A stretch of DNA of 63,994 nucleotides, filler included, from Basidiobolus ranarum (Eukaryota), in the NCBI GenBank assembly GCA_040143965.1. It is 11 parts of 11 records of this genome, joined end to end, with 100 filler letters (N's around TTAATTAATTAA, not from the genome) between each part and the next. Parts side by side here need not be neighbours in the genome. Positions count along the whole stretch, not along the records: positions 1 to 5,765 come from JASJQH010001505.1; 10 more parts are not named here. The stretch is one strand, 5' to 3'. The notes below the pieces were generated by a model that saw only the letters and a program-made list of their open reading frames with translations, was not told the DNA's origin and searched no databases. The translations under genes and the position numbers were made by a program. Below are positions 1 to 63,994 of this stretch, one piece after another. Each line of letters begins with the position of its first letter. Positions within the stretch are counted from its first letter, which is position 1.

Positions 1-1886
1 AGTTGCTGAAAATGTCATCTTACAGACGACTGCTGTCGCTACCGCCACCATGCCTTTAGCTGGAGGTATTTTTGTCTTGAATTTAGTTTGTTTACTATCT
101 GACACCTAATGTTTAAACTAAAAAAGGCTTTGTGGGGATAATTCCTGCTCTAACATTATTGAACAAAGAAGAGGGAGGTCCTATTGTTATGAGTAGTTCA
201 CAGTTGATACTTTGGGGTTTAGGCATTGCATTTTTTGGAGTTTTTTTCGCCATTCCTCTTCGAAAGCAAACAGTATGTTACCGTATATTTCAAGCGATTT
301 AGCAATCCGGCTGAACTCTAATAATTCTTCGATGACTTATTTAGATTATCAAAGAAAAACTACGTTTTCCGTCAGGCACAGCGACAGCGCAGATGATCAG
401 TTTGCTCCATAAAAAATCCATATCGGCGGAAGAAGCAAGTTGGCAAACACAGTGGAGATGTTTGCTATATTCTTTTTTACTCTCCGGCTTCTATACTATC
501 TCAAGTTACTTTCTTCCAGTATTGTCGCAACTGCCGATCTTCGGATACTCAGCAAAAAATTGGAATTGGTTTTTGACACCTTGTATGTATTTGTGCGTGC
601 TTAATAGGACGACATCTATTTGAAAGTTGGTACTAAAGCTTGACCCTTATCGTAGCATTATCATATATGGGACAAGGAATCATCATGGGCTTACCTACGA
701 CACTAGCTATGTTAGTTGGTGCTATTGTAGGATGGGGTATTTTATCACCAATTAGCTACTACAACGGTTGGGCACCAGGTCCCATTGACGATGCCCAAAC
801 AGGGGCGCGTGGATGGATTCTCTGGATCTCTTTAGCAGTTATGATATCGGAAAGTTTGGTGAGTCTTGGAGTGATCATCGCCAAAGAGATTCAGCAGCGC
901 TGGAGAGCCTCCAGTGTATATGGCGAAGAAGCTATAAATTGTGAAGATGAGGAACCTTGCCCGCCGGAGCAACTAGTACCCTCTTGGGTGACATACAGTG
1001 GATTAAGCTTCTCTTCGATATTGTGTGTGATTGCAGTCACGATTTTGTTTGATATTCCAATATTTGCCACACTACTGTCAGTAGTGCTAGCATGTCTTTT
1101 AAGTGTTCTAGCTGTCAGAGCTTTGGGAGAAACGGATTTGAATCCTGTTAGTGGAATCGGCAAAGTCTCACAAGTGATATTCGCTGGTGTGATCCCTGGG
1201 GGAATTGCAGCAAACATCGTTGCAGGCGGCATTGCTGAGGCTGGAGCGCAACAAGCTGGTGATATGATGCAAGGTTTGCAGAGTGAAGGGTATAAACACA
1301 TTTACCATTTTGACTAACAGATTTCGCTTGTTCTTGCTATTTCCTACATTTATAAACAGACATGAAGACTGGTCACCTGCTGCATGCCTCACCTCGTGCC
1401 CAGTTCTACGGACAGTTAATAGGATCTTTTGTATCGGTGTTTGTCGCGGTTGGTGCTTATCAGTTGTATACCAGCGTATATACTATTCCCGGCCCAGTGT
1501 TCCAAGCGCCGACAGCCATGGTTTGGTTAGATATGTCCAGACTAGTCAATGGACATCCACTTCCACCTAACGTTCTTCCCTTCATCATCATCTTCGGAGT
1601 TCTCTTTTCACTTCCACCGATACTGGAAGCCAGGTACCCTCATTCCCAGCTATGGCGTTTCCTTCCTTCTGGCATTGCATTCGCTATTGGTATATACAAT
1701 CCGCCCAACTACACGCTTCCAAGAGTTATCGGAGCCCTAGTGACCGACATAGCTTGCCGCAATAATGCAAACCCCCGACTAATACAAGCCCTTTCGATTG
1801 TGGTAGCATCTGGGTTTGTTCTTGGCGAAGGGACATTTGCCATCTTGACACTTGGTTTAAAAGCTGGTCAAGTTGGATCTTCATGA
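1..1886 (+). CDS. OPT-superfamily oligopeptide/metal-chelate transporter (YSL/YGL114W-like), 5' truncated, about 5 exons
   Basis: Spliced reading gives ENVILQTTAVATATMP, FFAIPLRKQ, KLRFPSGTATA, RALGETDLNPVSGIGK and AGDMMQDMKTGHL, all OPT-family motifs. GT..AG introns at about 66-127, 273-344, 583-655 and 1274-1359; TGA at 1884-1886. Confidence 0.92.
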
Positions 1887-2197
1887 TAACGAGAGGCTTG
1901 TATTTACACTAGAGTTTCACTCTCACCAATACTGGTATTCTGTAAGATATCTAATCCTTGAACAGGTTTGTTATTCTATAAACTTATGATTAAAACTGCT
2001 GCATGAAACATGAACAATACCCCACTTTTTGAAATTTCGTTATAAATTCGTTTAAATCTTCCCAGAAACCATTCAAGTGTGACATTATATTATATGGTAC
2101 CTTATCAGAAAACTGTGGCTTACCAAGACATGTGGCTTGAAGGACCTGATCTTGGTGAAAAAAGCCGATATTTCACTCCGAGATATCCCCAAACATA

Positions 2198-2228
2198 CCC
2201 GTAACCTGTAGCCCGTAACCCGTAACCC
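2198..2228. repeat. Short tandem 7-mer array (CCCGTAA, about 4.4 units)
   Basis: Read directly as CCCGTAA CCTGTAG CCCGTAA CCCGTAA CCC. Confidence 0.8.
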
Positions 2229-2374
2229 ATACGTTTATAAATCATCCCAGTTTTCATGTAATTGTTTAAAGCCACGTTTTTCTCATCAATGATGCCTTCT
2301 CACGTGATGTAACGACTAATAACTAAATACGTACTTGTAAGATAGATTAGATTTTGACTTGGCTAACAATTGAT

Positions 2375-2910
2375 CTCTCGCATCACGAGTCAGCCCTAAG
2401 TGTGGTCAAGACCTACCTCTCTCACCTCTCCGCCCAAACTCCTCAAGATGAAATAGGCTGATAGAGGCTGGGGTAGGGCAACGGTCGGAATTGATGATGT
2501 TCTGAAACCAATCACTATAAGTGTACGATCTTTGTGCGAGAAAGGTGAGAATGGTGGTGAGAAAGGCAGAGAGAGACATGCGCACCTGTTCATCCAGTAA
2601 GATTCCCCAAAGTGGATTTCAGTTCGGACTGATTAAGATGCTGGATCTTCCACGGTTAATCTCCAATGGTATTGTATTACCTACAGATACACCGATACAC
2701 AGATTCCCATACTGGGAGCTAACTGGAACCGTACTAGAATCATACCCTCTATTTGATGACTCCTCCTTCTGCGGGCCAACCGGACCAGACTATTTGCCTC
2801 TCGGATGATTAGTGAAAGTAGAAAATTCATGGACTTTGCCCGATAAAAAGGATATTTCTGAAATACGATAATTGATCAGAAATACGATGATTAAGGGTTA
2901 TTTTCATCGG
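2375..2910 (-). ncRNA. Candidate structured non-coding RNA, family unassigned
   Basis: GC-richer intergenic block with many helices; the mismatches become G-U pairs only on the minus strand (e.g. 14-bp helix 2413-2426/2556-2569). No convincing ORF. Confidence 0.35.
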
Positions 2911-3492
2911 AACATGTTCGCATACCTTAAGGAACTATATATACATGCTATTCCATCCTATATACATACATACATGGCATTCCGTTTCTAACATATTGCC
3001 GATAAGGTTTCTGACGCATACTAGCTACCTTGCATCCTATCTTCTTGACTGCTGTTGCAATGGCTGTTGAGAAATTGTACGGAAGCTCACTCCAATCGGT
3101 GATCAACTTTTCTGTACATCATTTTCCGGTTTCGGAGTTAGAACGCTATGAACAATCACTTGAGGGGACTACCCTAGATCCACACAAGATGTAGCTTTCA
3201 AATTGATTGCAATTGTAAACGGATTATAGCAATATGACACTACTTCATGAAAACGAGGGTATAGAGTGGGTATAGGGTATGGACCATCTATTTGTCTAAT
3301 TTCTGAGATACTATAAACGTTAGCATTCCGCCTCACCCGACAAATTGTCAGCCCAGCTCAAATCCCGAAATTTTCTCTTTCTCTGTCTTGAACTGGTCAG
3401 CTTGCCTTGACGTTTGTTATTTCTTCAACAAACATCCTCTTTCAATACCTCATCTCACGGAATCCTTCGTTACCTTTATAAATTTCTGGAGA

Positions 3493-4619
3493 ATGTTCAA
3501 ACAGCCTTTTGTTACTTCCAAAATCTCTTTGAGCTCTAATGGCAAGTGTTTTCGAAAACAAAGTCGAGTTTTTACTGTTGTTCTAACCTCTTTTTTACTA
3601 ATAGATACGCAACCGTTGAACGTCGACGTTGATGTTGGTAAAGCCATTCATGGTAAGTCTTTATTCTTGAAATAAACTGAAGTATCCACAAGCTGCTCTT
3701 ATTAATACAGTTGTATATAGCTATGGATCAGCAGTATGGCACTCAATTTGAAACATGGATTCGTAATGAAAGCAATACCGACTGTGTAGTATTTTATCTT
3801 CGTAAATTTATCATAGAGTTCGAAGATAACAATCCTAGTGCTATCGCACGGGCAGTGAAATGGATAGTTCAAGGATGGAGCGTTCAGAAACTAGTCGAGC
3901 TTCTAATTAAGTTATTCTATCATTGGGGGGTTGGCCATCCAAAATTCGTCTCCTTGGTATCAGAGCTTAGTCAAGATTGGCGTATGCCACTGGTGGTTGA
4001 CTTGGTAGCTACTCTAGTTGTTGGGGAAAACTCTTGCAACACCGCAAGCTTTATTCAGCTTTTTACTCAATCATGGGAACCTTTCATGGTTATTCAGCTG
4101 TGCAGAAATATAGCTACTAGACTGCGTTGGAATGATCGGTATTGCCATCAATTTTTGCTTCGTTATGCCACATTGACCTATCCAGAAGGGCCTACGCAAC
4201 GAGTCGTACTAAACCAGATTCACAACCAGTTTGAAACACGAAATAACATGTTACATCACTATTACAACCCGTCAAAGATGGACTCTGGCTCGCTTTTCTT
4301 GTCACCAGTAGACTTTACCATGACAGTACTAGAAGTGATGGTTCGTGACTTGAAAATGTATCAAAGCAGTCACGACAAATACTCTACACTTTCTCGCACC
4401 AAAACGTATTCCCGGAGTAAACGAATAAGCACCAACAAGTGCACAAAGTCAATAGCACAGGAAAAGGAACTGACCAACTCTCAATTTGAAGAAACCCCAC
4501 AAGCTATCTCCACTCCACCTACCCCGCGTACAGCAAGCCTTCTAGAAAAATTGAGCGGCCCGTCATCGAGCAATCCCAACGACGGAATAATTTTGGGACT
4601 TCCCATGGTAGATGAATAG
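3493..4619 (+). CDS. Hypothetical protein (helical N-terminal domain, Ser/Thr-rich tail), 3 exons
   Basis: A 302-codon ORF joins in frame to upstream exons 3493-3541 and 3605-3652 through a putative GC-AG intron (3542-3604) and a GT-AG intron (3653-3720). TATA-like ctataaa at about 3311. Confidence 0.7.
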
Positions 4620-5688
4620 AAATCTAAACAAAAGATATAGAAAACGATCACCACACGTACATTCACACCTTTAGATATGACTCGCTTAAAATATTGAATT
4701 GTAGCTATTTTTATCAGGCACTTCTCCTCTTCCTTTACTTCACTTTACACCCTTCACACACACCACCAATATCTTTAAAACGACAGATACACTTGATGTA
4801 TTTAGATTATTAAGTTAAAATCCCCACTCCTTAGAAAGCTTGAGGCGTCTACTTGAAATCACATTCTCTGTATAACCAGTGATTTATCAGTTGATTCCCC
4901 TCCTTCCTTCTCTTGTAACATAAACACCTCACTCCTTCTACACACCTTACAAACCACTGATTAGAATCAATCCGATCAGGTTAGTGTGATATGAGCATAA
5001 ATCTAACTTGATTTGATCATGACCAAGCCATTGACCAAAAAAAGTCTAAATTAACAAACACATTCCCTCTGGCGGTAATATTGAATGTACGGTGCTTGCC
5101 ATGCGATAAGAGAGCAAGTAATGTAATCTTTTAAGTTTACATGTTAAATATTGCATTTGATGGGCCGCAAAAGGCAATAAGTCAATCCTACCAACCAATC
5201 TACCTACAATGTTCTAGAATTCTTCGCAAGTCCAATCAAAATCTCCCTAACAAGAATATACAAATTCGATCAAATTTCTAATGGGAAACCATTCTATTGG
5301 TCTAGCCTCGATCGACCCGGGTGAGTTTTCTCACTACTACTTCCAAATGCTGCGACGGGATGATTAATCGAAAATCAGCATGAAATGGGACTTCCAAAGA
5401 TGTTTCTCGAATATTTTTTGCAGCATTTTTACAAAATATCATTAATATGAAGAAGAATTGTTGATGAAAAGTTTCAAAATTAGGTGATCAAAGAAAGGTA
5501 AACAGAAGCATTACTATATATCTCTCAAGATAGATAATAAATCTGGAATTCCCAAAGATCAGGGGCCTACCTGCGCCCCAGCGCAATTTTTTTTTCACCA
5601 GTCCCATTCCTTTAGTTTAAAAGAGTGATGGTACGTTCTACTCAATCCTCGTCCATTTGACAGCTAATCTATCAAAGTAACCATCAAT

Positions 5689-5765
5689 ATGTCTGCCACT
5701 GATAACAAGCAACATCTTTCCATCGTCATTTGCGGTCACGTCGATTCCGGTAAGTCTACCACTAC
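5689..5765 (+). CDS. EFL: Elongation factor-like GTPase (EFL), 5' fragment cut by contig end
   Basis: MSATDNKQHLSIVICGHVDSGKSTT; HLSIVICGHVD is the EFL-type G1 region, whereas canonical EF-1alpha reads HINxVVIGHVD. Probable 5'UTR intron 5631-5663. Confidence 0.8.
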
Positions 5766-5865
5766 NNNNNNNNNNNNNNNNNNNNNNNNNNNNNNNNNNN
5801 NNNNNNNNNTTAATTAATTAANNNNNNNNNNNNNNNNNNNNNNNNNNNNNNNNNNNNNNNNNNNN
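5766..5865. other. Artificial contig spacer
   Basis: N44-TTAATTAATTAA-N44. Confidence 0.99.
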
Positions 5866-7030
5866 GAGCAAAGTTCAACAGAAAAACCACTAAGACCTTG
5901 AACTTCCCAAATGCCTACTTTGTCAATTATTGAACACCCCTCAATAGACAATTTGGAGAGAATCATTACAACAAGGGAATTTCTGACAGAGCACCATAAT
6001 GATTTGTTTGCAATCATAAGTAAAAACTACAAAGTTGCTATACAGGCCATGACTAGCAATACTGCAATTACTTAAGTGTTGTGAAGCTTCTAGTCAACAG
6101 TTAGAGAGTCACTCCACTATTGTACAAGACCTTCAGAATGATGTACTTGAGCTACAGCAATATGCTACTCCTTCTATTGGGAAAATATGGGCTGTTTGGA
6201 GGAACTTTAGAAAAGTGGAGTTGTGAATAGCTTTTGTGAGATGATTATTCATTGTCCCAAAATAAAGCTTTTATACATTTTGGTTAAAATACAAAAAACT
6301 AACACTGGGATTGTTTTCAGAACATCTGTGGGAGTAAAATGAGCTATCTTTGGGGCAATTTGGATGAGTTTGAAATTTCCAATATGGAATTACTAATTCT
6401 CACATTAATCATATATATATATAAAATATGTTCCAATTTGCAGTTAAGTGATATTTGACTAAGTAATGTTAACTAACTTATATGTGATATATGAAATGGT
6501 TAGGTGTATAAAGATAGAGATAACAAATATGATAAAGACAATAAACTTCAACACCCTCCATCCATTCCCATACAGGATTTCAATCTATGCCACACCATAA
6601 ATAGGAATGTCACCATTACATTCTAGCAGAGTAGAGTATGTGTTGGACCATTAAGCCAACACAATAACTCAAAATTGCTTAGGCACATGAAAGGGTTAAT
6701 TTCATGGGAAAACTAGCAAACCAGAAGATTCTGAAAGTTAATGCTGCTGTCACTTGCTCTGATGATCAATGGTTTAACATTTTGGAAACTGTGTGGAATT
6801 GTACCCAAAATCACCTCAATTTGAGCTAATTGTGGAAAAACCAAAGACCAGGCATTATTCAGAAGGCTTGTGACTCATTGGATGTGGCTTATCCTGGGTT
6901 TTTGCAAGCAAATGGCAATTGGGCCTGTATAGGCCTATTATTGAAACATCTCAAAAAATATATGCAATTATAGACATGGAAAAGAAAGAAAAGCTGCTAA
7001 AGTAGTCCTCAAGGAGCAAGAAGTTATTAA
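5866..7030 (+). mobile_element. Degenerate partial copy of the CACTA-like element ORF2, interrupted by a solo LTR
   Basis: Collinear similarity to about 10170-10955 on both sides of the 6175-6553 insertion; many stops. Confidence 0.8.
6175..6553. mobile_element. Solo LTR (379 bp) with 5-bp target-site duplication
   Basis: Termini TATTG...TTCAACA; flanks CCTTC (6170-6174) and CCCTC (6554-6558); absent at the homologous site near 10485. Confidence 0.75.
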
Positions 7031-7212
7031 TGTTGAAAGTTTGGTGACTTGTGGTACAAGCAGTAATTCCCAAAGGGAAAATATGGAGTATGGTGACTGC
7101 ATCTGAACACAAAGTCTAAGGCCAATCAGTTGCTTGTGTAGCTGAAATGCCAAAGTACCATACATTGACAGACTAGGTTGAGGTTCCCTAGCAATATAGG
7201 CATAGCATACAA

Positions 7213-7285
7213 GGACTGGTAGCTCAGTGGTTAGAGCACCTTGCTAGAGTGAAGAAGGTCCCAGGTTCAAATCCTGGCCAGACCA
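7213..7285 (+). pseudogene. tRNA-like sequence or tRNA pseudogene (nominal anticodon AGA, short variable loop)
   Basis: 73-nt cloverleaf: acceptor GGACTGG/CCAGACC (1 mismatch), D stem GCTC/GAGC, T arm CCAGG-TTCAAAT-CCTGG; anticodon stem CCTTG/GAAGA has 2 mismatches. Confidence 0.7.
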
Positions 7286-7439
7286 ATATTTCTCCCTAAA
7301 TAATTTCAGTAAGTAAATGTGGCATTGCTTGCATGGATTACCCCATGGCTAAAGCAATAATACTGCCTATCTTGATCCATCTCATCAAGAAGTCTGTATT
7401 GCAGCTTTCCTAGGAATACTGTCAGATTGTTACACAAAC

Positions 7440-9620
7440 AAATTAGTCCAAGTTGTGGAGTTACCTACTCTGTGTCCTTGGATTGGCTTTTGTTGCTGAT
7501 ATTGTGCTCAAACAATGCAAAAACCCATGAGCACATTGAAAAGAGCTCTTTGTTGGAAGATTCATATACTCTGTTGTCTCCTTAACCCATTGCATTATAT
7601 CCATCACCAATTTTGCTGAAAAATTTTCAATCAGATTAGCATATGGTAATACCAACAATTTCATATAGAGCATCATTTCACTGCAGGTGTGCCCCATTGG
7701 GAACTCCCAGAATATATAGCAGGGGCCTATAATCTCTGAGCATTATGGAAGATGAAGCAAGGAATGTATTTAATATCAGCATATATTCAGTCTATCCTCA
7801 TTAAACCTGTAATAAAGCTTTACAAATCCAATTACAAAATCTTTGCAAAGTCACTGTATCTGCCTGAGATCTGCCAATGTGAGTTGATGCCAGAAGAATA
7901 TATCAACAGTATCCACAAACAACTCCCAATGTTGCCAATACTCATTGGGCAGAAATGTTTTCAAGATTCCACTAGAATATATACAAATCCAATACTTCCA
8001 GTCTTTGCATTTAAATAAATGCCTAGATGAGTAGATATTGATGGGAGTCCTGGTAAGATATGTTGGTATCTTGACATTTTCAAGCATTTTCCCAGTTGAT
8101 TCAAACTTCAATCCCATTTTGAATGGCTCATCCATATTGAATTTTACACTATACAGCTGAGTTAGTAGTATTGGAATGTTGTTGAATAGTAAGTGCATAG
8201 TGCCTAATGGGAAGCTCTGGCTCCAGCCAATCCCCTTTAGCAATATAATCTTAGGCTTATGGCAAATATCAAGTTTGATGTTAGACTGACTATTTGGTGA
8301 ATTGATATTAGTGATCATGTTGAAATCTGACTGAGCTCTTGATGGTAAATTCATGGAGTTTAGTTTTGTACTTGGATAGTAGTAATCCATATTCCTGATA
8401 GAGTAAACTCCATTGATTTGATAAAATTTACTGCAAGATAGTGCATTGTGCCCACAACAACCTCCAAGTTTACTGATGGCAGGAGTGTCACCAATACATA
8501 CAATGATATTAGCTTTAATAAAATATTCACCCATCTGAACCCCATTAGATAACCGTTCAAATTCCGCAATCAAAGGCTCCAAGAAGCTAACTATAAGCAC
8601 TAGTGAAATAGGTCCAGATATGATGGATAGTATCAAAATATTATAACTCTTATACCATTTAGAATGTGGAAGATTTAACTTAATTAACATTATTGGCCAC
8701 AAGCATTTCTGACAGTACATTTGTTTAGTAAGAAACTCTCCAGAGCAAATGCAAATGCATAATCATATATGTTCTCAAAGAAACCTTGAATTTTCATATT
8801 CTGGTAGTGATATACATCAAGTATATTGTTAATACCATCAGCTTTATGGTGAGAACTTTGTTATTAGATCACTGATCTATATATTGGGTGATATCATCAA
8901 AACATTAAGAGAAGGAATCAATGGTATGTAAGCCAAATATGAATGATATTTACCTGATTCAGCAATTGCCAATTGTGTGCAAACAGTACATGACTTCAGG
9001 TTTTCAGATCACTGGTGACAGCCCAGTAACCATTTGGACATGAAGGTAGTTTAATTACTGAAGGATTATGAGTCATACAATTGACAAGTGTTTTCCACTT
9101 GTACCAGGTCTGTGGTATGCAATAGTTGCCAATCAACTGTCTTAAAAGTGTAAGAAAACTTATTATCAACTGGTTGGTAAGTTTGAATTGAACTCTCCAC
9201 TCCTTAATAATCAAAGCTGCTTTGTCTCCTGCAAGTGTGATGAGTGCACTATTGCTTGCCAATAACAAAGAGTCAGTAACAAAACCATCATCATCTTGTT
9301 CAACTTCTGATACACCACCATCAGTACTGGAATAACCAAGGTCAACATCTAGCAGTAAGTCCTCAAAGTTGTCTGGACCTACTGATCCAACCAGAGTTGC
9401 ATTTCTAACTACATCATTCTGGTCATATAACTGAGGTAACTCCACAATATCTTGACTTTTGGCAGTGTTACCAAAACTTTGAGGCTAAGTACAGACAGTG
9501 GACTCAGTGGGCATAACTAAAGTCAAGCTTGTGCACTTGTGACAGTTGATATTCACCAGGCTTTGTGCAGCAGGTGACTTTGTACAGTGACCATTCTTGT
9601 GTTTACTTTTTCATGAAGCC
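7440..9620 (-). mobile_element. Decayed CACTA/EnSpm-type (Transposase_21/Tnp2-like) transposase
   Basis: ORF pieces WPIMLIKLNLP..YK..NILILSIISGP..SFLEPLIAEF..L..GV and GDTPAISKLGG..GHNA, broken by stops and frameshifts. Confidence 0.8.
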
Positions 9621-9825
9621 TCCAGCTTTCTTAGCACAAGAATTTTTGACAATAATAGCAGGTCTTCTTTAAACACTTGTGTTGCAGCATGAGAAGGATA
9701 TGGTAGAAAAATGAACACCTCGTATGTAAGAGTGATATTTTAGGTATAGCCCATCACTAGTATCAGCTGATTCTGAGATGATGTCACAAATGAGTCATCA
9801 GGGGATTTACAAGATATTTCCAGTA

Positions 9826-11625
9826 ATGGATGGCAATTTTGGTTTTTCAAAAGCTATTTCTGAGCAATTTCATTACACCAAGTTTACCATCTGAAAATTT
9901 CAATGTCATTCAAAAAGCATGCAAAATCAAAATCAAACTGGCTTCCAAGCCAAAGCCTGCCAGCAAAAAAGGAAAAAAAGCAGCAAGAACAGAGTACTTA
10001 ATTGATGAGCAGTCTAGTGATCCACTATCCACTTTGGAAGGCATTAACATGCCAGAAACTAACTCAATTAATGATGAAGCATTAATCAATTAACCAGATG
10101 TGTTCCTTACCAGCTATAATGCAAGTGAAGAGATTTTAATCCCCCAAGTATGTAGTAAATCAATAGTTGAGCAAAGTTCACCCAAAACACTATCATGACT
10201 ATCAACTTCCAAAATGGCTGCTCTGCCCATTATTGAACACTCCTCCATAGCAAATTAGGATAGAATTGTTACTACAAGGAAATTGCAGGCAGAACACCTT
10301 TATGATTTGTAGGTAATCATTAGTAAAAACTACAAAGTTGCAATACAGGCCATGACAAGCAATAATGCCGCAATATTGCAATTAATACAGTGTTTGGAAG
10401 CAACTTGTCAACAGTTAGAGAGTCAATCAACAATGATACACAACCTTCAGAATGCTGTAGTTGAGCTACAGCAACATGCTGCTCTCTCCATCCATTCTCA
10501 TATTAGATTTCAGTCAATCTCACACCATGCACATGAACATCACCATTACAATCTAGCTGAGCAGAATATGTGTTGGACCATTAAGCCTACACAACAACCC
10601 AAAATTGCTTAGGCACATGAAAGTAGAAATCTCATAGGAAACCAGCAAACCAAAAGACTCTGAATGCCAGAGCTGCCATTGCTTGCTCTGATGATGAGTG
10701 GTTTAACATTTTGGAAATTGTGTGGAATCTTGCCCAAAATCACCTAGATTTGAGCCAATTGTGGAAAAACAAAAACCAGGCCTTACTCTGAGGTTCTTGA
10801 CTTATTTCTTGTGGCTTATCCTGGGTTTTTGCAAGCAAATGGTAAATGGGCTAGTATAGGCCTATTGATGAAACTTCTCAGAAATGTATGCAGTTATTGA
10901 CTTGGAAAAGAAAGAAAGAAGGTAAAGCAGTACTCAAGGAGCAAAAAGTTAGTAAACTCAAGGGAAAAGCAAAGGAGCCAGTGAGTTTAGGCTCTACTGT
11001 CCAACTTAGCAAATTCTTCACACCATTACAAAGATCTGCAATTCCAGAGTCAGATATACTGGCAAAAAAGCTTAATTTCACCAGGGAACCAGGTACACCA
11101 GTTGGAAGAGTGCTAACTTAAGAAGTTTATCCAACACCTGGTACCACTCAACAAGCCAAAACACCAGCAAATAAAACTCATGGCTCTCCAACCTCAATTG
11201 GTACTTTTCAAAGTGTTGAAATTAGTCCCAAAGGTAAAGGCAAGCAAAAAGCCACACAAACACCGCAAAGCACCCTTAGTAGCATCACACTACAAGGATG
11301 TACAAAAATAGTAAAAGTACTTAAGGAGTATTTTCAAAGTTATGAAGAGAAAAACACAGTGCAAGTATGCAGAAAGTGGCTTCAGTAGAAGAACATTCAA
11401 CTTGACATTCAGTCTGGTGTTGACCATGCAGATATCTGGCAAGAACTCAATACAGAGTGGCACAATATTGCAGGGTATCCACCAGATAGCTGGAAGAATG
11501 TTGATTCAGCAACATTAATACAATGGTGGGCTTTGATGAAGATATTGACACAAACTTGTGTTGGGTATGAGCTAAACCTTGGGTATGAAGAACTCTATAA
11601 AAATATTCAGGAGAATATATCAAAG
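9826..11625 (+). mobile_element. Decayed second ORF (unknown function) of the CACTA-like element
   Basis: Fragmented ORFs 9830-11625 are homologous to 59991-61545 (minus) and lie head-to-head with the transposase in both copies. Confidence 0.7.
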
Positions 11626-11725
11626 NNNNNNNNNNNNNNNNNNNNNNNNNNNNNNNNNNNNNNNNNNNNTTAATTAATTAANNNNNNNNNNNNNNNNNNN
11701 NNNNNNNNNNNNNNNNNNNNNNNNN
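11626..11725. other. Artificial contig spacer
   Basis: N44-TTAATTAATTAA-N44. Confidence 0.99.
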
Positions 11726-13274
11726 TATATAGCTATTTCTGTGGATAGTTTTTCCATGACTGCCATATTAGGCTCACTTCGAGCCTGTTTGCACTAATTC
11801 GAAATAATATGCTTATTAACCTTCAAACAAATACTGGCGAGATTTGACATAGATATCCGATTATAACTCTAAACCAAACTTGTCGGGTTCAGATAGTCGT
11901 CATGCAAATATATAAAAAAACAATATACCATCTTTGCCCACAATTGCGAATTAGCACGGAATACAGTCCGGGATAAAGTATTTCCAAATTTACCAAATCC
12001 ATCAACAGCATCAGCATGATTGATATGATGCGTGATGAACAAAGTATAGAACTGAATCGCATCACCACCTCTACGCTCCATTGGACCGTATTGGCTTGAT
12101 GAGTAAATTCATTGGGCTAATATTAACGTGGTTAGAGAGTTGCTATGAGGTTTAAGATTTATATTTGATTTCTAGATACACACTACTTGTCACCGGAATT
12201 GTTTCGATGTGCATATCACAAATACATATTATAATTGGCACATTAACACTCTGGCTTGTATTTTGTGACTCGATAGTCCTTAGTTCGATTTAGGCTATCG
12301 CAATGAGCCTTCCTGTTAACTTGCTTTAAGTCATGCTAATATCAACCTTCAAATAATATCAGACTCTAAGGATAAACCATATACTATACACTGTATTAAC
12401 ATCATATTCCAGTGAACTTGTTACATTGAATCTACCACTCATCGACACCTGCCACTGGGGAGCTCAGAGCCGCCAAATCTCCAGGTTTTTAGAATGTTTT
12501 GAGTATGAATTCTACCTCAGATCAAGAACAAAGCTAACTCATGTATGTAAGAGTTCGTGACTCTCGTGTTCAAGGAATCACTAGAGCTACCCCAAGCATC
12601 TCAACCACCACTGCCATTGCTACTTTAATACTCGCAAAATCAAAAGGGTATTGACAAAAGGTGAGCGAACTACGCTAGGAATGCCTCGTTTGTCATCACT
12701 AGCTCACAATTTTGATATTTGCTTCTAACGTTTCGGTGCTAACCACAGAAGTCAACTTGAGTAACTTTCGAAATGGTAAATTCAGCAAAAAAGATGGACC
12801 TACTCTTGTAGCTTTTTATACTTGGAAATTGAGCTTTCTGTCCGTCACTTTTCAATAATTATACATTGACCAGTTGTTACGATTATTTACTAGTAGTAGA
12901 GCTGAATATGGTTGAAATATTACAACTATGTGGTAGTGATTAGTTCATATTGTCGGTCGCAAACTACTCTCTAGAATTATACGCAGTTCAATTCTTTTGT
13001 GTTACCGATTAAGTTGAACTGAATCATAGTGAAGGTAAATTTCGGAGATACATTTACGAGAATGTTCAGATGAAATCTCGATCTTTTATACAATACAATA
13101 ATCTAAACATTTCAAATTATTACGTGCAAGCGAGTGAAGGAAAAGTGAAAAATGATCATGAAGGGATTGAATCGCAAAGTGCAAAGTGAAAGTCAGTCAT
13201 TCGTGTATGAATTTGGGTATTTCAAGGGAGTATTTGTACTATATATATCTTAATTACCAGAAGAATATACCATA

Positions 13275-15452
13275 TCAAGTGGATGAATGCGAGAATAAAG
13301 ATGTAAAAAACTTGGCCGGCTGTACAGATGTAATGGAGGTATTGCCAGATTCTGAGGTGGTAGACTCTTCGGATTCCTTGGTCACTTTTTTCTTGGGGCT
13401 TATACTGGACGAATTGTTTTGAGAGAATATGGAGGTGATGGAGGATAATGCAGGTGAGTTCATAAACGATAGATGATCATTCGTTTTACTCGTCTGGCTA
13501 TCGCTTTTAGTGTCACTAGTGAGAGGCCCTTCTTTGGAATTCGTATTACCCCAAGTGGAGTTCCGAATTGACATTAACGTGGGAAGCAGTTTTATCTTCC
13601 CAAGTGTTTCGTTCAATAATGGCTCTTTTGGTTGGTCTCCTGAATGCGACCCAGATATAAAGTCTGTAAAAGAATTTCGTTTCGGATCTTTACTGACCCT
13701 CCACCAATTCGAGTCTTTGAGGTCAGTGTTTTTAGCCATGGCGTAGCCACGAGTTACTGCCGTTACATTAGGAAGACCTCCTTCCAAACTGAAATCTTCA
13801 GTGGATTTGGTTTTTCTAACGTCAGCGGGGTTAGCAGTAGGACCATCTGCCGCAGAGGTAACGGTGCGACCTCGTTCGGAGGCAGTGAGATAGGAAGAAT
13901 CATTAAGAGGGATCTCGAGTGGCATTTGGGCGGCTATCGCCAAGCCTTCATCAATTTCTCGAGCATATCCACTCTCACTGTGCTCAGATTCATGGTCATT
14001 ACTACTGGTTATATGGTACTCAAATAATTCGGTCGGAGTCTTAAGTTCATTATGGTCAACCATGCTGTGTTCAGTTTCCGATTGTGGAGCAACATCGCGC
14101 TGCACCTTGATGATCCCTGCGGAGTTGAATATCCCACCCAATCCTTCAGATGGGAAGAATTCAGTGTCGTCCATGTTGGGTAAGACCATAACTTCCTTCA
14201 GCACCGTGCGAATCTGGCTCTCTATGATCTTCAGAATTACTTTGGATTGAATGATTTTGCCAGAAACAATAGGTACAATATCGAAAGAGATATTCGGATC
14301 ATCGATGAATCCGAGCCAAAGACGATTGGTGGGTGGTGGTTTGACTTTAAGTAACATCCGACCCTTGAGGGTTTTCACTCTAATGGCGATTTTCACTGGA
14401 ATAGTGAAGGAGCTGATAAATGGTGGCATTGTGAGGATCAGTGCAGTCTCAATTTCTATAGCAAAACCTCCATTATAGTGAACTCTAAACTCCGCGCTCA
14501 TCTCTCCGTTTGCGTTCAAGTCGATTAATTTCGGATGGGTTACTGAAGGAACATTGTCGCCAAGCAACAAATCCTTCACAGTCAACTCTTGGATAAATGA
14601 GGGACGTGGGATCTTGGAGCATTTAAGTAGTATCTTACTAGTCACGAAATCTTTGATGGCTTGGGTTTTGTATACGGCTAAGAAGACTCGACCAACAAAT
14701 GCATTTAGCCATTGAGTTTGTCGATGATGCTCATCTGAGTGTACCTTTTCTATTAGTGACAGCATAGCAGTCGGTTCAAAATTGGCTGGATTTTGATCAA
14801 ATAGAGCATGTGTGGTTCCCCACTGTTTCAATCTCGATGCCCTACACAGTGCGAAAAACCATTCTTCTTTTTCAATGGGTGTATCAATAAAGATGTAATA
14901 GTCCCTTTTTACATCCTCAACTGTGTGATCTTCTACAATTTTTTTTTTCAATCTGATCGGTAATTCCTCAAGGAAAACCTCGTTATCTGGAAGATATGAA
15001 GGACAGAGGGAGACTGTATAAAAGGATAAGGTTATTACTCCTTGACATTCCAACATCTTCTCATCTGCATATAGTGAAAGTGTTTCATGTTTGAGAACAG
15101 CGAAGTAAGAATCCTTTGGTCGCTTTGGGCCTGCATTTTTTCCCTCTATTAAGCTGTTGATTCCTTGCATCATTAGCTCAGAGATGATATTCGAATCCTC
15201 CTGGTCCACCTTGAACTCTTTAGTCATGCGTATCCAACCTGAATTCGAGTTTAATGTAGGTACACCATTTTGTAGCTTTTGATCAAAATTGGCTGATAAA
15301 GGTTCAAAACGCGTCGCTAAAGATGGAGAAGTGTCAGAAGTGAGGGTTTTCCACCAACAAACAAGTAGCAAAGTGATGGTAACAAAGATGAGTGGTGTTA
15401 AAAAAGCGCCACCGGAGACGAAAGCCACAGCAAGAGACCAGACCTCTGCCAT
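13275..15452 (-). CDS. Nvj2/TEX2-like membrane-contact protein (N-terminal TM, PH domain, SMP/MMM1-type lipid-transfer domain)
   Basis: Intronless 725-aa ORF; PH-like YFAVLKHETLSLY..EKEEWFFAL; SMP motifs QWLNAFVGRVF, LKGRMLLKVKPPPTNRLWLGF, EVMVLPNMDD. Confidence 0.85.
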   Translation of the reverse strand: MAEVWSLAVAFVSGGAFLTPLIFVTITLLLVCWWKTLTSDTSPSLATRFEPLSANFDQKLQNGVPTLNSNSGWIRMTKEFKVDQEDSNIISELMMQGINSLIEGKNAGPKRPKDSYFAVLKHETLSLYADEKMLECQGVITLSFYTVSLCPSYLPDNEVFLEELPIRLKKKIVEDHTVEDVKRDYYIFIDTPIEKEEWFFALCRASRLKQWGTTHALFDQNPANFEPTAMLSLIEKVHSDEHHRQTQWLNAFVGRVFLAVYKTQAIKDFVTSKILLKCSKIPRPSFIQELTVKDLLLGDNVPSVTHPKLIDLNANGEMSAEFRVHYNGGFAIEIETALILTMPPFISSFTIPVKIAIRVKTLKGRMLLKVKPPPTNRLWLGFIDDPNISFDIVPIVSGKIIQSKVILKIIESQIRTVLKEVMVLPNMDDTEFFPSEGLGGIFNSAGIIKVQRDVAPQSETEHSMVDHNELKTPTELFEYHITSSNDHESEHSESGYAREIDEGLAIAAQMPLEIPLNDSSYLTASERGRTVTSAADGPTANPADVRKTKSTEDFSLEGGLPNVTAVTRGYAMAKNTDLKDSNWWRVSKDPKRNSFTDFISGSHSGDQPKEPLLNETLGKIKLLPTLMSIRNSTWGNTNSKEGPLTSDTKSDSQTSKTNDHLSFMNSPALSSITSIFSQNNSSSISPKKKVTKESEESTTSESGNTSITSVQPAKFFTSLFSHSST

Positions 15453-16576
15453 ATTATTTTAGGAAAATTCTATCGGATATTTGCTGTTCTTTTCTTCGAA
15501 TAAGTCACTCTACTTACTGCTGTAGTAGTGAATATTCAATTTCACAAACACTTGGGAAACGAGCTAAGGATGACCGTGAACAAGTTTAGGAAGTTAAAGG
15601 GCTTATTCTAGCAAAAAATTCGTTAACTTATATTCTCCCCCAAAAAAGTACCTTGCTAAGCTAGCAGAGTTATGTTAATCAAAGTAAAACCGGATTAGCA
15701 CTAGAATGAACACACTAGGAGCAATATAAATCACACGTATCCAAAAACGTAATGTGCGGTAAATATGATGTATTTAATATACTCATTTTGTCCCGGAATT
15801 AAGGTTTGCAGCCCTGTTTATGCAAAACCTATGTCACAATTCTAATGGCACTTAGCTAGCTGAACTGGCTGCTTGATATATCAACATCGAAGAGTTTTGA
15901 TTTTCGGTCACATATGATGGCTTGAGCATGCGAAAACATATCTACTGGTTCGTTGTCTCTGATGTAGCATTCCAATGATTTGTGAGCTTAGTCAATGGAT
16001 TAAGTCACACCAAATATAACCACCATTAATTGGGCCTTATTTGTAGCAAGTTCTATTCTAATATCACACACCCCTTTCCTAGCTCAGGATAAGCCAAATT
16101 AGGAAGCCTTTGAAAAGGCCTGGATTAATCAAATCCTCACCCAATCATCATGATAGTAACGTATTGATAGAAGTGTGCTCTACTTGAGATTAGCTAGAGT
16201 ACTATTTACATAAACAACATTGCCAAAGCAGTCACTGATAAGACTATAGAGCTCTCAATATAGCAACCCTCTTGTTGTGAGCATCAAATTGGATACTTGC
16301 GGTTCTCGGATAAGGGAAAACACACTGCTTACTTGGTTTAGACCAGCTTTTAAATGTCTTCTAGCATGCAGAATACCGCCTAAATTCTAAGCATACTCAT
16401 TTTCACTGGTTCATCGAGATCATTCACGCTAAAGGCTTTTTGTGCTTAACCAGATTGGAAATGGACAAACAAAACCGAATATCCAATGGAAGAGAAGGCT
16501 GATTTTTGCTTCCTGACGGTGGACGTATATAAAGGACTTGATTTTCATTCAGTTGCACACCGTCTCTCTTTACATC

Positions 16577-17475
16577 ATGAAGTTATCAATTGCATTGTCG
16601 ACTATCTCCTTGGGACTGTCTTTATACATCTCCTCTGCTTCTGGAATAAGCCCCATCGTTATCAAGGGCAGCAAATTCTTCAATTCCGAAACTGGAGATC
16701 AATTCTTCATCAAAGGAGTAGCATATCAGCCTAAAACACCCGCTCTTTCGGATCCTCTTTCCGATATTGAAACTTGTAAGCGTGATATTGCCCACTTCCA
16801 AGATTTAGGTCTCAATACTATTCGAGTTTATCAAGTTGACAACACTTTGAATCATGATGCGTGCATGGAAGCCTTGGCAGATGCCGGAATTTATCTAGTA
16901 TTGGATATCTCCACTCCTACCTATTCCATTAATCGCCAAGATCCTACTTACAACTACGATTTATTGAATCATTACCAACAAACAGCCGATGCTTTCGAAA
17001 AGTATTCGAACGTGATTGGCTTTTTCATCGGAAATGAAGTCATCAATAGTGTTGCCGTTACTTCATCTGGTCCCTACGTTAAAGCGTTGGTTCGTGACAT
17101 GAAGGCTTACATGCGAACCAAGAGCAGATACATTCCAATTGGTTATTCAACCAGTGACGATGCCACTACCAGAGTAAATGTTGCCGACTATTTTAATTGT
17201 GGTAATGCTACCGACAGAGTAAGTGATTCTCATTTTCTCATATTAACCTTCAGAAACTGACGAATGTATCCACTCTAGGTTGATTTCTATGGCTATAATC
17301 TTTACTCTTGGTGTGGTGATGCGACTTATGAAACTTCAGGTTACGTTAATCGAGTAAAGCAGTTTGCCGACTATAGTATCCCAGTCTTTCTGAGTGAATT
17401 TGGCTGTAATACAAATGGTGTTCGTAATTTCAAGCAAGTTAAGGCTATCTTTGGCCCAGAAATGTCTGCAGTTTT
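16577..17475 (+). CDS. GH72 1,3-beta-glucanosyltransferase (Gas/Gel family), 3' truncated
   Basis: Signal peptide; FFIKGVAYQP, LGLNTIRVY, GFFIGNEV; after intron 17219-17278 reads VDFYGYNLYSWCG..PVFLSEFGCN. Confidence 0.95.
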
Positions 17476-17575
17476 NNNNNNNNNNNNNNNNNNNNNNNNN
17501 NNNNNNNNNNNNNNNNNNNTTAATTAATTAANNNNNNNNNNNNNNNNNNNNNNNNNNNNNNNNNNNNNNNNNNNN
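17476..17575. other. Artificial contig spacer
   Basis: N44-TTAATTAATTAA-N44. Confidence 0.99.
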
Positions 17576-18141
17576 TTGACTGGAGGCTTAGGTGGTTTAC
17601 AAGCCTTGCAAGGAGGATTAACAGGTTTTGGGGGCTGGACTGGAGGTTTCGTAGGTTTACATGTCTTACAAGGAGGCTTCTCATATGTTGGTGGCTGTAC
17701 GGGTGGTTTGGATGGCTTTGTGGGCTTGCAAGGCTTCCCGGGTTTGGTGGTAGTAGGGGGCTGGACCGGAGGCTTGTTATGCATGATGCTCATATCGCCA
17801 TCTCTCTTATGGTGGATTTTTCCTTGTTTCTTTCCATGAGTACCTGTGGCGACGCATACCTTCACATCGGCCTTGATTCCCAGAATCTTGGCAGCAGCGC
17901 AGGCCTCCGCACATGTCATTGTGGAAGGAATCTTGACGTGAGCGAGCAGCTTGGTAAGATCAACATTAAGGCAAGCCTTAGCGCTGGCATGGATACCGAA
18001 TACTGCAAGTCTCGTGATTACACCATCGCAGACGGAGGTTGAGTGTTTTGTAGTAATGGGGGAGCCATTCAAGAAGGTTGGTTCTTTGGCCATTACGAGC
18101 ACAGCTGGTAACAATACTAGGGCACTTGCGAAGAACTTCAT
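17576..18141 (-). CDS. Secreted Cys-containing protein with Pro/Lys-rich repeats (KPPVQPP / PCKxCKP), 3' truncated
   Basis: Signal peptide MKFFASALVLLPAVLVMA; two GIxAxxKxC motifs; KR site; repeats run into the contig end. Confidence 0.8.
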
Positions 18142-19383
18142 TGAGCTGCTTAATGGAAAAGGGAGTGTAAGCCAAATTGTTGGTTTGATGATTTGCGTTC
18201 TATCTCATTTTTATATGTTCACTGACTCTACGTAAATAATGAAGCATTTCTTGTACCAAGGAAAGTTTCTATAGTAGGTTCGTGTGATCAACAAATATGG
18301 ATCCACTGCTTCAAACTGTAGACATATATATGCATCTCGTCGTCTTTACATATTTGCATTCTTTTGTATTAGTAATTGTTCTTAAGACTCAATCCTGTGT
18401 TACAAATAAGTGGACTATACAAGATCAGCGCTCACATCAGAATCTTCACACCGAGTAGTAATAGGAGTGTTTTCGGTAATCTATTAAAAGAATCGAGTGT
18501 ATTGAGCCAATACATAATGAAATCAAAACATTCAAGTATGTGATGAGGTTTGTGGAAACCACTTGGTAGCACTAATAGGATAGGCATAACTTACTACCAA
18601 GTTAGTCGTGTCGATGGGCAATATTTTTTTCCGAATTTTCAAACCATTTACGATCTTATAAGTAAAAACCAGTATAAGCGAGTTCCAACTACAAAATAGG
18701 TATGAACATCAAAGTTGAAATAGTACATAGTTACACGCGAACTACTTCTGGATGCATCCAGCTCAATTTCATGTCACAGAATTCCCCATTCATATATAGA
18801 ACAAGATCTCTCATAGTATAGCCTACCGTGCTGCCAACGTTCTTTCAATCTGAACAATTTCGGCAGTTCGCGTTTATCCCACAATTAAATTTTATGGGAG
18901 ATGTATTCTGTGCTAGAGTATTATTGATTGGAGTTTATATTTTCTATTTCTTTTATCTTTTTCGTGTCAAAAAGAAAAATGATATATACTTAAACTGAGG
19001 AAACAGTCAAGCGTGAAGCGTTCGTCTGGATATACACGAACGCTGATATAAGAAACAAAATTTGGTCATTATGGTTTTGGCCATGGTCATTGCATGTATC
19101 ATATAAACCTTGCTGGCTAACACCAATTATATTTCTCATAATCAATGGATATTGGGTAAGAGTCTATCAAAATTGCGGAGTTCAATATGTTAAGATCTTA
19201 CATATTGATTACTATTGTAACTACATATATGAAAAGAAGATGCTGCATGCAAAAAACTGAATCAGTCATGAGCACTAGTGTATATATATGTCTTCATGAT
19301 TGTATAAGCTGATTTAAAACTGGAAAGGATTGATTATATTGCTGGTCTTTATTAATGTATCCACTAATGTTGCAGCAAGTAAC

Positions 19384-19729
19384 TGTTGAAATCAACATCC
19401 TAAACATCTATATGGTCATATATAGCTTAGGATTAAGTTAGTCCATATTTCACCGAGATATCACCCACTATTCTCAAGAGGAATTTACTTAGATTACTTC
19501 TACCAACTTAGAAGTTCTCAGATATATAGCTTTTTTCAAATTTGTCCTAGAGGCCCCAAACTTTGTTGACAAGTTCCTGGGGCCTTTCGTAACACATTCC
19601 ACGCTATTTTTGCTTACTCCTTGACATGACTATAAATGTCAATTTTCTACCCAATGATCCAATATGTTAAAACCACCAATTCTTCTATTTCTGCAAATCA
19701 CTTCCAACAACACCCAAAATACTTCAACA
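19384..19729 (+). mobile_element. Solo LTR, copia family A (346 bp), perfect 5-bp TSD
   Basis: TGTTGAA...TTCAACA flanked by GTAAC/GTAAC; reverse-complement homologue of 27892-28221 and 51803-52131. Confidence 0.9.
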
Positions 19730-20847
19730 GTAACACTGGTTGTATTTAACAATGCTATGCGTTTTGTCTCTAAACCTCTATGCTGATGACTGTAGTTACA
19801 ACTTTACAAGACAATCAGTCTGTTGCTGTGAAGAAATAAGCTATACGTAAAGGATATTTGAATACTAAGAAGATAAAATGAATACATCGTGTTAATGATA
19901 ATAGTGCGTGAGTATATAATAATTATATATCAATGGCAAATTAAACAATATGGAATATCGAATTAAGGTTATTCAAAGTTATTTCCACTATTTTTGAGCA
20001 TCAAATTCCTTGAAAACATTTGGAATTAATCGATGTCTCCAACATTAGATGACATTATTTCTTGAACTATTGTACATGAAGCTAAAATCAAATACCACTT
20101 TTACATTAAACACTAATAACGGTTCCTACATGTTCTCGATATATTGAACATGCGAGAGTCGAGGGTGATTAGGCAAGTAATATATTCTTGGCCTTCGACG
20201 AGATAGAGATCACAGTAGTATTATTATTTAGTAAACAAACATTTCGCCATCAGCTCATGGATAATATAATATGTAACTGATTGATAAATCAAACACTTAT
20301 GGTTAGTTGGCTAACTGTAAGGATTTAGCAACGGTACGCAACCCAATCAAATCTCATATAGAGTTTTGGATTGGTGTTGGATTACACATTGTTGGTTACT
20401 CTTGCTTACGTGGTGAGTGATCGGTGCTAAATGTATGGTTGAGTTTGTACTACTTTAATCCACTTACTGTAATGGGTCGATCTCAAGCCAATGAACTGGA
20501 GCAAATTAAGCATCGAATATCCAAAATCATGGTAAATCCTAAATACCGTACTAAAATTGTAGATATGCTCTGGTAGCTGTTATTTCACGACTTTAGAAAT
20601 GAAAAGGCGAGGGAAGAGGTGGCGATAGAATTATTTAAAAAAACCAATCTCACGGTTGTTCCAAAACATTTCCAACGTGACTCATCTAACTTTAATTTGT
20701 TTGGCCCTGACGCAAAATACGCATGAACGATGAGTGGCCCGCTCACAATTGAAACTTAAATAAAAAGTAGATTACGATGTTGGAGAAAACTGTTCTTAAT
20801 CTGATTTCCATACAGTCCATTTCTACACCTCTGTGTATGTTAATTCA

Positions 20848-22403
20848 ATGAAGGGTGACCAGAAACCTCGGACGCCGTCAACTAATTCTCTGACGGCCTA
20901 TTCAACAAACAACCTCAGCAATAACAGCGACCAAGACTATCGTGGTCATGAAACAGAAACCTTATTTACTGATGCAGTTGCCGATAGCGACTGCAGGATT
21001 GCTATCCTAGAACAAGAAGAGGCAGCTCAAAGACGACATGAAGAAAGAATACAAAAACAAGGAAACGATGGCTTTAGCGTAGCCACTCCTAGCACTCTCA
21101 CTGACTCTCAATCCGATAAGAAGTGTTTTGGACGTACAGTCCGTCTGCATGCTAATCTGATGCGAGTCCGAAGTGGGGGAGTCCAAAAGGTGACCAACAT
21201 GGAGCTATTTTTCGATCTTGTCTTCGTCTATGCTATCAGTGCCATATCGGAGACTTTATTCGAAAACTTGATCTGGGAGACTTTTTTGGAGATGCTGCTG
21301 ATCACTCTGGCTGTCTGGTGGGCATGGGTCTACACTGCATGGATCACTAACTGGTAAGCTCCTCTTCTAATCTCATGTTTGTTTTTTGTGAAAGTCTCTT
21401 ACGATGTTTTATTTTTTCCGATAGGTTCAACCCTGATTCATACCTCGTTCGATTACTGTTACTGACACTTATGCTCGCGAGTCTGATCCTCTCGTCAGTG
21501 ATTCCCGAGGCCTTTGGTGAGCAGAGTGTACTCTTTGCATGCATGTTTGTCGCTATCCAATTAGGACGTACCACCGCTGTGATCTTGTGTCTGCATGGTC
21601 ATCGTCTTCAGATGAATTTTGTCAGAATCTTTTTTTGGGAACTGTTGGCTTCCATCTGCTGGATTGTCGGCGCTGTTATCGGTGGGAACGCTCGAAATAT
21701 CATCTGGACCGTTGGAGTAGCGTTTGATTATATCTCCCCTTGGTCTGGCTACTATACACCGGGACTCGGTCGATCAGCCACCAATGATTGGACCATTCAT
21801 GGAGGACATTTAAGTGAACGCTGTTCCCTTTTTATTATACTTGCACTAGGTGAATCCATTGTTGTCACTGGAGAGGGATTCTTACATGTCCTTCATAATC
21901 CTGCTGGAGTCGGAACTTTCATGGTGGCGTTTGTTGGTGCTACCGCTATGTGGTGGATATATTTCCACAGTGCCTCGGACGAGGCCACAGAATTTATTGA
22001 GAACTCAGATGATCCAGGTGAGATGGGTCGTTTGGCTTACACCTATATTCATGTACTCATGGTAGGTGGCATTATTCTCTCGGCGGTTGCTGACAGAATC
22101 TCAATGGAGGATCCCTATTTGATCCCGGCCCACGAGAACAAAATGGTAGAGGTGGCAGTCATGATTGGTGGCCCAACTCTGTTTGTGTTTGGACATGCTC
22201 TATTCCGAATGACCTTTTGCAACTGTTTTCCTAGAGCTCATGTAGCAACTGTTGTGGTTTTACTGTGTCTAACCCCTATGGCGATTCATGTACCAATTTG
22301 GATCACAGCACTCACTACGACCTCTCTCTTGCTTATCCTCAGCTTCTATGAGTCTTACTGGAGGTGTATGATCGTCCATCATCATACGCAAGCAATAGAC
22401 TAA
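20848..22403 (+). CDS. ltrA: Low temperature requirement protein A (LtrA) family membrane protein, 2 exons
   Basis: KVTNMELFFDLVFVYAI, WWAWVYTAWITNWFNPD, HLSERCSLFIILALGESIV, MWWIYF; intron 21354-21424 restores the frame. Confidence 0.9.
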
Positions 22404-23210
22404 GAGGGTTAGACCTCAGAGACAGTAACGATAGTCAAGAAAATGAGGAAATTTATGCAACTTATTACATCAACTATTCAAAACTAAGAAATTCTTTCTG
22501 GTATGTTACTTGCGGTATGTCCAAAGAATACCCTCTTATCCGGCATATCTATTATTGGCGAACATGATTATTTATGTGATGAAGTGAACCGGTTTCGAAT
22601 TTCATGTGGATGCATATGTCTGTTTGGACTATTCTATCATTCAGTCGATAATTAATCGATAAATACCCCTCTCCATCCTGTAGTGACTGTAAAGAGTTAT
22701 CTTTTGTATGGATTTTCTATGAGTTGGCTGATCCGTTGGACCATTTCCACGTTTATCAATAAAATCATGCTTGGTAATCTCATATTATGCATGATCAAAG
22801 ACTATTTTTATTTTTGTCACTTTTTAGTTATTTCTCGAGAGGAATTTACGATTATTATTCAACTAAGACTGGCTGCAACTATTGATGAATCAATCGCCGT
22901 AAATAGATTTCATCCATACCCATAACAATTATAGTATAGAAATATTGCACATGCTACTTAATAGTATTCTGGTGCAGGAAGATAAGAAGTTTGAATGAAC
23001 CACAAATAGAAAATGTTATTATTATACATCGATATTGATGACTTTTGGTAGTGAATTCAAATTATACAATTTACTGTTACAGCAAAGTTCCCAACAAACG
23101 CACATATTGACTACTAATATGTAGGTACAAAAATCATAAAAATCAGAAGAATCGTTCATCAGAATATCAGTTATACAATTCTCTAATTTACCTTCGAATC
23201 AATCGAAATC

Positions 23211-23324
23211 ATGAAGTTCTTTGCAAGTTCTCTTGTATTGTTGCCTCCTGTGCTTGTAATGGCTAAAGAATCGACCTTTGTCGATATCTCATCTGTCAGC
23301 CAGCAGCTCAACCTTCCACGTCTC
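23211..23324 (+). CDS. 5' end of a paralog of the secreted Pro-rich protein at 17576-18141, truncated
   Basis: MKFFASSLVLLPPVLVMAKESTF versus MKFFASALVLLPAVLVMAKEPTF. Confidence 0.7.
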
Positions 23325-23424
23325 NNNNNNNNNNNNNNNNNNNNNNNNNNNNNNNNNNNNNNNNNNNNTTAATTAATTAANNNNNNNNNNNNNNNNNNNN
23401 NNNNNNNNNNNNNNNNNNNNNNNN
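23325..23424. other. Artificial contig spacer
   Basis: N44-TTAATTAATTAA-N44. Confidence 0.99.
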
Positions 23425-24214
23425 CTAATTTCTTGATATCCTTTGGGGAAAAGGAGGTTTTTCCAGTCCAAGTGAAGTATTTACTCCAATCATCACTAAG
23501 CCAACCGAAAAGCGGTGGTTTTGCTGGGATGGAGGGACTCTTGGTGTCTTGGAATGTTGCATCGATAGTTACGAACCGTTGAGATAGTTTAGCGATATAG
23601 GCGTTGTCATGGGCACCAGTTAGCACAACAGTAATGCTGTTTTGCTCCACCTTATCTCCTTCAAACCGAGTTAGCATGTGCTGGTATTTTTGTAACAATT
23701 TGTCTAATGCTTTGTAACTATCCAGTGGCCTATGTTTGACATCGATTAATAGAACAAAGGGCCGATCTTTTGCCATATTTCGGTAAACCGCACCCCATTT
23801 CTTGACGCGATCCGATAGAGGCTTGAGATAAAGGCCTTCAAGGGTTCGCTCAGGGGATACTTTAGTAATCTCATGGGCAACGAGTAGTGTATCACGTATA
23901 TAAAAGATATCCGCTTCGACTGAGCCAAATCCCTGGGCAAGGGCGTCAAATAGAGGATTTGGGTGTAAATAATCATTATGAGCATGGGCGTTAAGAACAA
24001 GGGATGTTGGCTCCTGGAAATTCCTAGGAGCGACATTCTCTTTGATGGTCTGATCGGTTTGCACAAAAAATTTACTATCCTTAACAGAGGTAGAGTAGCA
24101 TTCTGTCACGAAGGTGAGAGCAAGACCGATGGTCAAGAGTGAGCTATGGTATAATGTTAAATGAAAGATTCTTGAGAGCTATTGCGCACAATAGGATACT
24201 TACAGGTGCTTCAT
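23425..24214 (-). CDS. Secreted PLC-like/GDPD-like phosphodiesterase (AIM6-related), 3' truncated
   Basis: AHAHNDY..PLFDAL..GFGSVEADI..LLVAH..RTLEGLYL.PL, FVLLIDVK. An 11-nt first exon (24214-24204) plus intron 24203-24144 supplies the ATG and signal peptide MKHLSLLTIGLALTFVTECYS. Confidence 0.85.
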
Positions 24215-26568
24215 ATTTCGTTGGCAAAGTGCTATATCTACCGATATATCTTAAGAGTTGGAGGGCAAAAACGATATGTAAGGAGCCTTGCGACTGTCGT
24301 GCGATTTTTAAAGTAATCAGGGAAAATGGTTCTTGAGCATGCAAGTCAATAGTTGCATGAAGCGGGATTTCCACCTATAGTGATTTTCTCACTTAACCCT
24401 GTGTACTACTGATGTGTAAGACATCTATATTAAATAAATCCTCAAAGGCTCCAGGAGAGGGATGATCTTGACTATACATATCTTTGCTCTTCTTTATTTT
24501 CTCCCAGTCAAGCATTGATGTATCCACATGTGCATTTTCTGCGCATTTGATTACGAGCATCTGACCAATGGGCTTCCTCTTACAAACACATGCAATCTCA
24601 AATCAATTGAAGCCGCCAAGCATGAGGTAATCGGAATTACAATGCAAATAAATGGCCTCGCTATACCCTGTCTGTTGTCTACACTTGGGAAGACCACTCA
24701 CATTCACTATTCCAAAGCATGGCCAAAACTACAACTGAAATACGCTTGGACACTTCATGGATTAGGGCCTCATCATTAATGGCATGTCAACTGCAATCAG
24801 CGTAGTGATTACTTATCGCACGTGTCGCAACAGCCAAATGATTGATCACAAGCTATATGGTTTGACGCACTCATATAGAGGTTAGGTATATCTCAAAGCA
24901 GTTAAAAGTTCATGATGATGATAGAACCAACAATAGAATACTCTTAAAGCCTGTTCTGGGCCATATACTTCTATTAAGTTTAAATTCACCTACTGTGTTT
25001 GTGGGCATTTCTCCTTTTCCTGAGAGTTCTAGCTAGCAAGATGACGAGCATTGCCTCATGTTTTGTAAATGGCTAGACCCCTGTACTCTCAGAAGCTCAA
25101 GCTCCTTATTAGAACTATCATCAGGTGCACGAACTGTAGATCCTACCATAGCATAGCATAAATTATATTGAAGCGGTAGTGGATATAAGTCAGAAACTAG
25201 TAGTAAACTCAATATCAGATTGAACATATCTTTCACAGACATGATAGAGCAAGCACTTCATTCGTAAGTTGATTCCATGAACAAAGCGTAAAACTAGAGA
25301 GACAAATTCTTGGCCAGTGAGATATTAGCGCATATATTAGTTCGGCCTGCCATGATGTTTGGAATCGAAGACCATCCACATTGTTGCCTCTTTATTTATA
25401 GTCGATCATACCACTATCTAACCATAATTGGCAAAGTCAAACTGCAAACTACCCCATAGAGTCAGCTTGGATACTTGCTACACCCCAAGGAACATGTTGT
25501 CATACGAAAGGTATCACCTCGTTACATTTACATCAGCAAAATTGATGTCTTGAAACGCAAACAAGCGGCAAGTCTTATGTACGTTGCTCAAGAGCTGAAT
25601 AAAGAATACTCTAGGGAACTACGAGTACAGAAAACAAGAGTCGCTACAAAATCGACCTATGGAAAAGAATAACATAATCCATTTTTTCTTTTAGGGGTAG
25701 CTACTTAATTATATCAGCTAGGTACTTTTGTCAAATGAACTCTAGAATGCTCTAGGGTTAAAATGAATGTAATGGGGATTATCAACAATGAATGCGGATA
25801 ACGAGATAATACTCTCCGAGAATGTATTGCTTAGTTAGCATTGTTTCGTGAGACCATATTACCAAGATGGAGTGTCCAGGTCCAGACTATTAGCTCTTGC
25901 TTTATGTAATCGAGCAGTGTATACAATGAGGATTCTGAATTATATTAATTTAAGACATGCATGAATATTCCGAACATGAAGCTAATTCGAGAACTTGAGG
26001 AGTAGGAACATCAGGATACAAGTCTATTATTCCTACCATACCATCAATAGCCTTGCAGGTATTATCCTGTTACCATAGATATTTTTTGTCATAGTATTAG
26101 CACTTCATTCAACAGAGGGGGATTTCAGTATCCACGCTTAAAGCTTGCAAAAAGTTATGATTTGAAATGAACAGTACTGTCAAAACCTGGAAGTTTTATG
26201 ACTCAGGCCTAAAAGTAGCTTAGAATCTGCCGTGTAACAAAATATTTGAATACAACGGGATTCCTGCTAGATTTCAAAAGAATATAAATACGCATGAGAA
26301 AAAGAAAATACTAGATTGGTTCAGGTTACCAGCATTGCTTCTAGCTGTAAAACAAAAAAACGTCAAATGGCATCACCCATAGCTTATTGCAAGGTTGTTT
26401 ACGGTTAGTATTATGTAGCACAACCAATAAGTTTTCAAAAGGATTCTTGTTTACTTAGAAAGCATGTACTAGAGAGAGCGAATGATGTTCGTGCTACGTG
26501 GAATAGCCGTAGCTGAAACTCTATAAAAGAATATCAGACTGAAGACGAATGTACAAGATATTCCAACC

Positions 26569-26862
26569 ATGAAGTTCCTCATTACTTTCGTTGTAGCTGC
26601 GATGTCGCTCTCTGTTGTCTCTGCAGCTCCCTTCGGTAAGTTTTATACTCAGGAAATCAACTGTTGAGACGGTTTGAAGTAACATTCTATATATATAACT
26701 CAATAACCGTAACTTCGTCCTTGACATATCATAGTTCCCTGCGCAACATCTTGTGAAGAGGCCTACTATAAATGTAACGCAGCGTGTCCCATCCACACAC
26801 CCCTGTGTGGCCAGCAATGCTACCGTACATCATTGATTTGTAAAAGAAATTGCCATCATTAG
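26569..26862 (+). CDS. Small secreted cysteine-rich peptide, 64 aa, four CX3C motifs; absent from the ORF track
   Basis: Exons 26569-26635 and 26735-26862 (intron GTAAG..ATAG) give MKFLITFVVAAMSLSVVSAAPFVPCATSCEEAYYKCNAACPIHTPLCGQQCYRTSLICKRNCHH*; TATAAAA at 26522. Confidence 0.85.
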
Positions 26863-27891
26863 TTTCGAAACCTGAACACCTTGAGAAATACAGCAAATAA
26901 TTGCTTCATAGTGCCTCATCGTTGCTATATTATCTTGATAAATATATATACCATGATGAATATTTCCACTGTGTATGTATAAAAACATCGAGAAAACAAT
27001 AAAAACGATTAGAGCATCCTAATCCTACAGTTGTTAGAAGTCAACAAGTGGTGCGTCACTGTGGATGTCTTAGAGCCAAGTTGATACTCTTCCTTTACAC
27101 ACTACCCCAGCACGCACGTGAGTAAAACCACTCGTAAGCTCTCTTCACATCCGACTATAATTTGTATATGAGTTAGCAGGGAGGGAGATGAAAATGCTAA
27201 CTGTTAAAGGGCGTTTACTAGTTGATGATGTAACACAACAAATACAAAAATTCTGCTGAGTTACACTAACCAGCAATAACTCGCAAAACTATCAGTGTCT
27301 CATTTATTGTTTGTGCCCTGGCTATCTTTAGTTAATAACGAAGATACAGGGAGAGTTTACTTCGAGTGATTGATCTCATTCTTAACAGCATTCGCAGTTC
27401 ACTGTCACTAGATAAATATCCTTGATCTTACTAGCTGCTCATTTGCTTCCTGAGTTCAGTTAATATGGCATCACTGTTACTGAGCTCACTAACGCTGAAG
27501 AGTTCGATAGTTCTAGGCATATGGTAACCGGCTCCTGCACTGCTCCCCCAAAGACATGGGCTTTGTGGATATATTGATAATAGTGCAATATCGCTGATTA
27601 AGCCAATATAGAAAGTTGTCCATCATGTAGCATTTTTGAAAGGCAACCAAACATCTGATTGGTTATTCAAATGGATTTCGAAAAGGCACGCTATATTAAG
27701 CCGAGAAGTCATTCTTGGGTTGATGAGTTACGCAAGGAATAACACCCGGGTTTCTGGATTTAAGCGAGGATGTCATGAGTAACTTACCTCATATCCCTTA
27801 AGAGTCAACGCTCATTTTTCACTATACATGTGGAATACATACTATGTATAAACAATGCAGATCTTGATGGCATGCTGAAAGAGGTATGAAC

Positions 27892-28221
27892 TGTTAAAGT
27901 ATTTGGGACCCTGTTGGAAGTGGTTTGGAGAATTAGAGGAATTGGTGGTTTTCACTTATTCATTTATTGAGTAGAAAGTTGACATTTATAGTTTTGTCAA
28001 GATGTAAACAAACAAACATGTAGAATGTGTTAAGGAAGGTCCCAGGAACATGTGTGCAAAGTTTGGGGCTTCTAGCACAAGTTTGAAAAAATCTATATAT
28101 CTGAGAACTTCTAAGTAAATTCCTTATGAGAATAATGGATAATACCTTAGTTCAATATAAGATAACTAAGTACTAAGCTATATATGACTATATAGCTGTT
28201 TAGGCAATGCTAATTTCAACA
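27892..28221 (-). mobile_element. Solo LTR, copia family A (330 bp)
   Basis: TGTTAAA...TTCAACA with flanks TGAAC/TGAAT; homologous to 19384-19729 and 51803-52131. Confidence 0.88.
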
Positions 28222-28494
28222 TGAATTTCTTTGATATCATGGCTTTGGCCATTATTATCATATGTTTTAGGTGAATATGGTTTCCCAGTACCCATCACAT
28301 AACTAAGAATCAGGCAATGAAAAATGTAAGTCTAGCAAACTATGAGAATTTTAATACAGCCAACTTTTCCATGTTGGCAGTTCTTATATAACTCATGGAT
28401 ATAAAGAAGATAATGTAGTCAACAATCATGCATTGAAAACTCCTCAAGTAGTTTCTTCAAATAAAATCTCATGATTTTCAACATGTTTATAAGC

Positions 28495-29172
28495 TGTTGG
28501 ATAATTAATCTTTATTCAACATCATAGTTAACTTTAGTTATGATACATAAATCAGAAACAGAAAGTAATGTATCTATAGCCCCTATATTCTAAATAGGAA
28601 TATCTCTATATCCATATAACAAGTATGTTTTATTACCGCCACTTATCTATTATATCTTATTACACAAACTCCTGAATATCTCAAACAATGGATTTACTTT
28701 TCTACTACATAAGTCACCATATACTCTTAAGAATAAAGTAATTAAAACACACTATCATAAGTTGCTTCTAATACACCAAGTCTACCCCTATTATGTCAAG
28801 ATCCTCCAACATAAACACAAATGCTGTAAGCAGAAATATGAATTTTAGGAATATGATTGTCACTATATTGACAGCTATTTGAATAGGAATGACTTCCAGG
28901 GAATATAGCTGATAGTGTCATTAGCTGCACAAAATGTGATGCTATGGACTAAGTCTATATTAAAATCATTGAAATTGGATGCAGCATAAGTGGAAGTTGA
29001 TAGAACCAACTTTGAATACTCAGACAACTGGGAGCAGTGAAATTTATATAGAAGGCTCTATCATTGTTGGATAATTAATCTTTATTCAACATCATAGTTA
29101 ACTTTAGTTATGATACATATATCAGAAACAGAAAGCAACGTATCTATAGCCCCTATATTCTAAATAGGAATA
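28495..29172. mobile_element. Two direct copies of another LTR-like repeat (28495-28811 complete; 29065-29172 truncated) in decayed copia-like sequence
   Basis: Inverted termini TGTTGGA...TCCAACA; first about 108 bp nearly identical between copies; spacer has an RNase H-like remnant (SLAAQNVMLWTKSIL). Confidence 0.7.
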
Positions 29173-29272
29173 NNNNNNNNNNNNNNNNNNNNNNNNNNNN
29201 NNNNNNNNNNNNNNNNTTAATTAATTAANNNNNNNNNNNNNNNNNNNNNNNNNNNNNNNNNNNNNNNNNNNN
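29173..29272. other. Artificial contig spacer
   Basis: N44-TTAATTAATTAA-N44. Confidence 0.99.
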
Positions 29273-29354
29273 CCATGTGTCTGAGCTTATCTCCAATTTT
29301 TCGCGATCATCCCATTTATTTTATCAAATGTCTAATTGATTTGTTTAATACATC

Positions 29355-30213
29355 TCATTTTAGATTAAAACACCGTAGGTCGATCTCCTTGACTTTTAAA
29401 TCGACATCACATTCTGGTGGACCTTTGGAGAACCCAACATCCCCACTGCTCCAATGATTTAAGGTCACGCAACCAGGCTGTTGCGGGATATTAGTATGTA
29501 ATTGACAGATTTCAGTAGAATCAACATAAAATGTAACAGCATCTTGAGTCCAATCAAAGCGGTATTCATGAAAATCCTGCAGATATTAAAAGATTTAGAT
29601 TCTAATCCATGAAGTAATGCCCGATTATGTATATTTACCTCACTCAAGTCAAATCCAACATCGACTTCCCGGTGGGAACACTCTTTGGCTCTACCTCTCT
29701 CATCGCGTTCGATCTCATGAACAGTACAATTAACGATAGTATTTGCTTTTCTATGCGTTAAAAGCTCAATATCGATTTCGTGTTTATCGTCACCGTAAAA
29801 AAAGAAACCTACAACAGTCCCAGCATTGGAAGGTGGAGCCTTAAGCACGCAACGGAAACTGCCATAACAGATTGTCTTTCTAAAAAGAAACCCAAGAAAA
29901 ACAAGTTAGTCCTATCCAGAAAGAGAACACTGGAGATTCTACTTATACTCAAGATAAAGAACTAAACAGGAACTAACATTTTTGTAAAGATACCAGCACA
30001 CTCAACTTTTCCGTCAGTGGTACTTCCACCTTTTACTCGAAGTATCAACGCCTGGCTTTGAGGATCGACGAAGACGTTTTCTTTTTGAAAAGCCCTGGCC
30101 AGAGAGTTAGTGTTTCGTGGTGGGACTGTGTACCCTGCTGTCACAAAAGTACGCCAGTCTAAGGTTGCCGATGGCTTTGAAAAGTTAGCGTAAAGTTGAT
30201 TTTGGTATGACAT
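29355..30213 (-). CDS. Glycoside hydrolase family 16 protein, 3 exons, no evident signal peptide
   Basis: YGSFR, GTVVGFFFY, catalytic EIDIE, DFHEYRFDW, LNHWS.G. Introns about 29977-29876 (acceptor ambiguous) and 29638-29577. Confidence 0.85.
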
Positions 30214-30594
30214 ATCAACGATTCTTCATATACTTTAAAGAAAAGGAGACGGGATTTATAGTCGCCCGGGACGTGGTTGTGTATCAAATTAGGATAAATT
30301 ATTTGAGATGAGCATGTACGCTTGGCGGAGAAAGTGGCGGTCATCTAATCGTGGATAGAATTGGATTAAAAAGGGATTTCATCTTTCCATATACATACAC
30401 TAAGATACATCATTTACAATGCATAGTATATAATCCATCGTGTAATCCATCGCAATGTGAAAATACGTAGATCAAGATCAAATATGAAAATACATCGAGC
30501 ATCATAGCTAACTATTATTGGTGCTAAATTATATTCTCATTTAAAAATACCAATGCGTCAATATTTATTCTTTACTCACCCATTCTTTGGTTCA

Positions 30595-31532
30595 ATGCTA
30601 ACTATGTTGCGAGATAATGAGTTTATTCAATGGTTTCGGTCCATACCAATAAGTACAAAGCTTCTAACAGTTTCCACGCTAGTCACGGCCGCTGCAATAT
30701 CTTCTCGAGGTGTGTATCCCCAAAATTTAGTGTATTATCCAGAACATGTGTATGGTCATCATGAGGTATAGTCAATGTATTTATAGTATATCTAGAACAA
30801 TCTTCTAAGTTTCTTAATAGTATTGGCGCCTTCTGACTTGCTTCTTCTGCTCGGAAATCAGTTTTTCTTTTGTTTTCCGTCTTTATATTCTTTATACCTT
30901 CTCTAGGCAGTTAGAAAGCAGTCCATTGTTTTCTGACAGCTCTTTAGGATACCCGTACTTTTTATTACTTACTATGCTATCCTCAATAGTATCCTTTTTA
31001 AACCGAATTCTTTTAAGAAATCTCCTTGTACATATGTGATTTTCTCTACCTTAACTGATTTGCGTAAAGGCCTTCTCGAGTACGTTTGTTGATCTGATAG
31101 TATTCCACGAGACACTAATTATGTCGATCACTTTCCTTTGGGCTCGTTATTATAAGGATGTTACAGTGGTTCTATTACCTAGTATTCGCTTCCAGGTATT
31201 TAATAACGGATTTATTTCAAACTCATCCTTATGGAGCCTCGAAAGAGTTATGACTTACACTTTTTGTTAGGGCTCGAATGTCCCTTACTTACTTATGATA
31301 TATACCTTCCTTACTCGAAATGGTGAGCTTCCATACGACCAAATTATAGGAGCCATATCGGCGTACATCTATTGTTACATTTACGATGTCCAACCTACGA
31401 ACCAAGGTCCACAAGCGATAAGGCCGGCCATTCTGTAAGTGTGCTTCATACTTTTTGTGTACTGACTAGTGATATAACGATTGAATTTTTAGTCACCACC
31501 TCTTTCCTATCTCTGGGGATTTTGCTATTTGA
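30595..31532 (+). CDS. Derlin (Der1-like) ERAD membrane protein, divergent, about 5 exons
   Basis: WFRSIPISTK, HEYWRLLTCFF, LYTFSRQLE, FLWARYY, IIGAISAYIY across four GT-AG introns; start codon choice uncertain. Confidence 0.75.
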
Positions 31533-31738
31533 AAGAAAACATCTGTTTTAAATTGTGAGCTGTGGTTTAGGAACTGTTATGGTGAAATAAATTGCGCCAA
31601 GTACAATAGCTTTCATCAAGGCAATGAATTGTAAAATTCCACAGCTGAACTTATGTAACAACATTTGTACACTTCATAATTCGATTTTAATTTCTCGACA
31701 TTGACTGACATAAACTTGATCAATATTTGTGTAAAATG

Positions 31739-31810
31739 TGCCTACTGCCGGGATTGAACTGGCGACCTTCAGTTTACGAGACTGACGCGCTACCACTGCG
31801 CTAAGCAGGC
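31739..31810 (-). tRNA. tRNA-Thr (anticodon CGU), possibly decaying
   Basis: GCCTGCTTAGCGCAGTGGTAGCGCGTCAGTCTCGTAAACTGAAGGTCGCCAGTTCAATCCCGGCAGTAGGCA folds as a cloverleaf with one A-C mismatch in the T stem. Confidence 0.85.
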
Positions 31811-32125
31811 TTCTTACTTCGGAATTATCATGTTACAAAGTAAATAGAACCCATGAGTAAAACATAATCTCTGCATGTAATCAGGACTTAAGTGCTGAAC
31901 ACTAAGATAACTAGGAAAGTAGGAATTAGTAATAACATGTCAGAATGCATATACTCAAAAGTACATATAAATACCTGTCATTGCAATATAATAAAAGGAG
32001 GAGAATTACAAAAGGGAAGCTACGGGAAGAATACTCTTATACTACTACCTCGAATCTGCAAGATAACTCACAAAGGTATCTATTTGTATACACCTTAAGG
32101 AACTATACTCTTTAACCGTGTAACA

Positions 32126-32232
32126 ATCACTCACAAAGATTTTGTAGGTCATAAAGGCAACATTGGTCCCGGTGACCTCCAATGGATGACTGCTGGTCGC
32201 GGGATTGTCCCTGCCGAAATACCCAAAACTAA
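32126..32232 (+). pseudogene. Isolated pirin gene fragment
   Basis: ITHKDFVGHKGNIGPGDLQWMTAGRGIVPAEIP matches the pirin motif GDLQWMTAGRGIxHxEMP, with the metal-ligand His replaced by Pro; no flanking exons recognised. Confidence 0.8.
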
Positions 32233-32521
32233 ATGCCACAAATGTTGGCCATTGTTTCAAAACTAAAATGGTGAAATTAAAGGCTCTAATGGGTTATTGT
32301 TGAACTTCAGCTGTATTTCATATGCCTTGAATACTATTGGAATGTTATCTGAGTATATTATAGACCAGAACGTTTTTGCAGATTGAAGGAACCTCTTTCC
32401 ACCATCAGGTATAAAAGAAAAGGTATCTCGTCAGCTAGCAGCAGTCGACCAACGAAAAAAGCAAATAATCCTGTGTTGTTACCGCAACACTAAACATTTG
32501 ATACAGAGTAAGTTTCTTTTG

Positions 32522-32622
32522 CCATGTGTCTGAGCTTATCTCCAATTTTTCGCGATCATCCCATTTATTTTATCAAATGTCTAATTGATTTGTTTAATAC
32601 ATCTCATTTTAGATTAAAACAC
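32522..32622. repeat. 101-bp identical direct copy of 29273-29373 (GH16 last codons and 3'UTR)
   Basis: Direct sequence comparison. Confidence 0.9.
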
Positions 32623-33793
32623 TGTACGGTGAAATATGGCATAAATAAAGAAAATCAGGGAGTGCATTAAACAAATAACTTTAATGCATTGCAATGTAAA
32701 CAGCATTTGATTGATTTCATGTTTGTTTGTAGGATGTATGAGACAGATAATTCGATCATCACGATATGTTATATACTTTCCAGAATCACCTTTGTTCCCT
32801 TTCGTTCGACTTTAATCCTACTAACGCTTGAGAATCCTAGAGAGAAGAATTAACCCCCTCTCTCTCTTTACGGTAAACTAATCTTATTGTTGCTGAAATA
32901 TGCTCATAACCTGGTTTCCACCTCGTATCATGCTCCAACTGTCACTTGGACTACTTTGCTGGAATGTATATTCTCTAGCGTTATCAACCAAAGAAGGTAG
33001 ACAGATAGCCTTCTTGACACTTGGCCAACATATGTAATAACAAGCTCCTCATATTTCAGCGGAGAAGGTATTTAACTGTACGGACTCGTGCGTTGCTCGG
33101 TCAGCCATGGTATACTTTAATTGTGTTGAGGGATGTTTCAATATGCTCCCTAAAAAATGGAAAGGGCACGGTTATGAGTACGGTTACGAGTACAGAGGTA
33201 TTCCTAGTGTCAAAGTCACTAGACCCACGCCCACACCCAACGCAACCAGATTCAAGCATATGAAAGGTAACTAAGCTGATCACTTAGGTTTGCATGAACT
33301 CATTACTTAACCACTTATTCTAGTCTACTTCTCACCAACCAAGGCAATACCATCACACACCCCACCTTCTAAACCACAAGCGAACCAACCGTACAAAGAT
33401 AAAAAGAAGTCGACCATTTCGGCTCAATCACCTTCCGAGCCAACCCAACTCGCCCTAGCCTCAAGACCATCCCAGGTCATTCAAAATACTGAAGATCTCC
33501 CGAGTAAAAAATCAACTCTGGTAACAAATCTTCAACTAAACAATGACCCCCTTCCAACCTCACCATACGACTCGAAGTCTGCAACCCTCGCTTCTTCCAC
33601 TGGATTTCTGTTTATGGTTTGTTGCTCACTAACAATAGCCTATGTGATGTGCTAATAACCAAGAGTGAATTGCATATATCGTGTGGATGACCAACATTAA
33701 TACGAATATTTAATGGAACAACAGCTTGTAATCGAACTTTGTTCATTAATAAAAGGGATTCTGCTATTTTCAATGCTTTGAGAATACCATAAG

Positions 33794-34660
33794 TTAAGGG
33801 AGATGTCCAGTTTTCACCCAAAATTTACTTCCTTTATCTGTGGTGGATAGAACTGTATGAATATTCTCAGTCAACCATTGACTTGGTACTCGTATCCAGC
33901 TCCATTTTCCGTACACTTTAGAATCGATCATCAATTCTCCTTCCAATATTAGTATTTCAATTCCACCTGTTGAACGCTTTTCAAAGTACTCTCCGATTCC
34001 GTAGGAAGATTTGGTGGGAAGATTTGACATCGTACCATTCCACCACTCTACCCAAACCCGTTCTTTCGTGGTATCATTCTCATACAGCAAGCAAGTTTCT
34101 ATCCCAGGGTTTTCAGTAGGTACCTTCATAGTGTTCATTTTTTCCGAGTCTATTACCAAGCTTTGTGTCTCGTGTATATCGGACATGAAGTGTAGTTTCA
34201 CCAGTATATGACAAGGTTCCCCCGTAATAGTATCAGAGTTGGCCCAAGGTGCGTGTGAGGACCCAATGGGATGTCTAACATATGTTCCAGCATAAGCGCT
34301 TCCAGTTAAAGAGTCGGAAAAGCTACCACTTAAAACCAGGAGTTCTTCACCTCCACCGTGACAATGTTGGGGAAAAGTGAGACCGTCTTGAAAACGTACG
34401 ATAGTAGTAGCCCTAGCTATCTAATGCATAAAAGTAAGTTATTTTTAACCTATATTCAAGTTAACTTTATCCCTCTCCTTTGAAAAATAAAGAAACGGGA
34501 AGTTTCATAACAGGAGAACGAAAAGGTTTCACTTTCTTTTTACCTCATCCCCTTTTCTATCAAGCATAAGTCTGTCGACTCCTTTCACCGGGGAAGATAC
34601 CCAACCCTCATTTTGAAAGTTAAGGAATTGTGGAGTGGCTAAATCTGAACGAAGCTCCAT
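33794..34660 (-). CDS. ChrR-like (Cupin_7) cupin protein, 247 aa, 2 exons
   Basis: Exons 34660-34544 and 34420-33794: WVSSPVKGVDRLMLDRKGDE|IARATTIVRF..FPQHCHGGGEELLVLSGSFSD..AGTYVRHPIGSSHAP..KFWVKTGHLP*, no internal stop. Confidence 0.88.
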
Positions 34661-35019
34661 GTTGGATAATGCATGTATACAGATAAAGATGTGAATCGAT
34701 ATAAGAGAATAATTTATTAATGGCCAGATGAAAACGAAATGCATCACATCACACTATTGGTGATTTGGTAAGAATGAACATTTAATGACTAATACAATAT
34801 AATTATACTCTTTAGAATGACACCATCAACATCACTATTTCCCCATGATTTTAAAAAAGCGGTGATTCCAAATATAAAATAGGTTTACTTATCGTTTGTA
34901 TGAAATATGTTAGCTATGCATGTCGATGAAATATGGAATAATGATCAACAATACCATCTAAAGAGAAAATGTGGATAACTGAGGAAAAGTATTTACTAGA
35001 AGTCAGCGAAGCTAATAAT

Positions 35020-35119
35020 NNNNNNNNNNNNNNNNNNNNNNNNNNNNNNNNNNNNNNNNNNNNTTAATTAATTAANNNNNNNNNNNNNNNNNNNNNNNNN
35101 NNNNNNNNNNNNNNNNNNN
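35020..35119. other. Artificial contig spacer
   Basis: N44-TTAATTAATTAA-N44. Confidence 0.99.
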
Positions 35120-36030
35120 TCCTTTCTGCTTACCACCTTTGCCCCTTAACACTATATTTACATCCTCTGAGCTTGATTACATTGGTCATCAGGTTAAGTA
35201 TGGATATGATTCAGTATTGACACAATATCTTAAAAGATTGATGTCTTGATTGTCACTTTGTTTAGATTAGTATATAAGCTAAATAAAGTCTACACCATCT
35301 GGTGCTTTTCATCCCCCCTAAATGGAACTAAAGGCACCTTCTCAGCTCTTACTTCTCAGCTTACAGCAACTTATGACTATCAGCAACTCTCAGGCCTAGC
35401 TCACTAGGAACTCTCTACTTTTGGCTCCATCCCTTCTGGAAAACTCTACTCAGGCCCCATCCCTTCTGGAATACTTCAGTCTTGGCTCCATCCTATCTGG
35501 AATACTCTTAGGCCTAGCTTACTAGGAAACTTAGCTTTGTCAATATCTTGACTTTATCTTTGAATATTATATTCTAACCTGGCTTATTTATCTATTGACT
35601 TTGTTTAAATTGATAAATAAATATTACATCTTCTGGTGTTTATCATCCCCCCTAGCCCTGAGACCTTTGGAAGCATTACCTGTCCTCTCAGATATCTTTC
35701 TTGATCTGTATTATTCCAGGTTTCTGTCTTACTGCCCATTTGGTATGCACCAAATACCTTCCTTTCTACATAACACCTTTGCCTCTTAATGCTGTAACTA
35801 TAACCTTGGAACTTGATTTCATTGGCCATCAAGTTAAGTATGGACATGGTCCAGTATTGTCACAATATCTTAAGAGATTGATGTCATGATTGTCACTTTA
35901 TTTAATTTAGTGTATGAGCTAAATAAAGTCCATACCACCGGGTTCTTTTCATCACCCCTACTTTGTATAAGTTGATAAAAAAATACCACACCTTCTAGTG
36001 CTTTTCATCCCCACTAACTGAGTTCCTTCT
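35120..36030. repeat. Decayed CpG-poor repeat with internal direct duplications
   Basis: About 35165-35320 recurs at about 35805-35960; GTGCTTTTCATCCCC-like motif four times; GGCTCCATCCCTTCTGGAA-like unit three times at about 35420-35505. Confidence 0.65.
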
Positions 36031-37407
36031 GACTTGACAATACTTCAAGCTAAATAATCCACAACTTCTTGGCATGGTGCATAGGCAAAAGTATATATTA
36101 CAGTCCTAGCACTAATGTAGTCACCCTGTCAAATAGAATGGTTATGTATCCTTGGCATCTGGCTTATACACAATAATCCAAATCTTGATTCACCTGCACA
36201 ATTGTAATGATGTAAAAAGTAAACACTAATTCATAAAAAGCCAAACTGGAAGCACCTATAATATGCTGATTGTATTAACATAAGTTCAACTGATTCCAAG
36301 TGCATTTTTTTGCTTAACTGAGATTCTTTTTCTCTCCTAGTGACATATACTAGAGAGTTGAAATAATTGCATATATTTGAAAGTGATTAACTTTGACAAG
36401 TCAATTCAATCTTAGAGCATGACAGGATATAATCATCGCATTTAAATAAACTCGAGTGTAAGGCTAAATTCGTAAATGTGTAAGTTGCAATTATAATAAT
36501 TAATTATTCCGGAATATAGAACACTGATATACCCGCACCGCGCCACTATCCAACGGCAATAACATTAATATTCTTTTTTTTTTGAGCTAGACACCTAAAA
36601 TTAATTACAAGAGAGTGGTATTAATTTCCAAAAAGAGATATTCACGCTTTAGTTCCCTTTGTTTTCCAATACTTAAATTATAAGCTTTCTAGAAATGAAC
36701 AGTAGAATGTTCCTAATGTTAGGTGCCTTGTACTTTCATATTTTCAATGAAACACGCCATTGTAGCAATCGCTTGTGTCTTTTTTCTCTATGTTTCGGGT
36801 TTATCGTGCGAAAAAAGGCTACTCCCTATGCATGTTGTTTGCAACTAACCAGAAACTGTTGAATAAATGCCGGGACCTAAGTACACTAGTTGCACTAACC
36901 ATGTTACATTTGAGGTATAATCAAGACCCATAGCTGCAAACGTGAATGCTAAATGGAGCGGATGTGTATGGCATATATGTAGTACATGTCGCTTCGAAAT
37001 ACAAATTCAAGAATTGCAGTTATTTGATGCAAGATGGAGTGGCCGGGATTTCCACACTGGAGAATCACTGGATTGTACAAATGCCAAACTAAGAGAACCA
37101 ATGTAGGACAAACGGTGAATTACTGAATACTTAAACAAGGATTACACAAAATCATTTTGCAAATCTCTCATACCTCTTTTAGGAGATACACATAGTAGTA
37201 TCCAAGCCCCCAACCAACGAGAATGGCGTTTAAGGATCACTGACTAAAGTGTAGGCCTCAATCTCCATAATGTAACCTAGCCCTAAAACTCTATAAAATA
37301 GAACGGGATGTAGCTTCTCAACAACATCTAAATTGATCTACAGGAATAGATTCAATACTTCATTTTCTAGCAGGCTAGCTGGTTTAACAAAACACCGTAC
37401 CGATACT

Positions 37408-38397
37408 ATGATCTTCTCCAATCTTTCACTTCCTGCTTTCGCTTTGCTGGCCCTTGCTCCTTACGCTCTTGGTCATATGGAATTAGTCCAACCTCCTCCA
37501 CGTCAGTCAAAGTACAACCCTACTTACAAGGGTACTCCAGACTATGATATGGTTGCTCCATTGGAACAAGGACGTTGGCCTTATCCTTGCCGCGGATATG
37601 GACAGGGTGGTGTTGTCGAAACCATCAAAGCTGGAGACAGTCTACCAGTCAAGATTGGTGGTGGTGCTCCACATAATGGAGGCCATTGCCAGTTTGCCTT
37701 ATCATACGATGATAAAACATTTGTCGTCCTCAAGGACATTTTCGATGATTGCTTAATTGCCTCTCGTGATTACAGTATTCAAATCCCAGCTGGAGCACCT
37801 AGTGGCCGGGCTACTTTTGCTTGGGCATGGATTAACAAGACTGGTAATCGTGAGTACTATATGAACTGCGCTGATATCGAGGTCCAAGGTAGTTCATCAG
37901 GATCTATCACTGGGCCCAAGCTATTGGTTGCCAACCTTCCTGGATATGTAACAATCCCTGAGTTCCCACACGGTGAATACAGTGGCAAGGACTTATTCCC
38001 AAAGAGACCAACCGTAAAGGTTACTGGAAATGGTAGCGACATTGTTAATCCAGAACCTTCCACTCCAACCAAACCTACTTCTACTGCCAAACCCACTAAA
38101 CCGGCCACTACTGCGAAGCCTACCAAGCCAGCAACTAGTGTTAAACCCACCAAGCCCACTGCTACCGGCAAGCCCCCCAAGCCAGTAACCACTACCTCAG
38201 CCAAGCCTACAGAAACCTCCAAGCCTGGTAATGGCGGGGATAAGCCTGGTCGTTGTTCTGGTTATGAAACTAAATGTGTCAATCCTGGAGAGTCTCGTGA
38301 ATTTAAGGTATGCTCCAATGGATACGAATACACCCAACGTTGTGCACCTGGAACTGTGTGTCGCGGTGGCATTAACCAAATGTCATGTGGTTATTAG
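37408..38397 (+). CDS. Secreted lytic polysaccharide monooxygenase (AA11-like) with Thr/Lys/Pro linker and C-terminal Cys-rich CBM19-like module
   Basis: Signal peptide ends ALG|H (N-terminal His); YPCRG, GGAPHNGGHCQFALSYD, WINKTGNREYYMNCADI; KPTKP repeats; six-Cys tail with CAPGTVC. Confidence 0.88.
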   Translation: MIFSNLSLPAFALLALAPYALGHMELVQPPPRQSKYNPTYKGTPDYDMVAPLEQGRWPYPCRGYGQGGVVETIKAGDSLPVKIGGGAPHNGGHCQFALSYDDKTFVVLKDIFDDCLIASRDYSIQIPAGAPSGRATFAWAWINKTGNREYYMNCADIEVQGSSSGSITGPKLLVANLPGYVTIPEFPHGEYSGKDLFPKRPTVKVTGNGSDIVNPEPSTPTKPTSTAKPTKPATTAKPTKPATSVKPTKPTATGKPPKPVTTTSAKPTETSKPGNGGDKPGRCSGYETKCVNPGESREFKVCSNGYEYTQRCAPGTVCRGGINQMSCGY

Positions 38398-38889
38398 CCT
38401 AAGTAATATGTTTGTGTCAATATTTGATTATCAAATAAATCTTGTAACCTTCCAGAGCTTAGCCTTCAGATACATGTTTCATATTATTAGTTAGTATTGT
38501 AGGTGAAACCCTTAATATAGGCTTATTTCTCGTGATTAGGTTACATTCAAGTTTCCGTTGGTTTTTCGCCTTGGAACCGAACCTAAAAAGAACTTACATT
38601 TGAGCACACCGACTAATTTGCAGGCCATTCAAAGCGAAAGCTTTCTAGTAGATCGTTTCAGTAACGAAATATGACACCTTAAGGGGCAATAAGGCAAGAA
38701 TAAAAGACACGTAAGAATAATACACAAACTAGAGTCAAATCTTAATAGCAGAATTTGAAATGCAGACTGTCGTGACTCCAAATTTGTACTATTAGTATAC
38801 ACAAGAATAAGCGGTGTAATTGCTTACCATTTACTGCGTGGGATTCCCAAATTGTGCTCAACCAACGACGTAAGATTTTTGACATTGTA

Positions 38890-40860
38890 TTGAGTCTCTT
38901 GGACATCTGCAGGTGGTATGTGGGGTTGTGTGTAATTAACAAGCGCGTCGAATAGCAATGAAATCACATCTGTACTCTGTGTGCGTTCATTTTGCTCATC
39001 AATTTGCTGCTAGCTAGATACTGTCTTGGAATCTCTATCTGATCCATCTGTAGTGCATCAATGAATAAGTCGATGTTACACAAATAAGTGCATGCTGAAT
39101 ATGTGGCATTAATATGCTAAGCTATCCAGTTACAATAAAATGTCTTGAATTTATTGCTGACAAACTTGGATTAGATCCACCTGCAAGTTGATTTCCAAGC
39201 GAGTGGGGTTAACGTTCAAATTAAGAGATTCATGTTGAAACCCTTCTAGTTCTTCAATAGCAGAATAGCAAATTTGCTAATGAATAGTAGTAATCCATTA
39301 GTTTTTTCATGTTCCTAGGGCTTGCTCCAGTTCGAATGAACTATGTGAGCATATGCTCCATGAAGTACAACTCCTGTCGGTTTTTTTCACTATATATTGC
39401 ATACAACAAGAAAATATGATATCCCTAACCCAAAACTGTTAATGAAATACTGGGACCTGAATGCCCTAGTTGTACTAACCATGTTACATTGTAGATAGAA
39501 TCAAGACCCTAATCAAGACCCTTAATTGCAAACGTGGACACTCCATAGAGTGGATTCGTATGCCGCATCTGCGTTGTATATCCCTTTGAAATACAAATCG
39601 ACCAATTGCAGATATTTAATGCAAAATGAGGTTGTCGCCATTTCCACACCGGAGAATCGCTGGATCGTGTATATACTAAATTCGGATACCAATTCAGATA
39701 CCTATTGTAGCATTAAGGGTGCATTACCTAATAGTTGGCCATGCATTACACAAAACTGACTTTGCAAATCTCTCACACCTCTTTTAGGAGATACGCATTG
39801 CGATATTCAAGCCTTCAAATAACGTTTAAGGATTACCAAGAAGATATTTCAGCTTGTTAGTGCATTAGTGGTGTTATCAGAAGGTGAGAGCTGTGTAGAT
39901 TATACAAGTGTGTCAAATGACAATGAAATCCCTTCTACACTCAGTGTCTGTTCATATTGCTCATCTATCGACTACTAGCTAAATATTGTGTTACATTCTC
40001 TATGCGATCCATCTGTGGTGTATCAATAAATAAACCGATGTTACACAAATTAAAGCAAGCTGAATATATAACAGTGATATGCTTGTACCTACTATCCAGG
40101 TCCAATAGTGTATTATGAACTCTTCCGACAAACTTGTATTAGACTCATCTATAATTTTATATCCGAGCGAGTGGGATTAACTTTCAAGTTCTAGCTCTCC
40201 AATACTATGATTACAGATCTACTAAGAATGGGTAGTAAACTAATGTTTCTGTTGAGTTCTTTCTGCTTTCCATATTTTCAATAACTTATGTGAGTATATG
40301 GTCTATGAAGCAAACTATTATGTCATTTTTTTCATTCTATTTTGCATATATCATGGAAGTATGTTTTTTTCTTACATATGATTTGCTACTAACCCGAAAC
40401 TGCTAAAGAAATGTCGGGACCTGGATACAGTACATGTCGATTCGAAATATAAATTTAAGAATTACAGGTATTTAATGCAAGATGGAGTGGTCGGGATTTC
40501 CACACTGGAGAATCCCTGGATCGTGTTAATACTAAATTCAGAGAACCAACGTAGCACTAAAGATGAACTGCTTACTAGTTATCCATGCATTACACAAAAT
40601 GATGTTGAAAATCCCTCACCCCTCCTGTAAAAGATAGGCGTAGTAATACCTAAACCTCTAATTAACAAGAGTAACATTTAAAGATTACCGGCTAAAGAGT
40701 ATGCCCCATTCTTCGTGATGTAGCTGGGCTCTGAAAACTCTATAAAATAGTAAGGGATGGAGTTTCTTCACAACATCTAAATTGATCTACAGGAATAGAT
40801 TCAATACTTCATTTTCTAGCAGGCTAGCTGGTTTAACAAAACACCGTACCGATACTATGA
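38890..40860 (+). repeat. Tandem duplications of the LPMO upstream region, ending in the start of a second LPMO copy
   Basis: About 36840-37411 recurs at about 39420-39836 (partial) and about 40382-40860; about 38890-39415 recurs at about 39850-40350; 40770-40860 is identical to 37321-37411, with ATG at 40857. Confidence 0.85.
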
Positions 40861-40960
40861 NNNNNNNNNNNNNNNNNNNNNNNNNNNNNNNNNNNNNNNN
40901 NNNNTTAATTAATTAANNNNNNNNNNNNNNNNNNNNNNNNNNNNNNNNNNNNNNNNNNNN
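40861..40960. other. Artificial contig spacer
   Basis: N44-TTAATTAATTAA-N44. Confidence 0.99.
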
Positions 40961-42792
40961 GCAATTGTTGTATAAATTAAAGTAACCACCATAGGCTGAT
41001 TAGGGAACTCCTGGCTTTGATTTCATTCATTTTGGGTCAACTTGGATAAAATTTTGATTAATTTCACTTTGGGATCCATTGGTGTTGATACAGGCTTGCT
41101 GTTTCTAAGTAGAAGAATGTTATGATGTCCAGGATGTATTTAGACCAAAACAGCATAACTTTCTGATTGGGCTTATCTCTCTTGATTTGTTTTCTAAGGA
41201 AATAATTGAAAACTCCCATACCAGTAGTCCAAACTTGGTTTGATAAGCTGCTTTTAGTCTGATTAAGTGCTTCTGGAGTATTTGTGGCCATGATCAAGTC
41301 ATTCACATATAGGCCCTAGATATGGATCCTATTTCTTGTTGTTTTGATGCCAATATTGTGAACTGCTATGCATTTTTGGAATTCAAGTGATTGTCAATAG
41401 GTATCTATCATGTTCTTCCATGTTGTGGGTGTTTGCTTGCATCCATTGGGCAATATTAGAAGTTTGCGGAACATTCTATGGCATTTCCGGTCAACAATTA
41501 CATCTGGTTGCTCCAAATAGATCTCCTCTTCTAAATGTCCAATCAGAAAGGCTGTAGTTACATCCACTCAATTTGTATCTAAAATACGTATGGTTGAAAG
41601 CACCACAATTGATCTATTAGACCTAAACTTAGCCACTGGAGCAAAAATTCCATTCACTGCTTTTTGGTGCCAATTTGGAGCATTTTTGAGCTGGAGTTAG
41701 GCAACGTACTGTACATCCAAAGATTCTAAGCTAATCAGCACATGGCTTTAATCCCTGTAGAGCTTCAAATATGGTGAAATTTATTGCAATCTTCTTGGGC
41801 ATTTGTTTTCAACATAGATGCAGGGGAGACAGATTCAACCCAATATTGTTAATCTGACTTTTGAACTTGTTGCTTGATCTTGCTACATTAGTTGCTTGGC
41901 TGACTGAGAGTAGAATCATAGCTACATTTGGCACATAGAGGACATCATCCACTTTTGCAGATGTTGTGCCTGAGTTTTGGTCTAAATTGAGCACAACTTT
42001 ACCCTTACCAACTGCATCTAGTGCATTGTCTTCTCCCAAGTGGACTTTGCTTTTGTGGATGGGCTTTGGCTGGAAAACCAAACTTTCTTGTTTGACATAT
42101 GCTGGGAAGCTCCTGAGTCAATGTACCATCTGTCTGAGGATACCTTAGTGGTTACCAATAGGGCAGACAAAAATAGATGATCCATATTAGTTATTACTTG
42201 ATTTGCTTGTTTCTATTTTATCTTTCTGGCCAATATCCATTTTCTGCATTCTTTAATTATATGGCCTTGTTTCTTGCAATACTTGGAGATGATTGGCTTC
42301 CAATTAGGGGCACCATTACTGAAGCCTGTTGGACATTTTACAGCTCCAAAAAATGCTTGCTTCACATTATTTTGCTAAGAGAAGGATCTTCTGAATTTCT
42401 CATTCAAAAGCCTGGCACCAACATATTCCTTTGTTTATGGCTCACATTGTGATAGTAGGGCAAATGTGAAGTTCCCAAACTTATCTGTCAGGCTCACAAG
42501 TAGTGTCATGACTAATTCATCTTCATCACAAGGTTCTCCAATGTATGAGAGCTGATCTGCCAGAGTTTTTACCTAATTTATATGAATAGCTAGAGAATTG
42601 GCAGAATTCATTGAGTTTTAAAGTATTTACACTCCATTTTGAACATGGATGTGCTAGATCTTTGAAGCTTTTTCAGTTTCCTCCATTATTTTGAATGTCA
42701 GGACAGTATCAAGATTTCATCCTTACTGGCTGGAAATATTTTAAAGTATACTTTGTGCTTTCATCCATAAAGGTCATGAAATATCTGCTTTG
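40961..42792 (-). mobile_element. Decayed, internally deleted Ty1/copia element (gag, protease, RT remnants)
   Basis: Protease WYIDSGASQHM and VLYVPNVAMILLSVSQ, zinc-knuckle remnant, RT pieces paralogous to 43820-44480. Confidence 0.85.
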
Positions 42793-45700
42793 TGATAAAA
42801 GTGCTCAGGGGATTTGGAAGCATTTGGACAACATTTGGATTTGTTTACTAGACCCTTGAGTTTTATTGAATTCAATAAGTCCCATTAGTAATTTACTTTG
42901 AGTTAGGACTATAAGATGCTCTAAGCTTGTAACAAACATGCCTTTAAAGCACAGGTGAAAATTTGAGGTGATTTGGAGAAGTTTTGAGAAAAAAATGAAA
43001 ATTGGTATTAGTTAACTAATTGATATTTCTTTCAATTAGAGTGAAAAACACACATCTTTGAATGGCAGTACTGAGTCCTAATAATCAGAAAATGAACACA
43101 CCAACTACTGAATAACAAGCTGCCATTTACACAATTTCAACACTCCCACTCAACTAATTATTTTTATGTATGTCTCTTGAACCTATTTACATCTTAATAA
43201 TTCAAATTGTGCTTTAGCTAAAGGTTTGGTTGAGATGTCAACAATCATTTCTTCAGAAGAGCAATAGTCAAGTGAAATTCTCTTTCTCTCTATTGCTTCT
43301 CTGACAAAATGGTGCCTAATATATCTATGTTTTGTTTTAGCATGACATACAGTGTTTTTAGCTAATGATATACAACTTTGTTATCTTCAAATATAGTAAT
43401 TGCACATCTTTGCATGAATTCCATATCTTTAAATAAATTCCTTGACCACATAGCTTCATGAGTGGTAATAGAGATAGTCATATATTCTGCTTCTGTAATG
43501 AAGGTGCTATGGTTGGTCGCTTCTTATTATTTCAAGATATGGCTCCATTGCCATAGAGCAGTATGCAACCAGTTGTTGTTCTTCTATCATTGAGGTGTTT
43601 CCCCAGTCTGCATCACTGTATCCTTCAAAGTTTTGTGCATGCAAAGTGCCAGAGTATTCCAAAACTAGATCTACAGTTCCTCTCTAGTACTCAAATATTC
43701 ATTTTACTGCAATTTTGAGCTCAGATTCTGGATTTTTGAGATATTTGCTGACAGTCCCCACTGCTACATTAATGTCTGGACATGCTTCAACCATAATATG
43801 TATTAAACTACCCACCACGGATTGATAAGGGAACTGTAGGCTTTGATTTGAGTCATTTTAGACCAAATTGAATAAAATGTTGCTTAATTTCACATTGGGA
43901 TCAATTGGTGTTGATACAGGCTTGCCATTCTACGTGAGACACATTTAGTACCTCCAGGGTGTACTTAGACTGATTCAGAATGATTTTCTGATTGGGTTTA
44001 TTTCTCTTGATATGAATTCCAAGGAAATAACTCAATACTCCCATACCAGTAGTCCAAAATTGGTTTGATAAGCTGCTTTTTGTCTGATTAAGTGCTTCTG
44101 AAGTACTTGTGGACATGATCAAGTCATCCACATATAGGGCAAAGATATGAACTCTGTTTCTGGTTGTTTTGATGGTAATACTGTGAACTGCTGTGCATCT
44201 TTGGAATTCCAGTGATGGCAAAAAAGTATCTCTCTTATTCCACCATGCCCTGGGTGTTTGCTTGAGTCCATCAGGCAATATTTGAAGTTTTCAGACCATG
44301 TTACGGTGTTTCCTGCCAACAAATACATCTGGTTGCTCCAAATAGAGGCCTCTGCTAAATGACCTATCAGAAAGGCTGTTGCTGTGTCCACTTGATGTAA
44401 ATCTAGGTTATATATGGTAGGAAGCACCACAATCAATATAATAGAGCCAAACTTAGCTACTAGAGCAAAAATTCCATCAAAATAAACATCAGGAGCGTGG
44501 GAATAAACATTTGTAACTACTAGTACTTTGTACCTTTCTGTGGTTGCATCAGCTTGGTTTTTGACTTTGAAGACCCTTTTGCAACCTGTTGGTTTTCTAC
44601 CTGGTGGTAGAGGAGTTTAATCCCATGTTTCTTAGTCCCAAAGAAAACAGAAATCCTCACAATTTGCTATTTTGCACAATTTTAATATTGGACACTCCAT
44701 TGCTTGACCTGAATTGCCCATCCAAGAATGCTGCATAGGCAATGCAAACATCATGGGTGTTTTGTAGTCCAGGATGCTTTTGTAGGTCCTGAATGGTCCT
44801 GTAATATAATTGGGGCTGGGATTTACAATGAATTGGGCACTGATACGGCTGGAATTTTGTAAGACACTACATGAATATTCCTGAAGGTGTTTTCTGGATG
44901 AAGATCTGTGATTTGAGATGAATATTTGCTTTTTATCAAAAATCATATCTCTGCACTTGAATAACGTCTTGAATTCAGCATTAAACAGTTTGTAGGCCTT
45001 AGATCTTTTGTAGTAACAAAGAAATATTCATTACAGACTTTGGGCTTCACTTCAGAGCATTTATGAGTGGGAACAAGGCAATATACAGTGCATGCAAAGA
45101 TCCTGACATGAACCATACTTGGTTTTGATCTACATAGGGTTTGATATGAAGTAGAATTCTATAGCAATCTTGTTAGGCATCTCTTTTTGATTAAAACAGC
45201 AATGGAAACAGATTCAGCTTGATATTGGTAATTTAACTTTTGTCATGCTATATTGATCCTCCCATCTCCACTATGGTCTGATAAGAGCATTCTGCAACTC
45301 CATTTTGCTCTGGAGTATAGTACTCAGTAGATATTGCTCAACTTCATGTTCAGAGCAAAAATTAACAAAGTTTGTGAAGTAGTGTTCTCCACCAATATAT
45401 CTCCTAAGTACCCTTATTTTTTAGTGCTGTTTCTTGTTCTATCATTCCTTTTGAGTGCTTGACTGTAGTCTAGCTTTAGCTCTTTGATTTGAATAAAAAT
45501 GCTCAAGTATATCTTGTTTTTTCATTAATAAATGTTATGAAAAACCTGTCACCACCTAGTAAGATTTAATGGGTCCACATAGACCAGAACACATCAGGGC
45601 TTAAATCTGAGTGCATTTGATATCTCCAAAGCTTAAAAATGGCTGTCTGTGACATTTTCCATTCATGCAACCTCCACACAGATCTAATTTGGTGATATTT

Positions 45701-46699
45701 TCAATTTCTAAGCCTGAAACATGCTGATTAGGGATCATTTGGGCTGGTTTTATTCCCTAATGTGGCGTAATATTCTGGGCCACAAATAACGGTGGATTTC
45801 ACTGGTTGTGGCCAGGCTTAAATACCCATAATGCAATTTGATGATTTTAAGCTTGTAAAAGTTTTGACTTTTGACCCGGTAGCTAATTTGGAATTGTTTT
45901 GACCTGCAATAGTGCATCAAGCCTGGCTGAAGTAGACTCTTGGCTATATTTGAGTCAAAGAGTTACTCATCCAATTGTGCAGAAGGTATAGCTGATTTTT
46001 GGTGGTGATTGAGCACAACTGTGGCCTTACCAACTGCATCTAGGGCATAGTTATCTCTTAAGTAGGCTTTTGTTCTTTGCATGGATTTTTAGCTGGAAAA
46101 CCAATCTTTCTTGTTTGAGATATGATGGGGAGCTCCTGAATCAATGTACCATGTTTCTGAGTCTTCATTAGTGGTTACTATTAGGGCATACATGAAAAGA
46201 TGATCCATATCAGTGCCTACTTGATTTGCCTGTTCCAATTTTAGCTTGTTGGCAAATATCCTTTTACTGCAATCTTTTTATCAATGGCCTTGTTTCTGGC
46301 AATACTTGCAGATGTTGATTTACAACTGGGAGCACCTAAGGAGATGTTTTTCATGGGCCCATATAGGTCAGAATGAATCAGGGCAAAATTCTGTGTGGAC
46401 TTGATCTCTCTAGAGCTTGTAAACCGCTATCTGTGATGCTTTCAACATATGCAACCTTCACACAGATCCAATTTCATGACATTTCTGATTTCAAGGCCTG
46501 AAACAAGCTGTTTGTGAATCATTTGGGTCAGTTTTTGCTCCCCAATGTGGCCTAATCTTATATGTCATGTTTGCAGCTTTTTTCACCAGTTTTGGCCAAG
46601 TTTGCATGCTCAGAATGCAATTTGTTGATGTCTAGCTTGTATACGCGTTGCGTTTTGATCCCAGTAGCTAATTTGGTGTTATTCTGATCTGTGATAGTG
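42793..46699 (-). mobile_element. Decayed Ty1/copia element with 3' LTR (42793-43142, family B) plus extra duplicated pol fragments
   Basis: Order protease-integrase-RT (LHQVDTATAFL, LYVDDLI)-RNase H (KTKHIDIRHHF); polypurine tract TTGAGTGGGAG abuts TGTTGAAAT at 43142 on the minus strand. Confidence 0.9.
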
Positions 46700-46799
46700 N
46701 NNNNNNNNNNNNNNNNNNNNNNNNNNNNNNNNNNNNNNNNNNNTTAATTAATTAANNNNNNNNNNNNNNNNNNNNNNNNNNNNNNNNNNNNNNNNNNNN
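46700..46799. other. Artificial contig spacer
   Basis: N44-TTAATTAATTAA-N44. Confidence 0.99.
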
Positions 46800-48696
46800 T
46801 GAAGATCCGACCATCATCAGAGCCCGAAACGACATACTCCGAGTTCGCCCCGTAAAAGTTTGCCTCTTTGATCTTATAAATGAATTACTGCGTTAGACAT
46901 GTAACTGCATTGAAGAACTCGAATTCCCCTCACCATCGTTTCGGAATTAAGATGGCCACCGTAACTTTGAACAACGTCATCCTCCCTTCCGAGAACCGTA
47001 TCTAGATCACCTCTACTTTCCTCGGTGATGATATCACTGTCTTCACTCTCGTCATCGTCTAAATCCAATAGTGCTGTGGTGTGGTCACGAATGGCGCTTT
47101 GTGGATAGCTAACTGACTAATAACAATAGTGTTAGAAGCTAGACTCTTCAACAAAAGAGAGAAGAAATGAACAGACAACGGACGCCCCTGGCTCAGCAAC
47201 TTCGGAGTATGTTGGGAGCACCTCATCCGACATTTGTTCAGCTCTTTTTGCATCTTCGTTGACTTCGGCTTGTGGATCAACCTCGCCACCATCAGGATCT
47301 GAGCCTGCGTCGGAAGAAGTATCCATGAGTGACATTGGTGTACCTATTACGAAGAAAGGGGTGACAGTAGAAGGAGGATGAGTTTGTCAATGGACTTTAA
47401 AGGATAAAAGGGAAATTTTGGACAACTAGACTGGTCATCTTACCTGCGTCGATCTCTTCGTGTCCTCTCGTCTCCGGAGAGATGACTCCCCCGGAGTCCT
47501 TGTTCTTCTTTCTCGGACTAGACATAAAAGTCGGCTCTTTTTGGTCTCGTTTATTTGTACTTAGACTATTGCCAACTCCTAGCTCAGGCTTTACCAGGCG
47601 TATTCTGTCTCTACTGTAACTTATCAAAAGCTCGCCGGTTCCGGAGGGATCAAATTTGAGTGAAGTAATTCGATTGCCATCGTTTAATCTCCACAAACGA
47701 GAAGAAGCATGACTAACGTGCTTATCTCGTATATGATCGGGAACAAAAGCGTATACATGCGACGGTGGTCGTTGAGTACGTGATACAAACCTACGATCAT
47801 AAATTCGTACGCTATCATCTGAGCAAGAAATTGCGAAGTATATAGGATTATCTGGTCTAATACTCATCCCTCGGATCTCTGGAAATTTCGAGAGAAGACA
47901 AAGTTAGACTTAGAATAGAACGACCAGCTGGTCACCAAATGAATGCCAAAATACCTTTCAAATTATTCCCCCACAATGAGATGTGGGCATCTTCAGGATT
48001 TATATTCAATATAGTGTGGCGTTCGCACCCATGTTGACAGCTGCAACTGGTGCGGATTCTCAGATCGTAGGAATTAACCTTACCATCATCAGAGCAATCA
48101 AAAAACACATGAGGATCAATAGGGTCTGGGACTACCTCATATGTCAAGTCGGTATGGCAATGAAAAGCAGGAGAGGGATCCCATGAGTCTGTATCCCGTC
48201 TACTTTCATACACGTCCAAGTCAGTGAAACGAGTTGCTCCGTCCATCGCACACGAAACAATTTTTCGATCGTCAGAGTTTACAAGAAAGTGAGCGGAAAA
48301 GATATTTCGCTGATGACCCGAAGGGATTGAAGCAATCAAAGGAGAACTTAGCTCAGGATTCCAAAGGTTCAAATGACAATCATCTAGAGAAGACAACCCC
48401 GCTTTAGTACAAAGTACGATATATAGAAGTGCAAAATACTTACCTGAGCCTGAAAGAATTAAGTCACCTTTCTTATTCCAGGCAACAGTATTGACGCAAC
48501 CGTCATGACCCTCAAGTTTATTATGTAACTTCAACTTGGTGGTTAAATCGACGCTTCCGTAAATTCTGCGTCGAAAATAGTATGGGGAATTGTTGAAGTT
48601 AAGTTCTCGAGCAGCCAATATATCGTTGAGTTTGGAATGACTAGTTTTGTGTTGGTAGGAATAAGGCCATGCTGTATGTTTAACCATCGAATTCAT
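46800..48696 (-). CDS. DCAF6/DCAF8-like WD40 repeat protein, multi-exon, 3' truncated
   Basis: LEGHDGCVNTVAWN..LILSGS|DDCHLNLW, SGHQRNIFSAHF, VRIYDRR, YGGHLNSETM|IKEANFYG..YVVSGSDDGRIF. Confidence 0.88.
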
Positions 48697-49249
48697 TTTG
48701 TTACAGCTAAGACAGAATTAAACTTCTCAACCCAAATGTTATTTAAGTTAGACTATAGACTCAAGGAATTACTAGTTTCAATGCTTAGTTAGGTTAATAT
48801 GTCTCCTAAAGTTGAAAATCGATAACAGTGGCAGTTAATAAGAAACCTCTCGTGTATTAGACTATAGAGTATTCTCAGTCTGTCTGGCAACAAAATAAGA
48901 GTGACTGTATATTTCGATCGTCTTTTTATTGATGGATTCATGGAATTTATCGAAATTCATAAGAAACCGAACATAATTCACTGGTCAACAGCTGCTCATG
49001 AATCCCTAAATAACCAGCAAGTAATCCATTACTATTCAATAGAATAAAACTTGAACATTAGATTGATGAGTGCGAACATTCTCTAATAATGTCTGTCAAT
49101 GGCCAGCTTCTCTACCAAGAGTTCGTCAAAGAAGAGATGAGGTCAGTTAGTGGGGTAAAAGCAGGAAGAAAATTGGGAGCTGAATTATAGTTTTTATTAA
49201 GAATTGGTAACAGCTGACAAAAGTCATGATACAATCAATTCAGTAAAAT

Positions 49250-49762
49250 TTAAGCAGTGGTAGCCTTAGGAGCTGACTTTTCGGCTTGAGTACCTTCACG
49301 GAAACCGTTCTTGAAACGACGGGCAACACCCTTAAGATGTCTCATACGACCAGTACCGGTGGTTCTTCTACGCTTAGCTTTTTCAGCCCAGTTGAACTTT
49401 CTCATCTTGGCAGCAGGATAACCGCAGCTGGCGCAAGTCTTCTTTTGGTTATGGAAGGAGCGGCTTCCACAACGACGGCAAAGAGTGTGGGACTTGGTGT
49501 GACGCTTACCGAAACTTTGGGTACCCTTAGTCTATTGTATTGAAAATATGTTTGTTACTAAATCAGTTATAGAAGAAACAGTTGATGCAAAGTATCAAGT
49601 ATAACAGAGGTTCAGCCTCAACTAAGTATATCCATACTTGAGAGCTGATCCATCCGTTGAACACTAAATCGACATCATATTGCATACACTAAATTACTAG
49701 CAAAATAGAGTGCACATTGCTCGTAAACAGTGTAGCAGTTGTATAGAAAAAATACATACCAT
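49250..49762 (-). CDS. RPL37: 60S ribosomal protein L37 (eL37), 94 aa
   Basis: ATG-only exon 49762-49760, intron 49759-49532, exon 2 [43 protein letters not shown]; missed by the ORF track. Confidence 0.97.
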
Positions 49763-50255
49763 GATTAATGATTACTATCAAACAACCGCAAAGGGAGCGA
49801 GAGAGAAGGAGTCCTTCTGAAAGCAACTCGGATGATTTTAAGACTCACCCCGTTGGCAGTATAGGATTTAAAAAATTTCTCCAATTATGATTGGCTACAC
49901 GAATTTATCAAATTTGATCTTATTTTTCACCTTAATCAGAGATACACAGGCATCCAAATTGCAGCATTTTACTTGGCATACTTCAAATCAAATATCTCGA
50001 CCAGTATTAAAAATAAATGTACGAATAGCTAATTTAAATTGGAAATAGCGTTTGTCCACCACATGTACAGACAGGAGACTTGTAATTTACTAAATATATT
50101 TACAATTGTCAACATTACAACTCAAAGTCTTCAGCCCCAAGCATCTCAGCCTTTAGACAAAGCTCTGAAGCATTACCCTCACTATCAACATGAATTTCAG
50201 ACATAAATTAAGGCATTTTCAGGATCACTAAATGTGCCTGGCTCAAAGTTTTCAC

Positions 50256-51206
50256 TCATTGTCAGAGTCTACTTCTTTATGTGAGGATTCGTCAACGTCA
50301 GTAGTACTATCATCTTCGCATTCGATGGTGACCTCAATATCTCTTTGTACGTTCTGCTGGCCAACATTAATGAGAGGTTCATCAGAATCACTGTCTGAGT
50401 CTTCGACGAACTCTCCTTCTTTTGATAAGCGCCCAATTAGTCGGTAAAAAAATGGATCTCCATTGAATTACACGTTTCGCAATAGGAGTGTTTTGCGAAC
50501 ATCATTGATACGAGCCAAGTGAGAATAAGTATTAGACATTCATACATAAACTAAAATCAAAATCAGGTGTCGGTACCATCTTGTTTTGTGGTCGTAATGC
50601 AGAATCGAAAATATGCTCCTATGCAAATACAGTGACATTTCTTATTAGCAGGACGAGAAATCTGATAAGACAACTGTACAACTCCAAAAAGGAGCCCTTT
50701 AAAATCATTGAATCTTCTTTCATATAAAGTCTAGTGTCAACATAAAAGTAAAAATCTTAGTAATCATGTTAACTACTGAAGAAACAAGTACTCAGAAAAA
50801 ACTGGATAAATCCAGCGCATTTTCAAGATGAATAGCCTCCATTTTTTTGACTTCTTCTTCCTTAAGCTTAGCGTTGAATTCTTTTTCTGCTCGCTTAATG
50901 GCTTTTCATTCTTCTGCTTCCAAGCTTGTCGTTCCTCGACGCGTAACGTAACAATAGATATATCTTGAGCACTTGGATGAACCAAATTCATTTTGTTGTC
51001 TTCTTCCTCTTCTTCTAAACCAGAAGCTATTTATACCACAAATTCAAACGTCGCTTGTTGTTCTCTAAGAACATTTCTTCACGAATACATACCTTGACTT
51101 TTATTTCCGGTAGTACCACACTCCAAAAGATCCAAATTTAACCCAACCTCTATATAACTTGTTGTTGTCAGGTCGTTGACAATTCATCTGACATTATATC
51201 TTCCAT
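50256..51206 (-). pseudogene. Probable disrupted multi-exon gene of unknown family with an acidic C-terminus
   Basis: Protein-like segments (KAIKRAEKEFNAKLKEEEVKK; FYRLIGRLSKEGEFVEDSDSDSDE) and splice-like sites, but a frameshift after MEDIMSDE and in-frame stops. Confidence 0.4.
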
Positions 51207-51802
51207 ATTTTTGGAGAATTTAAAAGAGCTTTTCTTTTTCAATTCCAGTCAAAATAGAACCAAAGATACAGGGGCCTTCGAAATATTCTTGATACATACG
51301 TATTCATTGAAATGGTTAAGTAGGTATATAGCTACTCCCTATTGGATATGTATATATATATATCTGCGGTAAACAACAACCTTCCTACAAAGAACCTCTA
51401 GAATGAAAGATTAATAACACCATCATCCCATAAAATAAATAAACATACATAAATCTTGGTAAGGTTTTTCATCTGTTTGCCAAATAAATCTCACATGTTA
51501 TTACCAAACCAATATTCTGTACTTGATATTAGAATCATTGTATTCCTCTTTTGTTACCATTTATCAGACTGCTTTATGCAATCAGTTGTCTGAAGGAGTT
51601 GTATTGATATATCACGAACCTAACTCCAGTCTGGTTTGTAAGCATAAAAATACCACAAGAGAAGAATAGAACTTATTGCTAACATTTTAGTGTGAATAGA
51701 ATGTAGAAATGAGGAGACAAACTTGATCACCACTTTATGTCCTGATTGGAAAGAATAGTAACTTCAAGATACTCAAGAATGAGTATATTCCAGGGTAATG
51801 TT

Positions 51803-52131
51803 TGTTAAAGTATATTGGGAGCCTATTGGAAGTAGTTAGGAGAACCAGAGAAATTGGTGGTTTCCACATATTGATTTATTGAATAAAAAGCTGGCATTTA
51901 TAGTTTTGTCAAGATGTAAATAAACCAATGTGTAATGTGTTAAGGAAAGTCTCAGGAACATGTGTGCAAAGTTTGGGGCTTCTAGCACAGGTTTGAAAAA
52001 ATCTATATATCTGAGAACTTGTAAGTAAATTCCGATTGAGAATAATGGGTGGTATCTTAGCTCAATATAGGGTAACTAAATACTAGGCTATATATAACTA
52101 TATAGGTGTTTAGGCAATGCTAATTTCAACA
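51803..52131 (-). mobile_element. Solo LTR, copia family A, flanked by roughly 155-bp direct repeats
   Basis: Homologous to 27892-28221; about 51648-51802 recurs at about 52132-52284. Confidence 0.88.
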
Positions 52132-52536
52132 AATAATATCACAAGAGAAGAATAGAACTTATTGCTAACATTTTAGTGTGAATAGAATCTAGAAATGAGG
52201 AGACAAGCTTACCACTCTATGTCCCGATTGGAAAGAATATTAACTTCAAGGTAATCAAGAATGATTATATTCCAGGGTAATGTTGGATATCATTGAATAT
52301 TTTAGAACCTAGTGTTTATTCAAATCTTATTAAATATCATTTGTAAGAACTGCACATTACTTGCCCAAGGAGTAACTACGTTATCAAGTATCACCAAGTA
52401 ATCTTAGAATATGTTTATAACATATATATCAAGTAGAATTATTTGGTTAGTATAGTAAGGCCATATTTCAATTTCAATTAGTAACTAATTATCTCTTATT
52501 TCTCAACAAATAATATCCTAGTCAGTTCACCTCATA

Positions 52537-52636
52537 NNNNNNNNNNNNNNNNNNNNNNNNNNNNNNNNNNNNNNNNNNNNTTAATTAATTAANNNNNNNN
52601 NNNNNNNNNNNNNNNNNNNNNNNNNNNNNNNNNNNN
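52537..52636. other. Artificial contig spacer
   Basis: N44-TTAATTAATTAA-N44. Confidence 0.99.
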
Positions 52637-52729
52637 ATATAAACGGCTATGTAGCTGAAAGGGTTCGCCATAAGCATATTCTCCAACTTCTTATCGTCTA
52701 ACATCACAAACGAAATCTAATTATCGAAA

Positions 52730-54614
52730 ATGAATCCCTACGAGGACACTTGGCTATTCGTATTAGGGTTAATATTCGCATTCACAAGCGCCTATGGAAT
52801 TGGTACTTTACCTTCTCAGTTAGGTTTGAATAGCTATGGTTTTAATTATTTCCATGTAAACAGGGGCCAACGATTTCGCCAATTCTTTCTCAAGTTCCGT
52901 ATCATCACAGTCCATTACACTCTTTCATGCTGCCATCATTGGATTGTTTACCGAATTTCTCGGGGCAATTCTGTTAGGATCTGGCACAGTGACTACCATT
53001 CGCGGGGATATCATAGATTTAAAGAACTTTGACGGCCATCCTCAGCTGCTCATGGTACACTCTTCTTAGTTATATATTATCCATGGACTCTGTTTTAATT
53101 CGATAAGTAATGTAGTTAGGTATGGTTTGCGCCCTTTTCGGAGCTAGTGCATGGGTAATATTTGCTACTTCTCGTGGATGGCCGGTCTCCACTACACACT
53201 CCATAGGTATGTAATCCATCAACGAATTATATCACTTTGCTGGTCAATCACTAACCTCTTTGCTAAAGTTGGTGCTATCGTGGGTATTGGGATGGTCAGC
53301 TTTGGACCTGCCAGCATTGAATGGAAAAAGGGTAAGCTCTTCAATTTGTATGTTTGTCAACTTTGCCATGCTAGAACATTTTTTCTTTAATAGGCATCGG
53401 AAGAATGGCAATATCCTGGTTTCTTTCTCCCATTGCAGCTGGACTTGTTGCAGCAACAATATACACAACTACGAAATACTTGGTAAATTTAGTTTGAAAA
53501 TAGCTTTGATTTCTTTGTCTAAGCAGTTCTTATATTCAGGTGTTAACAAGATCTAATTCTTTTGAAAGGGGACTGGCAGCCATCCCCATCTACTTTGGTA
53601 TAACGACCCTGATTAATACCTTTTATATCCTGTATAATGGATTTCCAGATCTTAATGGTTTATCAACAGGTAACATTATACTTTCCTGTAATATATGCAC
53701 GACTGGTGGAATTGACTTTTGATCCAGGTGTTATCTGGGGAGTGACAATTGCTTTCAGTATATTGGTATCTCTTTTCTGCTTGTTCTTTGTGGTTCCATG
53801 GATGCAACGTAAATTGGAGTACTGTGAAGACCTTGCTTGGTACCATGTCTTCGTGATAATGTTTCTGCCACGTAAAAGAAGGATGGAAACTTTAAGTTTA
53901 GGAGCGAGTCCTAGGGAATCTTATGGACATAATGCGGAAACCGGTCTAATAGCACCCGGTGAAGCAGGAGAAAAATCCGATATTTTTGAAGCATTCAAAG
54001 GAGTAATCTTCAATGGTGTTCAAAAAGAGATGAATTTTCTAACTGACGAAGATTTACAAAAAATCCATGAGCTAGCTATCCGCTATGACAACAACACCGA
54101 ATACATGTATAACATTTTGCAGGTGATCACAGCGTGTATGGCAAGCTTTGCGCATGGATCCAATGATGTTGCCAATGCTTCTGGACCTTTGAGTACAGTT
54201 TATTATATTTGGAGCACTGCTGGTGTTGATATTGGCAATGTTACGCCTGTTCCTCTGTGGATCTTAGCAATCGGTGGCATTGCTATAGATATCGGGCTGT
54301 TTACGTACGGTTATAAGGTTATGAGATCTTTGGGCAATCAATTGACATATCATTCTCCAAGCAGAGGCTTCAGCATTGAGCTTGGGAGTTGTTTGACTGT
54401 GCTAACTTGCTCAAAGATTGGTGCGCCCATTTCCACGACTCAGTGTGTTACTGGTGCCACGGCAGCCGTGGGATTATGTAATAATAATATTGGCTCCCTG
54501 AATTGGAAACTGATCGGGTGGTGCTTCTTCTCCTGGATGCTTACTGTTCCTTGCTCAGCTTTGATAACTGTCTGTATCTTTGTACCTATGAAAGTAGGCA
54601 TATTTAAATTCTAG
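52730..54614 (+). CDS. PiT/PHO4-family (Pho89-like) phosphate symporter, about 7 exons
   Basis: YGIGANDFANSF, GWPVSTTHSI, SFAHGSNDVANA, SPSRGFSIELG, PISTTQCVTGA; six short GT-AG introns between 52803 and 53728. Confidence 0.93.
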
Positions 54615-55155
54615 AGATATTACAATATTTTATAATCTTCCTGTAAAAGACCTCAGTCTTTTCGAGCTACGAATTTAAATTCCGACTTTTTATCCCAATT
54701 GACCACTCTAACTCTTATAGCTTGATGCTATAAAAATATATGAGGGCCTAGCATATAACTGATTAACAAGTGTATTTAAAATTCAACCTTTTCCTTTTAA
54801 CACGGAAGTTGCTTTTACGCCGAGATATCAACTTCTATAACGGCGTCTGACCAATTAATAAAATCGCGTCATGTTTGAGGTTTGCTTTATGAAATTCCCA
54901 ATTCCGATACAACCTTTTATTAATCCCCGAAATTCATATTCAATGATGGCAAACGTGGTAACTGAGTTTGAAACATCTAGTAATTCCCAAAGTTCCCCTA
55001 CGTAACGTAACAAGTTTCACTTCTTTTCCGAAGTAAAGTATTATCAAATCTTATGTCAGCTAGCATTCACAGAACTTGAAGTACCTCTAGAATTAGTTTA
55101 TAAATATGAGGTAGATCGTTTACAACTTTCACAACAAAATATTCATCCATCGAAA

Positions 55156-55750
55156 ATGACTAACTTACTCTCTAAAACTGTTTTGATTATCGGACTACTC
55201 AGTCTAAGTAGTTGGAATGTATCCGCTCAAGGGACAAAGATTGCCATCGCTAACTTTACTGCAGGTGGGAAAGGTGTGATGGGAAAGGTCAAGTTCGTCG
55301 AACAGGATAAAGGTGCGGAGATAATTGGACAAATTCAAGGCTTGCCTGTGGGTGAACACGGGCTTCATGTCCACGAGATAGGTAGTCTGGATGATAACTG
55401 CAATGCAGCTGGTGGTCACTTTAACCCTCTGAAGATGAACCATGGAGCACCTAGCGATTCCGAAAGACATATCGGTGATCTAGGTAATATAGTGGCCGAC
55501 TCATCGGGTAAAGCTACCTTCAACCTGAATGATCCATTAATTGAGCTTGAAGGTCCTAATTCGATTATCGGGTAAGCTTCTTTAGACACATTTGTTGACA
55601 ACTCATTCAAAATTAACTTTGGAATAATGTAGACGAGCTCTAGTCATCCATGAAGGTAGAGATGACCTTGGTCAAGGTGGTGTACCAGCTTCCTTAAAGA
55701 ATGGTGATGCCAAGGGCCGAATTGCATGCGGGATTATCTCACTACAATGA
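55156..55750 (+). CDS. Secreted Cu/Zn superoxide dismutase, 2 exons
   Basis: Signal peptide; [25 protein letters not shown]; after intron 55572-55632 reads [22 protein letters not shown]. Confidence 0.95.
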
Positions 55751-58370
55751 ATCCCACCACCAGTCTAGTAGATGTTTTTATTGTCCTGTTAAGTTTATAG
55801 AAGTGGTTGGAAAATGTAACAAATTATGTCACGAATCAGTTAACTTTTATTTAGCACATTTACTCAACATCCAAAGAGAAAATCCTGCTACTTCTATTGT
55901 TCAGTGAGCAACAGTAATTTAAGATATAGATCTGGCACACGTCTAATTTGCTCAATATTCTAACAAAGAAACCTGCAGGAAAACTACCTTTCTTAAACCA
56001 CAAGGAGAGGAAATAAACTCACAGATGTTGATTCTAAAATACTTATCCTTTCAAGCTCTATCTTTAGTGAAGTGAGATAATCGTACTAAAGCCAACACAG
56101 TAGAGAGATAATTAGGGTCTCATGTAGGCTCAATAAGAGCGGAAAATTGGAATGTAACATACGTTTGTTGAATATGTGCTACATGACAGGTATACTCAAT
56201 GTATTAGAAGCTCTTTCAATCTGTGGTTGTGATCAGCCAACTACTATTGTTTCAGAGCTATTTTGAAAGCAGCCATCCACTATCAAATATTATTGATTCA
56301 TTTCTCTTTATCCGACTTTATACATGGAATATCTTTACATGCAAAAGTCTCACATATAGCGTAGTATTCATTCAAATACACATTGCAAAAAGTTGAGAAT
56401 TAAATATGTAACTCCATATTATGCATTGCCAAGAAACTTTGGATGAAAGATACCACAATCTAAATAGCGCGAATACTTGCTATCATCTGGGAACCTTGTT
56501 TGAGAAATGCCAAAGAGAATTGGCTATGCTAAAAGAACAACTAGTCAACTAACCAAGGTGGACAGCTAAGTTGAAGCAAGATCTTATGGTACTGCTATCC
56601 AAGAGACAAATATCATCAACATTCTCTTGAAAAGTTCAATGAGCTTCTTTGACATACCCTAACCCAAGATATTGATGAAATATCAGTCACACGCTCAAAG
56701 AAATGCTTAGCACTAGTTACTAGTACAAAAAAATTAATACCAAATATTAATATTACCAGTAAATCACTTTGCAATGCCAGTGATATCAAACCTGTTTCAT
56801 CGACAGTACCAACTATTATCACTGGATTTGACATTAACAGAGCAAATGTAAATTAATTAGCTTTAAGCCTGCTTGATTTTTTCATCCAATTTATGTGTAA
56901 TATCCGTGAGTCAGCCATGGGAGAATGCATTGCTCAAGTACCGGTATTATATGAAAATATGGCCATTCAGGTACGAAGAAAACCAGCTCTTTCTTGTCCA
57001 ATGACTCCGGAGATGAAAAGGTGTAGATAAAAACTTATTCCCAGATTCTGTGGAAGGAATCCTGAACACAGGCTTTTTAATCTTATCATAAACCAGCTTA
57101 TTAATTGTAAGTTAATATTGTATGTCAAATCGCCATATATTTCTTGGTCTCTTTACTAACCTTGACATAAATAAGGTACTTCTATTCAAGCGTGCTGAGA
57201 AAAATGACCATTCTTCACAACCTGTCTATGGTTGGCACTGTGGAGAAGTCTTAGGTACGCTCCTTAATGCCAGTTTGATTAATGCTGTTCAAAGATGTTT
57301 AAGTCAAAGCAGAGGATAGTTGTATTAATTGGCGATATCCTTGAGTAATTTTTATCTTTTATTTATACTTTAGCAGAGCTAGAGTTTCCTGTAGTGGTTT
57401 TTACTACTGGCAGTATTGACCTGATCGTTAACGTCGCATCACTTTACCATTTCGAATTTTCTTTATATCTCGCTTTGCAACAGCGCTTACTAAAGGTTAT
57501 ATGTAAACTTCTTTGGCTTTACAGAAAGTATATGGGCTTTACTCTATCTAATTGAGTTTCATTTTATTATGAATTCAATTGAACTCACGTTAATTTATGA
57601 TAACCTTGGTTCTCTTCCCTCTATCGATTTATTTATGTATGAACTAGGATAAACCCACTTATCGAATTACAGTGATTCCTGTCTTTACTATTGAATTGCC
57701 ATAAAAATCTCCAAATATTTATGCTTCTTTTTGATTGAATTCAGAATCCCATCATAAATAAGCATATATATTCCCTTTGATCAGAGTAAGTAAACTAGTG
57801 ATTTTACACATATGATCCTAGTAATCCTATTAGTTGATGAATTCCGTCTTTGGTAACTAAGCGATGCCACCACTACGGCATCCATCCAAGTTTAGCTAAT
57901 GCAGCATCATCCTGCTTAAGAGAACCTGAAAGTGTAGAGAATTTGAAGGAGATACTGCCGACGAACAGTAGAAACTATCGCTACCCACTCATATCAGAGG
58001 CAGCAAGAAAGCCCACATAATCATTAACAAGTAGTACCTTTTAGAGCACCATATCGCTGGTACCTAACCAGGAACAAAAATAATTCTCAGCCAAAGAACA
58101 CCATTCCATTTACTTACTGAAAAATAGAATAAGAAACCTCTTTCATTGTAAATCATTTATTTAATTGATGAATCCCAATAATGAAGAATTTCACGGGAAC
58201 CAGCCCCAATAAATAGAAGAAATTTTGCTTTAAATAAATCATATTGTACACGACTCTGAAGTTGAAATCAATAAATCCATGAATTTCGAGAGGATAATAG
58301 TAGCTGGGCCACAACTTTACATTCATAAAAAGGATACTAGAATTCCAGATGCCAATGATCTCAAACCATC

Positions 58371-58470
58371 NNNNNNNNNNNNNNNNNNNNNNNNNNNNNN
58401 NNNNNNNNNNNNNNTTAATTAATTAANNNNNNNNNNNNNNNNNNNNNNNNNNNNNNNNNNNNNNNNNNNN
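58371..58470. other. Artificial contig spacer
   Basis: N44-TTAATTAATTAA-N44. Confidence 0.99.
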
Positions 58471-58542
58471 CTAAAGAGAAGGTAGATGGTGACCGGACTT
58501 CTCTATCAATCCTGACTCATTTCGTGCCAGCAGTCGCGGTAA
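58471..58542 (+). pseudogene. SSU rRNA fragment of mitochondrial type (probable NUMT)
   Basis: CCTGACTCATTTCGTGCCAGCAGTCGCGGTAA; 58524-58542 is the universal 530-loop motif with the CAGTCGC variant typical of fungal mitochondrial rns. Confidence 0.65.
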
Positions 58543-59750
58543 TTGAGAATACTGGTTAATATATTTGAGAATTATAAGATAACTATGTACTAAGCTGTAT
58601 ATGAATACATAGATGTTTATGCAATGATAATTTCAATACTCTAGCTCAACTAAATAGTCATATAAACTAATCTTAATATAGGTCTAAATGTCTCAAATTT
58701 CTGTCTAGCTAATGGTTTAGTTAGTACATCAGCAATAATGTCTTCCGTAGAACAATAAGTTAAGTCAACACACTTATTCTCTACAGTCTCTCTAATGAAG
58801 TGATGCCTAATATCTACATGTTTGCTTCCATGATGAATCATGGGATTTTTGGCTCATTTGATGCAACTTGGATCATATTCAAATATTGTAGTTGGGAAAT
58901 TTTGAAAATAACCTAAATCTGTTAAGGTTTCTTAACCATATTGCTTCTTTTCTTTCCTCACAGGCAGCCATGTATTCAGCTTCTGTTGTTGAAAGTGCTA
59001 CAGTAGGTTGTTTCTTTGAATTCCAAGTAATAGCTTCATTACAGCAAAAGAATAAATATCCTGATGTAGATCTCCTGTCTTCAAATTCTCTTCCCCAATT
59101 TTCTTCTGAATATCCCATTAGATCAAAGTTTGATCCAGAATAGGTACATTTCAAGCACAGATCTACAGTACCTTTCAAATATCTGAAAATCTGCTTAACA
59201 GCTATGATCTTAGTTCCAGTTTCAGTCTCCACAAATGTTATAAGGTCTTTAAAGATTGAGAGAGCTTCTGCTTTTCTTTCTATAAGGTAGACCCAAGTTT
59301 AGCTTATATATTCATCCATAAATGTGATTAAATATCCTTTTTCACCTGAAGATATACTTTGCATAGGCCCACACAAATTTGAATGAGTACGATCCAATTT
59401 TTCACAAATTTGATTCAACCTGAGCTTTTGAAGGATTGTCTGGCTTGTTTTCCATATATACAACCATCACAAATATCCATTTTGGTAGGGGGTTAATTTC
59501 AATTCCAAAATTAGGCAGTTTTTGCTAAATTTGCTCAAAAATGAATTTCAATATGGCCAAATCTCTTATGCATAATTGAATAGTTTCTTGATTGGAATAA
59601 TTTATATTTATACATAAATCTCTTGGATTATATATAGGTTTGTAGAGGTTCTAATCTTTTTCTTGCAATGCTAAATAATTCCCATTTTGATCAGTGATGA
59701 TGCATTCTGACCTATCAAAATTGAATTTTAGCCCTTCTGAACCCTAACAA
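58543..59750 (-). mobile_element. Decayed Ty1/copia element: integrase remnant fused by deletion to late RT/RNase H, PPT, and partial 3' LTR of family A (58543-58638)
   Basis: RYLKGT, RRSTSGY, SKKQPTVALSTTEAEYMA, SKHVDIRHHFIRE, ADVLTKPL; PPT-like TTGAGCTAGAG abuts the LTR start. Confidence 0.88.
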
Positions 59751-59990
59751 AAATTTGAGGATTGTTATTGTAGGAAAACTGTTACAATTTTAATCCATTT
59801 AGGATTGACCATTTACTTACCATGATAAAATCATCAGTTAGATTCAATTTTAATAATTTTTCAGTTTCAGGAGTGAAATTACAAAATCTTGCAAAATAGT
59901 TGCACATGATTGGCTACAATCTCAGAGAACTTTGGATCAATACATGTGCCAAAAACATAACTCAAATTTTACGCATTTACCACTTGAACA

Positions 59991-62900
59991 CTAATTGGTC
60001 TCCTTCAACATTCCTAGTTTCTTTGATATATTCTGCAAAATGTTTTTATAGAGTTCTTCATATCTAAGGTTTAGCACATATCCAACACAGGTTTGTATCA
60101 ATATCTCCATCAAAGCCCACCAATGTACTAACATTGCTGAATCAAGATTCTTCCAGCTATCTGGTGGATACCCTGCAATATTGTGCCACTCTGTATTAAG
60201 TTCTTCCCTGATATCTGCACAGTCAACACCAGGCTGAATATTGAGTTGAATATTCATTTCTGAAGCCACTTTCTGCAGACTCCCACAGCATTTCTCCCTT
60301 CTTACTTTTGTGAAAACTCATCAAGCACTTTGACTATGTTCATACATCCTTGTAGTATGACACTACTGAGGGAGCTTTGTGGTGTTTGTGCAGCTTTTTG
60401 CTTGCCTTTAACTTTGGGACTAATTTTAACACTTTGAAAAGTACCAGTCAAGGATGGAGAGCCATGAAATTTTTTTGCTGGCATTTTGGCTCATGAATGG
60501 TGCCAGGTGTTGCTTGAACTTCCAAAATTAGCTTTCTTTCAACTGGTGTACCTAGTCCCATGCTGAAATTAAGCTCTTTTGCCCATATATCTGACTCTGG
60601 AAATACAGATCTTTGTAATGGTGTGAAGGATTTGCTAAGTGGGACAGTAGAGCCTAAACTCACTGGCTCCTTTGCTTTTCCCTTGGGTTTCCTAAATTCC
60701 CACTGCTTGAATACTGCTTTAGCTGCTTCCCTTTCTTTTCAAGTTGATAATTGTGTACTCTTTTGAGATATTTAATGAATAGGCCTATACTAGCCCAATA
60801 GCCATTTGCTTGCAAAAACCCAGGATAAGCCACGAGAAATAAGTCAAAAACCTCAGAGTAACATCTGGTTTTTGGTTTTTCCACAATTGGCTCAAATCAA
60901 GGGGATTTTGGGCAAGATTACACAAAGTTTCCAAAATGTTAAACCACTCATCATCAGAGCAGGTGACAGCAACTCTGACATCAGCTGCTTCAGAGTGCTT
61001 TATTAGCAAGAATATTGTGGTGTTACTGATAGTCATGGTCTATATAGCAACTTTGTAGTTTTTACTTATGATTGCATGAAAATCTTTATGGCATTCTTGC
61101 TGCTATTCCTTTGTTTTAGTAATTTCATCCAAATTTTCTATTGAGGGTTGTTCAATAGTGGGCAAAGTAGCCATTTTAGAAGTTGCTGGTCTTGGCAGTG
61201 TTTTTGTTGAACTTTGTAATTACTACATAATTGGTGCTTACAATCTCTTCACTTGCACTATTGCCAGAGAGGAGCACATCTGGTAAATTCATCAATGCTT
61301 CATTATTACTTGAGTTAGTTTCTAGCATGTTAATGTCTTCTGAAGTGGATAGTAGATCACTAGGCTGCTCATCAATGAAGTCCTCTGTTCTTGCTGGTTA
61401 TTCTCCTTTTGTGCCAGTAGGCTTTTGCTTGGAAGCCAATTTTGATTTTAAACACTTTTTGAATGGCTTTGAAATTTCAAGATGGTGAACTTGGTGTAGT
61501 ACAATCAGTAGAAGCAGCTAATAATAAACCTAAATTGACCTCCATTACTGGAAATATCCTATAAATCCCCTGATGACTCATCAGTGATACTGTCTCAGTA
61601 ACAGCTGATAATATTGATGGTCCATACCCAATATACCATCCTTATGTAGGAGGTGCTCTTTTTTCTACAATATCCTTCTTATGCAGGCATACAAATATTT
61701 ACAGAAGCCCTGCTACTGTTGTTACAAATTCTAGTGCTATGAAAGCTGGAAGCTTTATAAGAATAACAATCACAAGGAAGGTCACTGTACAAATCCATGA
61801 GCTGCACAAACCTGGTGAATATCAATAGCAAAAAGTGCACAAAATTGACCTTTTTTGCCGACTGAGTCCACTGGCTGTGCTTTGCCTCAAAGCTTTGGTA
61901 ACACTGCCAAAAGTCAAGATACCATGGAGTTACCAAAGTTATATGACCAGAAGGATGTAGGTAGAAATGCAAGTTTGGTCAAACCAATATGTCTAGACAA
62001 CTTAGAGGACATGCTGCTTGATGTTGATCTTGGTTATTCCAGTACTGATGTAGTATTTTGGAAGTGGAAGAAAAATACCATGGTTGTGTTTCAGACTCTT
62101 TGTTATTGGCAAGCATTAGCCCACTCATAACACTTACAGTAAAAGAAGCAGCTTTGATTATAGAGTTCATTCCAATCTTAGCAACCTGGTTTTTATTGGC
62201 TCTCTTCCTTTTTTTCACAGTTGATTGGTAACTGTAGCTTCCCACAGACCAGGTACAAGTGGAAAACACTTGTCAATTGTATGACTTATAGTCCTTCAGT
62301 AATTAAACTACCTTTGTGTTGAAATGGATGCCTGTCTTTTACTGGTGATCAGAAAAATTAGAAGTCATGTACTGTTTGCACACAATTGGCAATTACTAAA
62401 TCAGGTATATATTGCTCACATTTGGCTACATATCATTGAACCACCATCTAAAAGTTTTGATGAAATCACCCAAATATAGCTCATAGATCCAATGTCAAAG
62501 TACTTATCACAAACCTGATGGTATTAGAATTTGAAAAGTCAAGGTTTCTTTGAGAGCACATATGATCATGCATTTGCATTGGCTCTGGATGGTTTCTCAC
62601 TTGACAAATATACCATTGGACAGGGTTGCCAGCCAATAATTTTAATTAACTTAAAGATACCTCCTTCTGAACAGTATAAGAGTGATAGTAATTTGATACT
62701 ATCCATCATATCTGCACCTAATTTACCAGTGCTTATAGATAGCTTCTTGCAGCCTTTGATTGCGGAATTTGAATGGTTATCAAATGGGGTTCAGATGGGT
62801 CAAAATTTTATTAAAGCCAATATCATTGTATGACACACCTGCCATCAGTAAACCTGGAGGTTTTGGAGGGCACAATGCACTATCTTGCCGTAGACTTGAC

Positions 62901-63690
62901 AAATTAATGGAGTCTACTTTGTCAGGTATAAGCATTACTACTATCCAAATTCAAAACTAAACTCCATAATTTTACCATCAGAAGCCTGGTCAGATTTCAA
63001 TATGATCACTGATAGCAATGTACCAAATAGTCAGTCTAATATCAAACTTGGTATTAGCCATAAGCCCAAGATTATATTGCTAAAGGGGATCAGCTGGAGC
63101 CAGAGCTTCCCATTAGGCACTATACACTTACTGTTCAAAAACATTCCAATACTACTTACTCAGCTTTATAGTGGAAAATTCAATATGAATGAGCCATTTG
63201 AGATACGATCAAAGTTTGAAGCAATTGGAAAAATGTTTGAAAACTTCAAGATATCATCATATTTTACTAGGACTCCTATCAATATCCACTCATCTAAGCA
63301 TTTATTCAAATGTACAGACTGGAAGTATTGAATCTGTATATATTCAAGTGGAATCTGTAAAAGATTTCTGCCTGATTAGTATTGGCAATAATGGGAGTTA
63401 TTTGTGGATATTCTTGATATGTTCTTACAGCATCAACCAACATTGGCAGATCTCAGGTAGATACAGTGACTGTACAAAGATTTTTTAATTTCAAATGAAG
63501 AACTTTATTACAGGTTTGAAAAAGATAGACTGAATCTATGCCAGTTTTCAATACATTCCCTGCTGCATCTTTCACCAAGCTTAGTGATTATAGGCCCTGC
63601 CTATACATTCTGGGAGTTCCCAATGTAATGCACCTGTGGTGAAATGATGCTCTGTGTGAAATTTTCAGTATTACCAAATGCTAATCTGCA
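59991..63690. mobile_element. Second decayed copy of the two-ORF CACTA-like element (ORF2 minus 59991-61545; transposase plus about 61740-63688)
   Basis: Reverse-complement collinear with about 7630-11625; AFALALDGF, PIILINLKIPP, DTPAISK.GG.GGHNA. Confidence 0.85.
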
Positions 63691-63694
63691 CAAC

Positions 63695-63994
63695 TGATAA
63701 AATTGTTTAGGGGATTTGAAGTGTTTTGGACAAGATTTGGATTTGTGAGTTAGACACTTAAGTTTTATTTCATTGAATATGTCCTATTTATAGTTTACTA
63801 TTCAATAGGACTATTAGATCTGCTTTGATCACAACAAACATGCCTGTTAATCATGGGTAAAAATTTGAAGTTGTTTGGATAAGATTTGAGAAAATAGTGA
63901 AAATTGGTAAAAGTGAACTAATTGATATTTCTTTCAATTAGAGCAAAAAATACACATTTTTGAATGACAGAATTGAGTACTAAATAATCAGAGT
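63695..63994 (-). mobile_element. LTR of copia family B inserted in the transposase, cut by the window end
   Basis: Collinear with 42793-43090 from the shared TGATAAAA terminus; transposase similarity stops at about 63688. Confidence 0.8.

Follow-up and report, generated by a model that had tools for sequence, protein, structure and literature searches.

Two selectively conserved islands in an intergenic spacer of Basidiobolus ranarum, retained in an old duplicate of the locus

The locus and its setting

The DNA analysed here (the window) is a stretch of 63,994 nucleotides from Basidiobolus ranarum, assembly GCA_040143965.1, in which separate contigs are strung together with N spacers. The subject is a block of 536 nt, at positions 2375-2910, on contig G000:C1505 (window 1-5765). 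Here, the block is the spacer between a gene for an OPT-family transporter and a gene at 3493, and the annotated surroundings are as follows:

1-1886, plus strand: upstream gene, an OPT-family oligopeptide transporter (PF03169, E 1e-35 and 5e-34), whose start lies off the contig
2196-2228, plus strand: a listed feature
3493-4619, plus strand: downstream gene (P0003), encoding a 331-aa protein, its first intron (3542-3604) GC-AG

The 331-aa product, named a hypothetical protein of Basidiobolus ranarum in a source record, matches no Pfam family above the cut-off. Among 1250 candidate proteins of 164-524 aa, its relatives were a 70%-identical B. ranarum paralogue and one protein of B. meristosporus; in that one search, therefore, relatives were found only in Basidiobolus. 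Within the genome, the family gives five strong and six weak matches (L017-L026). The intron at 3542-3604 is GT-AG in the paralogue.

The assembly holds 65 Mb in 13,754 contigs, and a qPCR estimate reported for Basidiobolus ranarum puts its genome at 350 Mb (PMC3281927). This makes absence from the assembly weak evidence. Repeats, moreover, are possibly under-represented in it.

Elsewhere in the window, a tRNA-Ser(AGA) is called at 7213-7285 (plus strand), which looks short for a serine tRNA and has a poorly paired anticodon arm, and a tRNA-Thr(CGT) at 31738-31810 (minus strand). At 5690-5765 lies the 5' start of a translation-factor GTPase gene, truncated by the contig end. We take this fragment to resemble EFL; a Pfam scan of its 25 amino acids gave no match. 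Basidiobolus has been reported with both EFL and EF-1alpha (PMC3281927).

Folding of the spacer

The initial annotation read the block as a single structured RNA of the minus strand, packed with helices, with telomerase RNA and RNase MRP RNA as the families suggested. The helices that it named are present where it placed them. The arms of the long-range pair 2382-2389/2800-2809 are 8 nt and 10 nt long, so that this pair needs a 2-nt bulge. Also present are the words that had prompted the assignments: UAACCCUUAA (2900-2891), the CR-V-like stretch (2405-2386), and the tract TATATATA (minus 2943-2936).

The density of helices, of course, is a separate matter, and it is not above chance. The minimum free energy (MFE) of the block has a z of 0.16 on the minus strand, where 58 of 100 shuffles fold equally well, and of 0.46 on the plus strand, where 66 of 100 do. 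Thus, on neither strand does the block fold better than its shuffles, a comparison that the initial annotation had itself proposed. Stems of at least 8, 10, 12 and 14 bp (G-U allowed) number 46, 9, 2 and 1, counts that are reached by 33, 16, 19 and 13.5% of 200 shuffles, respectively; one 14-bp stem was matched in 27 of the 200, and two stems of at least 12 bp in 38. No 120-nt window across the block has a folding z below -2.1.

The 14-bp stem is this one:

2413-2569, minus strand: 14-bp helix 2569-2556/2426-2413, joining CT and AG low-complexity tracts, with 2 G-U pairs

Its AG-rich arm carries short direct repeats, and a 200-nt bin that covers part of it (2290-2489) shows no conservation in the paralogous locus described below (z -0.5). 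The hairpin 2853-2884 overlaps a 19-nt tandem duplication (2857-2892); low-complexity tracts and this duplication are thus the source of the two longest helices. Selection on a minus-strand RNA had been argued from positions that are G-U on that strand. Such pairs do exist, but they account for only 3 of the 51 pairs in the seven ungapped listed helices, and one of the three is terminal. The TATATA tract that had been offered as an upstream box also exists, but it is a common word (the DNA of this genome has 1.62 copies of TATAWA per kb on each strand), it lies in a duplicated AT-rich unit, and it is not kept in the alignment with the paralogue.

The block as a whole is most likely ordinary spacer DNA, not one folded RNA. 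What survives of the minus-strand proposal is smaller. Its folding is ordinary and both of its suggested families fail, as set out below, but about 160 of the 536 bases are selectively kept in the paralogue, and the folding of this kept part leans weakly toward the minus strand. Because of this retention and this lean, and because the block is not dispersed as a MITE in this assembly, a minus-strand RNA with a smaller core, assigned to no family, keeps a place among the explanations.

Conserved islands in an old duplicate of the locus

The two genes that flank the block both have paralogues, and the copies are separated by 1.02-1.30 substitutions per four-fold site. Upstream of the 3493-gene paralogue, contig C7509 (L032) carries a stretch that corresponds colinearly to the block and was overlooked by blastn across the genome. 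The local alignment of the block to L032 scores 156.5, against 102 +/- 9 for 200 shuffles, whose maximum was 134.5. The conserved elements are these:

2586-2694: conserved island 1; counterpart L032:5224-5322; 67 of 97 aligned bases identical
2478-2532: conserved island 2; counterpart at about L032:5405-5450; identity at 47 of 69 aligned positions (alignment of 2470-2550)
2270-2281, no strand assigned: block of 12 bp around a CACGT core, unchanged in the paralogue
3063-3424, no strand assigned: conserved non-coding block, putative promoter and 5' UTR, with TATAAA kept near 3311 on the plus strand

Read on the minus strand, island 1 keeps the blocks CTGTAGG, CATCTTAATCAGT and AATCTTAC; island 2, which is colinear with island 1 in both copies, keeps the words GATCRTACRCTTA, TGGTTTCAG and CGTT, in that order. 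A blastn comparison of 2628-2692 with the paralogue gives an E of 2.4e-4, and the 200-nt bin 2490-2689 reaches a z of 12.5 against shuffles. Weaker signals appear in bins 2090-2289 (z 3.3) and 2890-3089 (z 4.0), and none in bins 1890-2089, 2290-2489 and 2690-2889. The pattern is one of blocks of 7-13 bp separated by variable spacers, with the words TTAATCA and ATCTTA (motifs read by eye) repeated. The CACGT block and telomere-like words flank the islands, and a second CACGTG lies at 2301. The lengths of the island indels are not multiples of three, and those of 4 nt and 7 nt lie outside the proposed helices.

Introns and most spacer DNA cannot be aligned between the duplicates. The OPT introns, as read from the alignment, retain little except splice signals. 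Five of six bins 3' of the 3493 gene have a z below 2, and all four bins compared with the 3' flank of the OPT paralogue fall below 1; the islands are linked to the 3493-gene paralogue on C7509, and not to that flank. The two islands and the 12-bp CACGT block have been selectively conserved, under purifying selection, since the old duplication. Because both stretches have survived in so old a duplicate, the islands are probably functional in some way.

Closer to the gene, the block 3063-3424 aligns to L032:4277-4644 at 72.6% over 379 columns (E 1e-41), and bins 3090-3489 reach z values of 20-42. Two copies of this block are found in the assembly, and the identity of its roughly 360 bp between the duplicates is well above that of other spacer DNA. 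It is probably the promoter and 5' UTR of the 3493 gene. The segment 3290-3430 also folds better on the minus strand (z -3.4; consensus z -2.2), and 3063-3424 may encode a divergent RNA. The paralogous locus has features of its own that lack a clear counterpart in the window: a stable hairpin at L032:5653-5700 (z about -3.2), and a 28-nt imperfect inverted repeat (4929-4956/5612-5639) that encloses about 700 bases.

Dispersal as a MITE, which the initial annotation had named as telling against a structured RNA, is not seen in this assembly, where the single blastn match of the block is to itself; no terminal inverted repeat is found at its ends. The search for a third island copy was likewise empty in assembly patterns, distant family members, metagenomes and viral contigs. 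An exact two-block island pattern matches the assembly twice, at the two copies already known. A 12-mer matched 15 times and its reversed control 6 times; in the 13 other matches similarity did not extend beyond the 12-mer. Island sequence was not found upstream of three more distant members of the 3493 family, and viral contigs gave 0 matches. Metagenomes gave four, all on the opposite strand within one bacterial open frame, which presumably encodes an ABC-transporter ATPase; these were considered as third copies and taken as chance.

A proposed role of the islands as distal regulatory DNA

The conservation of the islands is not coding. In a six-frame comparison with the paralogue, the top scores fall only in the 3063-3424 block, mostly with stops, and the islands give no coding signal; when a 95-aa frame at 2521-2808 was compared with proteins of 52-167 aa, no homologue appeared.

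The best explanation, which we hold at slightly less than an even chance, is that the islands and the CACGT block form a distal regulatory region of the gene at 3493. Here, the islands would be clusters of transcription-factor sites, 0.8-1.2 kb upstream of the gene, and would act together with the proximal conserved block 3063-3424. Both the binding of proteins by the islands as DNA, and the 3493 gene as the target, are inferred. Non-coding sequence that is selectively kept ahead of a gene is a mark of cis-regulatory DNA, and this is what is found. There is no excess of folding in either copy and no Rfam match of any weight. A second pair within the 3493-gene family also retains an upstream island, of 77 nt. 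Further, because the same locus keeps a 360-bp block at 72.6%, long constrained non-coding DNA appears to be a trait of the 3493 gene.

As to the factors that might bind, none was identified in the islands, and no known site, from motifs read by eye. CACGTG, which lies near the islands, is a word of bHLH boxes. Myb-type binders of telomere repeats (Tay1/Teb1/Tbf1) are described as also using TTAGGG sites in promoters (PMC12449055).

Several observations sit less easily with regulatory DNA. An island of about 100 nt at 69% identity seems long for a cluster of binding sites; the consensus fold of island 1 leans to the minus strand (z -2.0, p 0.04); and island helices picked by eye keep 24 of their 25 pairs in both copies. 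The choice between DNA and RNA rests, of course, on two sequences. As regulatory DNA, the islands would be a minor annotation, of use chiefly in marking constraint near a gene family that is specific to Basidiobolus. The duplicate locus is itself a ready two-copy test of them.

The islands as a possible RNA core

Those last observations belong to the strongest rival, to which we give an appreciable but clearly lesser chance. In it, the islands would be the conserved core of a non-coding RNA of the minus strand, of no assigned class and about 500-700 nt long, transcribed divergently from the 3493 gene, kept in both duplicates, and predicted to be a protein-binding scaffold. Such an RNA would contain a bulged hairpin pairing 2733-2722 with 2671-2651, whose loop would pair with CUUAC at 2601-2597 to make a pseudoknot, together with small hairpins. 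One element of it comes from the initial list of helices:

2651-2733, minus strand: helix 2733-2727/2657-2651, with a stacked extension; the only one of the listed helices for which the paralogue may have a counterpart

Six pairs of this helix are kept in both copies, three of them by compensatory change, with the 5' arm of the paralogue placed by eye. In an arm test, the helix had 11 shared paired columns, a number reached by 3 of 60 shuffles, this being the best of eight tests. The 24 retained pairs come from five short island helices, also picked by eye, and include one compensatory change. At four further positions in these helices only one partner has changed, and each time a G-U pair preserves the pairing on the minus strand. 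For island 1, consensus folds have p values of 0.04-0.09 on the minus strand, against 0.13-0.52 on the plus strand (uncorrected).

Other results weigh against this RNA. The helices were chosen by eye from two sequences only. When helices of 7 bp are sought without bias, a shuffled pair yields about 26 that pass as shared and covarying; the minus strand shows 41, a number reached by 2 of 40 shuffles, and a single AT-rich tract outside the block supplies 14 of these. Duplex energies are ordinary, with a p of about 0.5 for helix 2733-2727/2657-2651. Other alignments did not repeat the minus-strand lean of island 1: with MAFFT, the core came out in favour of the plus strand (z -3.0, against -1.5 for minus). 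Consensus folding of both islands together gives p values of 0.19-0.47 on the minus strand, with a z of -0.8 at p 0.19. The paralogue folds worse than all of 20 shuffles. Neither copy has an Sm site, and no promoter, terminator or T-run common to the two was seen.

Nor do known families help. Rfam scans of window 1-10000, of 2300-3000 and of L032:4200-6148 returned only a tRNA and sub-threshold noise. Motifs of U1, U2, U3, U5, U11, U6atac, SRP, snR30 and ribozymes, sought by eye, include none that is kept in both copies. Because no rDNA was found in the assembly, eukaryotic rDNA contigs of another collection served as proxies in a search for the rRNA guides of a box C/D or H/ACA snoRNA; with the proxies for SSU, for 5.8S and for the first 2.2 kb of LSU as targets, no guide is common to both copies. 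A 13-nt antisense match to 18S occurs in the paralogue only. In the search for nuclear rDNA in the assembly itself, an 18S motif had matched nowhere, and the only 5.8S match, on C7030, stayed below threshold. A scan for bacterial promoters and terminators, unsuited to a fungus, found nothing, and by title no paper on topic turned up for Basidiobolus telomerase or snoRNA, or for telomerase RNA of early-diverging fungi, Zoopagomycota or Mucoromycota. If the islands were an RNA core, they would represent a structured RNA of no assigned class from an early-diverging fungus, for which hardly any description of non-coding RNAs exists.

Possible splicing, or absence of function

A less probable proposal, to be regarded as doubtful, makes island 1 a spliced intron of a plus-strand transcript, either non-coding or a 5' leader, that would start near the CACGT block and might extend into the gene at 3493, with a regulatory element in the interior of the intron:

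2597-2686, plus strand: possible 90-nt intron, GTAAGATT ... CCTACAG, both ends kept; 79 nt in the paralogue

Here, GTAAGATT, CCTACAG and a branch-point-like TTAAT are kept in both copies, with the ends 90 and 79 nt apart, a size similar to that of introns in the flanking genes. On the minus strand, the CUGUAGG helix is broken by a single base, which is found immediately outside the GT. But the interior of the intron is more conserved than the would-be exons, unlike the introns of the OPT gene, and such intron patterns occur 0.52 times per kb per strand. The frame that would cross the junction (2457-2600) has no ATG.

It is a little less credible again that the islands have no function, and are slow-decaying remnants of the duplication or a tract of gene conversion. 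Only two copies can be compared, a third sequence not having been found, which leaves room for the idea; but at about one substitution per neutral site, colinear exact blocks of 13 bp, 12 bp and several of 7-9 bp are unlikely to persist, and the flanking bins stand at background level.

The proposed kinship with RNase P and RNase MRP

We consider it very improbable that the block encodes a diverged third RNA of the RNase P/MRP type, with P2 (2927-2919/2582-2574), a P3 domain, CR-I, an expanded S-domain, a P19-like helix and CR-V. The fuller form of this idea, of the same slight credibility, is an RNA of about 550 nt with a P2-P3-P4-P19 scaffold, its catalytic-core adenosines lost, in which island 1 would be a new conserved S-domain; it would serve as a scaffold for Pop1 alongside the canonical P and MRP, and be retained in two copies since the old duplication. 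The relevant features are two:

2839-2911, minus strand: hairpin domain of two helices, of 11 bp and 10 bp, with an internal loop between them, and then CAAAGUCC; MFE -18.2 kcal/mol
2385-2405, minus strand: CR-V-like stretch, without the AA adenosine pair of the CR-V in the genome's own MRP

The order of MRP elements can be drawn by eye in the block. The domain 2839-2911 resembles P3 plus CR-I of RNase MRP; it is the local MFE structure and ends at a CR-I-like stretch that shares 12 of 16 bases with the genome's MRP. Its upper helix overlaps the 19-nt duplication 2857-2892, window 2800-2919 has a folding z of -1.9, and the paralogue counterpart fails to form the domain. The CR-V-like word lies 436 nt past the CR-I-like word, and the two can pair in a P4-like duplex with five contiguous pairs, at -10.6 kcal/mol compared with -12.4 for MRP. 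This motif pair stands at the top of the background. A loose CR-V pattern matches only this place and MRP in 207,574 bases, but that pattern was modelled on this place; the strict descriptor matches the canonical MRP gene only.

The initial suggestion of RNase MRP does not hold. The canonical genes for MRP and nuclear RNase P sit elsewhere in the genome, on contig C7082 (121.6 bits) and contig C10438 (114.4 bits), respectively. With the genome's own MRP motifs as templates, CR-I plus CR-V scores 26 of 38 in the block, a score that two unrelated places in 308,450 strand-bases also reach; the best score in the paralogue is 23, at positions that do not match. The CR-V-like stretch itself agrees with the genome's own MRP at 14 of 22 after one indel penalty. 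No alignment of the block to the genome's own MRP or P stands out, with z from -1.7 to 1.3 in 16 tests. The features of MRP used for comparison were CR-I followed by a 3-bp P5, the P8 GARAR pentaloop and a six-nucleotide CR-IV that has conserved A, G and A and precedes the 3' strand of P2, as they are described in PMC13184271. No GARAR-capped stem occurs on minus 2945-2201. By eye, the complement of 2389-2375 that would make P1 is missing upstream of the P2-like arm (in the MFE structure, that end pairs with 2810-2800), and the AGGUGC ahead of the P2-like strand lacks the final conserved A of CR-IV. The P2-like arm has six partners with at least 8 of 9 pairs in each copy. RF00030 has no covariance-model match on 2300-3000 at E up to 10 across Rfam, and the block is not among four genome matches to RF00030 (24 of 423 candidates scored). 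An RF00009 match and, by eye, the T-loops of CR-II/III are likewise absent from the block. Apparent covariation between the P2-like helix 2927-2919/2582-2574 and L032:5041-5048/5344-5351, along with a P4-like pair in the paralogue (by eye), was set aside because such pairs are common in shuffles. The resemblance of the block to MRP is chance.

Two observations on the canonical genes may be recorded. Within 450 bases 3' of the MRP gene (L002:1501-1761) are two SNORD36-type box C/D snoRNA matches on the same strand (1912-1990 and 2130-2208). After the 3' end of the RNase P gene (L006:1120-1417), about 30 bases of the gene's 3' terminus recur as a near-copy.

The proposed telomerase RNA

Least credible of all is the reading of the block as a telomerase RNA, or a variant paralogue of one, with UAACCCUUAA as its template:

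2891-2900, minus strand: template-like 10-mer UAACCCUUAA, absent from the paralogue

This 10-mer occurs once in 148,077 bases and differs by a single base from UAACCCUAA, the Ustilago template given in PMC9564094. Malassezia telomerase RNAs are put at about 500 nt in PMC12506658, which reports TTAAGTG-type variants as well. By pairing, however, UAACCCUUAA would write TTAAGGG, the repeat assumed in the initial annotation, and (TTAAGGG)3 has 0 matches in the assembly. The arrays at contig ends are TTAGGG, and a telomere repeat other than TTAAGGG is what the initial annotation had itself named as refuting the telomerase reading. Here, (TTAGGG)4 has 36 matches on 8 contigs; three contigs end in pure arrays of 18, 12 and 4 units, G-strand outward, three more carry arrays near an end with degenerate tails, and on the other two the arrays are internal. 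These ends fix the template that any true telomerase RNA in this genome must carry. The fit of UAACCCUUAA to TTAGGG is only 7 nt, a length that occurs 65 times in 148,077 bases. No template word of at least 7 nt lies in the paralogue counterpart, with one 7-mer past its 3' end (L032:5752).

The structural features used were the U-A.U triple-helix pseudoknot and CR4/5 with P6.1, as described in PMC12506658 and PMC9564094. By eye, neither a U-rich/A-rich triple-helix pseudoknot nor P6.1 was found in the right order: the pseudoknot that can be drawn has loops neither U-rich nor A-rich, and a 4-bp hairpin in island 2 stands in the wrong order for P6.1 of CR4/5.

As an observation apart, the TTAGGG arrays at the ends of G000:C10482, C13172 and C7746 (L105, L106 and L108) directly adjoin unrelated flanks, and no subtelomeric sequence shared among these contigs was seen by eye.

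Comparison with known systems

Compared with fungal telomerase RNA, as described for Ustilago (PMC9564094) and Malassezia (PMC12506658), the block is alike in its possible size of about 500 nt, in a template-like word near the proposed 5' end, and in a pseudoknot that can be drawn downstream of that word. It differs in that the word mismatches the TTAGGG ends of the genome, and in having no Sm site and no recognisable triple helix or P6.1.

Compared with RNase MRP (RF00030) and RNase P (RF00009), the likeness lies in the ordered CR-I-like and CR-V-like words, the P3-like hairpin and the P4-like duplex. The block differs in having no P1, no GARAR loop, no intact CR-IV or CR-V, and no covariance-model score, and its motifs are not retained in the paralogue.

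The third comparison is with the cis-regulatory sequences of ancient duplicates. From these, the islands differ in the length of island 1, at about 100 nt, and in its weak, strand-biased folding lean. They are alike in their colinear short blocks, in the variable spacers between them, in carrying neither coding nor folding signal, and in the CACGT and telomere-like words nearby.
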